From: an uncultured Gemmataceae bacterium
GTDB lineage: Bacteria > Planctomycetota > Planctomycetia > Gemmatales > Gemmataceae
DNA length: 64,000 nt
Reading direction: 5' to 3'
Assembly (NCBI GenBank): GCA_963750165.1
Contig: CAVVPN010000012.1
Location: 736,001-800,000, forward strand
In this document: positions 1 to 64,000 of the stretch, piece by piece
Numbering within the stretch: the stretch's first letter is position 1
Layout: each line of letters opens with the position of its first letter
The notes under the pieces: model-generated
What the model was told of the DNA's origin: nothing
Seen by the model: only the letters and a program-made list of their open reading frames with translations
Database searches by the model: none
Program-made: the position numbers and the translations under genes

Positions 1-2129
1 GGCCGCTGCGCAGACTGACCAGGTCGGGCTGCTCGTCGCGCGGGAAGGGACTGCCGTCCTCGCGCAGGCAGCCGTCCGGCGCCAGGGCCGTGCGGCTGTA
101 CAGCTGGTCGGGCGTGGCGCCGAGAATGGCACAGGCGGCGGCGTTGCACTCGATGATGGCGCCAGCCTGGTTCTGCACCACCAGCCCCTCGGCCATGGTC
201 TCGATAATGGCCCGCAGCCGAGCCTCCGCCTCACGGTGGGCCGCCTCCGCCTGCCGCAGTGCCGTCAGGTCTTCCAGCACCCAGACCGCTCCGTCGTGGC
301 GGCCGTTGCCCGCCAGATCAACCGGTGCGGCCCAGGTGATGAGCGGCATCTGCCGGCCATCGGGGCGGTGGACGACGATGTCGTCGCGCATGCTGGTGAT
401 GCCGTCACGCAGCGCCTTGCAGACCGGCAGCTCCTCCCAGGGGTAGGGCGTGCCGTCGGCCCGGAACAGGCGGTACACGTCCGGCAGGTGCGCCAGGCCG
501 GCGGACGGGTCCTCGCGCTGGCCCAGCAGCTGGCGGGCGCGGGCGTTGACCAGCAGCGGCTGGCCGGTGGGGCCGTGGATGAGGAAGACGCCGGTCGGCA
601 GATGGGTGACGACGGCCTGCAACACGTTGGTGGTGCGGCGCAGGTCGTAGGCCAGGGTGCGGTGCTCGGTGATGTCCTCGACCACGCCGTCCCAGCCGTC
701 GAGCTGCCCGTCAGCGCCGTGGTGCGGCGCCAGCGTGTCGCGCACCCAGCGGTCGCGGTTGGTGGGCGTCTGGTGCATGGCCAGCAGGCCGCGCGGCCGC
801 AGCGGCGGGCGGGAGGCGGTGGTGGCCAAACGGTACTCGCAGGTGACCGGCTGTTTCTGCAGGAATAGCTGGCCCATGGCGGCGAGGACCAGCTCGCGGT
901 CCTGGGAGTGGACGCGGGCCAGCCAGCCCTGATAGTCGCCGAGCAGGTCGTCGGCCGCGGCGCCCAGCACGTCCTTGCTGGCGGCGCTGACCAGGGTGAT
1001 CTCCACGTCCTCGGGGCGCGTGGCGGGGCGGCCGGGGTGGAGCAGGCGGGCGCTGTAGAGCACGAGCGGGATGTGGCCGACAACCTGACGGTAGCGGGTC
1101 TCGCTGGCGCGGACCCAGCCGGCGGAGGCGCCGATGAGCAGGGCGGTGCAGCACTGGGCCAGGAGGTTGCCGGCCAGCGGCGCCAGCTGGGCGTCGCCCC
1201 AGACCGGGCTGACGGCGTCCAGGTTGCCCAGCGCGGGGGCGAAGATCAGGGCCGGCGCCGCCGCCGCGGCCGCCGCCAACGTGCCGCCGCGCAGCCCCTG
1301 CCGCAAGCTCGCCCAGACGATCACCAGCAGCAGGATGCCCCACAGTGCCCAGTTGGTGTTCGCCGCCCGGCTGTGCAGCGCCGCCAGCACCAGGCCGAGC
1401 ACGCCGGCTCCGACCGCCAGGCCGGCGACCTCAATGGCCTCGTCCCAGCGCCAGCGGAGCAGCCGCTCGGTCTGATAGGGCTTCTCGTCAGAGTCGGCCG
1501 CGGCCAGGCCGAAGCGCACCAGCCAGGGCGTGGCGGCCACGAGCAGCGGCGGCGCCAGGGCGAGCACGCCCAGGGCGGCGCTGCAGCCACAACCCCGCTG
1601 CCAGCGCCGGCAGGTCCACGGTCCCGGGGCGCAGCGCCAGGTGCAGCAGCGCCAGCGCCACCGCCAGCAGGCTGACGAAGGCACCGGGGATCAGGATCAG
1701 GAAGACGGTGGCCGAGCGCGGGTCGTCGAGCTGGCGGGCGCCGTGGGCGCGGCGGCGGTAGCACCACCAGCCCAGGGCCAGGGTGCCGGCGCTGAGCAGC
1801 GGCTCCAACCAGAGGATGACGGCCGGCGTGGACGGGTCAGGGGTGACCAGGCGGACGGCGAGCAGGACGACAGCAACGAAGATGGCGGCGAACGAACCGA
1901 GCCAGGCGATCAGGGCCAGGCCAACGCCCAGCGGCGCGAAGTACAGGCCGTCGCTGTGCGGGTTCCAGAGACGCGGGTGACTCAGCACCAGCAGGAGCAA
2001 ACCGGCGAGCAGCAACCAGCCGCGGCGGTCGGGGCGGTAGCGGGACGGCCAGGCCGGCAGGCGGACGCCGGGGGGCGCAGGTGCGTCCGTGCCTGGCGGG
2101 GCGGCAGGGTTGGGGATTTGGGGATTCAT
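1..2129 (-). CDS. MASE1-type membrane sensor with multiple PAS domains (probable histidine kinase); runs off the window start; one frameshift near 1580
   Basis: ORF 1488..2144 gives a hydrophobic MASE1-like N-terminus (ATG 2129). A second frame continues ALGVLALAPPLL... through more TM segments into PAS-like segments (WDGVVEDITE, VFLIHGPTGQPLLVN, IIECNAAACAILG). The output domain lies outside the window. Confidence 0.7.
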
Positions 2130-2340
2130 GACACCACGGAACAAGCAACCATCTTCCGCGGTGGCCGGTTGCCTGGCACCGTGAAGCCGCGGGGAGGAGA
2201 AAGAGTGGCGCGAGTCATCCTGTCAAAGGGATTGTAGGTCACATTCCCAGGGGTCACAAGCGAATTGTCCCCGACAGGCCGCGCCGCCGGTGCCGTTGGT
2301 GCCGCGGACGCCGATCACTCCGGCGCGAACCGCCGCGATG

Positions 2341-2449
2341 GGCGAGCGGCGCGGCGTCAGCCCGCCGTGCCTGCTGGAATTGGCGAGCGGCGCGGCGTCA
2401 GCCCGCCGGTAACACACAGCACCGGCGGGCTGACGCCGCGCCGCTCGCC
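2341..2449. repeat. REP-like palindrome family A, three copies (two direct, one inverted)
   Basis: GGCGAGCGGCGCGGCGTCAGCCCGCCG at 2341 and 2382, reverse complement ending at 2449; the same unit recurs at 8321. Confidence 0.85.
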
Positions 2450-2486
2450 AAAATTCAGCAGGTACACCCAGCGGCGGAATTTACCC

Positions 2487-2516
2487 TTGACGGTCGGGCC
2501 GTTCCGGGGGTATACC
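2487..2516 (+). promoter_or_regulatory. Candidate sigma70 promoter for the PEGA lipoprotein gene
   Basis: TTGACG-N18-TATACC about 60 bp upstream of ATG 2575. Confidence 0.4.
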
Positions 2517-2574
2517 CTCACCCCTTCCGACGGAAGGAGAGCACGGGCGTCAGTCCTGGAAGGCGGGCGAAACC

Positions 2575-3117
2575 ATGACAGCGCACTGGCGGTCGCGGAC
2601 GGGGCTGTTCCTGGTCATGCTCGGCGCCGCCGCGCTGCCCGGCTGTGTGGAACGGCGCTACACCGTCCTGACCGATCCGCCGTCGGCCATGGTGTTTGAG
2701 GACGGTCGGCCCAGGGGCCCGAGTCCCACCAACCAGACCTTCGATTACTACGGCGTCCGCAAGTACACGGTGATGCGCGACGGCTTCCAGACCCTGGAGG
2801 TGTACGAGGATCTCCGCGCCCCGTGGTGGGAGTACCCGCCGTTCGACTTCATCACCGAGAATCTGTTGCCCTGGACCCTCCGCGACTTCCGTGAACTGCG
2901 GTTCACCTTGCTGCCTCCGCCGGTTGTCCCGGCGGAGCAGGTCAAGGACAAGGCCTTGCAGCTGCGCGAACGCGGTCTCCAGCTGGTGCCGCCGATGCCG
3001 CCGGTCCCGGAAGGCCCACCGCCGCGAGTGCTGCCGCCGGCCGAGGAAGGCCCACGACCACAGGTCTTGCCGCCCGTCCCGGAAGTCGCGCCGAAGGTGC
3101 TGCCGCCGCCCTCGTGA
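2575..3117 (+). CDS. PEGA-domain lipoprotein with Pro-rich tail
   Basis: Signal peptide with lipobox LPGC, then VERRYTVLTDPPSAMVFEDG..GPSP PEGA-like motif. Confidence 0.75.
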   Translation: MTAHWRSRTGLFLVMLGAAALPGCVERRYTVLTDPPSAMVFEDGRPRGPSPTNQTFDYYGVRKYTVMRDGFQTLEVYEDLRAPWWEYPPFDFITENLLPWTLRDFRELRFTLLPPPVVPAEQVKDKALQLRERGLQLVPPMPPVPEGPPPRVLPPAEEGPRPQVLPPVPEVAPKVLPPPS

Positions 3118-3217
3118 GCGCCGGGCTGGCGAGGCCCTGACCACCGCTGGCGACCCTTTGTCCACGCCACACCCGCGCCGGCGTCCGCTGCCCGCGTTAC
3201 AATGACGGTGCCGGCCA

Positions 3218-3232
3218 CGGCACAACCTTTGC
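3218..3232 (+). promoter_or_regulatory. Candidate sigma54 -24/-12 promoter upstream of batA-like gene
   Basis: CGGCAC-AACCT-TTGC with exact GG-N10-GC spacing. Confidence 0.45.
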
Positions 3233-3281
3233 CGTTGCCGCGCAGGTGGTGTCGTCAACGAATCCCAAACCCCAGCCTGCC

Positions 3282-4319
3282 GTGTCCCTGCCACACTTTG
3301 CCCATCCCGCATGGCTCTGGCTGCTGCTGGCTCTGCCGCCGCTGCTGTGGCAGTGGTTGCGTCAGCGCGGGCCGGCGGTGCGCTTCCCCGGCACCGCCTG
3401 GCTGCGGCCGCTGCCCGGCAGCCGTCGCGGCCGCTGGGTCCGCTGGGCGACCGTGACGCTGCGCGGCCTGGCCCTGGCGCTGCTGGTCGTGGCGCTGGCG
3501 GGGCCGCGCTGGCCGGACCCCGGCTCGCGCCTGTCCACGGAGGGCATCGCCATCGTCATCCTCGTGGACGTGAGCGGCAGCATGGGCGAGCGCGATTTCG
3601 ACTGGCACGGCCAACCGGTCAGCCGCTTCGAGGCGGCGCAGCAGGTGTTCCACAAGTTCGTGGAGGGCGGCGAGCTGCCGGATGGCCGGCGGCTGGAGGG
3701 ACGGCGCAGCGACCTGATCGCCCTGGTGCCGTTCGCCACGCGGCCGGAGCTGGGCTGTCCGCTGACGCTCAACCATACCGTGCTGCTGAAATCGCTGGAC
3801 GCCGAGCAGCCGCGAACCAGTTCCGAGGACGGCCTGACCAACCTGGGCGACGCCCTGGCGTGGGGCCTGTTCCGTCTCAAGCCCGCGGGCAAGCGCAAGC
3901 AGATCGTCATTCTGCTGACGGACGGCGAGCAGACGGTGGTGGACAACCAGTCACTGAAGCCACGACAGGCGGCGCAGCTGGCCGGCAACCTGGGTGTGCC
4001 AGTGTACACGATCGACGCCGGCAGCGACCGGCCGCCGACGGCCGCCGCGCTGGAGCCGACCTCCGCCGCGGATCGGCTGAACGCGAAGAAGACGCTGCAG
4101 GAGATGGCCCGGCTGTCGAAGGGTCGGTACTTTGCGGCGGCGGACACGGCGGCGCTGGCGGAGGCGTGCGCCCAGATCGATGAACTGGAACGGCAGCCGA
4201 TCGAGAGTTTCGAGTATCGGCTGTATGACGAGTGGTATCCGTGGTGCGGCCTGGCGGCGCTGGCGCTGTGGGCGTTGCTGCTGGTGCTGGAGCGGACGTG
4301 GTGGCGGCGCGTACCGTGA
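3282..4319 (+). CDS. batA: BatA-like vWA domain membrane protein
   Basis: N-terminal FAHPAWLWLL and LAGPRW; MIDAS DVSGS, TNLGDAL, ILLTDG; C-terminal TM. GTG 3282 chosen as likely start. Confidence 0.85.
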   Translation: MSLPHFAHPAWLWLLLALPPLLWQWLRQRGPAVRFPGTAWLRPLPGSRRGRWVRWATVTLRGLALALLVVALAGPRWPDPGSRLSTEGIAIVILVDVSGSMGERDFDWHGQPVSRFEAAQQVFHKFVEGGELPDGRRLEGRRSDLIALVPFATRPELGCPLTLNHTVLLKSLDAEQPRTSSEDGLTNLGDALAWGLFRLKPAGKRKQIVILLTDGEQTVVDNQSLKPRQAAQLAGNLGVPVYTIDAGSDRPPTAAALEPTSAADRLNAKKTLQEMARLSKGRYFAAADTAALAEACAQIDELERQPIESFEYRLYDEWYPWCGLAALALWALLLVLERTWWRRVP

Positions 4320-4326
4320 GGTTCCG

Positions 4327-4424
4327 CCGCTTGCGGCTTGGCGCGCTTCGTCTCTCGCGGCGCTGGGAATAATCTTCTGGCGGCGGGAGGGATCGCAGCT
4401 CGCGCAGCCTAAGCCGCAAGCGGC
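4327..4424. repeat. REP-like inverted repeat between batA and batB
   Basis: GCCGCTTGCGGCTTGG ... CTAAGCCGCAAGCGGC. Confidence 0.65.
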
Positions 4425-4439
4425 AGAAGACAAAAGACC

Positions 4440-5500
4440 ATGACTCCTCTGTGGCACACCTGGTTCGCCCAGCCCTGGGCGCTGTGGCTGCTGACGCTGC
4501 TGCCGCTGCTGGGCCTGCTGGCAGCGCTGCGCGCTGGCGGCGGCGCCGGGCGCTGCTGCGCCTGGGCGGGGCGTTCGCGCTGCAGGCGCTGCTGGCGCCA
4601 CGGCGGTGGAGCGGCTTGCTGCGCCGGCTGTGCGGGACGCTCGGGCTGGTGCTGCTGATCGTGGGCGTCGCCGGGCCGCAGTGGGGCCGCGAGCCGCATC
4701 AGCAGGTCAGCGCCGGCCGCGACCTGGTCGTGGTGCTCGACCTGAGCCGCAGCATGCTCGCGGAGCAGCCCAGCCGGCAGAAGCTGGCGCGCGAGGCGCT
4801 GCTGGGCCTGGCCGACTCGCTGCAGAAGCGCGGCGGCCATCGCGTCGCCCTGGTGGTGTTCGCCGCGCAGCCGAAGCTGGTGCTGCCGCTGGCGCAGGAC
4901 TACGACCTGTTCCGCGACGCCGTGAAACAACAGGACGCGGCGCGGCTGCCACCGGAACTGCTGCCGGGTGCGGAAGGGCTGTCGGGCACGCGCATCGGCG
5001 CGGCGCTGAAACTGGCGGTGGCGTCGTTCGAGGCGGACGGCACCCAGCCGCGGGCCATTGTGCTCGTCTCCGACGGCGACGACCCGGCCGAGCAGGCTGT
5101 CCCGCCCGACCGCGAATGGAACGAGGGCGTGATCGCGGCGGCGGGCAAACACATCCCGGTCATCACCGTGGGCGTCGGCGACCCGGAGACGCCGCGGAAC
5201 ATCCTCGTCAACGACCGGCCGCTGCGCCATGACGACAAGGTCGTCGAGAGCCGGCTACACGAGGATCTGCTGCGCGAAATCGCGGAGCGGACGGGCGGCA
5301 GTTACGTGGCAGCGCGGCGCTTCACGCTGCCGCCGGACGCGCTGTTCCGGGCGGTGCTTGACCGGCGCGAGGCGCCCGGCGGCCGCGCCGGCGAGCTGCC
5401 GCGCTACCGCCAGCAATACGGCTGGTTCTTCGGCAGCGCCCTGGCGCTGCTGACGCTGGCCACACTGGGCCGCACCCGCCGGCCGCTGGAGGGCCGTTGA
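4440..5500 (+). CDS. batB: BatB-like vWA domain protein (frameshift near 4530)
   Basis: MTPLWHTWFAQPWALWLL in one frame joins WRRRRALL...AGPQWG...DLSRSMLA...GTRIGAAL...VSDGDD in another. Confidence 0.8.
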
Positions 5501-5501
5501 C

Positions 5502-6344
5502 ATGCCGTCACGTTGGTTGATCGTGGGGTTGAGTTTGGCAGCGCTGGCGCTGCCGGGGGCCGCGCCGCAGGACGGCGATGACTCGCTGCGTCAGGCCAAC
5601 GCCGCCTTCGCGCGCGGCGACTACGCCGAGGCGCTGGCGCTGTACGAGCGGGCGGAGGAGCGGGCCGCCGACCCGGGACTGGTCGCGTTCAACAAGGGGG
5701 CGACGCTGTATCGCCTGGGCCGCTGGCGCGAGGCGCAGCTGTGCTATCTGCGTTGCCTGGAGGACCAGGAAGCGCCGCCGACGCGGCGGGCAAAGGGGCT
5801 GTACGACCTGGGCAACTGTCTGCTGCGCGAGGGGGCGGAGACGCAGTCGGCGAAGACGCTGGCGCTGGCCATCGAGTTCTACCGTGCCTGCCTGGGCGAC
5901 GCGGCCGGGCGGGAGTTGCACGGCCAGGCCCGGCACAACCTGGAACTGGCCCGACTGCTGTGGCTCAAGGCCCGCGCCAACCCGGCGCAGGATCGCGACC
6001 CGAAGGAGGACACCACGGACACGTCGAGGAAGGAGCCGGAGGGCCAGAAGGACTCCGGCACGGACGAGGGCGACGACCAGGACGGCAAGCCGGCCCGCAA
6101 GCACCGTTCCGCGCTACAGCAGGCGTTGCAGAGCCGGCAGAAGGCCCAGGAGGTGGAGCAGCAGCTGGCGGGAAAGGGCAACCTGCGAACGCTGCCGGAC
6201 TCGGATCAGCTGCAGCCGCAGGACGCCGACGACGCCGCGGCGCAGCTGGAGCTGGCAGTGCAACGCATCCTGCGCGATCAACTGGAGCGGCGCGAGCGCG
6301 ACGCGGTACGGCGCGGCACGAACCCCAACGTCAAGGACTGGTGA
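5502..6344 (+). CDS. batC: BatC-like TPR protein
   Basis: Signal peptide, TPR motifs (FNKGATLYRLG, YDLGNCL, ARHNLELA), acidic linker, C-terminal KDW; follows batB. Confidence 0.75.
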   Translation: MPSRWLIVGLSLAALALPGAAPQDGDDSLRQANAAFARGDYAEALALYERAEERAADPGLVAFNKGATLYRLGRWREAQLCYLRCLEDQEAPPTRRAKGLYDLGNCLLREGAETQSAKTLALAIEFYRACLGDAAGRELHGQARHNLELARLLWLKARANPAQDRDPKEDTTDTSRKEPEGQKDSGTDEGDDQDGKPARKHRSALQQALQSRQKAQEVEQQLAGKGNLRTLPDSDQLQPQDADDAAAQLELAVQRILRDQLERRERDAVRRGTNPNVKDW

Positions 6345-6370
6345 GCGGCCATGCAGCGCGCCCCGTTCAA

Positions 6371-6546
6371 CCCTGTTGTGGCCCGGTCTCCTGACCCTGT
6401 TGTGGCCCGGTCTCCTGACCGGGCCACGGCCCCGACCGAAGGTCTCCTCCAGGTAGCAGCACGAGAGACCTTCGGTCGAAGCCGGTGGCTTGGTCAGGAG
6501 ACCAAGCCACAACAGCGAGCGAAGACCAAGCCACAACAGCGAGCGG
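6371..6546. repeat. Composite REP-like element with tandem duplications
   Basis: CCCTGTTGTGGCCCGGTCTCCTGA twice; nested CGACCGAAGGTCTC/GAGACCTTCGGTCG; AGACCAAGCCACAACAGCGAGCG twice. Confidence 0.8.
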
Positions 6547-6548
6547 CC

Positions 6549-7553
6549 ATGCGGCGCGCCGTGCTGGGAGGTCTGGTGCTGGTGCTGCTGGTCAGCGGTG
6601 TGCGCGCCCAGGACCAGCCGCCGCGACAGGAAGGGCTGCTGCCGAAGGGCAATTATCAGATCAGCGTCCGGGCGGCGCCCACGGAGGTGCAGGAAGGCGA
6701 CCCCGTGACGCTGACGCTGCGCATCACCGCCACCGACCCCAGAAGCGAGGAGCCGCGGCGGCCCGACCTGCGCAAACTCGCCAACCCGCAGCTGGCTCCG
6801 CGCAAGCTGGACGACCTCTTTTCCCTGGAAATTCCCGACGGAGAGCCGAAGCGGCCTGAGCGGAACGTCTGGGAGTTCACCTATCTGCTGCGGCCGAAAC
6901 AGCTCGGCACGCAGACACTGCCGACACTGAAATTCGTGTTCATCAACCTGCGTGGCGGCCGCGGCCAGTCGCTGACGCGGCCGCCACGCATCCGGCTGAC
7001 CGTGAAGCCGCGCGGCCAGGCTCCACTGCCGCCCACGGGCAACGTCGCGGCGCCGCCGGGCGTGTTCGAGATCGCCACGGGTGACGCGGTGCTGCGGCGC
7101 GAGGCGCCGTCGTGGTGGTTCGAGCCGTGGGCGCTGGCGCTACTGGCCCTGGCACCGCCGCTGCTGTGCGGCGCCTGGTACGTCGTCTGGCGGCGGCTGC
7201 ACCCGGACGCCCTGCAACTGCGGCAGCGCCGCCACGCCCGCGCCGTGCGCCAGGCCATACGCGAGCTGAAGCGGGCGGCCGACCCCGGCGGCGCCGCGAC
7301 CGCCGCGGTGGTGACACGCTACCTGCGGCAGCGCTTCGACCTGACCGTGGCCGAGCCGACGCCCGCGGAAGTGGCGGCGTGTTTGCAGCAAGCGGGCGCC
7401 TCCGCGGCGCTGGTGCGGCGCGCGACCGGCCTGCTCGGCGCCTGTGACGGCGCCCGCTTCGCGCCGACCGGTGCCCGGCCGGCGCTGGCGCCCGACGCGA
7501 TTCAGTTCATCCAGAGCCTGGAGGCCGACCTGTGTGCCGCGCGGCCCTCGTGA
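6549..7553 (+). CDS. batD: BatD-like protein
   Basis: Signal peptide MRRAVLGG..VRA, Ig-like segment (EVQEGDPVTLTLRI, FTYLLRP), TM helix and C-terminal CDGARFAP; the upstream part of ORF 6351 is repeat-derived. Confidence 0.7.
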   Translation: MRRAVLGGLVLVLLVSGVRAQDQPPRQEGLLPKGNYQISVRAAPTEVQEGDPVTLTLRITATDPRSEEPRRPDLRKLANPQLAPRKLDDLFSLEIPDGEPKRPERNVWEFTYLLRPKQLGTQTLPTLKFVFINLRGGRGQSLTRPPRIRLTVKPRGQAPLPPTGNVAAPPGVFEIATGDAVLRREAPSWWFEPWALALLALAPPLLCGAWYVVWRRLHPDALQLRQRRHARAVRQAIRELKRAADPGGAATAAVVTRYLRQRFDLTVAEPTPAEVAACLQQAGASAALVRRATGLLGACDGARFAPTGARPALAPDAIQFIQSLEADLCAARPS

Positions 7554-8317
7554 TGTCGCTGCTGCTGGGCGCCGCGCCGGCCGCGGACCTGGACGACGCG
7601 GAATTGCTGCGTCGCGCCGAGACGGCATTCGAGCAGGGCATCGCGTCGCAAGCGGACGCCGCCGCGGCCCGGCGCCACTTCACCGCGGCGGCGGCCAACT
7701 ACGAGGCGCTGCACGACCGCGGCGTCCACAACGCGGCGCTGTATCTCAACTGGGGCAACGCCCTGCTGCTCAGCGACCAGCTGCCGGCGGCGATCCTGGC
7801 CTACCGCCGTGGTCTGCGCCTGGCCCCGGACGACGCGGCGCTGCACGAGCGCTTGGAGTGGGCCCGCGATCAGGTGCAGTACCCGGCGGACGTGCGCTGC
7901 CGGCCCGCGGCAGCGGACTGGCCGCCGTGGCTGCCGCGGTTGCGGCCGGAGTGGGTGCTGTTGGCCGCGGTGGCGTGTTACACGCTGGCGTGCGCCGGCG
8001 TGCTGCGCTGGCGGCTGACGGGCCTGTTCCCCACGGCGACGCTGCCGGCGCTGGCGGCCGCAGCGCTGCTGGGCTACTGGGCCTGGACGCTGCACCGTCA
8101 GGCGGAAGCGGGCCGGCCGTTGGCGGTGATCGCGCACGATGGCACCGCCCTGCGCAAGGGCAACGGCAAGAGTTATCCGCCGCACAGCGAGGTGCCGACG
8201 CTCAACCGCGGTGTTGAGGCGCGCGTCCGCCATCGCCGCGGCGACTGGCTGCAAATCGAGCTGGACGGCGGGCAGGTCGGTTGGGTGCGGCAGGCGGACG
8301 TGCTGCTGGAGGAATGA
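7532..8317 (+). CDS. batE: BatE-like TPR plus SH3b protein
   Basis: LYLNWGNA..AILAYRRGLRLAP TPR, two TM helices, C-terminal GDWLQIEL..GWV SH3-like end. Confidence 0.8.
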   Translation: MCRAALVMSLLLGAAPAADLDDAELLRRAETAFEQGIASQADAAAARRHFTAAAANYEALHDRGVHNAALYLNWGNALLLSDQLPAAILAYRRGLRLAPDDAALHERLEWARDQVQYPADVRCRPAAADWPPWLPRLRPEWVLLAAVACYTLACAGVLRWRLTGLFPTATLPALAAAALLGYWAWTLHRQAEAGRPLAVIAHDGTALRKGNGKSYPPHSEVPTLNRGVEARVRHRRGDWLQIELDGGQVGWVRQADVLLEE

Positions 8318-8318
8318 T

Positions 8319-8366
8319 GGGGCGAGCGGCGCGGCGTCAGCCCGCCGTGGCCGCGCCGCTCGCCCC
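8319..8366. repeat. REP family A copy forming a hairpin between convergent genes (possible terminator)
   Basis: GGGGCGAGCGGCGCGGC...GCCGCGCCGCTCGCCCC. Confidence 0.75.
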
Positions 8367-8373
8367 GATTTAC

Positions 8374-9840
8374 CTACTTCTTGGGCTGGGTGACGCCGGG
8401 GAAGCTGTCGGTGCGGAACGGCGAGGCGGGCAGGCCCGCGCGGTTGAAGAGGTTGCAGATCGGATGGTTCGCCCAACCGTAGCGCACCGCGGTCGGCTCC
8501 GCCACCTGATCGCTGCTGACCACCACCGTGTCGCCGGCGATTTCCGCCTTCGCCGGGTAGAACTTTTTGTCCTGGCCGCAGATGGTGAAGCCGACCAGCG
8601 GAGCGTTGGTGGAGCCCTCCTTGACGCGCCAGGCGGCGCCGTTCTTCCGCTCCAGCGTCGGCACCAGTTCCTTCGCCACCAGGCCGCCATCGACGTGGTC
8701 GAAGCTGACCGTCGCCTTGTTGCCGTTGAAGCGCACCGCCTTGTACATCGGGCCGGAGTACGCGATCTTCTCGCCATAGGTGGTCGCCAGCGCCGCCAGC
8801 GCCAGCCGCTCGCCCACAGGCCGCTTCGGCGTCGGATGGATGTCGTACTCGTTGCCGAAGTCCGTGATGACCGCCATGCCGGTGTTCTTGAGCTTGAGCG
8901 TCATGGCCTGGGCCTCCCGCAACTCCGCCCAGTTGCTCTCGCCGGGCTGCGCGCTGACCCGGGTGAACGGCGCCAGCTGCACGAAGAAGAACGCCAGCTC
9001 GGGGTTCTTGAAGTCGGCCCGCCAGTTCTCGATCATGCGCGGGTGCAGCGTGCGGTACTTGTAGGCCTGGCCCGCGTTGCTCTCGCCCTGATACCAGATT
9101 GCCCCGCGGACGCGGTAGTTCAGCAGCGGGTGCAACATGCCGTTGTACAGCGCCGACGCGGTGTTCGGGCCGACGTTCTTCGGCGTCCCCTCCTTGACGC
9201 CCACCGATTCCAGGGCTCCGCGGCTCATCCACGCCTCAATGCGCGTGCCGCCCCAGCTCGTGTGGATCAGGCCGACCGGCACCTTCAGCTTCGCCTGCAA
9301 CGCGCGGCCGAAGAAGTAGCCGACCGCCGTGAAGCCGTTGACCGTCTTCGGGTCCGCCTCGATCCACTTGCCGGCCGTCTCCGTTTGCGGCGTCCCTTGC
9401 GGAGCCTTCTTGACGTTGAACGTGCGCAGCATTGCATTGTGCGGCGCCGCGGCGGCGTAGTCCTTGTCGCTCTTGTCGCAGCCGCCGACCGACCACTCCA
9501 TGTTCGACTGACCGGAGCAGATCCAGACCTCGCCGACCAGGACGTTCTTGTAATTCAAGGTGTTCTTACCAGCGATGGTCATCTCGAACGGCCCGCCCGC
9601 GGCGCCGGTGGAGACGGTCGCCACCCAGTTGCCCGCGTCGTCGGCGGTGGCGGTCGCCTTGCGGCCGCGGAAGGTGACGGTGACCTGTTCGCCCTTGTCG
9701 GCGGTGCCCCAGATTTTGGCGTCGGACTTCTGTTGCAGGACCATGCCCTCACTGCACAGCGCGTGCGTCTTGACATCGGCGCGCGCCAGCGTCGGCAGGC
9801 AGACAAAGACGAGGGCGAGGAACAGCAGCCGCAGTTTCAT
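8374..9840 (-). CDS. Secreted sialate O-acetylesterase (SASA/SGNH family)
   Basis: GEVWICSGQSNM, WGGTRIEAW, IWYQGESN, DIHP and PASPFRTD motifs; signal peptide from ATG 9840. Confidence 0.9.
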   Translation of the reverse strand: MKLRLLFLALVFVCLPTLARADVKTHALCSEGMVLQQKSDAKIWGTADKGEQVTVTFRGRKATATADDAGNWVATVSTGAAGGPFEMTIAGKNTLNYKNVLVGEVWICSGQSNMEWSVGGCDKSDKDYAAAAPHNAMLRTFNVKKAPQGTPQTETAGKWIEADPKTVNGFTAVGYFFGRALQAKLKVPVGLIHTSWGGTRIEAWMSRGALESVGVKEGTPKNVGPNTASALYNGMLHPLLNYRVRGAIWYQGESNAGQAYKYRTLHPRMIENWRADFKNPELAFFFVQLAPFTRVSAQPGESNWAELREAQAMTLKLKNTGMAVITDFGNEYDIHPTPKRPVGERLALAALATTYGEKIAYSGPMYKAVRFNGNKATVSFDHVDGGLVAKELVPTLERKNGAAWRVKEGSTNAPLVGFTICGQDKKFYPAKAEIAGDTVVVSSDQVAEPTAVRYGWANHPICNLFNRAGLPASPFRTDSFPGVTQPKK

Positions 9841-10071
9841 GTGCGTACTCCCTGGTGCGAAGGTGCCTGGTGGGACAGTGGTGGTCATCATGCCGGATGC
9901 GTGGCCAAAGTCAACGACCGCGCACAGCGCCGGCGCACTTTTTTTCGTATTCCTTCGTTTTACGCTTGACGCACCGTAGGGCCGGTATTACAAAAGCATA
10001 CCGTAACCACGACGATATTACTTTGTCTGACCGAAACTACTGTTCATCAGTCCACCTGGAGGAGTCTCGAC

Positions 10072-11115
10072 ATGACACCGCGACCGCAGGCCCGGCCCCG
10101 CTGGGCGTTCACGCTGATCGAACTGCTCGTCGTGATCGCCATCATCGGCATTCTGATCGGTCTGCTGCTGCCCGCGGTGCAGAAGGTCCGTGCGGCGGCC
10201 GCCGTCTCCCAGTGCCAGAACAATCTCAAACAGATCGGCGTGGCCCTGCACAACTACTACAGTTCCTACAAGTATTTTCCGCCCGGCTACGTCGATGGCA
10301 ACACGGATCCCAACAGCACTCCCGACAATGACGTGGGGCCGGGCTGGGGCTGGGCGGCCTACCTGCTGCCCTACCTCGAACAGAACAACGTGTACAACCA
10401 GATCAATTTCCAGCAGACGGTGGGGACCGGCGTCAACGCTCAGGTTTCCCTGACTGCGCTGCCGGTTTTTCAGTGTCCCTCGGATCCGTACCAGGATGCT
10501 GTCCCCATCTACGACAGTAATTTCACCAATCCGATTGCCGTGGTAGCGCACGGCAACTATGTCGGCTGCAACGGCTGGGAGGAATGCTTTAACGGTGCTG
10601 GCGGCAACCCACAACCCGGGGGCGGGGCCGACGGCCTGACCGGCCAGTACGGCATCGCCGGACGTGGGGTGTTTTATCGTAACAGCCGCACGATTGTCGT
10701 CGCCGTCCGTGACGGCCTGAGCAACACCATTTTCGTGGGCGAGCGCTCCGCCAACCACTCCCCCAGCACCTGGACCGGTGCCGTGCCCGGCGGACGCTGT
10801 CCCGCCTGGATGGCAACGCCAGCCTTCACCGCTCCCAACACGCCGCCGGGCCAGGCACCCACGGGGCCCAACGGGTCGGCCTACGACAATGCGGATTTCG
10901 GCGAGGCACTCGTGTTCGCCCACGCCAACGCCACGCACCTGCCCAACGCCGACCAGCCGTTCTACGACCCCGATACGTTCTACAGCATGCACTCGGGCGG
11001 CGCGAACTTCCTGCTCGGCGACGGCTCGGTGCGGTTCATCAGCAGCGGCGTCAACCCGACCACCTATCAAGCCCTGGGCACCATTGCCGGCGGCGAGGTG
11101 CTCGGCGATTTCTGA
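10072..11115 (+). CDS. DUF1559 prepilin-type N-terminal cleavage/methylation protein with H-X9-DG motif
   Basis: AFTLIELLVVIAII..LLPAVQKVR..CQNNLKQIG.ALHNY; DGLSNT; HSGGANFLLGDGSV. Confidence 0.95.
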   Translation: MTPRPQARPRWAFTLIELLVVIAIIGILIGLLLPAVQKVRAAAAVSQCQNNLKQIGVALHNYYSSYKYFPPGYVDGNTDPNSTPDNDVGPGWGWAAYLLPYLEQNNVYNQINFQQTVGTGVNAQVSLTALPVFQCPSDPYQDAVPIYDSNFTNPIAVVAHGNYVGCNGWEECFNGAGGNPQPGGGADGLTGQYGIAGRGVFYRNSRTIVVAVRDGLSNTIFVGERSANHSPSTWTGAVPGGRCPAWMATPAFTAPNTPPGQAPTGPNGSAYDNADFGEALVFAHANATHLPNADQPFYDPDTFYSMHSGGANFLLGDGSVRFISSGVNPTTYQALGTIAGGEVLGDF

Positions 11116-11145
11116 CCGCCCGCTTCCGAACGGAGGACATGAGCC

Positions 11146-11541
11146 ATGCGTCATCCAGCACGCTTCGTGGTGTTGCTGTGCTTGCTCGCGGCCGGCTGTG
11201 GCCGGGAGAAAACGACCGAGGAGTTGATCGCGGACCTGAAGTCGCCCGAGGAGAAGGATCGTGTCATCGCGGTTCGTACCCTGGCGCGGCGCCAGGCGGA
11301 CACGGCCCAGACCGTGCCAGCGCTGATCGGTGCCCTCAAGGACACGGAGAGCGACATCCGCTGGAGCGCCGCCATCGGGCTCGGCAGCCTGGGTGAAAGT
11401 GCGCAGGAAGCCATCCCCGCGCTCCAGGCCGCGCAGAGCGACCGTGATGCGCGGGTGCGCGAGGCGGCCGGCGTCGCCCTGTCGCGCATCGATCCGACCC
11501 GCTTCACCGCCCCGTCCAGGAAGCCACGCAAGGGGAAGTGA
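11146..11541 (+). CDS. HEAT-repeat lipoprotein
   Basis: Lipobox LAAGC; VPALIGALKD..IRWSAAIGLG and VREAAGVAL repeats. Confidence 0.85.
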   Translation: MRHPARFVVLLCLLAAGCGREKTTEELIADLKSPEEKDRVIAVRTLARRQADTAQTVPALIGALKDTESDIRWSAAIGLGSLGESAQEAIPALQAAQSDRDARVREAAGVALSRIDPTRFTAPSRKPRKGK

Positions 11542-11567
11542 GCGCGCGGGGATCGGTCCCACGAACT

Positions 11568-11608
11568 GAAGAAAACCCTGACGCCGCTCCGCGCGCAGGG
11601 TTTTCTTC
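11568..11608. terminator. Probable bidirectional intrinsic terminator
   Basis: 13-bp stem GAAGAAAACCCTG...CAGGGTTTTCTTC between convergent genes. Confidence 0.65.
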
Positions 11609-11703
11609 GTGACGTGGGGCATGCCTGCCCCAGTGGCCTCACAGATGAGTTCGGTAACGAAGGCCAATTCCGCACCCTTCCCGGGCTTGTCGTTACGGTA
11701 GAA

Positions 11704-12150
11704 CTACGAGCCAGCGACCAACTTCATAATGGCGTTAAGCAAATACTCTGGCACCGCCCTGCTGTTCACCCGCGACAACTCACGTACAAGATCCGCCGCC
11801 AGGGGTTCCTGTCTCTTCTGGTACAGATTCATAAACAGCGCGCACTTCTCCGATCGGACCCCATCTGCAACCGCGAAAAACCCTTTGCTTCCGGAAAACA
11901 CCCAATCGTGCGCACGATCCTGCCCCACAATACTCTGCAACCATCTGGACACATCATTCTCTTCGAGGCGTTGATGGAGGTGAAAACCAAACGCTTGATA
12001 CACCATCTTTTTCTTGCAGGTATTCGCGCACTCATACTCCAACCTGCGCATGGCGAAACAAAACACGAGCAGCGCCGCCAGAGCGACAGGAACGAGTAGC
12101 CACCAGGGACTCAAGGTGATCCTTTCCTTATCGCTACGGTGCGCAATCAC
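11704..12150 (-). CDS. Putative immunity protein for the RHS toxin (N-terminal TM)
   Basis: Small ORF directly downstream of the RHS stop, visibly lower GC, hydrophobic WWLLVPVALAALLVFCF; start uncertain. Confidence 0.55.
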   Translation of the reverse strand: MIAHRSDKERITLSPWWLLVPVALAALLVFCFAMRRLEYECANTCKKKMVYQAFGFHLHQRLEENDVSRWLQSIVGQDRAHDWVFSGSKGFFAVADGVRSEKCALFMNLYQKRQEPLAADLVRELSRVNSRAVPEYLLNAIMKLVAGS

Positions 12151-12235
12151 GAATTGACTTGAGCCCGAGGCGCCAGTGCGGGGGCCCGCGCTGCGCACTC
12201 GGGCTCAAACAAGAACCGCCCACCAGGGCCAGGAG

Positions 12236-15200
12236 CTACCAGGCTTCGTCTCCCGTGGAGTCGGCGGGGTGCAAAACGGTCTGCTGGCCGTTCGGCGCAA
12301 CGTCAACAACGGCGCCGTAGGCCTTCCAGAGATCCCGGATTCCGAAGAAGGTGATGTTCCTTCGTTCAAAGTTGCCGTTCTGGACGCCGCGGACATTGCA
12401 CCCCGTCGCGGCCGCGATGGTGGCGAGCGTCTGGCCATCGGCACTGCCGCAGGCCATGACGTTGATCACGCACGGCCGGCACATGATGCCGGCGAGAATG
12501 GTCCCGAACCGCTGGGCATTGGCCTGGGAGATCGTCTCCTGTCCCGCCTGCGGCGTGCCGTCGTATCGGCTGAAGCGGAAACCACCCTGACCCGCAAAGC
12601 CACCGTGGGCACTGATCGTCAGCTTGTTCACACACTGGCACTGCCCGACATTGGCGCGCAGCGTGTTAATCATGTGCTCCACATTCCGGACCCCGAACAC
12701 GTCTCCCGCGTTCTTCAAGGCATGGGCAAAGCTTTTTCGGCTGGATTCCAGATCGGCGTACATCATGAAATCCTTTTGCTGGCAGGAGCAGCAACAGTTG
12801 AGCGTCGCATGCATCCGGGCCGCACCGAAGGTGCCCTCATTGCCCTGGCACCAGTTGCAGGTCCGCGGCAGCGGTTGGATGGCGGCCAACCCGCCGGGCT
12901 GCGGGGGAGGAAGCTTGGTGCGAGTTTCGCCAAGCGGATCGACATAGAACGTCGGTTGCCCCTCCTCGAACCGATACAGGTTGTCGTCGCCCGCCGAGAA
13001 GCCGGCCGGATCCTGCTGCAGAAAGCGCCCCAGCGTCGGCGAGTAATCGCGGTTGCGCGAGTAATAGAGTTCGCTGGTCGTGTCATACCGCAATCCCTGG
13101 AACAAATAATTCCACGAGTAGGTATCGCTGCCCGCGCCCCAGCTGGCAGTCAGGACCGTGACACTGCCATAGGGATCGTAGACGAAGCGCTCGACCACGG
13201 TGCCCGAAGTGTCTACCAGGGCCGTGACGTTGCCGTTGGCATCCTGCTGGGCGTATAGCCGCAACGTGAGAACGCCGCTGCCGTTGGGGTTGCTGTCGCG
13301 CTCCACCAGCGTGTCACTGCTCAGCGGGGACCACACGTATTGCGTGCTGGCAGTGCTGCTGCCCGCGGTGCGCTCTTCGATCACCTGCCAATCGCTGTTG
13401 TAGAACAGGTCCACCGTCGTGCCGGTGGTTTGGGTGACCCGACGGTTGATGGCGTCGTAACTGTAGGATTCCAGCGTGGTGCTGCCATTCTTGACGGCCA
13501 CCAGCCGGTCCCAGGCGTCGTAAACGTAGGTGTTGCCGTTGGGATCGGCGGTCAGGTTGCCGTTGTTGTCGTAGGCCGGTGGCGTCTGCCCCGCGACCGA
13601 CTGATATTCGTTCTGCGCGTTGGTGGTGCGCGCCTGCGGCACGCCATTCACGGTCACGCTGGTCCAGTTGCCCAGGGCGTCATAAGTCCAGGTCTCCGTC
13701 TCGCTGCCCCGCGTGAAGGCCGTGAGCTGGTTGCGGTCGTCGTAGGTGTATTGCTCATTGAGGGCGGAGTTCAGCACGTTGTTCTTGCTGAGGATGTTGC
13801 CGTCCTGGTCTTCGACATACAGAAAGTCATCCGTGGCGCTACTGGTGCTTGTGTCGTACCAGAGTGCTTCGACAACCCGGCCGAAGCGATCCAGTCCGGT
13901 GTACTGGTCGCCGGCGTCTCCCGTTGCCCCCGTGGGACTGATATAGGTCAGATTGACGTTGGTTTGCGGGTGGGCGCGCTCGACCACGGTATCGAGGCCC
14001 AGATACGTGTAGGCTTCCAGCACGCCCGTGTTGTCGGAGATCGAACTGAGCCGGCTAATGTCGTTGTCGAGGCCGGCGTCGTAGTTGTAAGTGACCACGC
14101 GGCCGTTGGGGTAAGTCATGCTCGTCAAGCGGCTGTTGTTTTGCCCGCCGGCCAAATCAGTGTAGGTGTACTGCACCACCGGCGTCGTGCCGACGACCAC
14201 GGGGCCGGACGGAGACTGATACTCACTGGTGAGTTGGCTCAGGCCGTTGTAGACGTCCTCCACCTGGTTGACGATCGTGGTGCCGGCCGGGTCGGCGTAG
14301 CTGGTGTAGAGGTATGGATTGCCCTGGCTATCGTAGGCCGTGTCGATGCGGCGGATCGAACCATCCACATTGCTGCCCAGCGTGGTCACGGCGTCCGAGG
14401 TCTGCCGACCGAGCACGTCATAGGTGAACTGGTGCGTCGTGCCGTTGCGGTCGGTCAGACCGGTCATCTGGCCGATGGCGTTATACGTGTAGGTGGTCTG
14501 CTGACTCGGACTGCTGCTGGGCAGGCCGGTCGTGGGGTCGGGGTATTCCGTGGTGGCCAGCAGGTCGTTGGAGTTGATGGCACTGCCGCCGGTCGTGGTC
14601 ACGCCGTAGACGTACTGGGTCGTCTGCGACGGCGTGCCGGCCGGCTGCACGGCCGTCACGGTCAGCCTGTGGTTGTCGCCGTCGTAGGTGTAGGCCGTCG
14701 TGTAGTTGCTCGAAGTGGTCGGCACGCCGTTGGTGTAGTCATCGATGGATTCGACGATGCGGCCCATCCCGTCGTAGAGTGTCCGGTAGTCGATGCCGCG
14801 CGGATCGATCACATCCTGGAGCCAACCGGCGGCGTCGTAGAAATCCTGGGTCTCCAGCACGATGTTGGAAGGGGTGGGCGGTGTGCTGGGCCGGGTATAG
14901 GCAGTACCGCCGTTGGTACCAACATCGGCGGAAGCAATCGCGCGGTCGGCGGCGTCGTAATAGAACACCGAGTAGTAGTCCCGCGCCTGGGCGCGGTGGT
15001 GCTGGTGGGATCACCCAGCGCCCCGGTCCCGGTGGCATTGTTGAAGCGCTGCCGATCAATGGTCTCGATCACGTTGTTGTCGGCATCGTAAATCGTCTGC
15101 GTCTGCTCCAGCACCACGTCGTTGGCCACGCTTGACGCGCCAGCGTAGGTGGTGCCGCTGCCGCCGTCGGTGGTGTACTCCGTCACCTGCCGCCCGGCCC

Positions 15201-18200
15201 CGTCGTAGGCGTCCTTGGACCAGAGACCACCCGGATCGCTCTCGGCGATCTGGTCGCCGCGGTGGTCGTAGTAGAAGTTGGTTGTCAGTCCCGTGCTCGA
15301 CACGGTCCCCGTCATCGGGTTCACGTCGTAGGTGTCCGTTTGATAGACGCGGCCCTGGTCGTCGTACCCGGTGGTATTGTAAACCCGCAGCAGGTCGGCG
15401 GCGGGCGGCTGCGGCACACCGTCGGTCGTCTGGATGGTCACGCCGTCGCCGTCGTACTGGCTATAGGTGGTCACTTCGCCGAGGTTGTCGTAGGTGGAGT
15501 AGTAAATCGGCCGGTTGGTCCCGTCGTATTCATTGGCGGGGTTACTGAGCACACCGTCCTTCTCGGCCACCTGGCGATCGCGCCAGTCGAAGTAATACTG
15601 CGTGACGCGCGGGGCGGCCCCGCCGCCGGGATAGTCGGTTTCCTGGGTGAGGTTGCTGTCCCCGACCCCGCCGCCGTCGTAGACGTAAGCGCTGATTTCG
15701 ACCATGTTGGATGGACTGGTGTTGTTGGTCGGCGACCAGAAGCCGCTGCCCGGCGTGTCGTCGGTGCCCTCCCAGGTGCTCACCAACCGACCCAGGCCGT
15801 CGTAGACATCGCGCGTGATGGTGCCGTTCGGGTCCTCCGTCCGCTCCAGACGGCCGCGGTGGTCGTAGCTGTACTGCGTCGTGTAGTAGTTCGTGTTCTG
15901 CGCGCCGAGGTAGGGAGTCGTTGAGTACGTCAGGCCGCTCAGGTTGAAGTAGGAGTCTTCTCGCACGTCCTGGCCGGCCGCGTTGGTGTAGTTGCGCTCC
16001 AGGGTTTGCACGTCGGTGATTGGCTCGGTGCCATCCGGCACACCGCCCGTCAGGTGGGGCGCCGCCGACATCGTCAGCATCTCGGTGTAGCTGTTCGCCA
16101 GGTCCACGCGGTAGACCTGAGTCGGTCCGGTGGGCATGCCGGTGGCGGCGTTCCAGCCGGGATAAATCCGGGACTCGTGGTCGGGATCGTCATAGACCGT
16201 GTAGGTGACGTTGCCGTTGGGCGTGGTTTGCTCGATGACCCGGCCCAGACTGTCCACCTGATAGGTCGTGACCAGGTTCAGGCCGCCGCCTGGCGGTGTG
16301 CTCCAGCCAGCGGGAAGGTTGCTGAAGTCACTGGGGTTGGCGGTGTTCACGTCGGCGATGGTCTCGATCACGGCGCCGGTGCCGGTGTCGTAGGCCGCGT
16401 AGCTGAGGTAGCCATCGCCATCCCGGTTCCAGATGGCCCGGCCCTCGGCGTCGTACACGGTCGTGCTCACGTCCGCGGCGCCTGGGCCGTTCTGCGCCGC
16501 CGAAATGGTCGGCAGCGACGTGGTCATCGACTGCACCTGGGTGGTGCCGGGGTAATAGGTGTAAATGTAGGTGGTGGTTTCGGCGCCGGTGCCGTTGTCA
16601 TAGCGGTAGCCGGTGCTGGTCGCCTCGGGGTGGACGGTGCTGCCGTTGGCCGTGTGCGTGTAATATTGATACGTCGTCTGCGGGATCAGCGTGCCCTGCT
16701 GCCCCTGCTGCAACTGGGAATCGAACTGATAGCCGGTGACGCCGCCCGGGTCCGTCTCGGTGGCAGTGTTGCCGGTGTAGTAGTCGTAGCGCGTGATCAG
16801 ACCGCTGTCGTTGCTCAGGTACTGGTAGTTACCGCCCTGGTTGTTCAGCAGGTCGGGGTAGCTGTCATCGTAGCCGGTCACCGCCGAGGGGTTGGCCATC
16901 TCCGTGACCCGGCCCTGGCCGTCGTACTGGTAGAACGTTGGCCAGGACTGGTTGGTGGTGGTGTCGTGGTAGACGCTGAGCATCACCTCGCCGTAGGCGT
17001 TGGTGTAGACGTAATTCTGGTTGCCATCGGGCAGCGTCTCGGTTGTCTCCGTGTTCCAGCTGTTGAAGCCGGCCGGGTTGCCGCTCGCCGTGTAGGTGTA
17101 GGTGTACGTGCCCAGGCCGCCGCTGCACGACGAACAGCCATCCCCCTGGATCACCGCCTCGGTGACGCGCTGCTGGCTGTCGTACTGGAAGTACGTCGAG
17201 GCGTAGGGCGCCACCTGAGCATCGGTGGCCGTGAAGGGATCGCCAACCGCGGTCTCCAGGCGGGCGAACGATTCCGTGTCGTAGGAGTATTTGAGACCGT
17301 GGACGTAGCCGATGCTGCCGGCGTCGGCGGCGGTGTAGTAGCGGTAGTAGGAGGTGTCGATGGGGTTGCCGCTGGCGTCCTCGGTGACGGCGGTCATCAG
17401 GTCGCCGGCGTTGCCGTAGGGCTGGCTGCCGTCGTAGTAGGTGTAGACCACCTGGCGCACCACCGTCTCCGGCCCGTTGTTGATCTGCCGTTCCAGGGTG
17501 ACGTCCTGCAGCAGCCCGGCGTTGACGCCGCTGGACACGTAGTCGTAGACGTACGACTCAGTAACGGTGTTGCCGCCGGACATGGCGCTGCGCTGCACGC
17601 GCGTGGTCTGGCCGTCGGCGTTGCGGCCGGTGACCGAAGTCACATCGCCGCCCGGGTCGGTGTAACTGCTCAGTTGCCCCTGCTGTCCCGACGCCACGCC
17701 GACGAAGCCAGAGAAGACCAGCACGTCGCCGAGTTCGTCGGTCAGATCGTACTGGTTGGTGGTGGGGTCGAAGGTAAGGGTGGACTCGTCGAAGTAGCGC
17801 GGCTGGTAGGCGCCGCCGACGAGGTCGTAGTAATAGGCGGTGGTGCCGTTGCTGACCTCGGCGAGGGTGGTGGGGCTGACCTGAATGAGGGAGGGCAGCT
17901 GGGTGTCCACGACGCCGTTGCCGTTACTGCTCTGGGAGGCGTAGCCGGGGCCGTTGGTCCAGGAGCGCGTCTGGCCCCAGGGCACGCCGTAGCCGGCGGA
18001 GGACAGGTCGGCGGTGGCCACCTGCACGACGCCATCGCCGTAGCGGACGCCGCTCGGCGACTGCTCCGAGGGCAGGTTGCCGCTGTTGCCGGCGGCGGCT
18101 TGCACGAGGGTGCCCGGCGCGTTGGTGCTGCCGCAGTTGCACCCGGGCCGGGGCTGGGGCACCACGGGGGGCGGGACCTGCTGGTTCATCTGCTGCATCG

Positions 18201-18839
18201 GGATGTTGACGGCATCGGAGATGCCGTCGAAGAGGCCGAGGTTCATCGACGAGAAGCTGAAAGTGCTGGGGAAGGTGGTGATGGTCAGGTCCGGCTGGTG
18301 GATGAGCAGACCGAGGGTGTTGCCGATGGTGTACGGGTTGTTGGGCCCGGCCGTCAGCTGGCCGCCGGTGATGGTCAGCTGAACCTCGAACTCGCCGGAC
18401 TGCGGCGAGAAGGCGTTGGCGAAGCCGAAGGCGGTCGGCTGGGCCGTCAGCAGGGTGCCGTCGTAATTCTGGGCGCCGAGGGCGACACTGCCGGTGACGC
18501 TGAAGCTGCCGCCGCTGCCGGTGTAGGTGCCAGCGTTGGTCAGGTTGAGGTCGAGGTTGGTGGTGGCGGAACTGCCGTCGGAGGGGTCATTGATGTAATT
18601 GACGGAGGTGTCGGGCATGGTGATCCACAACGGGATCGAGTCGTAGTGGAAGGGGTTGGCGTTGTTGTTCAGTTGTGTGTAGGACAGGTTGTTGACGATG
18701 CCGGAGGTGAGGTCCGGCGGCGTCCCCTGTTGTGCCAGCCCGAGCAGGGCGGGGACCGTGCGGTCCTCCAGCGCCTCGACCATCGGGACGAATCTCCGTG
18801 CCCACTTTTGGGCGCACGACGAGCGCGAGCGGTAACCAT
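12236..18839 (-). CDS. RHS/YD-repeat polymorphic toxin, ~2,200 aa (frameshifts near 14989 and probably 18808)
   Basis: ORFs 14809..19017 and 12236..14968 join at TAP/ARDYYSVFYYDAADR; many YD repeats; RHS core YYSRNRDYSPTLGRFLQQDP..G..NLYRF....P..YVDPLG; N-terminal RRFVPMVEALEDRTVP planctomycete motif. Confidence 0.9.
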
Positions 18840-18934
18840 GACCGTTCCCCCCACCGATGAAGGACTGCCAAGTGATCGACGCCAGCTCTTTCCGTCCGGT
18901 TGTTTTGACGGGGCGGCCCCATGCGGGCCCACTG

Positions 18935-19702
18935 CTAGACCGACTGCGCGAACCGGCGCCAGGGCAGCAATCGCCGCCAGAGCTGCGGCCGGCGCCAGCT
19001 GAGCAGCCCCAGACCACCAGTCAGCCACAGCGCCAGCGTGCCCGGCTCCGGCGTCAGCATGCCGAGCGTGGGCTTGACGCTGCTGGAGGAGAAGCTGCTA
19101 GTGAAATCGCCCAGGGTACCGCTGGTGACGTTCTCGGCGACGAGTTGGAAGCCGCCGAGTTGTCCCACGGAAAAACCCCCAAAGACGGAGTTGCCCTTCG
19201 AGTCGGTCATCGTCTGGGTCAGCGCTCCACCCGTGACGCTGAAGTAGCCGTCGAAGCTGAGCGAGGGCGGCCCGGCCATCTGCGCCCCGAAGTTGGTGAC
19301 GGTGCCGGTCAGCAGCGTGCCGCTGAAAGTGACTGGGGTCGCCCCGTCCTGGAGTTTACTCAGGGTGAGGGTGCCAGTGAGGCTGACCCCGGTGCCGTTG
19401 GCGACGAAATTCCCGTTGTGATCGACCGTCAGGTCGATGCTCAGGACGCCGGTAAACGTTGCGAAAAACGGGGCTTTGAGGATGAGCGGCGCGGTGTACT
19501 GGAGGCTGGCAGCCGACAGCGCGACTTTAAAGTCGCCGGTGGAGGCGGTATACGCGATACTGCCGTTGCTGCCTCCGACTTGCGGGCTGTTGGGGATGTA
19601 GTTGATCGGCAGCAGGCCGGCGCGGGCGGTCGCGGGGGACCAGAGCAGGACGCCGAGGACCAGGGCCAGGGCCCCGAGGCATCGGAAAGTACACACAGTC
19701 AC
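18935..19702 (-). CDS. PEP-CTERM sorting domain protein
   Basis: AGGAG RBS before GTG 19702; signal peptide ending ARA; C-terminal TPEPGTLALWLTGGLGLLSWRR. Confidence 0.85.
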   Translation of the reverse strand: MTVCTFRCLGALALVLGVLLWSPATARAGLLPINYIPNSPQVGGSNGSIAYTASTGDFKVALSAASLQYTAPLILKAPFFATFTGVLSIDLTVDHNGNFVANGTGVSLTGTLTLSKLQDGATPVTFSGTLLTGTVTNFGAQMAGPPSLSFDGYFSVTGGALTQTMTDSKGNSVFGGFSVGQLGGFQLVAENVTSGTLGDFTSSFSSSSVKPTLGMLTPEPGTLALWLTGGLGLLSWRRPQLWRRLLPWRRFAQSV

Positions 19703-20388
19703 AGGTGTTCTCCTAAAGAAACCCCACTCGGTGGCTGAACCATCCAGGCGGCGGTGGACGCACACCTTCCCCGAGTCCGGGCGGCCCGACGGGCGCGCAC
19801 AGCGGACGGGGAAGAGGGAACGTCAACGGGTTCGATTCAGTGGGACACCGCGGCTCAACAAAGGACCATGAGGGGCTGTTTCATAACGAAGGGGCAAGTG
19901 CCGAACCGACTGTGCGCAGCGGTTCCGGCGTCTGCGTTTTGCAACACACACTCAGGATCGATCCAAAGATCCCTTACCCTCAGGAAGGTTAATACTGGGG
20001 CACCGCGATTTCTTGGCATGATTCGGACAGGATGATAGGGCGCGTTCGTTGCACGATTGACACAGCACCCACTTGAGGTTGGCTGCTGTTTGGGTCAAGG
20101 TTCAACGACGCTCGTCAAGAATCGGCCATGCGGTCGCGGCACTGAGGCCGTGGCTGACATGACTGTTTCAAATTAGTTAGTTATCACAGGCATCGCCCGA
20201 TTACAAGAAGAAAAAACGAATTTTGCCATGTGGGTGCGGACTCGAACTCTGGTGCGGCCCGGGCGTAATGGACAAGGTGCCACGACCGCGCCGAGTCCGC
20301 GCGGCGTTTGCAAATCGCGGCGAATCGGGTACCGTAGACCGGGGTGAATGTCGATGTCCGCCGCAATCCAGTTCAACGGAGGTCGCTC

Positions 20389-23129
20389 ATGGCGATCCGG
20401 CTTCTGCTCGTCTGCTCTGTGTTTGTGGTACCAACGGTCCTCACGTCGCGCAGTCTGGCCCAGGCGCCCGACAGGCCCGCCACGCCGCGGCTCGACGCCG
20501 ACGGTCAACCGCTGCCGCCCGGTGCCCTGGTCCGCATCGGCTCGACGCGCTTCCGCCACAAGCAGCCGGTGTCGTACCTCGGCTTCGCCGGCGACCGGTA
20601 CAAACTCCTGGCCCTCTCCGGCGGGGAGATACGGCTCTGGAACCTGGACACGGGCAAGGCCCTCTGGCGGAAGCTGACGCCAGCCGTCGGCGACGCGCGG
20701 TTTGAACGCCGTTACTTCGGCCGAACCGCGGAGCTGGTGCTGTCCCAGGATGGCAGGACGGTCGCCTGGTGGGTCGGCGACCAGCTGAAATTCCACGACG
20801 CGACCACCGGCAAGGAAATCGCCAGCGTGGCCCAGAAAAAGCTGGCCGAGGATCTGAAGGCTGACGCAAGCGAACTGCGGGACGCGGAGTTTCAACTCTC
20901 CGCCGACGGTCAGTTCGTGGTCGTGTCCGACAGCGCCGAATTATTCCGCAAAGGCCGCGGTCAGGGCCGCAAGGTCGGTGTCTGGCGGGCCGACACTGGC
21001 GCCCTCGTGCGCGTGATCGACATGGGCGAGAAGAAGTCCCTGGTAGCGCTGGCCCTGGCCGGCGACGGCCAGAGCCTGGCGACGGTGGAAGAAAGTGCGG
21101 GCAAGGACGAGAAGGAGAGCCGGCAGACGGTGCGCCTGTGGAACCTGGCCACGGGCAAGGAGGTGAAGTCGTTTTCCTCGCCCGTGGAGCGGCCGAGCCA
21201 CCTCCGCTTCCTGCCGGGCGGCAAGGCGCTGGTGGCGCTGGATCGCGGCGGTGAGTCGGTCCATCTGGTGGACACGGCCACCGGCAAGGAGCAGCGGCGC
21301 TTCCTGTCCCGCGGCGAACTGCAGCGTGTGCTGATGTCGGCGGACGGCAAGCGCCTGGCGGCGGTGACTCATGACAGCGTCTGGGTCTGGGAGACCGCCG
21401 CGGGCAAGGAACTGCTGCGCGTGCCGGCCGTCACCGTGGACCGCGGCGAACTGGCGGCGGCACTGTCCGCGGACGGCAAGCGGCTGGCGGTCGCAGTCGG
21501 CGTCAGTTTTCGGCTGTGGGACGTGGACACAGGCAAGGCCGTGCGCATGGACGAGGGCCACGTGGACGGGGTGGCGTCCCTGGCCTTCGCGCCGCGGGGC
21601 GGCCAGTTGTTGACGGCGGCGCCGCACGGGGCGCTGCTGCTGTGGGAGGCGAAGTCGGGCCGGCTGGTGCGGAGTTTCGCGTTCGCGCCGGCCGGGGTGC
21701 CCGAGGGAGGCGCTGCGCAACTTCACCAATGTACCGTGGAAGACGAACACCATTCAGGCGGCGTTCACGCCGGACGGCAAGACGGTCCTGGGCCTGGAAC
21801 TGGGCGGGGCGCTGCAGCGCTGGGACGCGGCCACGAGCAAGGCGCTGCCGTGGGCGGTGGCGTCGCGGAAGTACCTGACCTCCTTCGCCATCGCGCCGGA
21901 CGGCAAGCATGTCGCCGTGGCCGGCCTCGGCGGAATGCAGCTGCTGCAGGCGGCGACCGGCAAGGAGACGCGGCAGTTCCTCGCGGGCACCGTGCCGGAG
22001 AAGGACGGGCCGGGGCCAGGCGACTTCCAGTTCATCACCACGGCGTTCTCACCGGACGGCAGGCTGCTGTTCGCCACCCAGCTGAGCGTGGAACAGGGCA
22101 GGCGGGGGCCGGACGCGGGCATGGCCTCGACGTATCACGGTTTCGAGGTGTTCACCGGCCAGCGGCGCCTCCGCGCTGAGACGAAGATCAACCTGGAGGC
22201 CCTCATGGGAGGGGGTGGCGAACAGATGCTTGAGATGATGTCGGCGGTGTACGACATGATGGTGGTTGGCGTGGCGATGGCGCCGGATGGCCGGCACCTG
22301 GCGACCGCGGGTCTGACGAGCGTCAAGGTCTGGGACGTGGTCCGGGGTCGGGAGCTGCGCGTCCTGGCCGGCCGTGGCGTGGTGCCGATGACGGTGACGT
22401 TCTCGCCGGACGGCAAGCTGCTGCTGGTGGGCCGGCTGGACGGCAGCATCCGGCTGTGGGATGTGGCGACGGCGACGGTGCTGGGCGACCTGCCGCTGCA
22501 CGGCTCGACGGTGACGGCGCTGGCGTTTTCGCCCGACGGCAAGACGCTGGCATCGGGCTCCGCGGACACGACCGTGCTGCTGTGGGACTGGGCGGCCCTG
22601 CGGCAGCGGCTGACGGCAGTGTCGGCCGCCGCGGCGCCGGAAGCGCTGTGGCAGGCGCTGGCGGATGAGGAGGGGGAAAAGGTGCGTGACGCCCTGGCGA
22701 CGCTGGTGGCGGCGCCGGGGCCGGCGGTGGACTTGCTGCGCGCGCGGATGAAGCCGGTGCCGCCGGTGGACCCGGCGCGCGTGGCAAAATTGCTGGCGGA
22801 CCTGGACAGCAAGCAGTTCGCGGTGCGCCAGGCGGCGACGAAGGAACTGGAAAAGCTCGGCGACCTGGCCGGGCCGGCGATCCACCAGCAGCTGGCGGGC
22901 AAACCGTCGCCGGAGGCCCGGCAGCGGTTGGAGACGCTGCGCGACCGGCTCGACGGCACGGCGCCGACAGCGCAACTGCGGCGCGAGGTGCGGGGGGTGG
23001 AGGCACTGGAGCGGATCGGCACGCCGGAGGCGCGGGAGCTGCTGGAGGCACTGGCGCGGGGCGGCGGGGCACCGGCTGACGGCGGAGGCGGCGGAGGCGG
23101 TGCGGCGGCTGAAGAAGGGGACGCCGTGA
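20389..23129 (+). CDS. Secreted WD40 beta-propeller protein with C-terminal HEAT-like helical domain (frameshifts near 21705 and 23063)
   Basis: DADGQPLPPGALVRIGSTRFRH start typical of planctomycete WD40s; VTALAFSPDGKTLASGSADTTVLLWD; VEALERIGTPEARELLEALA. Confidence 0.85.
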
Positions 23130-23257
23130 CCGGATCCGGTTTTTTCGGATTCGTTTCCGGATTCCTTTTCGTGCCCTGAAAATGCCGAGAAGTACTCCTC
23201 GGTGCCAGGAACCGATTTTCAGTCAACGGTTGCGCGAAGGGGCAGAAGAAGGCTCGC

Positions 23258-23386
23258 ATGTCCGCCGATTACGACAGCCCGTGGAAGGACCTGATTGACT
23301 GGTTGATGGAACTGCCGCGGACGTTAGCGCGCGTTGCGTTCGGGTGTTGCGGGTTCTTCGCCCCAAAGGGGGGCGGGACAACTTAG
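23258..23386 (+). pseudogene. Internally deleted remnant or mini-gene of an Rpn/Transposase_31-like (DYDSPWK) protein
   Basis: Manual translation MSADYDSPWKDLIDWLMELPRTL... (42 aa, below the ORF-track cutoff), preceded by AAGAAGG. Confidence 0.55.
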
Positions 23387-23545
23387 CCCAGGGCAACGCC
23401 CTGGGGACGCCTTCCGTGCCCTGAAGGGGCACCACAAGCGTCGTTGTGGTGCCCCTTCAGGGCACGGAAGGAAGCGGGGTAACAGTCCCTCCCTGGTTCC
23501 CAGGGCGTTGCCCTGGGCTAAGTTGTCCCGCCCCTTCGGGGCGAA
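23357..23545. repeat. Large nested palindromic REP/BIME-like element
   Basis: Outer arms GCGGGACAACTTAGCCCAGGGCAACGCCCTGGG and its reverse complement; inner hairpin CCTTCCGTGCCCTGAAGGGGCACCACAA/TTGTGGTGCCCCTTCAGGGCACGGAAGG. Confidence 0.9.
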
Positions 23546-23639
23546 AGACATGACCGCTACAGTCGTCTGCGAACCGCTCCAGGCGACGCCCGTGTCATTC
23601 GCCGCGGGACAATGCTTGCACTCGAACACCGGTTCCCGA

Positions 23640-23698
23640 TCGGAGCCCGAGCGCCAGCGCGGGGTAGCGCTACCCCGTGCTGGCGCTCGGGCTCCGAC
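23640..23698. repeat. REP-like hairpin downstream of the EF-hand gene
   Basis: TCGGAGCCCGAGCGCCAGCGCGGGGTAGC/GCTACCCCGTGCTGGCGCTCGGGCTCCGA. Confidence 0.8.
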
Positions 23699-23711
23699 CA
23701 GCCACGAACAT

Positions 23712-24131
23712 TCATGGCGCTCCTGTATCAGGGGGGCCGCCAGCGCTGTCTTTTTTCCCCGGTCCCTTCCCGGGGCCCTTGCCAAATCCTTTCTTCCCCT
23801 TGGGCCCTTTCCCCCCGGGGCCGAATCCGCCACCGCCGAATTGCGACTCCCTGGTGAACAGCTCCGTCAGTTCGTCACGGGTGACCACACCGTCCTTGTT
23901 GGCGTCGGCGCGGTCGAACAGGCGGTGCAGCCGCTCGTCGGTCACCTCGGCCTTTGTCAACTTGCCGTCCTTGTTCTTGTCGAACGCCATCATCTGGGTA
24001 ACCGTGGCTTCCACGTCAAAGCCCTTGCCCTTGCCCTTTTTGCCCTTGCCGCCTCCGGGGGGCTGACCCGGTGCGACCGAGACGGCGAGCAGGCAGCACG
24101 CCGCCAACGTGAGCATGATCCCGATTCGCAC
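23712..24131 (-). CDS. Secreted EF-hand protein
   Basis: Signal peptide; DKNKDGKLTKAE and DANKDGVVTRDE loops; Gly/Lys-rich flanks. Confidence 0.9.
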   Translation of the reverse strand: MRIGIMLTLAACCLLAVSVAPGQPPGGGKGKKGKGKGFDVEATVTQMMAFDKNKDGKLTKAEVTDERLHRLFDRADANKDGVVTRDELTELFTRESQFGGGGFGPGGKGPKGKKGFGKGPGKGPGKKDSAGGPPDTGAP

Positions 24132-24181
24132 GATGCTGATCCTCCAGTCGAATGAGTGTCATCCAGTAATGTTGGGTGCGA

Positions 24182-24862
24182 TTAACTCTCGGCGGGGGTG
24201 CGGCCGAGGACGATGTCGAAGCGGGCCGTCTGCTCGCCCAGACGGGAGCCGGGCAGCGGTCGGAAGTCGGCCTGCACCAGCTCCCGGGCGATGGGGTTGC
24301 CAGATTCCAGGAAGATGCCGTCGCGGTTGTTCTGCGCGTGGCCGGCGATGAACAATTGCGTGGTCAGCAGCTCGCGGTTGCTCTGCTTGAGTTTGAAGTG
24401 GATGTGCGGCGTTCGCCCCGGGTACGGCACTGGCCGGATCGTGCGGAAGTAGTACTCGCCGCTGGTGCCGGTCAGGAAGCGGCCATAGCCCTGGAAGTTG
24501 GCGTCCCGCTGACCACCGCCCCCGCCGCCGCCGACGTGGTGGTAGACGCCGCGGGCGTCGCACTGCCAGATCTCGACCAGCACGTTGCGCAGCGGCGAAC
24601 CGCTGGCGCTCCGGATGCGGCCGCTGACGTGGGCGATGGTGCCGACCGCCGGCGTGAGGTTGTTGTTGATGACGATCAAATCGTTGTCGGTGTCGAGCGG
24701 CAGCTGCCGCGGGTAAAACGGCCCCTCGGTCAGGGGCGGGGTGCTGGCGAGTTGGTCGGCGAAGGCTCCGGGGACGAACGCCCCGAACGCCCCCAGGGTC
24801 GCCAGGGCCGCACCACCTTGCAAAAAGCGGCGTCGGCTCGGCTGCTGATCCATCGGTCTCAT
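24182..24862 (-). CDS. Tat-exported intradiol ring-cleavage dioxygenase family protein
   Basis: SRRRFL Tat motif; TEGPFY, VEIWQCDARGVY, FRTIRPVPY, RTPHIH. Confidence 0.9.
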   Translation of the reverse strand: MRPMDQQPSRRRFLQGGAALATLGAFGAFVPGAFADQLASTPPLTEGPFYPRQLPLDTDNDLIVINNNLTPAVGTIAHVSGRIRSASGSPLRNVLVEIWQCDARGVYHHVGGGGGGGQRDANFQGYGRFLTGTSGEYYFRTIRPVPYPGRTPHIHFKLKQSNRELLTTQLFIAGHAQNNRDGIFLESGNPIARELVQADFRPLPGSRLGEQTARFDIVLGRTPAES

Positions 24863-25123
24863 CACACAATCTCCCTTAAAAAGGACAATCTGACACTCCC
24901 CGGACGATCGATCCAGTCTCCCACCTTTTTGTGCTGCAACCCCTCCCACCCGTATAGATGCCCTGGTGGAACATTCCCGCGCGCAGGAACGCACTTTCGC
25001 CCGGCAGGTCTCCCGATCTGGGATGATTCACCACAGAGAACGCGGAGGGCGCGGAGAGAAGATCGAGGAATTGATTTACAGATGACACCGAGGGCCACCG
25101 ACACGACACGCCGGCGCGCCCCG

Positions 25124-26156
25124 TCACACCGGGAGCGGATTCCGCTCCGCGAAGCCGCGCTGGTGCCAGTACGGATAGGCGGGCGTCGTGGCGCTGGCGG
25201 CGTCGAGGCGGGCCACCTGCTCGGGCGTCAGGTTCCAGCCGACGGCGCCGAGGTTCTGCCGCAACTGCTCCTCGTTGCGGGCGCCGATGATGACGGTGGC
25301 CACGGTCGGCCGCTGCAGCAGCCAGTTCAGCGCCACCTGCGGCACCGTCTTGCCTGACTCCTGCGCAACCGCTTCGAGAGCGTCCACCACGCGGTACAGA
25401 TACTCGTCATGCACCTGCGGCCCGATGTCCACCACCTTCTGGCTTTGCAGCCGGCTGGTCGCAGGCAACGGCTGGCCGCGGCGGATCTTGCCCGTCAGCC
25501 GGCCCCAGCCAAGCGGGCTCCAGACCACCGCGCTCACCTGCTGGTCCAGGCCCAGTGGCATCAGTTCCCACTCGTAGTCGCGGCCGATCAGGGAGTAGTA
25601 CGCCTGGTGGGCGACATACCGCGCCAGGCCGTAGCGCTCGGAGACCGCCAGCGACTTCATCAGGTGCCAGCCCGAGAAGTTCGAGCAGCCGATGTACAGA
25701 ATCTTGCCGTGCGCGCACCAGGTCGTCGAGCGTGTGCAGCACCTCCGGGATGGGTGTGCGGGCATCGAAACCGTGCAGCTGGTACAGGTCGATGTGGTCG
25801 GTGCCGAGCCGGCGCAGGCTGCCCTCGACGGCACGAGTGAGGTGGTAGCGCGATGAACCGACATCGTTGGGGCCGGGGCCGGTGCGGAAGGTGCCTTTGG
25901 TGGAAATGAGCACGCGGTCGCGGCGGCTCTTGAGCGCCTGCCCCAGAATATCCTCGGCCAGGCCACCAGAGTAAATGTCGGCGGAATCGAAGAGCGTCAG
26001 GCCGGCGTCGAGGCAGATGTCCACGAGGCGCGTCGCCCCGGCCACATCGGTGGCGCCCCACGCCTTGAAGAACTCGTTGCCGCCGCCGAAGGTGCCGGTG
26101 CCCAGGCTCAGCACCGGCACCACGAACCCTGAGCCGCCCAGTTGCCGGTATTCCAC
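25124..26156 (-). CDS. Aldo/keto reductase (frameshift near 25712)
   Basis: EYRQLGGSG..LSLGT, FDSADIYS, SLRRLGTDHIDLYQLH, then GKILYIGCSNF, WSPLG.GRLTGK, QVALNWLL. Confidence 0.9.
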
Positions 26157-26679
26157 GGTCACCCCCTCTTGTGCATCGTCCAATTGGATGGGAACTGGGC
26201 CGCCGACGGCCGGCAGGACGCCGCCCCGTCGAGGCCCAGACCACAGGCTCGATTCTACCCGGGGCGGCTACCGGCAGCCAGGGTTGGGGCGTCAGGTCGA
26301 TCGTCAGCGCACGCCCGTTCTGTGGAATCGGCGGGACGCACTGCATGGTGAAAATTTGAGGAATGAGAAAATGGTAACGGCTGGGGGGCGAATGTCAATC
26401 ATAGAATGCTGGGAAAGTGCGTGATCGACGGCGGAAACCGGTGGACACTATGTTACGGTTTGTTACAATCTTCCTTGAACGAATTGCCTGCCTTGATCGT
26501 CTTGTTAGTGGTGACGCCCACACCACCCGGGGCAGGGATCCAAAAGATTCCCTGCCACACTGCCATCGAAACCCGCCAACCGCCCGTGTCGTCATCGGAA
26601 CGGAACCCACTCAATCGTCAGAACCGCTGGGCCGCGGAACGGCCCCAGCCCAGGAAGCGTTGCCTTCACAGGTGCCGTC

Positions 26680-28023
26680 ATGCAACAAACCAGCGTCAAC
26701 CGCCAGACCTTCCTGAGCCGGGTCCGCCAGAGCGGCCTGATGTCGGTTCAGGAAATCCGCGACGCCCTGCCTGGTCTGCCAAACACCGACCGCGGCAAGG
26801 CGGTGGCGCGCGCCCTCGTCGAGCAGGGCCGGCTCACCAAATTTCAGGCGGAACTGCTCCTCGCCGGTCGGGTCTCGGGCTTTTTCTTAGGCCAGTACAG
26901 GATTCTGGAGCAGATCGGTCAGGGCGGCATGGGTCGCGTCTTCAAGGCCGTCCACCAGACGATGCACCGCACGGTCGCCATCAAGGTGCTGGCGCCGCAG
27001 CATACCCGCACCGAGAAGGCCCGCCAGCTGTTCCAGCGCGAGATGCGCGCCGCCGGCCAGCTGCTGCACTCGAACATCGTCACCGCCTATGACGCCAACG
27101 AGAGCGATGGCCGGCTCTACCTGGTGATGGAGTATGTGGACGGCCCGAACCTCGAACAGCTGGTGCGCGAGCGTGGGCCGCTGCCGGTCGGCCTGGCCTG
27201 CGAGATCATCCGTCAGGCGGCGCTGGGCTTGCAGTGCGCTCACGAGCACGGCATGGTCCACCGCGACATCAAGCCGAGCAACCTGCTGCTGCAACGGCCG
27301 CAGGGTGCGTCCGGGCCGTGCGTGGTCAAAATCCTGGACTTCGGCCTGGCCCGCCTGTCCGACCAGTTGCCGAACGTCCCGGGCGTCATGGGCAGCATCG
27401 CGGTGGCGGACAACTGCGTCATGGGCACCCCCGACTACCTCTCGCCCGAGCAGTCGCGCAGCGTGCATCAGGTGGACATCCGCTCGGACCTGTACAGCCT
27501 GGGCTGCACGCTGTACTTCCTGCTGACCGGCCGGGTGCCGTTCCCGGGCGGCAACAGCCTGGACAAGCTGATTCGCCACGGCTCCGAGGAGGCGCCGCCG
27601 CCAGACGTGCTGCGGCCGGAGGTGCCGCTGGTGGTGTCGGCGGTCGTGCGGCGGCTGATGACCAAGAACCCCGACGACCGCTTCCAGAAGCCCACAGACC
27701 TGGCCGCGGCGCTGACGCACCTGGCGCAGAACCTGTCGTGGTCGGTGGTGGCGCCGCGGTTGGCGGCGGCGGGGGTGGAGGACACAGGACTGCGGCACGA
27801 CACGCGCGGCCTGGAGTTTCTGGAGGACGGCACTGGCGAAGTGGCCGCGATCGGCAGCGCCCCGACGAAGACGTGGCCGCCCGATTCGGCGCCGACGGTG
27901 CCCGACGAACTGGAACTGCGACCGGCCGCGGCCAATCCTGGCTGGCTCGTCTGGCTGCTGGCGGTGCTGTGTACGCTGCTGGGGCTGACGGTGGTGGTGC
28001 TGCTGCTGTTGCTGCGGACCTGA
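26680..28023 (+). CDS. Hanks-type Ser/Thr protein kinase with C-terminal TM anchor
   Basis: IGQGGMGRV, VAIK, HRDIKPSN, DFGLAR, GTPDYLSPE, DLYSLG. Confidence 0.95.
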   Translation: MQQTSVNRQTFLSRVRQSGLMSVQEIRDALPGLPNTDRGKAVARALVEQGRLTKFQAELLLAGRVSGFFLGQYRILEQIGQGGMGRVFKAVHQTMHRTVAIKVLAPQHTRTEKARQLFQREMRAAGQLLHSNIVTAYDANESDGRLYLVMEYVDGPNLEQLVRERGPLPVGLACEIIRQAALGLQCAHEHGMVHRDIKPSNLLLQRPQGASGPCVVKILDFGLARLSDQLPNVPGVMGSIAVADNCVMGTPDYLSPEQSRSVHQVDIRSDLYSLGCTLYFLLTGRVPFPGGNSLDKLIRHGSEEAPPPDVLRPEVPLVVSAVVRRLMTKNPDDRFQKPTDLAAALTHLAQNLSWSVVAPRLAAAGVEDTGLRHDTRGLEFLEDGTGEVAAIGSAPTKTWPPDSAPTVPDELELRPAAANPGWLVWLLAVLCTLLGLTVVVLLLLLRT

Positions 28024-28032
28024 AACCACGCG

Positions 28033-28278
28033 CTAATCGTCGGGCTTCACCTCCCGGTCCTGCTTTTCATCCGGCTTCGCCGGCGCCTGGTCGTGAATCT
28101 CAACATGGTTATGGGCGAAGAAAAAGCCGATGGCCCAGACGCGCACATTGCGACCGTCAGACGATTTGCCGTTCGGCTCAACACCCAGCAGCGCCAGGAC
28201 CAGCTGCGGAACGGTGAGGATCAGGATGGCGCCGACGACGCCCCAGAACCAGCCCTTTTTCCAGAGTCCCTTGCCCAT
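28033..28278 (-). CDS. Small membrane protein, hypothetical
   Basis: Hydrophobic N-terminal segment; starts 15 bp after the DCC1 gene stop on the same strand. Confidence 0.55.
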   Translation of the reverse strand: MGKGLWKKGWFWGVVGAILILTVPQLVLALLGVEPNGKSSDGRNVRVWAIGFFFAHNHVEIHDQAPAKPDEKQDREVKPDD

Positions 28279-28293
28279 GTCGGTGTCCCCCCA

Positions 28294-28752
28294 TCACAGA
28301 AAGCGTTTGCGCGTCTCGGGCGTGGGCACCCAGCAGCTCTCGTGCTTGCCGAACAGGCGGTAGCGGTTCAGGGCGACCCGGTCGTAGAACCAGTCGCGGA
28401 AGGCCGCCGGCAGGATCAGGAAGAGAGCCAGCCACGACCACGGCGGCGCGAAGTAGCGCGCCACGCGCAGGACGGCACTGGATTTCGTGTACGCCCGGCC
28501 CTGCTCCACAAACATCATGGTATCGAAGCGATCCGTCGGCAGGCCAGCCCAGCGCAACAGGGCCTGGCCGGCCGGCGACTGGATCGACGTCAACCGCAGC
28601 CGCCCGCGCGGGTCGTGGGCGATGACGAACTGCACCAGGCGGTTGCACAGGTTGCAGACGCCATCGAAGAGCACAACCGGCTCGTCCGGGCGGACAAGCG
28701 GCGGCACCGTGGCTCTGCCGTTTCGCGTTGCGGTGTCCATCATGTCAGCCAC
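28294..28752 (-). CDS. DCC1-like thiol-disulfide oxidoreductase (DUF393)
   Basis: VLFDGVCNLC and RDWFYDRVALNRYRLFGK motifs. Confidence 0.9.
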   Translation of the reverse strand: MADMMDTATRNGRATVPPLVRPDEPVVLFDGVCNLCNRLVQFVIAHDPRGRLRLTSIQSPAGQALLRWAGLPTDRFDTMMFVEQGRAYTKSSAVLRVARYFAPPWSWLALFLILPAAFRDWFYDRVALNRYRLFGKHESCWVPTPETRKRFL

Positions 28753-28940
28753 CGATCTGTCCCGGGTTTGGCGACCTTCCTCCCTCTCCAGCGATCAACC
28801 GCCGCGCCCCGCGGTGGTTAACGGCCGCCCTGAACTGCTGGCGCCATGATACCACACTGGAAGGGCCTTGCCGAATGTGAGTGTCCGTGTACTGATCCCA
28901 GCGTGGCTAATGCCTCGGCAAGCGGCGACGAACAACAACG

Positions 28941-28988
28941 GACCCCGTTTACGTTTCGCGCGGTGCCGCGCGAAACGTAAACGGGGTC
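28941..28988. terminator. Long perfect hairpin (REP-like or terminator) downstream of the large minus-strand gene
   Basis: GACCCCGTTTACGTTTCGCGCGG-TG-CCGCGCGAAACGTAAACGGGGTC. Confidence 0.7.
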
Positions 28989-29028
28989 AACAGACGCCTC
29001 GCTGAACGATGTTCAATCACCAGGGCTG

Positions 29029-32000
29029 TCACCTGGACAGCGTCTTGAACGAATTAAAGAACGCCCGCGTCTCCGGTGAGGGATGGGTGGACCTGCTCCC
29101 GCTCACGCTCAAGATGTAGAGCCGGTCGTTTACCAGGTAGGCACGCAAGAAGATCAGGGTGGACTTGCCGTCACCCAGTTCCCACTCCCGCCCCGGGGGG
29201 TTACTCGATTTAGTGGCGCCCACCTTCATTTCAACGTTAAGCCGCTTGAACATTTGGTTGTACCCCGACTCGACCAGATTAAATACTGCGTCGGGCTTCA
29301 ACTTGGCCTTTTCCGGCGGCAGGGAAACTACCTCCACGTTGTAGCTCGGATTCAGTCCTCCGGTCGAAGCAGGAAAGTGAATCGGGGATTTTGCAATTCC
29401 CAGCCCCGCCTTGTTCAAGGTTTCCTTGGTCTGATCGTTCACCGTTTGCTCGGGTTTTACCGGCACAAGAACGCTAAAGCCCTGGGTTTCCTCCGTGAAC
29501 GTGATCCACCCCTTGGGAGCCTTCACCTCGGCCGGCTCCTTCTTCTCCAGCTCTTTCTTTTCCGGTTCCTTCTTCTCCTTCTCCTTCTTGACCGGCGGCG
29601 GCGGTGCCACCGACACGCCGCCCTTGGGCGGCGGCACCACCTTCGTCAACTCGTTGATGTCCAGTCCCTCCGGCAGCTTGTCCTTCACCGTCGCCAGCCG
29701 GCGGAACAGTTCGTCCTGCTTCGCCCGTTTGGCCGGGTCCGTTTCCGCCTTGACGTAGCGCACGGAGCTGTCGGCCATGAGCATGTACGTACCCTTGCCG
29801 CCACCCTCCGACGACAGGAACGGTTCCAGGCTGTTTTTCTCCGGGACATTGCGCACGGTGCTGCCGCCGCCGGCGATCCACGGCGTTGCGCCCGGCACGC
29901 CCTCGTACGGCACGCGCACCATCAGGATTGTGTTCGACAGGCCGCGGTTGTCCCGGATCAGCTTCAGCGGCGTCATGCGGTCGTTGCCGAAGACGCCCAG
30001 CTTATCTTCCAGGAGCACCGTCGCGGGGTCGCCCCAGGCGGCCTCGGCAGCGTCCGGGCCGATGCCCGCCAGGCCGACAAAGTGCGTCGCCGCCGTGCCC
30101 AGCGGCATGCCCGGCGGCCGGACGTACCGGCTCCGCACCGGATAGCTCGGGTCAATGAACTCCGGCACCAGCGTCTGGGCCGCCAGCCAGTTGGACGGGT
30201 CCTTCCACGACTGCTTGAAGTCGATCTGCGCGTGCAGCTCGTGCCAGCCGAGGTAGGGCAGCAACTCGGCCATCCAGCTAATGCGATACCTCGGCTCACG
30301 GCCGTAGCGCGGGCCATCGAGGCGACGCAGCGAGCCCGGCGGGAACTTGCCCGGTTCGCCGCTGCCCACCTTCAGGACTTGCTTGGTCAGACGGTCCTTG
30401 ATGACGCCGACTTTCAGGTCGTTCTCACCCAGTCGCTTGCCGGCGGCCGCCAGCCCGTAGACAATGTTGATCTCGTCCGGCCCCTTCTTCGCCGCCTCCA
30501 GCATACGGAAGCGGTCCACCGCCTCCGCCAGGGCCATGTCCGTCTTCAACCCGTACAGCAGCACCGACCACAGCGGCGCGAACTGCTTGCGGGTTTCCAC
30601 CTCGCTGAGCCACAATTCCAGCGTGAACTCAACGGCGTGACCGTTCTCCGTGACGAGGATGCGCGACCGCGGTTCTTCCTTCTTCGGTTTCTCCTTGTCC
30701 TTGTCGCCCGTGCCGGGCGGTTGGTTGCCGGGCGGCGGACGCCTGCCCTTGCCCGGACCCGGGCCGGGGCCGGGGCCGTTGGGGTTCGTGGTTCCGGGGC
30801 TCTTTTCGTCTTCCTTCTTCTCGATCAGCTCTTCCGGCACAGCGATCTTGTGCCCGCGCAGCAACTTGCCGTACAACTCCGCCACCTCGGGCGCCCGCTT
30901 CTTGTTCAAGGTCTCGAACAACGCCCTGGCGGTCTTGTCGCTGGAGCAGTCGAGATCGTTGACGTAAACCAGGACTTTTTTATCGTCGTCGTCCCGCTGG
31001 CGCACGGCCGTGCCCAGGACGTTGACGACGCGGCCGGACTCACCCAGCACGTCGCCCAGGTCCCACAGCAGACGCAACTGCCACTGAACGCGGCCCTGCA
31101 CGGTCCCCTGCTTGGCCAGGAGCGCCCGCGCCGCGTCCATGTCCACGGCGGACAGCACGATTGGCTGCCCCGCCTGCTCGCCGCTGCCCTTGAGGCGCTC
31201 CAGCATGTCCCGCAGTTTCGCGCTGAGTTTGCCGTAAGGAACCTCGATCTCAATCACCTGCGTTTTGGGTTCCTCCTTCTTCTCGCCGTCCTTGGCTTCG
31301 CCGCCGTCCGAGGGCCCCGGGGGGGCCTTGCCCTTGCCCGGGCCTTTGCCCTTGTCGGCGCCCGGCCTGCCCTTGTCCTTGCCCTTGCCCGGTCCTGGCG
31401 GTTGCTCGCTGCCCGTGCTGGCCTTGTCCTTGTCCTTATCCTTGACCTCCTCTTTCTTGACTTCCGTCTTCTTCGTGGGAATCTTGTCCTTGGTGTGCAG
31501 GAACTGCTGCATCACCGCTTTGGGGGCGAAGACCAGCGTGTGTCTGTCGTAGCGGTAGAGCTGCAACGGCTGCTCCCGGGCCGCCAGGCTCGGGTTGGCC
31601 GGGGTGTTGCGCAGGTACGCGGGGACGCCCAGCGCCAGCCGCGACAGCCCATCCACGTAGGCCCCGTTGCGCTGGACGGTGTAAGTCAGCAGTTGCTTGC
31701 CGCCCACGATGACCGGCGTCTTGTTCAGGTCCATCGCCTTGACCAGCGGGGCCAGGTCGTCCAGGGCGTCGGTCGTGTGCAGGACGGTGAACGTCCATTC
31801 GCCGCTAAAATTCTCGGCGCGGATCAACTCATCGACCGCGGACATCTTGAAGCCGACCTTGGCGAGGTATTCCGGGTCGCTCAGGATGCCGGCGTCGGTC
31901 GCCGCCTCGCCCTGCGGACTGTTCAGGTAGCGCTTGAAGAAGACGTGCTGCACGCTCTGGGTGTCGGCGGGCAGGAGGTTGGTCAGACGGATGTTGTCGC

Positions 32001-32775
32001 CCTTGCCACCGGAGCCGCCGTCGGTTTTGGGCGCTGGCCGGTCGCCGCCGCCCTTGTTCTTGCCGCCGTCCTTGCTGGCCTGCTCGTCGCCGCCGCCGCC
32101 GCCACCGCCGCCCTTGCCGCCCTTGCCCTTGGGGCCGCCCCCGCCCTTGCCGCCCATCGCGATGATGATGGCCACGACCGCCACCAGCGCAACGCCGACC
32201 CCCGCCAGGATCAGGGTCAGCTTCTTCCGGTCCATGCCGGCGGCCTTCTCCTTTTTCTTCTTTTTCTTCTTGCCCTTGCCCTTCTCCTCGTCCTCGTCGT
32301 CGTCCTTACCCTTGTCCTTGCTCTTACCCTTACCCTTGTCCTTGCCCTTCGGCTTCTCCTCTTCTTCCTCTTCTTCCTCCTCGTCTTCGTCCTCGTCCTT
32401 AACGCGCTTCGCGGGCGCCTTGGCCTTGCCGTTGGTCCTGGCCTTGTCCTTGCCCCTGGCCGGGGCCTCGTCCTCTTCCTCGTCGAGGTCCACGTCCTCC
32501 AGCTCTTCGTCCTCGTCGCTGACTTTTTTCTTGCCGGCCTTCACCTGGTAGTTGGCGGCGCAGATGCGCTCGTCCGCGGACGCCTTGCCCTTGTCCTTGG
32601 GAGTTTTGCCGCCGACCTCGCTTTTGGCCTTCTTGTCCTTGCTGGCCGGTTCCTCGACGACGAACTTGTACTTGCACTTGGGGCACTCGGTTTTCTTGCC
32701 GATCAGTGCCGCATCCTTGATCGGCACGAGCGCTTCACAGCTGGGACAGGGTTGCTTGAATGGGGTGGTCGCCAT
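29029..32775 (-). CDS. Large membrane-anchored protein: Zn ribbon, charged low-complexity linker, TM, extracytoplasmic region with DUF1559-like domain
   Basis: CPSC..CPKC; poly-E/poly-K tracts; TM LILAGVGVALVAVVAIIIAM; SWMAELLPYLG, GLSNTILM, LMADSSVRYV. Confidence 0.75.
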   Translation of the reverse strand: MATTPFKQPCPSCEALVPIKDAALIGKKTECPKCKYKFVVEEPASKDKKAKSEVGGKTPKDKGKASADERICAANYQVKAGKKKVSDEDEELEDVDLDEEEDEAPARGKDKARTNGKAKAPAKRVKDEDEDEEEEEEEEEKPKGKDKGKGKSKDKGKDDDEDEEKGKGKKKKKKKEKAAGMDRKKLTLILAGVGVALVAVVAIIIAMGGKGGGGPKGKGGKGGGGGGGGDEQASKDGGKNKGGGDRPAPKTDGGSGGKGDNIRLTNLLPADTQSVQHVFFKRYLNSPQGEAATDAGILSDPEYLAKVGFKMSAVDELIRAENFSGEWTFTVLHTTDALDDLAPLVKAMDLNKTPVIVGGKQLLTYTVQRNGAYVDGLSRLALGVPAYLRNTPANPSLAAREQPLQLYRYDRHTLVFAPKAVMQQFLHTKDKIPTKKTEVKKEEVKDKDKDKASTGSEQPPGPGKGKDKGRPGADKGKGPGKGKAPPGPSDGGEAKDGEKKEEPKTQVIEIEVPYGKLSAKLRDMLERLKGSGEQAGQPIVLSAVDMDAARALLAKQGTVQGRVQWQLRLLWDLGDVLGESGRVVNVLGTAVRQRDDDDKKVLVYVNDLDCSSDKTARALFETLNKKRAPEVAELYGKLLRGHKIAVPEELIEKKEDEKSPGTTNPNGPGPGPGPGKGRRPPPGNQPPGTGDKDKEKPKKEEPRSRILVTENGHAVEFTLELWLSEVETRKQFAPLWSVLLYGLKTDMALAEAVDRFRMLEAAKKGPDEINIVYGLAAAGKRLGENDLKVGVIKDRLTKQVLKVGSGEPGKFPPGSLRRLDGPRYGREPRYRISWMAELLPYLGWHELHAQIDFKQSWKDPSNWLAAQTLVPEFIDPSYPVRSRYVRPPGMPLGTAATHFVGLAGIGPDAAEAAWGDPATVLLEDKLGVFGNDRMTPLKLIRDNRGLSNTILMVRVPYEGVPGATPWIAGGGSTVRNVPEKNSLEPFLSSEGGGKGTYMLMADSSVRYVKAETDPAKRAKQDELFRRLATVKDKLPEGLDINELTKVVPPPKGGVSVAPPPPVKKEKEKKEPEKKELEKKEPAEVKAPKGWITFTEETQGFSVLVPVKPEQTVNDQTKETLNKAGLGIAKSPIHFPASTGGLNPSYNVEVVSLPPEKAKLKPDAVFNLVESGYNQMFKRLNVEMKVGATKSSNPPGREWELGDGKSTLIFLRAYLVNDRLYILSVSGSRSTHPSPETRAFFNSFKTLSR

Positions 32776-32904
32776 GTAGGGGTCTCCGTCACGACGGCGG
32801 CAGCAGGTCGTTGGCAAAGCGAAGAAAGTGTACAGGGTGTATCATAAACGTCTGTCGTGGCGGGATGCAAAGGACAAACGCGAAAAATGTCCCGCCCGCC
32901 CGCG

Positions 32905-34527
32905 TCACTGGTCGTACCGGTAGAAGTACAGGCGCAATTTCGGGCGGTCCTTCTTCGCCTTCTGGTACACCTCACGGGTCACCTGGGTGCCGTCCACGTT
33001 CAGCGATTGCAGTTGCGGCAGCGCGATCAACTCGCGGAAGCCCTTGTCGCCCAGCTTCGTGTTGTTGAGCGCCAGCGTCTCCAGCTTCGGCAGCGACTTG
33101 ACGAGCTTCACCGCGTCATCGTTGAAGCTCGTCCCCATCAGCGTCAGTTCCTTCAACTGGGGCAGGTGGGCGAGGTGCTTGAGCCAGTCCGGCTGCAACT
33201 TCGTGTCGGACAGCCACAGTTCTTCCAAACTGTTCATCTTGCCGAGCGCCTTGAAGGCGTCCTCGGTCAGGTCGCAGCGCTGCAGCGATACGTGCTTGAT
33301 CGGCAGCCCGGTCAGCGTCTCCAGGCCAGGGCCGGCCACCTTCGTCTCGTCCAGGGCCAGGTATTTCAGCTTCTTGAACGCCGCGAGTTGTTTGAGCGTG
33401 GCGTCGCTCACGCCGGTGCGGGTCAGGAACAGGTCCGTGGCGTTGGTGCAGTTCAGGACCGCTTGCATGCCCTTGTCGGTCACCTTGCTGTCGCTCAGAT
33501 CGATAAACTGAACCTGCGCGGCGGTGGCCGGCCGTTTGTCCCGCTCCTTCGTCCCGGGCGGCGACGGCCCGTACAGCCAGCCCTTCGCCACCAGCGCTTC
33601 GAGCAGGCCGTCGTCGAGCAGCTTTTTGTTGAACTCGAACTTCGCCGGCAGCCGCGCGTCCACGACGGCCTTGATGCCGGCCGCCGTCACCTTCTGTTCG
33701 CCGTAGCCGGTGCCGAGCTTCAACTCGTTCAGGCGCGGCAATTTGGCGAGGTGCTTCACCCCCTCGTCGGTGAGGCCGTCCACCATCTCCAGCTTGACCG
33801 TCTCCAGCGTCTTCGAGCCGACGAACGCCGCGAACGCCGAGCCGTCCATCGTCAGGCCCATGAGGTAGAGCCCTTGCAGCTTTGGCAGCGTCGCCAGCTC
33901 CTTGACGCCAGCGTCCGTGACCTTTTTCGTGAACATCAGGCTGACCGTGTCGAGGTTGCGGCAGCGGGCCAGTTCCTTGATGCCGGCGTCCGTCACGTCG
34001 TCACCCTTGACGAGGATCATTTCCAGGGTGGGGATGCCAGCGAGAGTCTTCAGGCCCTCGTCGGTGAGTTTCACCCAGCGCAGGTCGATGAACTGCAACG
34101 TTTTCGATTTGGCGATGGTCTTGTATTCTTCGGGGGTGAGGGGGAAGTCCTGGAATTGTTTTGTCTTGTTTTCGATGAGCAGGGAGACGAGCGGCCGGTA
34201 GTCCGTAATGCGGACGTCGGTGAGCATCATCCAGCCCTTCGCTTTCACCAGGGCCACGACCTCCGGGTCCTCATTTTTGGGGATGCCGCGGATCTTCTCC
34301 CAGGGGCTGCGCTCGTTGCCGACCTGGTTGACGTTCTCGTCCTTCGGGCCGCCCTGTTTCACGTTGGGGTCGCCCCGCTTCACGTCACGGTTGGGCCGTT
34401 TCACGTTGGGGTCGCTCTTCTTCACCTCGGGGCTCGGGTCGTCGTTCTTCTGGCAACCGACGCCAAGGGCCACGGACAGGCCGAACAGCAATGTCACCGA
34501 CAGCACACGGGGGGAGAGCCGATTCAT
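32905..34527 (-). CDS. Leucine-rich repeat lipoprotein
   Basis: Lipobox LGVGC; repeated VTDAG.KELA.L..L..L.L units. Confidence 0.9.
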   Translation of the reverse strand: MNRLSPRVLSVTLLFGLSVALGVGCQKNDDPSPEVKKSDPNVKRPNRDVKRGDPNVKQGGPKDENVNQVGNERSPWEKIRGIPKNEDPEVVALVKAKGWMMLTDVRITDYRPLVSLLIENKTKQFQDFPLTPEEYKTIAKSKTLQFIDLRWVKLTDEGLKTLAGIPTLEMILVKGDDVTDAGIKELARCRNLDTVSLMFTKKVTDAGVKELATLPKLQGLYLMGLTMDGSAFAAFVGSKTLETVKLEMVDGLTDEGVKHLAKLPRLNELKLGTGYGEQKVTAAGIKAVVDARLPAKFEFNKKLLDDGLLEALVAKGWLYGPSPPGTKERDKRPATAAQVQFIDLSDSKVTDKGMQAVLNCTNATDLFLTRTGVSDATLKQLAAFKKLKYLALDETKVAGPGLETLTGLPIKHVSLQRCDLTEDAFKALGKMNSLEELWLSDTKLQPDWLKHLAHLPQLKELTLMGTSFNDDAVKLVKSLPKLETLALNNTKLGDKGFRELIALPQLQSLNVDGTQVTREVYQKAKKDRPKLRLYFYRYDQ

Positions 34528-34558
34528 GATGCGATGCTCCTTCTGGGATACCTGATGT

Positions 34559-35746
34559 TCAGGCTGTTTTATGATTCCCGTTAAGCAACGGCACCGTCCG
34601 CTGCGTCACGCGCCGCAGTGCCGCGGCGTCCACCTCCACGCCCAGGCCCGGCCCCGGCAGCGCCGCTGCCCAGCCACCGCGGCCGAACGTCAGGTCGCGC
34701 TCGCCCAGCGCCTCGCGCACCAGGTGGCGGTCGTAAGAGCCTTCCAGGTAACGCAGGTGGGCGACGCTCGCGGCGAAGTGCCGGCCGGCCGCGGACAGCA
34801 GTGCCGTTTCGCCGACCTGGCAGCCGAGCTGATAGCCGAGACCGTGCCGCTTCGCCAGCTGCGCCAGCCGCAGCGTGGGCACGAAACCGCCGCACTTCGA
34901 CAGCCGCAGGTTGAACAGGTCGCAGGTGCCGTCCTCGACCGCCCGCCGCGCATCCGCTGCGCCGCACAGCGACTCGTCCAGCATCAGCGGCACACCGAGT
35001 TGCTTGCGCACCGCCGCCAGCGCCGCCACCTGCTCGTGCGGCACCGGCTGCTCCACCGCGCTGACGCCGAACGGCAGCAGTTCCGTGACGCGCTGCACGA
35101 GGTTGTCCGGCGTCCACGCCTCGTTGGCGTCGATGCGGATGTCGATCTTGCGGCCGAGACGACGGCGAATGACGCGGAGTCGCTTTACATCATCGTGGCC
35201 CGCGACGCCGACCTTCACCTTCACCTGCCGAAAACCGTAGGCCCACATCAGCCAGGACGACAACCGCAGCTTGAAGCCGCCGCGCGCCGTGACGGCACCG
35301 CTGTACTGCACGCGCGGCCGCGGCTCGTACAGGTCCGGCGCCAGCAGCCGCGTCACCGCCGACAGCGGCGCGCCGAAGTGTTTGCCGTAGGCGTCCAGCA
35401 GGGCCAGCTCGACGGCGCAGCGGGCACCGTTGCCCTGACAGCCGCGGTCGTCGCCGGGGATGGGCCGCAGTTGCAGTCGCTCCGCCAGCGCCGCCGCCGT
35501 GGCGAAATCGCGGCACGGCTCCAGCTGCGCCGCCAGATCGCTGCCCTGCAGCAGCGCCAGCGCCGAATCAATGGTTTCGCCGGTGACGTACTCGCGCGGC
35601 ACCCCTTCGCCGTGGCCGACGACGCCGTTCTCCAGCACGCAGCGCACTAACACGTTGTCGGTGCTGGTGCGCGTGTAGGAGGCGTGGCGGAACGGCTTTC
35701 GCAAGGGGATGCGCACATGGGTGGCGCTCAACTCGACGACGCGCAT
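34559..35746 (-). CDS. Enolase-superfamily MLE subgroup enzyme (dipeptide epimerase / muconate cycloisomerase-like)
   Basis: [33 protein letters not shown]. Confidence 0.85.
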
Positions 35747-35904
35747 GGAGAGGATCCTCTGCGTTTCGCATCAACCACACCCTCACCGTACAGACCCACC
35801 CCAGCAGGGCAACCCTGCAACGCCAACGTCTATCCGACCGCTCAGGCCGCCGTATAATCTCCCCAGCCCCTCCCCGGGCGTCCCCGTTTCTCCCGAGCAC
35901 TGTC

Positions 35905-37210
<1,306 letters not shown>

Positions 37211-37214
<4 letters not shown>

Positions 37215-38869
37215 ACCGCGAAGTGTCCCCGCCGCCCGAGGCTGCCACCGTTTCCCCGGAGGCGGTGCCCCCCGAGTTCCCACCCACACTTCCCACCGGC
37301 TCGGCGACGCCCTGGACCTGGCGGGCGGCCATCGCCGCGGGCGTCGCGCTGCTGGCGTGGCTGGCGTTCCAGTTGCAGGATGCCCTTGGCAGTAGCGGCC
37401 AGGCGGCGCTGGGCATCGTCTGCTTCTTCGGCGTCGCGGCGTTCTTCTCGGCGGACCTGCGCCGCGTCAACTGGCGGCTGGTCGGCGTCGGCGCCACCCT
37501 GCAGGTCCTCCTGGTGCTGTCCATCCGCCTGGAGATTCATGGCCTCGGCTGGCTCGGGCTGCCGGACCGCTTCCTGCCGGGCTACGAGTTTTTCGAGGCC
37601 ATCACGGGGGTGGTGCGGCAGTTCGTCGGCTTCGCGATGGAGGGCGCCCGCTTCGTTTTCGGGACGCTGCCGAACCAGGCGATCTTCGCCTTTTCGGTGT
37701 TGCCGGTCATCATCTTTTTCGCGTCGTTCTTCAGCGTCCTGTACTACTTTGGTGTCTTGCAGTTCGTGGTGCGGCAGATGGCTCGCGTCATGATGCGGCT
37801 GATGGGCACCAGCGGCGCCGAGACGCTGTCTGTGACCGCCAACGTCTTCATGGGCCAGACCGAGGCGCCGTTGACCATCAAGCCGTACCTGCCGCGCATG
37901 ACGCAGTCAGAACTGCTGACGGTCATGGTCGGCGGCATGGCGCACATCTCCGGCGGCCTGATGGCGGTCTACATGGAGATGGGCGCCGACGCCGTCGCCA
38001 TCCTGGCCACCAGCGTCATGGCGGCGCCGTGCAGTTTGTACCTGAGCAAGGTGGTGCTGCCCGAGACCGGCCGCCCGGAAACCAGCGGCCGCATGAAAGT
38101 CAGTGACGAAAAGCTGCACCGCAACGTCATCGACGCGGCCTCGGCGGGCGCCTCCGACGGCATGCTGCTGGCCATCAACGTCGCGGCCATGCTGATCGCG
38201 TTTCTGGCGTTCCTGGCGATGGCCAATTACCTGCTGGGCCGGGTGGCGTCGGGCCAGTCGCTGTTCACGACGCTGCAGCAGGGCGGGGCCGGTAACGCGG
38301 TGCTGTCGCTGGCGGTGCTGGTGGCGCTGTTCGCGCTGCTGCTGTACGCCGGGCGGCGCTGGTGGCCGGCCCTGTTCTACCGCGACAACCTGCCGGTCTG
38401 GCTGCTCAAGGGCGGCCTGGTCGTGGTGGCGTTCGTCATCTTCGTCGGCGTGACGGACGTGGTGCTGCAAAACCTGGCGCCGGACCTGAAGCTCAAGACG
38501 ATCTTCTCGGCGGTGTTCGCGCCGGCGGCGGTGCTGATGGGCGTGGAGGGCAAGGACGTGCCGATCGTGGCGGACCTGCTCGGCATCAAGCTGGCGGCCA
38601 ACGAGTTTGTCGCGTTCGTGGAGCTGAAGCAGTACAATGCGAAAGGCGCCATCAGCGCGCGCGGCCTGGAGCTAGCGACGTACGCGCTGACCGGCTTCGC
38701 CAACTTCGCGTCGATCGGCATTCAACTGGGCGGCATCGGCGGCATGGCGCCGAACCGCCGGTCGGACCTGGCGCGGCTCGGGGCGACGGCGCTGCTGGTC
38801 GGCTTTTTGGTGACGCTGCTCAACGCCTCCGTCGCGGCGCTGCTGCCGCGCTGGGTCATCGGGTTGTGA
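37211..38869 (+). CDS. nupC: NupC/CNT family nucleoside transporter
   Basis: FAFSVLPVIIFF, GAETLS..ANVFMGQTEAP, NEFVA, LTGFANFASIGIQLGG; ATGA overlap with pdp. Confidence 0.9.
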
Positions 38870-38931
38870 ACCGTAGGACAGGCGGCCCGCCTGTCCGGCG
38901 ACTGGACAGGCGGGCCGCCTGTCCTACGGTT
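38869..38931. repeat. REP-like doublet between convergent genes
   Basis: AACCGTAGGACAGGCGGCCCGCCTGTCC and its reverse complement. Confidence 0.85.
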
Positions 38932-39691
38932 TACTCTGGTCTGGTGAAGGTCTTATCGTCGAACCGCGCCGGGAAGGTGATTTGGAGCGTCTCCGCATCC
39001 AGGAACTTCTTGCCGGCCAGGTTGATGAGCAACTTCGTCGGCTGCTTGACGCCGTCGAATTCCCTGAAGTCGCTGTAAAATTCCTCCCGGACCACCGCCG
39101 CCTTGCTGACCGGATCGTTCCCCGGCGCGTCATCTTGACGAGCAGGAAGGTGTCCTTGTCGAAGTAGAGTTGCACGTCTTTCTTGCCCGGATAGGCCACA
39201 TTGATGCCCAGGGCCGGCTTGCCCTTGACGTTGCTCTCGCCCAGGCTGGTCAGCGTGAAGTTCTTGTCCTGGATCAGCGGCGTCAGCATCTGCACCAGCG
39301 CGGTGTACTGGGTGAAGCGCACCTGGGCCGCTTCCTGCTCGTCGGCCTCCTTGACCTCGCGGCTGACCGAGGTCCAGACCTTGTCACCGTTCTGCACCTG
39401 GATGACCGTGACCGGGACGCCCTTGAGGGTCAGGGTCAGGACGGTGCGGCTGCGGTCGGGCAGGTCCTGGTAGGCGTCGCTGGTGAAGGGCACTTCCCTG
39501 TCCATGATGAACGCACTGCCCTTGCCCTGCACACGCGTGCGTCTCAGCAGTTCGAGGTTCTTGGCCCCGCCGTGGGCAACGATGGCCTTGTCGATGACGG
39601 CCTTGGCGTTGCCGGCCCCCTGGCCCCAGGCGTGGACGGCCAGCCCCAGCAGCAGGGCGGCGACGGACCCGTGTGACAGCCACTTGCGCAT
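38931..39691 (-). CDS. Secreted hypothetical protein, planctomycete type (frameshift near 39120)
   Basis: Signal peptide, AKAVIDKAIVAHGG, LYFDKDTFLLVK; second frame continues EEFYSDFREFDGVKQP...FTRPE*. Confidence 0.7.
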
Positions 39692-39857
39692 GATGTCCTC
39701 CGTGGCATCAGGATGTGGTGGAACGAAACTTACTGCAGGGTAGCATAATCCACCCTCGGGGCCGCGGTCAACGGCCGTCCCTTCCCATGTCCGTGCCGCC
39801 GCCATATATCATCACCTTCTGTAAACCATCCGTGCGCCATCGACAGGGAGAAGTCGC

Positions 39858-40766
39858 GTGTCCGAACCAGGGATTGCCCCCAGCTACACCACCGCCCTGG
39901 GCCGGGCCTATCGCGCCGACGCCCTCGACCTGCTCCGCAACCTGCCCGACGACTCCGTGGCCCTGGTGCTCACGTCGCCGCCGTTCGCGCTGCGCCGCCA
40001 GAAAGCCTACGGCAATGTCACTCCCGCGGAGTACGTCGAGTGGTTCTGGCCCTTCGCGGAGGAAATTTATCGAGTGCTGCGGCCGGACGGCAGCTTCGTC
40101 TTCGACCTGGGAGGTGCCTGGAACCGCGGCAGCGGCACGCGCTCGCTGTTCCCCTATGAACTGATCCTGCGCCTGGCCCGGATTTTCCACCTGGCGCAGG
40201 AGTTTTACTGGTACAACCCGGCGCGGCTGCCGACGCCGGCGGAGTGGGTGACGATCCAGCGCACGCGCGTCAAGGACGCCGTGAACACCCTCTGGTGGCT
40301 GGCGAAAACGACGACGCCCCAGGCCGACAACCGCCGGGTGCTGCGGCCCTACAGCAAGTCCATGCACCGGTTGCTGCGCGACGGCTACGAGGCGGCGGAG
40401 CGGCCATCGCAGCACAAGATTTCACCGCACTTCCGCCGCGACAACGGCGGCGCCATCCCGCCCAACCTGCTCACCGTGTCGAACACGCGCTCGCAGGATG
40501 AATACATCCGCCGCTGCCGTGCCGCCGGTTTGCCAGTCCACCCCGCCCGCTTCCCCGCCGCGGTGCCCGAGTTCTTCATCCGCTTCCTGACGCAGAAGGG
40601 CCAACTCGTCGTCGATCCCTTCGCCGGCAGCAATGTTACCGGCTGCGTCGCCGAGGCACTGGAGCGTGCCTGGGTCAGCGTCGAGGTCAACGCCGACTAC
40701 GTGGAGGGTTCGCGGCTGCGCTTCGAGGACGCGCTGGTCCGGGTGCCAGCAGCACCCTGCTCGTAG
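39858..40766 (+). CDS. Site-specific DNA methyltransferase, beta class (N4-C likely, M.PvuII-like)
   Basis: Catalytic TSPPF precedes HPARFP and SAM-binding DPFAGS. Confidence 0.9.
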   Translation: MSEPGIAPSYTTALGRAYRADALDLLRNLPDDSVALVLTSPPFALRRQKAYGNVTPAEYVEWFWPFAEEIYRVLRPDGSFVFDLGGAWNRGSGTRSLFPYELILRLARIFHLAQEFYWYNPARLPTPAEWVTIQRTRVKDAVNTLWWLAKTTTPQADNRRVLRPYSKSMHRLLRDGYEAAERPSQHKISPHFRRDNGGAIPPNLLTVSNTRSQDEYIRRCRAAGLPVHPARFPAAVPEFFIRFLTQKGQLVVDPFAGSNVTGCVAEALERAWVSVEVNADYVEGSRLRFEDALVRVPAAPCS

Positions 40767-40774
40767 CACATTTC

Positions 40775-40832
40775 GTGGCACGGCTCTCCAGAGCCGTGTC
40801 TTCTACCCCACGGCTCTGGAGAGCCGCGCTAC
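40775..40832. repeat. REP-like doublet between convergent genes
   Basis: GTGGCACGGCTCTCCAGAGCCGTG ... CACGGCTCTGGAGAGCCGCGCTAC. Confidence 0.8.
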
Positions 40833-41499
40833 TCAGCGGCGAGAGCGCAACAGGTTGAGGTGCCGGCTGAAGCGGTCTTCCATGTAGTGATGGATGTTGA
40901 CGAGCACGCGCACATCGCCGGGGCTGACCATGCGGCCGTTGCTCAGTTCGACCTCGTTGACGGCAATGATGCGCTCCAGTTCGAGCAGCTCTTTCTCAAA
41001 CGCGGCGAAGCGTTCGTCGAGGGATTCATTGCGCATGTTCTCCGTGACGTTCCAGAAGCGGCAGGCGTCGGCGAACGTCAGTTCGTTCTTGCGCCGCTCC
41101 TCGAACTTCTGCGCCGCGGTGCTGTCGAGCAAGGTGATGAGGTGCCGTTCCAGGTCCGGCCGCAGCCGTACGGTCGGCGCCACCTCGGGCTCGGTTTCTT
41201 GCTGCAGGAGCTTGCGCACGGCGTACTTGCCCTCGCGCGTCAGGGCGTAGAGCTTCTGGCCCATCTTGATGAGCCAGCCTTTGCGCCAGGCCCTTCTCGC
41301 CCATAATGCTGCTGAGGATCTTGTTGGAATCGGGGTACTGGTCGGCGTAGCCCTTCAGACCGAAGGCCCGCGGGAACTGCTGCCACGAGGCGACGATCAG
41401 CGCCTCGGCGCTGAACGGCGACTGGCCCTGCTGGTCGAGCTGGTGGGCGGCGAGGAGGATTTTTTCGGGTACGGTCAATTCGACGATGTTGCTAATCAC
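40833..41499 (-). CDS. Hypothetical protein with possible winged-helix N-terminus (frameshift near 41283)
   Basis: LTVPEKILLAA...FGLKGY..YPDSN..GEKGL joins GWLIKMGQKLYALTREG of ORF 40833..41264. Confidence 0.65.
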
Positions 41500-41730
41500 G
41501 GCTTTCCCCCGGACAGTCAGGCACGCGAGACGGAACACCCCTTACTGGAGATTGTGCCGTCCGCGGCGCCGCCCGGTCAAAGGCAATCGTGGGTTTGTGG
41601 GCCGAGAAGTCGGCGCCGGTGCCGCGCCAGCCGACAGGACCGTTGCGTTCGGCACGGCCGTTTGCAAACCCACCCCCAGCGCGGTATCGTAACCGCATCT
41701 TCCCTTGTGGTCCCCACCTGGAGAGCGCGC

Positions 41731-43294
41731 ATGCCTGCCACCCCCCTGTCGCAAGTCGCCGTCCACTTGCGGCCCAACGATAACGTCGCCATCGCCGCCC
41801 GCCACCTGCAACCCGGCCTCGAAATCACCGCCGACGGTCGCACCCTCCGCCTCGCCGGCCGCGTCGGCCTCGGCCACAAGTTCGCGCTGCGTGACATCCG
41901 CAAGGGCGAAGCCATTCTCAAGTACGGCCAGATCATCGGCTTCGCCAACCAGGACGTCCCCGCCGGCACGCACGTTCATGTCCACAACGTTGCCGCCGAC
42001 GCCTTCGAGCGCGACTACGCCTTTTGCAGCGAATGTCCGCCGCCCCTGCCGCCGCCCCCCGAACAGCGTTACTTCCTGGGCTACGACCGCGGTGACGGCC
42101 GGTACGGCACACGCAATTACATCGCCATCATCAGCACCGTGAACTGCTCCGCGAGCACGAGCAAGTACGTCTCCGAGAAATTCCGCTCCACCGACCTGCT
42201 GAAGCAGTTCCCGAACGTCGATGGCGTGGTGGCGATCACGCACAAGGCCGGCTGCGCCATGCAGTACGACGGGCCAGACCACCGCCAACTCGACCGCACG
42301 CTCGCCGGCTTCGCGCGGCACGCCAACGTGGCGGCGTACATCCTCATCGGCCTCGGCTGCGAAACCGGCCAGGCGACGCATCTGATCGAGGGCGAACACC
42401 TGATCCAGCTCAATGGCATCACGGGCGCCGCGAAGAAGAAGCCGCTGGTCATCAGCATTCAGGAGTGCGGCGGCATCGGCAAGACCGTGGATGCCGGCGT
42501 GCGGGCCATCGCCGAGCTGCTGCCGCAGGTCAACGACTGGCAGCGCACGAAGATTTCCGCGGACAAGATCATTTTGGGCACCAACTGCGGCGGCTCCGAC
42601 GGCAACAGCGGCGTCACCGCCAACCCGGCGCTCGGTGTCGCGTCGGACCTGCTGGTGCAGCAGGGCGGCACCAGTATCATCGGTGAGACATCCGAGATTT
42701 ACGGGGCCGAGCATCTGCTGACGCGGCGGGCCGTCAACCGGGCGGTCGGCGAGAAGCTGGTCGAGCGTATCAAGTGGTGGGAGTGGTACACGGGCGTCTT
42801 CGGGCGCGGAGATCAACAACAATCCGTCGCCGGGCAACAAGGAAGGCGGCCTGACAACCATTTACGAGAAGTCGCTGGGGGCCATCGCCAAGGGCGGCAG
42901 CACGGCGCTGGTGGACGTGGTGCATTACGCGGAGCCGGTGCGGGCGAAGGGCTTCGTCGTCATGGACACGCCGGGCTACGACCCCGTGAGCATGACGGGC
43001 ATTGTCGCGGGCGGGGCCAACGTGCTGGTGTTCACGACGGGCCGCGGTTCGGTGTTCGGCTGCAAGCCGGCGCCGTCGATCAAGGTGGCGACCAACACGC
43101 CAATGTTCAACCACATGATCGACGACATGGACATCAACGCCGGCGTCATCCTCGATGGCGTGCCGGTCGCGGAAGTGGGCCGGCAGATTTTCGAGGAGAT
43201 TCTGGCGGTCGCCAGCGGCAAGAAGACCAGGAGTGAGCTGAACGGCGTCGGCGAGGAGGAGTTCGCGCCGTGGAGCATTGGGCCGACGTTGTGA
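41731..43294 (+). CDS. uxaA: Altronate/galactarate dehydratase (UxaA/GarD family; frameshift near 42805)
   Basis: SAF domain (DNVAIA, GHKFAL, HVHVHN), GTRNY, CGGSDG.SG.TANP, then NPSPGNKEGGLTTI.EKSLG, FTTGRG. Confidence 0.9.
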
Positions 43295-43308
43295 GTACCT
43301 CTTTCTCC

Positions 43309-43350
43309 GCTCACCCCCGACCCCTCTCCCCCTGAAGGGAGCGAGGGGAG
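43309..43350. repeat. Planctomycete-type palindromic repeat overlapping the kinase gene end
   Basis: CTCACCCCCGACCCCTCTCCCCCTGAAGGGAGCGAGGGG. Confidence 0.55.
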
Positions 43351-44793
43351 TCAGGCACGCCGACGGCCACCGACAGCCGCAGCCGAAAGCACGCCCCGCC
43401 GTCGGGATGGTTGCCGGCCGTCAAACTGCCGCCGTGCGTCTCCGCGATGCGCTGCGACGTGACCAGGCCCAATCCCAGCCCCGTTTCCTTGCTGCTGACG
43501 AACGGCTGGAACAACCGCGGCAACAGGTCGTCACTGATGCCCGGCCCGGTGTCGCGCACCCCGACCTCCACCTGGCCGTCCGCCGGCGGCCCCACCGCGA
43601 CCTCCAGGCGGCCGCCGCGCGGCATCACATCCAGGGCGTTCAGCACCAGGTTGACGAACAACTGCTGTAACTGCTCGGCGTCGGCGTTGACCAGGACCGA
43701 CTCCGCCAGCGGTGTGAACGCCACCGCCACCTGTTGCTTGCGGGCGCGACCGGCGACCAGCGCCAGCGTGCGCCGGATCGGCTCGGACAGGTCCGTCAGC
43801 CGATACGACGGCTGGGGCGGCCGGGCGAAGTCCAGGAACGTTTGCAGGCAGCGCTCCATGCGGCGGATTTCCAGCTCGATGATGTTCAGGTCCTCCGGCG
43901 ACAGGCCCTGCGCGGCCAGCTCCTCGCGCGTGGTCTGCACCAGCATCTTGATCGACGTGAGCGGATTGCGCAGCTCGTGGGCGACGCCGGCGGCCAGCTG
44001 ACCGACCGCCGCCAGTTGCTCGGCGCAGCACCTCGCGTTCCCGCTGTTGCAGCTTGCGCACCACCTGCTCGATCTCGCGGACGACGCCCTGCATCTGCTC
44101 GTGGACCTGGTGCAGGTCGGTGGTCTCGGCCAGGGCGACCGCGGGCAGATCCTGGCCGAGCTTGTTGGCGGCGTCCTGGACGCGCACGCTCAGGTGGTAG
44201 ATGGAGTGGCGCAGGCCGCGCGCGACGCCATAGCCCAGCAGCAGCCCCGCCAGCGACGCCACCGTGCCCACCGCCATCAGGCCGAGGACCATCCAGCGCA
44301 CCGTCGTCCGGTGAGTGCTCTCCGAGGCGCTCACCTCTGCCGCGTTGAACTCTTGCAGCTGGGCGCACAACGGCAGAGTTTTGTGCTCCAGAATGTCCAG
44401 GGCCGGGCGCAGGTCCTTGGCCGTGGTGCCATTCTCGCCGCGCTGTCGCCAGCGCTCGAAGTAGTGATCGAGGCTGATCCGCAGCCGATCCACGATGGCC
44501 TTCTCCCTGTCCTTGTCCGCCAGCTGGCTGACGCGCTTCAGGTGCGCGCGGATGCGCTGATGGAGCGAGGCCACCTGATCGTTGTTGTCGCTCAGCAGGA
44601 CCACCAGGTCGCGCAGGGTGGTTTCCAGGTCGTGGGCCTCCTGGGCGCTGCTGACGTTCTCGCCGAGCACCTCGGCGGAGGAGAGTTGCTGGAAATACAG
44701 GTACAGGGCCGCCGCCGCGCACAGGGCCAGCAGCACCAGGCTGACCAGGATGGTCGGCGCGGCGATCCGAAGGGACAGGCTGCGATTCCACAT
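43311..44793 (-). CDS. Membrane sensor histidine kinase, NtrB-like (frameshift near 44025)
   Basis: Two TM helices around a helical sensor region; QLAAGVAHELRNPL H-box; NLVLNALD, DTGPG, FQPF, GLGLGL. Confidence 0.9.
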
Positions 44794-45019
44794 GGCGGCG
44801 CGCCTCGCGGCACAGAGGGGTTTTCCAGGACCGAAGATTATTATACCGCGCTGAACCTGCCGTGCCCGAGTGAGCGGCGAACGACCAGGGTGAACGGTTT
44901 TTTGCCAGGGTCAACGAGCGCGGAAGGCGGTTAATCTCGACGTGCAAAAGGATTGTTCTCCGTGTTCCCCTCGGTTGAAAAGCCGCTGCCGTCCGTTGCC
45001 CGCGCAGCCCCGCGGCATT

Positions 45020-45034
45020 TGGCACTGAATCTGC
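45020..45034 (+). promoter_or_regulatory. Candidate sigma54 -24/-12 promoter
   Basis: TGGCAC-TGAAT-CTGC about 43 bp upstream of ORF 45077. Confidence 0.5.
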
Positions 45035-45076
45035 TACTGCTACTTCCTGAACCCTGAATCGAACCTGAGCACCGCT

Positions 45077-45331
45077 GTGATGAATACCCTCTTGCCGGAA
45101 AATCTGTTGACCGAAGTTACCGGAGTGATCCAGGAGATCGACCCGACGCGGCGTGAACTGACGCTGCTGGTCAACGGCCGACCCGAGCACTTCGACCTGG
45201 CGGCGGAGTGCGTGCTGGTGCTCCGCCGTGAGTGCGTCAAGCTGCGGCTGTTGCAGCCGTTGGACTGCGCCCGGGTCTATTACGTCCAGACGCCGCAGGG
45301 GCGCGTCGCCCGCACCGTGCAGGTAGAGTGA
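45077..45331 (+). CDS. Small hypothetical protein, probable OB-fold
   Basis: GVIQEID...LTL...L..LQP.D.ARVYY...VARTVQV beta-strand pattern. Confidence 0.6.
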   Translation: MMNTLLPENLLTEVTGVIQEIDPTRRELTLLVNGRPEHFDLAAECVLVLRRECVKLRLLQPLDCARVYYVQTPQGRVARTVQVE

Positions 45332-45612
45332 CTTTTCCGTCTCCACCGCTTCGCCCCGGCTCTAAACAGGCTGCACGAAGTCCAGGGTGAGGCCATCTGG
45401 GCCGTTTTCCCCGGGCGCACCTTGCCGCATTTCGCTCGTCAGGTTTGCCGCTGTCCATAGGATCTTTGAACAGGAATCAGGAAAGCGGATCCAGACGGAA
45501 GAATATCGTGTTTTTACGAAATTGCCGCTCGTTTATCGACTCGATCCTCAAGAAGTAGGCTCCTCTTTTGATGGAAAGATGGGTCATCTGGTTTGAACCA
45601 GGGAGCAGCTTC

Positions 45613-46634
45613 ATGCTCGAACTGACCCCCGAAAACGTGATTGCGTTTCTGCAGCGGCGCGGCTGGCTCAGCGGCGGCCTCGCGGAGGTGTGGCCGCTGG
45701 GCGGCGGCGTCTCCAACGCCGTGCTGGCCGTGCGCGCTGACGGCCAGACCGTCGTCGTCAAGCAGTCGCGGCCGCAGTTACGGACGCGCGACGCCTGGTT
45801 CAGCGACCTGGAGCGCGTCTACCGCGAGCAGGAGGTGATGGAACTGCTGCACCCGCTGCTGCCGCCGCTGAGCGTGCCGGCAGTGCTGCACGCCGACCGC
45901 GACAACTTCGTGTTCGTGATGAGCCACGCCCCGGACGGCGCCCGCGTCTGGAAAGAGGATTTGTTGGCGGGACAGACCAACCCGACGGTCGCGGAACAGG
46001 CGGGCCGATTGCTGGGCCGGATGCACGAGGCCACCGCGGAGCGTGCCGCGGAACTGGGGCGGTTGCGCGACCATGAGGTGTTCGTGCAGTTGCGTGTCGA
46101 GCCGTTCTACCGCCGCGTCCAGGAGCGCCGCCCCGAGGTTGCGGCCCCGGTCGGTGCGCTCATCGAAAAGATGTTGACCTTCAAGTTGGCGCTCTGCCAC
46201 GGCGATTTCACGCCGAAGAATCTGCTGGTCCACGACGCCGGGTTGATGCTGGTTGATTACGAGACAGCCCACCTGGGCGACCCAACGTTCGACCTGGGGC
46301 TGTTCCTGGCGCACCTGCTGCTCAAGGCGTCGCGACTGCCGGAGCGCGGCGGCGAGTACCTGGACCTGGCGATTCACTTCCTGGACGCTTACGCGGGCGA
46401 ACGGACTTTCCTGCGTCAAGAAGATTGGCAGGCGCGCGGCAGCGCCCACCTGGCGCTTGCCTATCGGCGCGGATCGACGGCACCAGCCCGGTGGATTATT
46501 TGCCGCAGGAACGTCGCCGCGACATGGTGCGTTCGTTCGGCCGAATGCTGCTGGACCGGCCGATCAGTTGGCCCGATGCGCTGAGCCGCTTTGAAGAGAT
46601 GCTTCAAGGGGAGGAAGGTCATGTCACCGGCTGA
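45613..46634 (+). CDS. APH / 5-methylthioribose kinase-like phosphotransferase (frameshift near 46458)
   Basis: [33 protein letters not shown]; tail [12 protein letters not shown] in a second frame. Confidence 0.8.
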
Positions 46635-47907
46635 CGCCATCAACCGCATCCACGCCCGGGAGGTGCTCGACAGCCGCGGCCAACCGACCGTGGAGGTCGA
46701 GGTGCGTTGTCTCGGTGCCCTCGGCCGCGCCATCGTGCCGTCGGGCGCCAGCACCGGCCGGCACGAGGCGGTGGAGTTGCGCGACGGCGACCCGCGGCGC
46801 TACGGCGGCAAGGGCGTGCGCTGCGCCGTCGAAATCGTCAACGACGCGCTGGGGCCGGCGCTGGAGGGGACGCCGGCGACAGAGCAGGAGCGTATCGACC
46901 GCCTGTTATGCGAGATCGACGGCACGCCGAACAAGTCGCGCCTTGGCGCGAACGCCATTCTGGGCGTGTCGCTGGCGTGCGCCCATGCCGCCGCGGCCGC
47001 TCGGAAAATGCCGCTGTGGCGATTCCTGGACGCCGGTCGCGATCAGGCCCGGCTGCCGCTGCCGATGGTCAACCTCATCAGCGGTGGTCTGCACGCGGGC
47101 GGCAACCTCGACATTCAGGACGTGCTCTTGCTACCGATCGCCGCCCGCAGCTACTCCGAGGCGCTGGAAACGACCGTCGCGGTCTACCGGGCGCTGGCGG
47201 AGGTGCTGCGGCAGCGCGGTTACGAATCCGTGCTGGTCGGCGACGAGGGCGGTTTCGGGCCGCGGTTGCCGAACAACCACACGGCCATCGAACTGGCGGT
47301 CGAGGCGTGCCAGCGTGCCGGCCTCAACCCCGGTTACAACGCCGCGCTGGCCGTGGACGTGGCCAGTTCGCACTTCTACCGCGACAGCCGCTACCACCTG
47401 CGCGACCAGCCGGCGCCGCTGACGGCCGCGGAATTCTGCGGCGTGCTGGAGCGCTGGGTGAACGATTACCCGATCCTGAGCATTGAGGACGGCATGGCGG
47501 AGGACGACTGGGACGGCTGGAAGTTGTTGACGCAGGCGCTTGGCCGGCGGGTGCAGTTGATCGGCGACGACCTGTTCGTGACGAACCCGGAGCGGCTGCG
47601 GCGCGGCATCGAAGCAGGCGTGGCCAACGGCGTGCTGGTGAAGCTGAACCAGATCGGCACACTGACGGAAACGCTGGCGGTGATTGAACAGGCCCGCGCC
47701 GCTGGCTATCGGCCGGTGATCTCCGCCCGCAGCGGCGAAACCGAGGACACGACCATTGCGGACCTGGCGGTCGGCACTGGCGCGGGCCAGATCAAGATCG
47801 GTTCTGTGGCCCGCAGCGAACGGCTGGCGAAGTACAACCAGCTGCTGCGTATTGAGGAGGAACTCGGGGCGGAGCGCTTCGCGAACTGGCAGCCGCTACC
47901 GGGTTGA
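46621..47907 (+). CDS. eno: Enolase, variant active site
   Basis: [71 protein letters not shown]. Confidence 0.9.
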
Positions 47908-49132
47908 CAGCGGCGGTTGCCGCAGCACTTCTTCCGCGAGCCGCACCACCTCGTCCACCAGCGGCATTTGCCGAAAGCGATACACGGCCGCTGACAGCCC
48001 CTCCAGCGCCTCCTCGACCTTGAGTTGCTCCGACACCGCCAGCAGGTACGGCACCCGGGCGTGCTCGCGCAGCCGTTGCAGATGTTTTTCGACGCTGGCC
48101 CGCCGCCAGAACCCCAGCACGTCCAGGTAGACGACACGCTTGCTGGCCCGATGTACCAGCCGATAGTCCGGCACCCAGAAGCCGCTGCCCAGCGGTAAGA
48201 GATCGCTTTCCTCGCTGATGTCCCAGTCGGCGGCACGCTTGCGGAACAGCTCGACGAACATGGTTAACTCGGGCGGCACATACATGCCGGTGTCGGCGAA
48301 GTGCGACACCAAACCGTCGCGCGGCGACAGCAGGAACTGCTTCGGCTTACGCTGCGGCCCCCAGCGCAGGTCCGCTTTCAGGTCGAAATCCTTGCACTGG
48401 AGGAGCGCCGGCAGAAACAGGGCGAGTTGCAGGCCGTACTTTTGCGTGGCACTGAAAAGGCTGAGCGGGCCGTCGAGGCGCAGGCAAAAGGCATCACCGG
48501 CGTGCGGTTCCACCTCGCAGACGAGGCGGTGGAACTTCACCAGGCGCAGCGAGCTGGCGGTAGCGCTGCGGCGGCTCATGGCGGATGACGACCTCCACGC
48601 CCGTGGAGCGCAGCAGCACCGCCTGCGCCAGCGCCACGTTGTAGCGCTCCAGCAGCCGCTCGGCGGTGATGTCCTTGAATTTCACCAGGCGCTGCTCGCT
48701 GCGCAGGTCCGCGAACAGGCCCTGCTCGATCTCTTCGACACTGACACCCAGTTGGCCAGAGACCTCCGCGAGCACAGCGGCGCGGTCGAAGTGTTTTCGC
48801 AGCGCACCGTCGGCCGGCGCCTGGCGGTGGCTGGTCGCGGCGCGGAAGACGGCCTCGCGCAGCTGGTCGGGCGGATGGCCGCTCTGCACCTCGAACTCGC
48901 AACGGTCCTCCAGCAACTTCGCCAGTCCCTGGTGGACCAGTTGCGTGGTGGTTTCGCCGAAGGCGTCGTCGAGTTCGGTTTCGAGTTCGCCGCGCGTCCG
49001 CCCCGGCAGGCCGCGGAAGACCTCCAGCAGGCGCTCGGCCATTTCCCGCCAACCTACCTCGGAGGTGTCGAGGTAGATGGGGAGGACGCGGTCGCGGCTG
49101 AAGCGGACGCGGACGTGTTTGCCGGTGAGCAT
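47896..49132 (-). CDS. DUF790 / Bax1-like endonuclease (frameshift near 48550)
   Basis: [48 protein letters not shown]. Confidence 0.85.
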
Positions 49133-49343
49133 GGAGCTGAATACCTCTGTTTCTGTTGATGGAGTACCACCTCGCGCTTGCTCGAGCTTTTGACTCCAGA
49201 ACGTCCACAAACCGCCGCGGTTCGAGCGATCAGGCGGTGAAGCCAGATCGGGCGCGATGCACTTTGAGGAATTCAGGGGCAAGACGAGACGCGGTGGGTG
49301 ACTGAAACTGAATCATTTGATCAAGAATTAGCGCGCATCGCGA

Positions 49344-49415
49344 CTGGGTGTAGCGGAAGTCGCCAGACTTCCGAGCAACACCGGACGGAAGTCTGGCGAC
49401 TTCCGCTACACCCAG
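49344..49415. repeat. REP doublet family B, copy 1
   Basis: GGGTGTAGCGGAAGTCGCCAGACTTCCG and its reverse complement; recurs at 55670. Confidence 0.9.
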
Positions 49416-49485
49416 CCGCAAACTGCTCTAGTTGAGCCGGCAGCAGATCGAGCCCCATCGCTCCTCTCCTTGTGAAGGATGTCCA

Positions 49486-50571
49486 CTACCCGTTCTTCCG
49501 CGCGAACTCCCGCATAAACCCCGCCAACGCCTGGCACGCCTCGGGGCTGACCGCGTTGTAGATCGACGCCCGCAGCCCGCCCACCGACCGATGCCCCGGC
49601 AGGCCGACCATGCCCGCCGCCTGCGCCTCCGCCGCGAACTGCTTCTCCAGCGCCTCGCTCGGCAGCCGGAACGTCACGTTCATCTGTGACCGCGAACCCG
49701 ACTCCGCGTGGCCACGGTAAAAGCCGCCGCTCTGGTCAATCGCGTCATACAGAATCTGCGCCTTGCGGGCGTTGCGCTGCCCCAGCGCCGCCAACCCGCC
49801 GAGCTGCTCGATCCATTGCAGCACCAGGTTCAACATGTAAGTGCCAAACGTTGGTGGCGTGTTATACAGCGAATTGTTTTTCACATGCGTGGCGTAACGC
49901 AGCATCGTCGGCACCTGCTGGTTCGCCTGCGCCAGCCACGCCTCGCGCAGCAGCACCACCGTCACACCCGCCGGGCCGAGGTTCTTCTGCGCCCCCGCAT
50001 AGATCAGCGTGAACTTGCCGGCGTCGAAGGGGCGCGACAGGATGTCGCTGCTCATGTCGGCCACCAGCGGGCGACCGCCCACATCGGGGAAGGCGGACCA
50101 TTGAATCCCCTGGATCGTCTCGTTCGAGGTCAGGTGGACATAGGCCGGATTCGCGCTCAGGTGGATCTCGTCGGACCGCGGCACGCGCCGATAGCTGCCG
50201 TCCTTCGCGCTCGCGGCGACGCGCGCGTGGCCCAGCGCCGCGGCCTCCTCCTGGGCCTTCTCCGCCCACGCTCCCGTCACCAGGTAATCCGCCGTCGCGC
50301 CGGGCGTCAGGAAATTCATGGGCAGCATCGCGAACTGTGTCGAGGCGCCGCCCTGCACGAACAGCACGCGATAGCCGTCGCCCACGCCCAGCAGCCGCTT
50401 GAACGTCGCCTCCGCCTGGACGTTGATCGCCTCGAATTCCTTTGAGCGGTGGCTCATCTCCATGATCGACAGGCCGCGCCCCTGGTAGTCGCGCAGCTCG
50501 GCCTGCACCTGCTCCAGCACCGCCGGCGGCAGCATGCTCGGCCCGGCGTTGAAGTTGTAAACCGTGCTCAT
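49486..50571 (-). CDS. serC: Phosphoserine aminotransferase
   Basis: NFNAGPS, MEMSHRS, QGGAS.QF, NETI.G, ADMSSD, YAGAQKNLGPAG, YNTPP, GHRSVGG.RAS.YNA. Confidence 0.97.
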   Translation of the reverse strand: MSTVYNFNAGPSMLPPAVLEQVQAELRDYQGRGLSIMEMSHRSKEFEAINVQAEATFKRLLGVGDGYRVLFVQGGASTQFAMLPMNFLTPGATADYLVTGAWAEKAQEEAAALGHARVAASAKDGSYRRVPRSDEIHLSANPAYVHLTSNETIQGIQWSAFPDVGGRPLVADMSSDILSRPFDAGKFTLIYAGAQKNLGPAGVTVVLLREAWLAQANQQVPTMLRYATHVKNNSLYNTPPTFGTYMLNLVLQWIEQLGGLAALGQRNARKAQILYDAIDQSGGFYRGHAESGSRSQMNVTFRLPSEALEKQFAAEAQAAGMVGLPGHRSVGGLRASIYNAVSPEACQALAGFMREFARKNG

Positions 50572-50600
50572 GGGGTGATTCCTCACAGAAGACAAAGCGG

Positions 50601-51977
50601 TCAGCGATAAGCGTGGTGCTGCCGGCGGCGGTCGCTGGTGAACTCCTCTGCGGTGCCGCGCGTGATCACTTCGTACAGCAGCGCCTGCTTGTCGCCGTGC
50701 TTGCGCAGCAGCCGGCCCAACCGCTGTACATGCTCGCGGACGCTGCCGGTGCCCGACAGGATCACGCCGACATTCGCCGCCGGCACGTCCACGCCCTCGT
50801 TCAGCACCTGGCTCGTCACCACAATCGGATACTCGCCGCTGTGGAAACGCTGCAAGATCTTCTGCCGCTCCTTCGTCTTCGTCTGGTGCGTGATCGCGGG
50901 CACCAGGAAGCGGCGCGCGATGTTGTACACCGTGGCATTATCATAGGTGAATATGAGCACACGATCCTGGGTGTGCCGGGCCAGCAGCTGTTCCAGCAAC
51001 TGCAACTTCGCCGGCGCCGCCAGCGAGATGCGCTTCTGCTCCCGGTACGCCTGGAAGGCGGCGCGGCCCTCCGGCGAACGACACGTCGCCTGAATGAAGC
51101 GCTGCCAGCCCTGCGGACCGCCGAAGACAATGCCGTTTTCCTCCACGAAACGCCGGTACACGTCGCGCGTTTCACGGTAGCGCTGCGCCTCCGCCTCCGA
51201 TAGCTCGACGTAGACGCGCTGCGTCTGGTACTCCGCCAGGAAGTCGCCGGCCAGTTCCTTGATCTCACGGCGGAAGACGAGCGGGCCGATCAGCTCCGGC
51301 AGCAGTACCTCCTGACCGTCGGCACGCTCCGGCGTCGCGGTCAGGCCGAGGCGGAACGGCGCCAGGCTGGCCACCGCCGCGGCCGTGTAGCTCGGGCCCG
51401 GCAGGTGATGGCACTCGTCAAAGATCAGCAGACCATACTTGTTGCCCCAGCGCTCGACATGGAGGTACGCCGAGTCGTAGGTCGTCACCGTCAGCGGTTG
51501 CAGGTCGTAGTAGCCGCCGCCGAGCAAGCCAATCGGCTCGCCGAACGCCAGCAGCAACTCGCCGTACCACTGATTCAGCAGGTCGATGGTCGGCGTCACC
51601 ACGATGGCCGGGCGGGCGGTGCGGTTGATGGCCAGGATGGCCAGGTGCGTCTTGCCGGTGCCGGTCGGCAGCACCACGACGCCACGGCTGCCAGCCTGGC
51701 ACCACGCTGCCAGCGCCTCGGTCTGGTGCGGGAACGGGTCGCGGCTGGTGCGCAGCGGCCACGGCGTCGGCTGGAAGGCGCGGGCTTCGTCCTGGTACGG
51801 TAGGTGACGGGCGCGGACGTGCTCCACGAGCGCGCGGTAATAACGGGCCTCGGCCAGGAAGGTGTTCTGGCGCTGGTCGAACCGGCAGCCCGGCAAGGTG
51901 GACAGCACCTCCGCCGGTGCGCCCGTCACCAGCAGCGTGCCGCGGTCGAAGCTCAGGTGGATCGTCGGTGTGGCCAT
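50601..51977 (-). CDS. SF2 helicase, XPB/Ssl2-like
   Basis: LPTGTGKT, FDECHH, LGLTATPER, VLNEGVDVP, QRLGR. Confidence 0.92.
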   Translation of the reverse strand: MATPTIHLSFDRGTLLVTGAPAEVLSTLPGCRFDQRQNTFLAEARYYRALVEHVRARHLPYQDEARAFQPTPWPLRTSRDPFPHQTEALAAWCQAGSRGVVVLPTGTGKTHLAILAINRTARPAIVVTPTIDLLNQWYGELLLAFGEPIGLLGGGYYDLQPLTVTTYDSAYLHVERWGNKYGLLIFDECHHLPGPSYTAAAVASLAPFRLGLTATPERADGQEVLLPELIGPLVFRREIKELAGDFLAEYQTQRVYVELSEAEAQRYRETRDVYRRFVEENGIVFGGPQGWQRFIQATCRSPEGRAAFQAYREQKRISLAAPAKLQLLEQLLARHTQDRVLIFTYDNATVYNIARRFLVPAITHQTKTKERQKILQRFHSGEYPIVVTSQVLNEGVDVPAANVGVILSGTGSVREHVQRLGRLLRKHGDKQALLYEVITRGTAEEFTSDRRRQHHAYR

Positions 51978-51986
51978 GTCAGCCGA

Positions 51987-53042
51987 TCAGGAGGCGGTCC
52001 CCGCGTCCGAGGGGCACTGGCACCCCGACCGCGGGCCGGCGGGTTCGAGGGCGGCGTCCGGGGAGACGCCGCGGTAAATCCGTTGGATGCGCTCGCGGTT
52101 CAGGCCGAGCACGCGGTCGAAGCGGCCCAGCTTCATCCCGACGAGCGACGGATCCAGGCTGGCCAGGTTCTCCACCAGCTCCACGTCCAGGCGAATCTCC
52201 GCGTCGAGTTCCTTGCGCATCAGCCACGGGAACAGCGGCAGGCCGCCCCACGGGACCGGCCAGTGCGACTGGGCGAAGGCGAAGGTCCACGCCGCCGTCT
52301 CGTCCGCGGTCAGCGGCGTGAACAGCACCACCACCCGCCAGCGCACCAGAGCCTCGCGCCCGGTCTTCGGGTTGTCCCACCAGTGGTCGATCACCAGATA
52401 GACGGGGCTGAAGTAAGTCGTCCAGCACGAATTGAACCAATGTCCGCCCCAGACACCGAACAGCAACCCCATGAACAGGGGGAGCCGCTTGCGCGGCCCA
52501 CGGTTGCGGACACTTACCATCGTGTCCGTGGTTTCCACTTCCACAGCCACTTCCGCCATGCGCGCCGGGTTGAAGCCGAACGCCCGGTGGACGGTGGCGG
52601 TATGCTCAATCTCGCTGAAGTTGTCCAGGGCCAACTCCAGGGGCGCCCGCATGTGGTGCTCCAGCGTACACATGTGACGAAAGCCCGGGAAGGTGAAGTC
52701 CGGGAACGCGGCGGCCCCCGGTGCCTTGACCCAGACGGCGCCGTGGGCCTCGCGGACTTCATAGCACGTGGTCTGGGCGTGCAGTTTCGGGGTCCCGGGG
52801 CTCTCGCCGTGGCCGCAGGCGTCAAAGGTCCAGCCGTGATACGGGCACTGTAACCGGCCGTGCTCGACGCGCCCCTTGCTCAACCGCATGCGCCGGTGGG
52901 GGCACTCGTCCTCCAGCGCGCCCACCTGGCCGTCTGCGCCACGGAACAACGCGAGGTGCCGGCCCGCCAGGCGGACGCCCACCGGGGCCCGCTTCAACCG
53001 CTCGCTGCGCAGTACCGGGTGCCAGTGATTCAGAACCGCCAT
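51987..53042 (-). CDS. Rieske non-heme iron oxygenase (VanA/NdmA-like alpha subunit), copy 1
   Basis: CPHR..CPYHGW; DNFSEIEHTATVH. Confidence 0.9.
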   Translation of the reverse strand: MAVLNHWHPVLRSERLKRAPVGVRLAGRHLALFRGADGQVGALEDECPHRRMRLSKGRVEHGRLQCPYHGWTFDACGHGESPGTPKLHAQTTCYEVREAHGAVWVKAPGAAAFPDFTFPGFRHMCTLEHHMRAPLELALDNFSEIEHTATVHRAFGFNPARMAEVAVEVETTDTMVSVRNRGPRKRLPLFMGLLFGVWGGHWFNSCWTTYFSPVYLVIDHWWDNPKTGREALVRWRVVVLFTPLTADETAAWTFAFAQSHWPVPWGGLPLFPWLMRKELDAEIRLDVELVENLASLDPSLVGMKLGRFDRVLGLNRERIQRIYRGVSPDAALEPAGPRSGCQCPSDAGTAS

Positions 53043-53172
53043 CAGGTGCAACCTCGAAGGAGTCGTCCAGCGCTCCGCGGGCGCTCCCGGTTAACATACC
53101 TGGTCGTCGGCCGGGAACAATAGCGCGGGAGTGTCCTGGCCGCGGGTGCAGCGCCGGGACAGCCGGCGCCGT

Positions 53173-54183
53173 TCAGCCCCGCTCCCGGAGCACCGTCTGG
53201 CGGCCGTGGTAAATCCGCTGGATGCGCTCACGGTTCAGGCCGAGCACGCGATCGAAGCGGCTCAGTTTCATGCCGTCGATGCTTGGATCCTTGTCCGCCA
53301 GGTTGCCCAGGATATTCACGTCCAGGTTGATCTCATGATTCAGGTTCCGCCGCAGCAGCCAGCCGAACACGGGCACGGCGCCGTTGGGGCCGAGGGGATA
53401 GCGCGACTTCGTGAACGCGAACGTCGTGACCGCCGTCTCCCGGTCGTCAATCGGCGTGAAGAAGATGTACAGCTTCCAGCGCACCAGTCCCTCACGGCCC
53501 GTCTTCGGGTTCGTCCACCAGTGGTTGTAGATCGAGTACACCGGCGAAAAATAGGTCGTCCAGTCGTCGTTGAACTGCCAGTGCTTGCCGATGCCCAGCA
53601 GCAGTCGGAAGAACCAGTTCATCTTCTTCGGCGGCCCCTGGTTGATGACGCGCACCGTCGTGTCCGTCGGCTCGAACTGCACCTGCACCTCGTGCATCCG
53701 CTCCAGCTCGTAGCCGAAGACCGCGTGCGTCGTCGGCGTGTGCTCGATCTCACAAAAATTATCGACCACCAGTTCCAGCGGCGCCCGTGCCCGGTGCATC
53801 AGGTTGCAAACGTTGTACCAGCCGACCACGTCGAAGGGCGGGAACACCGGGTTGGAGTCGCGCGACTTGACCCAGACGAAGCCGTGCTGCTCCGTCGCCT
53901 CGAACGCGGTCGCTGTGGCGTACAATTTCGGCGTCGCCGGGCTCTCGCCTTCGCCGGCACAATCGAACTTCCAGCCGTGATAACGGCATTGCAGGCGGCC
54001 CTTGACCACCGTGCCCAGGCTCAGCCGCATCCGCCGGTGCGGGCACACGTCGGACAGCGCCCCAACCCCGCCGCCGTCGCTGCGGAACAACACGATGTCC
54101 GTGCCGGCCAGCCGGATGCCGACCGGCGCCCGCCGGAGTTGCTTGCTCGAGAGAACTGGGTGCCAGTGGTCCAGCGCAGCCAT
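53173..54183 (-). CDS. Rieske non-heme iron oxygenase, copy 2
   Basis: CPHR..CRYHGW; DNFCEIEHTPTTH; start inferred by alignment to copy 1. Confidence 0.9.
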   Translation of the reverse strand: MAALDHWHPVLSSKQLRRAPVGIRLAGTDIVLFRSDGGGVGALSDVCPHRRMRLSLGTVVKGRLQCRYHGWKFDCAGEGESPATPKLYATATAFEATEQHGFVWVKSRDSNPVFPPFDVVGWYNVCNLMHRARAPLELVVDNFCEIEHTPTTHAVFGYELERMHEVQVQFEPTDTTVRVINQGPPKKMNWFFRLLLGIGKHWQFNDDWTTYFSPVYSIYNHWWTNPKTGREGLVRWKLYIFFTPIDDRETAVTTFAFTKSRYPLGPNGAVPVFGWLLRRNLNHEINLDVNILGNLADKDPSIDGMKLSRFDRVLGLNRERIQRIYHGRQTVLRERG

Positions 54184-54491
54184 AACGCTCCACCTCGGGG
54201 ACCGGCCAGACGTCGTGCCGGCCGTTACCTTGTATAGGATACCCGCCACCTCAACAGGAACAATAGCGCACTGACCAATGGCGCACGGGGCCGGATCGGC
54301 AGTTCCGGTTGGCCAAACAGGTTCTCCCAGTTGCCCTATTTGCCCCACCTTCTCGGGAAATGCACATCCGATGCCGTGTGCCCCCCGGCCTGGAATGTGC
54401 GTTCTACTATCCCCGGGCGCCCTCGACACGCATTGGAGAACGAAGTCGGAATGCGTATTTTGAATGTGGGTAACGCTGTGGGGGCATCAGA

Positions 54492-55655
54492 ATGCTGGCA
54501 CTGCTGTGGGCGGAAGCGACCATAAACTGGGGCTGGGAGGTGCTCGGTCTACTCAGTCTGCCGGCGCTGGTGCTGCTCAACGCCTTCTTCGTCGCGGCGG
54601 AATTCTCGCTGGTGGCGGTGCGGCGGACGCGCGTCGAGGAGATGGTGGCCCAGGGCGTCCAGGGCGCGACGGCGGTCGAGGCGGCGGTCAACAAGCTCGA
54701 CCGCACCATCGCCGCGACGCAGCTGGGCATCACCGTGGCCAGCATCGGTCTGGGCTGGGTCGGCGAGCCGGCGCTGGAACGGCTGCTGCGGCCGTTGTTC
54801 GAGGCGCTGCCGCCGCCCTGGCCGAGCGCCGCCAGCCACTCCGCCGCCTTCGTGGTGACCTTTCTGTTCATCACCTTCATGCACGTGGTCTTCGGCGAAC
54901 TGGTGCCCAAGACGCTGGCGCTGCAGGCGCCGGATCGCTCCGCGCTGTGGCTGGCCCGGCCGCTGGTGGTGTTCGTGCGCCTGACGCGGCCGCTGGTGCT
55001 GGTCATGGGCGCCACCGCCAACTGGGTGCTGCGCCGCCTCGGCTACGACCGCGCCCGCAGCGAGTCGATGGTCCACTCGGTCGATGAACTGTCGCTGCTC
55101 ATCGAGGACACCGAGGAAGCGGGCATCCTCGACTCGGAGCAGGCGCAGCTGGTGCAGAACGTGTTTCGGTTGTCGGACAAGGTGGTGCGCGACTGCATGG
55201 TGCCCGCGGACAAGATGGCGGCCCTGGAGCTGAGCACGCCGCCCGACAAGGTGCTGGAGGCGGTGCGCAGCGGAGCGCACACGCGCATGCCGGTCTACGA
55301 AAAGGACCTCGACAACATCGTCGGCATCGTCAACACCAAGAACCTGTTCTTCATTCTCAGCCTGAAGGGCATCGTGGTGCTGAGCGACGCCATTTACCCG
55401 GCGCTGTTCCTGAAGCCGGACGAGAGCCTCGGCAACGCCCTGCGGCTGTTCCGCCGTGCCCGCCGGCCCATGGCGCTGGTGCGCAGCGAGGAAGGCAAGA
55501 TTCTCGGCCTGGTGACACTGGAAGACATTCTCGAAGAGATTGTCGGCGACATCGAGGACGAGCACGACCGGCCGACGCCCAGGGTGGTGCGGCTGACGGC
55601 GCGGCCCGGCAAACGCGGTCAGGAGACCGGGACTCGGGGACAGGGAAAGGGCTAG
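54492..55655 (+). CDS. Hemolysin-family CNNM (DUF21) plus CBS domain protein
   Basis: LNAFFVAAEFSLV, TQLGIT..S..LG..GEP, HVVFGELVPK, HTRMPVY, TLEDILEEIVGDIEDEHD. Confidence 0.92.
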   Translation: MLALLWAEATINWGWEVLGLLSLPALVLLNAFFVAAEFSLVAVRRTRVEEMVAQGVQGATAVEAAVNKLDRTIAATQLGITVASIGLGWVGEPALERLLRPLFEALPPPWPSAASHSAAFVVTFLFITFMHVVFGELVPKTLALQAPDRSALWLARPLVVFVRLTRPLVLVMGATANWVLRRLGYDRARSESMVHSVDELSLLIEDTEEAGILDSEQAQLVQNVFRLSDKVVRDCMVPADKMAALELSTPPDKVLEAVRSGAHTRMPVYEKDLDNIVGIVNTKNLFFILSLKGIVVLSDAIYPALFLKPDESLGNALRLFRRARRPMALVRSEEGKILGLVTLEDILEEIVGDIEDEHDRPTPRVVRLTARPGKRGQETGTRGQGKG

Positions 55656-55669
55656 CGCGGTTGGCCCTC

Positions 55670-55736
55670 GGGTGTAGCGGAAGTCGCCAGACTTCCGCGC
55701 AGCGCCGCACGGAAGTCCGGCGACTTCCGCTAGCCC
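55670..55736. repeat. REP doublet family B, copy 2
   Basis: GGGTGTAGCGGAAGTCGCCAGACTTCCG...CGGAAGTCCGGCGACTTCCGCTA. Confidence 0.9.
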
Positions 55737-55871
55737 TAAATGCCACGCGCGCCAGCCGCACCACGAAATGTTTCTCACTTCCTGGAAAAGCCACGGCTTT
55801 CATTGTAGCCCCTGAGAATGCCCGACGGCGAACACCGTGCGAAACCGCGGCCGGGCTGCGGCGCGCTGCTG

Positions 55872-55949
55872 CGGCACTGGCTTTGCTTGGGAAATCAGGG
55901 TTCCTGAGATCAGGAAAACGGTTGACAACCCTTCGACCCGCACTACAAA
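55872..55949 (+). promoter_or_regulatory. Candidate promoter region of the Rieske/cytochrome b operon
   Basis: Sigma54-like CGGCAC-TGGCT-TTGC (55872-55886), palindrome TTCCTGA-GA-TCAGGAA (55901-55916), TTGACA at 55922 with TACAAA 16 nt later. Confidence 0.45.
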
Positions 55950-56007
55950 AGCCGCGAGGGTTCCATGACCGCCAATACTCGCGGACTTTTCGCCGATTGG
56001 GAGACAC

Positions 56008-56643
56008 ATGTCCGAACCCATTACCAATAAACCGGAAACGGCCGTCACCCCGGCCGCGCCAATCGCCACCGCTCCCGCGGCACCGCCGAAGCCGGCCATG
56101 CCGCCCAAACCCGCCGCGCCCGCCAAGGCCGCACCGCCGTCGCGCCGCTTCTTTCTGATGTCGCTCGTCGGCAGCTGGGCCAGCATCGGCTGGCTGACCT
56201 TCACCGCGTCGATGCTTGGCATGACGCTGGGGACGGTTCGCTTCCTGTTCCCCAACGTGCTGTCCGAACCGCCGACGCGCTTCAAGGCCGGCCCGCCCGA
56301 TCAGTTCGAACTGGACAAGGTCAGCGACCGCTTCAAGCCGGACGGTGCCTGGGTGGTCCGCCACAAGGACGGCGACCGCGAAATCATCTACGCCCTGAGC
56401 ACGACCTGCACGCACCTGGGCTGCACGCCGAACTGGCTGGAGGCGGAGAAGAAATTCAAGTGTCCCTGCCACGGCAGCGGCTTTTACATCACCGGCGTTA
56501 ACTTCGAGGGCCCCGCCCCGCGGCCGCTGGAGCGCTACGCCATCCGCCGCACCGACGACGGCCAGATTGAAGTCGATAAGTCGCGCAAGTTCCAGAAAGA
56601 ACTCGGCCAGTGGAACGACCCCGACTCGTTCTTGCAGGTGTGA
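56008..56643 (+). CDS. qcrA: Rieske iron-sulfur subunit of a cytochrome bc complex
   Basis: SRRFF Tat-like motif plus TM; CTHLGC, CPCHGS, GPAPRPL. Confidence 0.95.
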   Translation: MSEPITNKPETAVTPAAPIATAPAAPPKPAMPPKPAAPAKAAPPSRRFFLMSLVGSWASIGWLTFTASMLGMTLGTVRFLFPNVLSEPPTRFKAGPPDQFELDKVSDRFKPDGAWVVRHKDGDREIIYALSTTCTHLGCTPNWLEAEKKFKCPCHGSGFYITGVNFEGPAPRPLERYAIRRTDDGQIEVDKSRKFQKELGQWNDPDSFLQV

Positions 56644-56652
56644 TTTGTTTTC

Positions 56653-56717
56653 GTTCGTCGTACCGCCTTCAGGCGGAATCAGGGACGCAGATTCCGCCTG
56701 AAGGCGGTACGACGAAC
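56653..56717. repeat. REP-like doublet inside the bc operon
   Basis: GTTCGTCGTACCGCCTTCAGGCGGAATC / GATTCCGCCTGAAGGCGGTACGACGAAC. Confidence 0.9.
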
Positions 56718-56736
56718 CAACCCTGAAAGGGCACCC

Positions 56737-57510
56737 ATGGCGATTGGGGACTACATCCGTAACTCGCAGGTCTGGAAGAGCATCTTCCGCCACCCGGCGC
56801 CGCGCGACCGCCGCAACCGTGTGGTGGTCATGCTCACCAACGTGTTCCTGCACCTGCACCCGGTCAGCGTGCGCAAGAGCGGCATCGACCTCAGTTATAC
56901 CTGGTGCATGGGCGGTATCACGTTCTTCCTGTTCCTGGTCGAGACGGTCACCGGCGTGCTGCTGATGTTCTACTATCGGCCAACGCTGGAGCACGCCTAC
57001 AACGACATCCTGTCGCTGCGAGACGTGGCGACGCTTGGTATCCTCCGTGAGCTGCACCGCTGGGGAGCCCACGCCATGGTCATCACGATCTGGCTGCACA
57101 TGTACCGCGTCTTCCTCACCGGCAGTTACAAGCCGCCGCGTGAATTTAACTGGGGCGTCGGTGTGATCCTGCTCGTGTTAACGCTGCTGCTGAGCTTCAC
57201 CGGCTACCTGCTGCCGTGGGATCAGCTGGCCATCTGGGCCATCACCGTCGGCAGCAACATGGCGCGCGCGACACCACTATTAGGTTACGAAGGGCCAGGT
57301 GCCAAATTCCTCGCTGTGGGCGGAGTGGAATTAATCACCTCGGGGAGCGATGCGCGCTTTATTTTGTTAGGCGGCCGCTTCGTGGGGGAGACGGCGCTGC
57401 TGCGCTTCTACGTGTTGCACTGCGTCGCGATTCCGCTGGCGGTGGCGCTGCTGATCGCGGTCCACTTCTGGCGCGTGCGCAAGGACGGCGGTATCAGCGG
57501 CGCCCTGTAA
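56737..57510 (+). CDS. qcrB: Cytochrome b6-like N-terminal subunit
   Basis: WCMGG (heme ci Cys), [53 protein letters not shown]. Confidence 0.95.
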
Positions 57511-57515
57511 TTGGT

Positions 57516-57557
57516 TTGCAACGTGGGGCAGACATTCCTGTCTGCCCCACGTTGCAA
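57516..57557. repeat. Perfect REP-like hairpin inside the bc operon
   Basis: TTGCAACGTGGGGCAGACA-TTCC-TGTCTGCCCCACGTTGCAA. Confidence 0.85.
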
Positions 57558-57588
57558 GAACTTCTGTTCCCCGGGATCGGCCAGCGCC

Positions 57589-58869
57589 ATGCACAACCAC
57601 GAAAGCCTCACCAACAGCTTCCAGGACGGCCTGGGGGTGTTTTACCTCCTGGTCGCGCTGATGAATCTGGGGTTCGCCTACCCTTACTACCGCAGTAAAG
57701 ACACGCGCATGGCCGGCATCTGGGCGGCCGTTGCGGGCGTGTTCCTGCTCCACGCCGCCGCCTACTTCCTGCACCTCGGCTGGATGCTGCCGGTCGGCAT
57801 CCAGCACCTGGTCAATGCCACGATGAACGCGGTCAGCTATTTCGTCATCTCGACCATCGCGTTCATCCTCATCCTACGTTTTCGCCGGACGGTTACGGAG
57901 CCGGTGTTCGCGTGGTCGGTCCTCAACGTGGTGCTGCTGTTCTCCGGTTGGGCGATGACGAGCAAAAGTTTCGCGGCCATTATCACCAAGCCGGATAACG
58001 TGCCGATCACCATGCTCATCTTCTCCGTCGGCTTCTTCACCTGGCTCGGCCTGCGCCTGGCCGTCATCAATGACGAGCGCATGGCGAAGGGCGAACCGCC
58101 GATGGAAAAACTCGGCGACGACAAGGTGCTGGTGTGGCCGGACCTCGTGTATACCGAATTGATCGCCATGATTGTGGTGACGTTCGGCCTGACCGTGTGG
58201 GCGGTGTTCCTCAAGGCGCCGCTGGAGGCGCCCGCGTCGCCGGCCAAGATTCCCAACCCCAGCAAGGCCCCGTGGTACTTCCTCGGTCTGCAAGAAATGC
58301 TCGTCTACTTCGATCCGTGGATGGCCGGCGTCGTGCTGCCCACCATGATTATTGTGGGCCTGATCGCCATGCCCTACATCGACTTCAACCAGAAGGGCAA
58401 CGGCTATTTCACCTTTAGCCAGCGCACGTTCGCCCTGTCCACGTGGATGTTTGGCTTCCTGGTGCTGTGGGTGGTGCTGATCGTGCTGGGCACGTTCCTG
58501 CGCGGGCCGAACTGGAACTTCTTCGGCCCCTTTGAAGAGTGGGACCCGCACAAGACGGTGCCGCTCAACAACATCAATCTGTCGGATTATTTCTGGCTGC
58601 TCTGGCTCGGCTACGGCATGGAGGGCATGGGCTGGTTCATGCGCGAGCTGCCCGGCATCATTCTGGTGCTGGCGTATCTGCTGCTGCTGCCGCCGCTGCT
58701 CGCCAAGACTGTCATGCGCAAATTCTTCATCAAGATGGGCTTCATGCGCTTCTTCGTGCTGGTGACGCTGTTGCAATTCATGGCGGCGCTGCCGATCAAG
58801 ATGGTGCTGCGCTGGACCATCAACCTTAAATACATCGTGTTCATCCCGGAAGCCTTCTTCAATATCTAG
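57589..58869 (+). CDS. Cytochrome b subunit IV-like protein with extra TM helices
   Basis: VWPDL, APLEAPA.P...PNPSKAPWYFLGLQE (PEWY equivalent), PYID, GTFLRGPNW. Confidence 0.85.
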   Translation: MHNHESLTNSFQDGLGVFYLLVALMNLGFAYPYYRSKDTRMAGIWAAVAGVFLLHAAAYFLHLGWMLPVGIQHLVNATMNAVSYFVISTIAFILILRFRRTVTEPVFAWSVLNVVLLFSGWAMTSKSFAAIITKPDNVPITMLIFSVGFFTWLGLRLAVINDERMAKGEPPMEKLGDDKVLVWPDLVYTELIAMIVVTFGLTVWAVFLKAPLEAPASPAKIPNPSKAPWYFLGLQEMLVYFDPWMAGVVLPTMIIVGLIAMPYIDFNQKGNGYFTFSQRTFALSTWMFGFLVLWVVLIVLGTFLRGPNWNFFGPFEEWDPHKTVPLNNINLSDYFWLLWLGYGMEGMGWFMRELPGIILVLAYLLLLPPLLAKTVMRKFFIKMGFMRFFVLVTLLQFMAALPIKMVLRWTINLKYIVFIPEAFFNI

Positions 58870-58876
58870 GACCAAC

Positions 58877-61800
58877 ATGGCCGCCACCGACCAAACCTAT
58901 CGCAGCCAGCGGACCCTCGATCTGGTGTTCGGGGTGTCGTCCCTGTTGATGCTCGTGAGCATCGTGTTGATGTTCGCCCAGGATTACTTCCGGCCCTGGA
59001 AGACCGAGCAGCGCGCCTTCCTCAAGACCGAATCGGTCATGGCCGAGCGTGAGGCCCTGCATGACGTGGCCATCATGGCCGACCGCTATGACGCCGCCAT
59101 GTACAAGGTCGTCACGCAATTGAACGAGCACAGTAACAATAAGCAGAAGATCAAGGACCTCGACGACGACATCAAATCCCTCACGCCGAAGAAGGAGAAG
59201 CAAGATAAGGTCACGGCCAACGTCAAGGCGGACCTGGCATCGCGCGAGAGTTTCTACAACATCGCCGTCGAAACGCACGGCCCCGGCGGCACCGAGGCCA
59301 GGTTGCTGTGGGACGAGGTCGTGCAGTTGCGCAAGAAGTTGGCCGACGAGCAGGACACGGCCGACCGTCTCACCGAGGAGATCCAGCGCAAGACGCGCCA
59401 GCGCAACGAACTCGAGAGCGGCCTGGCCCGCGCCCGCACTGAGTTGACCGAGGTCACCGGCGATCTGTTGCGCAAGGTACGCACCGCCCTCAAGAAGCAG
59501 TGGGGCTGGGGTGACTGGTTCCGCTCGCTGCCGATCCTCGACGCCTTCGCGTCACCGACCAAGATCGACCAGATCACCCTGAACGAACTGACCATCGACT
59601 ACAACTTCAAGGGCGTGACCCGCTTCGACCGCTGCATGACCTGTCACAAGGGCATCGACCGTGTCGCCTACACCCGCGAGAAACTGCGCTCGCTGCGCGA
59701 AGTGCCCGCGGACCTGAAAATCCGCCTGGAACGCCTGAAGCAGATTCTGCGTGAGGTCAAGGAGGCGTTCGCCGGCACGCCCGAGGCGAACAACGTCCCC
59801 GACCCCGAACAGCTCAAGATCACCAGCATGACGCACGAGGAGCTGACGCCGGAGCGGATCAACGAGTTCTGCGTCCATCCACGATTGGACCTGTTTGTCG
59901 CCTCCAGCAGCAAGCACCCGGCGGAGAAGTTCGGCTGCACCAGTTGCCACGCCGGCCAGCCGAGCGGCACCGAGTTCAAGTGGGCCTCGCACACGCCCAA
60001 CAACCCCAAGCAGGCAGCGAATTGGAAGAAGCAGCTCGACTGGGCGAACAACCACGACTGGGAATTTCCGATGCACCCGAAGCGGTTCATCGAGTCGTCG
60101 TGCCTGAAGTGCCACCATCAGGTCACCGACCTGATTTCCACGACCGGCAAGCAGGAAGCGCCCAAGCTGCTGCGCGGCTACAACCTGATCCGCGAGAACG
60201 GCTGCTTCGGCTGTCACGAAATCAGCGGCACCAAGGGCGGTCGCTCCATCGGCCCGGACCTGCGGCTGGAGCCGAAGCCGCCGCTGGAGGACCTGACGCC
60301 CGGCGAACGTGCCCGCCTGCTGGCAGACGCCGACAATCCGCCCGGCACGCTGCGCAAGGTCGGCCCGAGCCTGTACCGCATCGTCGAGAAGACGTATCCC
60401 GAGTTCACGCGCAAGTGGGTCATGGGCCCGCGCGACGTGCGGCCGACGACGCGCATGCCCCACTACTACAACCTTAGCAACAACAATCCCGAGGCTCTGG
60501 CGAACACCGGCCAGGAACATTTCCCCGCGGCCGAGGTCTACGGCATCACGCACTACCTGTTCACGGAGAGCGGCCGCTTTCTGGACGGCGTCCGCGAGCA
60601 CGGCGAGGCGAAGCGCCTGGCCGACGAGCAGACGGTGCGCGTGCTCAAGGCCGAATTGCTGGGCAAGGCCCCGGCGTCGCTGACGGCGGCTCAGAAGAAA
60701 CAGAAGGCGGAACTGGACGCCGCGCTGGCGCGGCTGGACCGCCGCAAGGCTGACGAGCAGCTGGTTGCCAAATTGACCATCGAGTTGACCGACAAGCAGC
60801 GCGTCAAGGAAATGCTGCCGAACGTCAAGGAAGAGAAGGAACGGCAGCTGGAGGAAGTGCGGCTGCGGTTGTCGCTGCGGAACGTGCCGCTGCCGGTCCC
60901 GGAGCGGGCAGAGCCCGCGTACCGCAAGTTTACCTACACCGACCTGCCGTCCGAGGAGAGCTTCAAGAAGACGCACAAGGAGAAGTACAAGGAGGCCTTC
61001 GCGGAGTTCCTGAAGGACCTGAAAGATGCCGACGTGGAGGGTCTCTTCCTCGCTGATGGCCGGCGGCTGTTCAGCAGCAAGGGCTGCCTGGCCTGCCACC
61101 AGCACGCCGGCACCGGAAGCCCGCTGGAAGTCAAGATCGCATACGAGGACGAGGGCGGCAATGATAAGACCATCCACGTGACCGTCCCGCCTGCCGTCAG
61201 CGAGGCGAACTTCGGGCCGGACCTGAGCCAACTGCCCGCCAAGCTGCTGAGCAAGGACAAACAGAACCTGCCGCACGCCCGCGGCTGGCTGGTGCAGTGG
61301 CTCAAGGATCCGCATTTGCACAGCCCGCGCTCGAAGATGCCGGTGACGCACCTGACCGATGAGGAGGCGTCCAAGATCGCCGAGTGGCTGCTCGCCCAGC
61401 CGGCCCAGCGCCTCGGCGACGGCTACGCGAAGTCGCAGATCAACAAGCCGAGCGAGCAGACGCTGGAGGCGCTGTCGCGTGTCTACCTGGTCCGCGTGAT
61501 GGCCCGCTATGAGGTGGACCGCTTCTTCAAGGGCGAACTGGACGCGGGCCGCATCAAGGAGCTGCCGGCCGACGAGCGGGCGCTCGGCGAGCGGATCATG
61601 CACCTGAAAAAGACCTTCGAAGAGCGACAGGCCGCCGGCAAGGCCCGGACGCAGAGCGAGGTGTATCAGGATGATCTGAGCTGGTTCGTCGGCCGCAAGG
61701 CCATCGGCCGGATGGGCTGCTTCGGTTGCCACGACATCCCCGGCTTCGACAACACCAAGAACATCGGCGTCAACCTGAACGATTGGGGCAAGAAGGACCC

Positions 61801-64000
61801 CGGCCGCCTGGCGTTCGAGAACATCAAGCAGTACCTGGAAGACAAGTATCACGTTGTTGAGAGTTTGGTGGACAAGAACGGCCAGCCGGTGCCGGCGAAG
61901 ATCGATGGCAAGCCGACGTATGAGAAATTCTTCGCCGACATGCTGGACCACCATCATCAAACGCGCGAGGGCTACCTTTATCAGAAGCTCAAGGCGCCGC
62001 GCAGCTACGATTACACGCGCGACAAGGCATGGGACGACCGCGCTCGCATGCCGCAGTTCAAGTTCGCCCAGGCGATGCCGAAACACGCAGAGACGCCGGA
62101 GGAGTTCAAGGCGCGCAAGGACTGGGCCGCGGCCATGAAGAAACCGCTGCCGGCCAAGGCCAAACCGCGCGGCCCCGAGACGCCCGAGGAGTTCCACGCC
62201 CGCGCTCACCTGGAAGAGGCCGAGGCTCGCGAGGCGGTCATGACGTTCGTGCTCGGCCTGGTGGCGGAACCAATTCCGATCAACTACCTGAACACGCCCA
62301 GCCCGGATCGCCTGGCCGTCGTCAAGGGGCGGCAGGTGCTGGACAAGTACAACTGCGCCGGCTGCCACATTATCCAGCCGGGCGAGTACGAGTTCCGGCG
62401 CAGCAAACTCAGCCTGGCCCAGCTGGACTTCAAGTATGAGGCGATCCGCACCGAGCAGGGCGATCCGAGCAAGGACGACCTGGACAAGGTGAAGGAGGCG
62501 AGGACGCCCGCGGACAGGGCCGCGAAACAGCTGGAGTTGCTGAAGAAGGAGACCGACTTCAACTTCCCGGACCATCTGGCCTGGGCAGGGCGGTTGCAGC
62601 CGCCGGGTGGCGAGATGCTGAAGCTGTACGGCGTGAAGCCGACGCTGCTGCCGGGGGCGATGGGCGTGGCCGAGGAGGGCGGCCAGCGGGTGGCCGGCAA
62701 GAAGATTCCCGCCTTCTCCGTGCGGCTGGTGCAGGCGCTGCGCTACCAAAGTGCCATCAACGGCAAGAAGGGTGCGCGCGAGGAAACACGCAACGTGCGC
62801 GCCGGCAACGAGGTCTATCTGAGCCCGGCGGAGATGATCTGGCCGCCGCCCGAGGCGCTGGCGTCGCCCGAGGCGCTGCGTGCCTTCGAGCGCCGCTTCG
62901 GCACCTTCGGCGGCGCCTTCTCGGACGTGCTGTCGAAGTACCTGACCACGCTGAACTCGAAGAAGTACGGCGACATCACCGACCTGTCGAAAGCGCGACA
63001 TTTCGGGCCGCCGTCGCTGATCTGGCAGGGCGAACGCACGCAGCCGGACTGGCTATATCGTTTCCTGCTCAACCCGACCAAGGTGCGCGAAATCACCGTG
63101 CTGCGCATGCCGCGCTTCAACATGAGCGAGGAGGAGTCGAAGGCGCTGGTAAATTACTTCGCGGCCGTGGACAAGCTCAACAATCCGAAGCAGAACCTGG
63201 ACTACCCCTACGCCCGGGTGCCGCAGCGCGGCAGTCCCCATGACGAGTTCTGGCGCAAGAAGACCGCGGAGTACATCAGCCAGCTGAAGAACACGCCCGA
63301 TCCGCGCGACCCGAAGAACAGCAAGAAGAGCCTGCTCGACAAGGAACTGGACGACCTGACGCCGATGTGGAAGGAGATTCTGGCCAACGCCCAGACACAG
63401 GCGGTCAAGGTGAAGGCCCGCTACGAGGAGGTGCTCAAGCCGTTCGAGGAGAAGCAAAAGAAGGTCGTCGAAGCCAACAAGTCGCTGACCGCGCTCAAGC
63501 AAGAGTTGAAGGACGAGAAGGACGACGGCAAGAAAAAGGCCATCCAGGAACGGGTCACCAAGGCGGAGGCCGAGGTGAAAAAGTTGGAGGAGGAGCGCAA
63601 ACCGTTCGAGGAGCCTTATAATGTTTGGGAGAAAGAGAACGACCGCATGCAGCAGCTGGTGGCGGGCCTAACCCTGGAGCGACAGCGCGAGCGCTGGCGC
63701 GACCACGAGGCTTACGCCCTTGGCGGTATGAAGTTGGTGGTGACGGTCTGCTCCAAGTGTCACCCGGTCGGCTTCATCCGGCCGGAGAACGAGACGGCGG
63801 GGCCCTCCCTGAATCTGGCGACGAACCGACTGCGACCGGACTGGGCGAAAATCTGGATCGCCAACCCGATCCGCATGGTGCCGTACACGCCGATCATGCC
63901 ACAGAACTTCAAACGCAACGAGCCGACCAGCGTGGAGATGTTCCACGGCACCGGCCTGGAACAGGTGCGTGCGGTGCGCGATGTCATCATGAACTGGCCT
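58877..64000 (+). CDS. Giant membrane-anchored multiheme cytochrome c, partial (>1,700 aa, at least 8 CxxCH)
   Basis: Not in the ORF track because no stop occurs in the window. ATG 58877 MAATDQTY plus TM; in-frame CMTCH 59633, CTSCH 59936, CLKCH 60101, CFGCH 60203, CLACH 61085, CFGCH 61718, CAGCH 62354, CSKCH 63749. Confidence 0.9.
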   Translation, partial: MAATDQTYRSQRTLDLVFGVSSLLMLVSIVLMFAQDYFRPWKTEQRAFLKTESVMAEREALHDVAIMADRYDAAMYKVVTQLNEHSNNKQKIKDLDDDIKSLTPKKEKQDKVTANVKADLASRESFYNIAVETHGPGGTEARLLWDEVVQLRKKLADEQDTADRLTEEIQRKTRQRNELESGLARARTELTEVTGDLLRKVRTALKKQWGWGDWFRSLPILDAFASPTKIDQITLNELTIDYNFKGVTRFDRCMTCHKGIDRVAYTREKLRSLREVPADLKIRLERLKQILREVKEAFAGTPEANNVPDPEQLKITSMTHEELTPERINEFCVHPRLDLFVASSSKHPAEKFGCTSCHAGQPSGTEFKWASHTPNNPKQAANWKKQLDWANNHDWEFPMHPKRFIESSCLKCHHQVTDLISTTGKQEAPKLLRGYNLIRENGCFGCHEISGTKGGRSIGPDLRLEPKPPLEDLTPGERARLLADADNPPGTLRKVGPSLYRIVEKTYPEFTRKWVMGPRDVRPTTRMPHYYNLSNNNPEALANTGQEHFPAAEVYGITHYLFTESGRFLDGVREHGEAKRLADEQTVRVLKAELLGKAPASLTAAQKKQKAELDAALARLDRRKADEQLVAKLTIELTDKQRVKEMLPNVKEEKERQLEEVRLRLSLRNVPLPVPERAEPAYRKFTYTDLPSEESFKKTHKEKYKEAFAEFLKDLKDADVEGLFLADGRRLFSSKGCLACHQHAGTGSPLEVKIAYEDEGGNDKTIHVTVPPAVSEANFGPDLSQLPAKLLSKDKQNLPHARGWLVQWLKDPHLHSPRSKMPVTHLTDEEASKIAEWLLAQPAQRLGDGYAKSQINKPSEQTLEALSRVYLVRVMARYEVDRFFKGELDAGRIKELPADERALGERIMHLKKTFEERQAAGKARTQSEVYQDDLSWFVGRKAIGRMGCFGCHDIPGFDNTKNIGVNLNDWGKKDPGRLAFENIKQYLEDKYHVVESLVDKNGQPVPAKIDGKPTYEKFFADMLDHHHQTREGYLYQKLKAPRSYDYTRDKAWDDRARMPQFKFAQAMPKHAETPEEFKARKDWAAAMKKPLPAKAKPRGPETPEEFHARAHLEEAEAREAVMTFVLGLVAEPIPINYLNTPSPDRLAVVKGRQVLDKYNCAGCHIIQPGEYEFRRSKLSLAQLDFKYEAIRTEQGDPSKDDLDKVKEARTPADRAAKQLELLKKETDFNFPDHLAWAGRLQPPGGEMLKLYGVKPTLLPGAMGVAEEGGQRVAGKKIPAFSVRLVQALRYQSAINGKKGAREETRNVRAGNEVYLSPAEMIWPPPEALASPEALRAFERRFGTFGGAFSDVLSKYLTTLNSKKYGDITDLSKARHFGPPSLIWQGERTQPDWLYRFLLNPTKVREITVLRMPRFNMSEEESKALVNYFAAVDKLNNPKQNLDYPYARVPQRGSPHDEFWRKKTAEYISQLKNTPDPRDPKNSKKSLLDKELDDLTPMWKEILANAQTQAVKVKARYEEVLKPFEEKQKKVVEANKSLTALKQELKDEKDDGKKKAIQERVTKAEAEVKKLEEERKPFEEPYNVWEKENDRMQQLVAGLTLERQRERWRDHEAYALGGMKLVVTVCSKCHPVGFIRPENETAGPSLNLATNRLRPDWAKIWIANPIRMVPYTPIMPQNFKRNEPTSVEMFHGTGLEQVRAVRDVIMNWP

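Follow-up and report, generated by a model that had tools for sequence, protein, structure and literature searches.

A predicted beta-barrel domain shared by a PEP-CTERM protein and the adjacent RHS protein of a Gemmataceae bacterium: a candidate module for surface display

Genes and features of the locus

The window is the whole stretch of DNA that was analysed, 64,000 nucleotides of contig CAVVPN010000012.1 from an uncultured Gemmataceae bacterium (GCA_963750165.1). A PEP-CTERM protein gene, an RHS gene and a small open reading frame follow one another on its minus strand. The PEP-CTERM protein (P0001) begins with a Sec-type signal peptide (19619..19702) having a hydrophobic core and an A-R-A end at the presumed cleavage site, and by inspection such a peptide is common to P0001 and 47 homologs. 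It is followed by barrel domain A (19055..19618; 188 aa), a predicted 8-stranded beta-barrel which has no Pfam or NCBIfam name, and by the PEP-CTERM sorting signal with the stop codon (18935..19054), consisting of TPEP, a transmembrane helix and a basic tail. The tail was scored by TIGR02595 at 16.7 bits against a cut-off of 16, and Pfam PF07589 gave the protein no score. The genome has six PF09721 exosortase matches over the cut-off, representing five genes of which one is split, and none of them lies within the window. Among 49 PEP-CTERM-like ORFs of the genome only this one carries the barrel.

Identity with PepA was considered and rejected, as the full-protein matches were weak, far below cut-off and driven by the tail, and none of 20 tail-less domains matched a named PEP-CTERM family, PepA (NF033554) included. 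A 16-residue match of domain A to the intein model TIGR01443 was found in 1 of 20 members and was judged to be chance. The Atlas search with domain A led to PEP-CTERM clusters only, all under 0.8.

The RHS protein (P0002) has a leader (18751..18839) made of a basic stretch and a planctomycete-type LExLExR export motif (18751-18798), comparable with the leaders of its homologs. The motif fits by eye the consensus LxLExLExRxxP given in PMC8567305; PF07595 has no match at this place, and none of its 27 matches in the genome reaches its cut-off. Behind the leader are barrel domain B (18196..18750; 185 aa), the frame of which begins at 18750, a Pro/Cys-rich linker with the first part of the RHS/YD-repeat shell (14987..18195), the second part of the shell with the RHS-associated core ending in DPLG (12929..14986; TIGR03696 58.9 bits, cut-off 32.5) and a variable C-terminal domain of 230 aa, a putative toxin (12236..12928). 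The YD repeats and core were recognised by PF05593, TIGR01643 and TIGR03696. The ATG at 18839 and the export motif are in different frames, which makes a slip near 18810, at the 5′ end, probable. When intact homologs were searched by tblastn they changed frame at 14986/14989; the gene is split by a frameshift near 14987 in this assembly, probably through sequencing error. The two co-oriented genes are 95 bp apart if the RHS gene starts at the ATG at 18839, the approximate distance also given in an earlier reading of the sequence alone.

The C-terminal domain has HG and CGS motifs and only weak Atlas leads, with scores of 0.89-0.90 and DUF4347 on 17-30% of the members in two clusters; there was no Pfam match and PF14252 scored nothing. 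The motifs and these leads suggest a DUF4347-like, caspase-fold peptidase. Comparison of 12 RHS C-termini, which leaves out P0063 where no boundary was found, gave no two alike at E<1e-3; the window C-terminus resembled neither the 11 others nor P0063, and homolog P0052 has a PT-HINT domain. The small ORF (11704..12198, minus strand; 164 aa, with a hydrophobic helix at the N-terminus), located 37 bp past the RHS stop, is a candidate immunity gene by its position only, and family searches with it gave no meaningful match. The scan for promoters and terminators gave signal no higher than the shuffle level.

Homology and predicted fold of the two barrels

The sequence-only reading had aligned the mature PEP-CTERM protein with the RHS N-terminus by eye and regarded them as paralogs. 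The motif pairs it quoted are present in both translations, those of the central and C-terminal parts line up in the same order, and the paralogy was borne out by the sequence comparisons. BLASTP of A against B gave 27/76 identical residues (E 7e-6), and the Smith-Waterman score of 105 (z 7.8) was reached by none of 5000 shuffles (43+/-8) and by none of 5000 local shuffles of 10 residues (47+/-8). The reversed-sequence control scored 80, so the pairwise score is raised by beta-strand periodicity and more weight goes to the profile test. When 48 PEP-CTERM domains were compared with 15 RHS N-domains by HHalign, Prob was 96.6 and E 6.5e-10 over 144 columns, with 3.2 for the reversed control and 3.5 for the best of 100 column shuffles. 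On this sequence evidence the RHS N-terminal domain (18196-18750) is a homolog of the mature PEP-CTERM protein (19055-19618), B being an ancient paralog of A.

The A and B roles form old, separate clades, and identity to the window proteins is 41-59% in the A subfamily and 46-63% in the B subfamily. The trees of A and B mirror each other (Mantel 0.88), for which linkage alone is sufficient, and A and B of a cognate pair do not resemble each other more closely than those of a non-cognate pair (0.071 vs 0.076).

AlphaFold2 predicts eight long strands, the same ones in A (pLDDT 92.8) and B (pLDDT 82.7), both models match one common set of barrels (best Z 9.0 and 8.8), and both domains are predicted to fold as 8-stranded beta-barrels. 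The best matches of both models are barrels of the allene oxide cyclase (AOC), dirigent, DUF3224 and DUF3237 types (7x80, 2q03, 5k21, 3c5o), with Z of 8.1-9.0, just slightly above the level common among small barrels, and rmsd of 3.1-4.0 A over 108-138 residues. Several barrels of these types are oligomers. Their identity to A and B is 3-13%, and A and B have no conserved catalytic residues. Foldseek against the PDB found nothing at E<=0.001 with either model, and the PDB sequence search with the barrel gave no credible match. The columns conserved across the family are Gly, Pro and hydrophobic residues except for Tyr23, the sole polar residue among them, a pattern consistent with a structural role. 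There is also a conserved N-terminal arm of LL(G/N)V type, which model B places with low confidence. Its motif stands before 118 of 140 first domains against a background of 12%, lies 4 residues past the leader Arg in 47 of 63, and is absent from three internal barrel copies.

The barrel family and its gene pairing

The unnamed domain family comprises 1,891 clusters at 50% identity. Exported proteins carry the barrel at the mature N-terminus; most of them are SdrD-type adhesins and some are RHS proteins. The cargo behind the barrel is exchangeable, with two RHS shell types having unrelated C-termini and with SdrD/DUF7467/LamG adhesin stalks. SdrD_B was found in 30 of the 52 proteins scanned, which were chosen among 150 listed. 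The RHS protein does carry the shared domain, as the proposal of a toxin display system had it, but the family is broader than toxins and most barrel-tagged cargo is adhesin-like. A-type and B-type barrels are fused directly in P0077, and P0075, P0078, P0079 and P0080 contain both types within a single frame that also encodes an internal helix and a leader; a second member of the P0080 cluster is known from other sources. A C-terminal transmembrane-like anchor was seen in only 1 of 97 cargo proteins, some of which are fragments. Candidate anchors of their own are present in P0069 (GC-type dockerin tail), P0134 (dockerin), P0112 and P0146 (DUF4214) and P0103 (FlgD-Ig/T9SS-like tail).

The pairing seen in the window recurs in other planctomycete genomes, where the cargo differs. 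A PEP-CTERM barrel gene is directly upstream at 9 of 9 readable RHS-barrel loci (the window, L001, L002, L005, L009, L010, L086, L087 and L092, of which L005, L009 and L010 were found solely from the PEP side), and seven further RHS/PEP pairs are on contigs of identical size (7 of 14 RHS matches, and 7 of 12 PEP-side contigs of at least 10 kb). In the genome searches a PEP-CTERM gene was upstream at 11 of 12 testable cargo loci, 10 of them with a clear barrel and one with a weak homolog; these counts leave out the G144 match (E 9.7e-4, 9520-aa frame). Where the genome also has a solo barrel (G563, G541, G579, G526, G544), every cargo gene still has its own partner, and for the cargo of G348 there was no partner upstream or elsewhere in the 81% complete genome. 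Two PEP-CTERM barrels are paired with each other at three loci, so anchoring is not the only point of pairing. In family f107 the PEP-CTERM barrel is found alone, in 106 of 121 genomes and mostly in single copy, and so has a role independent of cargo. A search with profile A3 of 60 genomes from the family to which the window belongs did not find the barrel.

Proposed display module and other explanations

We give about even chances to a module in which exosortase-anchored A barrels co-assemble with barrel-tagged cargo and in this case hold the RHS toxin on the cell surface. By analogy with known families, A would be exported by Sec and processed by exosortase, and presumably anchored at the surface, while the RHS protein would be exported separately through its LExLExR leader. 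The A barrel would then likely bind the RHS N-terminal barrel, and this hetero-assembly, the step which we propose here, probably involves the conserved LL(G/N)V-type arm that signal cleavage releases; its product may be a small oligomer, a lattice or a fibre. As in known families, cleavage after DPxG would free the encapsulated C-terminal toxin and the downstream gene would give protection. The homology and common predicted fold, the recurrent pairing, the partners kept beside solo barrels, the old A and B clades, the fusions, the rarity of membrane anchors on cargo, the arm motif and the mainly non-polar conserved columns speak for the module. Against it speak the solo barrels of f107, the cargo of G348 that lacks a partner, the loci with two PEP-CTERM barrels, the candidate anchors on some cargo, the tip-like place of the barrel on SdrD stalks and the frameshift of the RHS gene; excerpts of PMC12188702 also leave it undecided if exosortase substrates stay anchored or are released. 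A wider form of the module, an exosortase-dependent assembly in which PEP-CTERM barrels polymerise through their arms into a fibre or lattice that incorporates any exported protein with an N-terminal paralogous barrel (RHS toxins, SdrD-type adhesins, lectins), as a platform in Planctomycetota and at least Poribacteria, is possible and somewhat unlikely. Homology beyond shuffles, a common predicted fold, recurrent pairing and exosortases in the genome favour the sequence-only reading in part; the layer or stalk that it has the PEP-CTERM subunit form is unsupported beyond analogy.

Rather unlikely, and the best of the other explanations, is that the barrel is a choice-of-anchor adhesin domain for an external ligand, be it exopolysaccharide, a surface or a target cell, existing in short PEP-CTERM forms and long stalked or RHS forms; the paralogs would be co-regulated without ever touching, and the RHS barrel would be a targeting tip. 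On SdrD stalks the adhesive tip is usually the N-terminal domain, and most of the cargo has the barrel in this place, as the SdrD_B count indicates. The own anchors on some cargo proteins fit this explanation equally well, and it agrees with the near-core solo PEP-CTERM barrels of f107 and with the ties of PEP-CTERM proteins to exopolysaccharide binding and floc formation in the excerpts of PMC9850573 and PMC12188702. It leaves unexplained, however, why each cargo has a dedicated and deeply diverged partner even beside a solo barrel, why both types are directly fused in P0077 and why the arm is tied to the processed N-terminus; conserved polar pocket residues are also absent across the family.

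It is quite improbable that a released RHS protein uses B to bind the PEP-CTERM barrels of neighbouring cells as kin receptors in a CDI-like manner, the cassette being receptor, toxin and immunity gene. The pairing would be accounted for by this contact between barrels too, the near-universal surface barrel of f107 would be a ready receptor, and the C-termini are polymorphic; but the adhesin cargo and PEP+PEP pairs fit this less well, and kin receptors tend to vary between strains whereas both the A and B subfamilies are conserved. Still less probable is a membrane-tethered A acting as periplasmic chaperone or co-secretion partner, which would bring its cargo through the outer membrane along the exosortase route and afterwards release it. 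There is weak fold similarity to the barrels of the Slam substrates HpuA, HphA and LbpB, but its Z of about 5.6 is at background level, there would be nothing to carry in the solo and PEP+PEP arrangements, and LExLExR-like motifs are on 83 ORFs of this genome while only the window RHS among them has the barrel. That the RHS protein is an ordinary T6SS effector with an incidental shared domain is very improbable, since PAAR and VgrG domains are absent from it and from 12 homologs, its export leader is followed by a barrel that Sec-exported proteins also have, and the T6SS genes (TssC x2, Hcp, VgrG and a PAAR-like gene, PF05488 not being found in the genome) are on another contig, C3, although these genes and the DUF6531 next after the barrel in several homologs speak for it. 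The words 'without T6SS' of the sequence-only reading fit the architecture of the RHS protein; the genome itself encodes a T6SS cluster.

If the co-assembly proposed here is true, PEP-CTERM proteins would be docks for paralog-tagged cargo, barrel-barrel binding would be an undescribed mode of toxin and adhesin display, and RHS toxins would gain a new delivery route in a group of bacteria where competition systems have received little study. In the wider, polymerising form PEP-CTERM proteins would have a scaffold role, and the route would be contact-dependent and different from those of T6SS, CDI and Tc. If A and B do not bind, a widespread new surface domain is still defined. The locus bears on the role of most PEP-CTERM proteins and on the surface retention of planctomycete proteins with LExLExR leaders, and it is a concrete handle, as the two domains of about 185 aa can be tested for binding in vitro. 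No published description of the barrel domain or of the pairing was found in titles and abstract openings; supplementary domain-architecture tables, e.g. those of PMC3482391, could contain one.

Comparison with known systems

Chaperone-usher, type V, sortase and TasA/TapA systems have a small anchored subunit, a paralogous tip subunit and an N-terminal arm freed by processing. The present pair is like these paralog-capped pili in its small, presumably anchored subunit, its cargo with a paralogous putative assembly domain and its conserved N-terminal arm; it differs in the predicted 8-stranded barrel, which is neither Ig-like nor jelly-roll, and no usher, sortase or assembly gene was recognised beside the pair.

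RHS/YD-repeat polymorphic toxins have interchangeable N-terminal trafficking domains and the N-terminus sets the delivery route, according to excerpts of Zhang et al. 2012 (PMC3482391), in which no mention of PEP-CTERM or exosortase was found. The window RHS resembles the toxins of these excerpts in its YD shell, core ending in DPxG, variable C-terminus and small downstream gene, and differs in its N-terminal module, a barrel with no family name whose paralog is the adjacent PEP-CTERM protein.

The PEP-CTERM protein shares with PepA (NF033554) and the Nostoc CrtB substrates a signal peptide, an extracytoplasmic domain of about 190 aa, a PEP-TM-basic tail and exosortases in the genome, and it differs from the named families in its tail-less barrel. 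The literature searched gave no description of a PEP-CTERM protein as a dock for paralog-tagged cargo. In the choice-of-anchor domains of NCBIfam naming, one extracytoplasmic domain is likewise found with PEP-CTERM, VPLPA-CTERM, dockerin and other tails; here, in contrast, two diverged paralog types are kept as neighbours, of which the second as a rule bears cargo and lacks a membrane anchor.

Homology and predicted fold of the two barrel domains

The locus belongs to a real and conserved module, in which a new barrel family occurs as paired paralogs, one in a PEP-CTERM protein and one at the mature N-terminus of a longer exported protein (the cargo), of which RHS toxins are one kind. The barrel domain of the window PEP-CTERM protein (A, 19055-19618) and the N-terminal barrel domain of the RHS protein (B, 18196-18750) are homologous. 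BLASTP aligned them at E 7e-6, and the Smith-Waterman score of 105 (z 7.8) was reached by 0 of 5000 shuffles, though the reversed sequence still scored 80. Profiles of A with 47 homologs and of B with 14 RHS homologs were compared by HHalign (96.6%, E 6.5e-10; reversed profile 3.2, 100 column shuffles at most 3.5), and the A profile recovered 14 of 15 B domains at E<1e-4 with the database size set to 1e6. The homology claimed in the sequence-only reading is borne out above the shuffled and reversed controls of both methods, and so is a common predicted fold, since the AlphaFold2 models of A and B have the same eight long strands and match one common set of small barrels. The best structural matches were 7x80 for A (Z 9.0, rmsd 3.2, 116 aligned) and 2q03 for B (Z 8.8, rmsd 3.7, 119 aligned), scores which indicate a barrel arrangement in the models and not a function. 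In the tree A and B form separate, well supported clades, so the paralogy is old and did not arise by local duplication.

Anatomy of the locus

The genome holding the window (contig C12, 736001-800000) has 9.6 Mb in 12 contigs and is 93% complete. The PEP-CTERM gene (19702-18935, minus strand) encodes 255 aa, in which domain A (188 aa) stands between a signal peptide and a PEP-CTERM tail; the 640 bp or so upstream (19703-20343) are AT-richer in part, and a sigma-70 consensus was not found in them. The RHS gene follows on the minus strand (about 18839 to 12236). Its leader has a basic stretch and then an LExLExR-type motif, which resembles the planctomycete export motif as given in excerpts of PMC8567305 and on which the PF07595 profile gave no score; thereafter come the 185-aa B, a Pro/Cys linker and a YD shell, and the protein closes with an RHS core, whose last residues are DPLG, and a C-terminus of 230 aa. 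An ORF of 164 aa with an N-terminal hydrophobic helix lies 37 bp past the RHS gene on the same strand, and a DUF1559 prepilin-like gene with a small HEAT-repeat gene behind it (10072-11541, plus) is convergent on the cassette. A second RHS-core ORF of the genome (contig C3, 121215-122960) has a 582-aa open frame without a barrel.

The likely RHS start ATG is in a different frame from the leader motif, and alignment with intact homologs crosses one frame change near 14987. Assembly error is the likely cause, because an aldo-keto reductase gene (25124-26183, minus; two frames, each with a complementary Pfam half) and an exosortase gene on contig C4 are split alike. Together with a WD40 gene whose two frames overlap (20344-23179, plus), these split genes suggest that indel errors are frequent in the assembly.

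Conservation of the pairing

The pairing of PEP-CTERM and RHS barrels is conserved and specific. The co-occurrence put forward for testing in the sequence-only reading was found at every readable PEP-side locus and three more. Ten loci were obtained from the PEP side, five of which end within 640 bases; the five with enough downstream DNA all run into a barrel-B gene bearing an RHS-type leader, with RHS sequence behind it in four, while the fifth (L005) ends inside the barrel. Genome searches added the three further PEP-CTERM and RHS loci, and 7 of 14 RHS homologs lie on a contig equal in size to that of an A homolog, which suggests adjacency. Behind the same barrel stand RHS shells of two different kinds, with 12 C-termini that are unrelated to one another. 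In the window genome the barrel is confined to the two genes of the pair (1 of 49 PEP-CTERM-like ORFs), and the cassette is patchy, being found in 0 of 60 genomes of the window's family and 8 of 401 in a phylum sample that includes this one. The partner trees of A and B are correlated (Mantel 0.88, 0 of 5000 permutations), which shows co-inheritance and nothing beyond. An RHS subgroup (L001:10555-11660, L002:10887-11730, P0067) has a Pro/Ser/Gly/Ala-rich spacer of ~270 aa between export motif and barrel; in L005 and L009 the spacer is about 65 aa.

Wider barrel family and its cargo

The family extends far beyond RHS proteins. A joint A and B profile gave 1,891 clusters at 50% identity, and the best 150 of these were sorted by rule into 97 longer cargo proteins, 26 of the PEP-CTERM type and a remainder of 27 short or partial ones, the barrel starting at most 75 residues from the N-terminus in 146; one barrel protein is named from Poribacteria. 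RHS-like cargo makes up 5 of the 97, and in 52 proteins scanned the cargo domains are mainly SdrD-B repeats, DUF7467 and DUF7507. A common C-terminal motif (IN..GDI or N..GCP) ends 16 of the 97 (P0093, P0107, P0121, P0124 and 12 others) and may represent a capping or sorting domain that has no name.

Among 14 cargo loci from genome searches (G144 omitted), 10 have a clear PEP-CTERM barrel gene directly upstream, that of G046 is weakly homologous (HHalign 62%), G348 has none, and G013 and G542 sit at contig ends. The upstream barrels of G124, G387 and G068 were matched at E 2.6e-10, 8e-12 and 7e-8 by a profile not containing them. In G144 a weak barrel match (C164:32854-33084, L051; E 9.7e-4) lies within a 9520-aa open frame. 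A single frame holds both barrel types in five database proteins, among which P0077 joins them directly. In P0075, P0078, P0079 and P0080 the PEP-CTERM tail continues into another signal peptide or LExLExR leader and then another barrel; as the clusters of P0075 and P0080 each contain one more member, some such frames may encode genuine polyproteins that undergo processing within the membrane.

In one sampled bacterial family (f107) the barrel is present in 106 of 121 genomes, mostly as one copy, and the four copies read are all PEP-CTERM proteins. This near-core gene (L038:6417-7445, L039:7172-8014, L040:7007-8023, L041:403-1293; L056-L085) is adjoined tail-to-tail by the same sigma-70 factor gene at 29 of the 30 best loci, and its product is a candidate major surface protein of the family. 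Two PEP-CTERM barrels are paired at three f107 loci.

Possible mechanism

What needs explanation is that a dedicated PEP-CTERM paralog is retained upstream of cargo whose processed N-terminus bears the barrel, even where a solo barrel exists. We give an even chance to a putative hetero-assembly of the two barrels, which would account for the dedicated partner, for the A-B fusions and for the conserved N-terminal arm motif before the barrel (118 of 140, background 12%), as well as for the lack of catalytic-type residues among the conserved ones and for the fact that cargo seldom has a membrane anchor (1 of 97). Since the C-terminus of the RHS is its payload, a C-terminal anchor is unusable there and an N-terminal dock would be a natural solution.

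A serious though rather unlikely alternative is that the barrel is an adhesive tip, in favour of which are its place at the end of SdrD stalks, the dockerin, DUF4214 or FlgD-Ig tails of some cargo, and the frequent occurrence of solo barrels. That the cargo barrel binds barrels on neighbouring cells is improbable, and a periplasmic escort role is slightly more so. Five exosortase genes were found when the genome was checked for them. The proposed display without T6SS would fit the window RHS, which bears an export leader and lacks any PAAR or VgrG part, but the genome does have a T6SS cluster outside the window, on contig C3 (part of it in L043:26-15834, about 950000-965800; ClpB-type ATPase fragment, Hcp, VgrG, DUF6484, PAAR-like, SUKH immunity, DUF2169 and a 1708-aa VWA protein, with two TssC genes about 10 kb upstream); T6SS delivery of the RHS is very improbable.

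Comparison with known systems

At the sequence level the window RHS has the features of a polymorphic toxin, compared against excerpts of PMC3482391; the small gene likewise has the sequence features expected for a PEP-CTERM protein. In excerpts of PMC12188702, PMC9850573 and 10.1101/2023.06.07.544157, PEP-CTERM proteins are described as exosortase-processed and linked to exopolysaccharide adhesion, their anchoring and outer-membrane transit being unsettled. The barrel had no match among Pfam or NCBIfam families and no sequence match in PDB, and in titles and abstract listings no description was found of the domain or of the PEP-CTERM and cargo pairing; the module is apparently without earlier description. 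Pili offer an analogy for such paired subunits, and several of the matched barrels are oligomers. A further, doubtful possibility is that the module is a polymeric display platform; if so, it would be new in category, beyond the known kinds.
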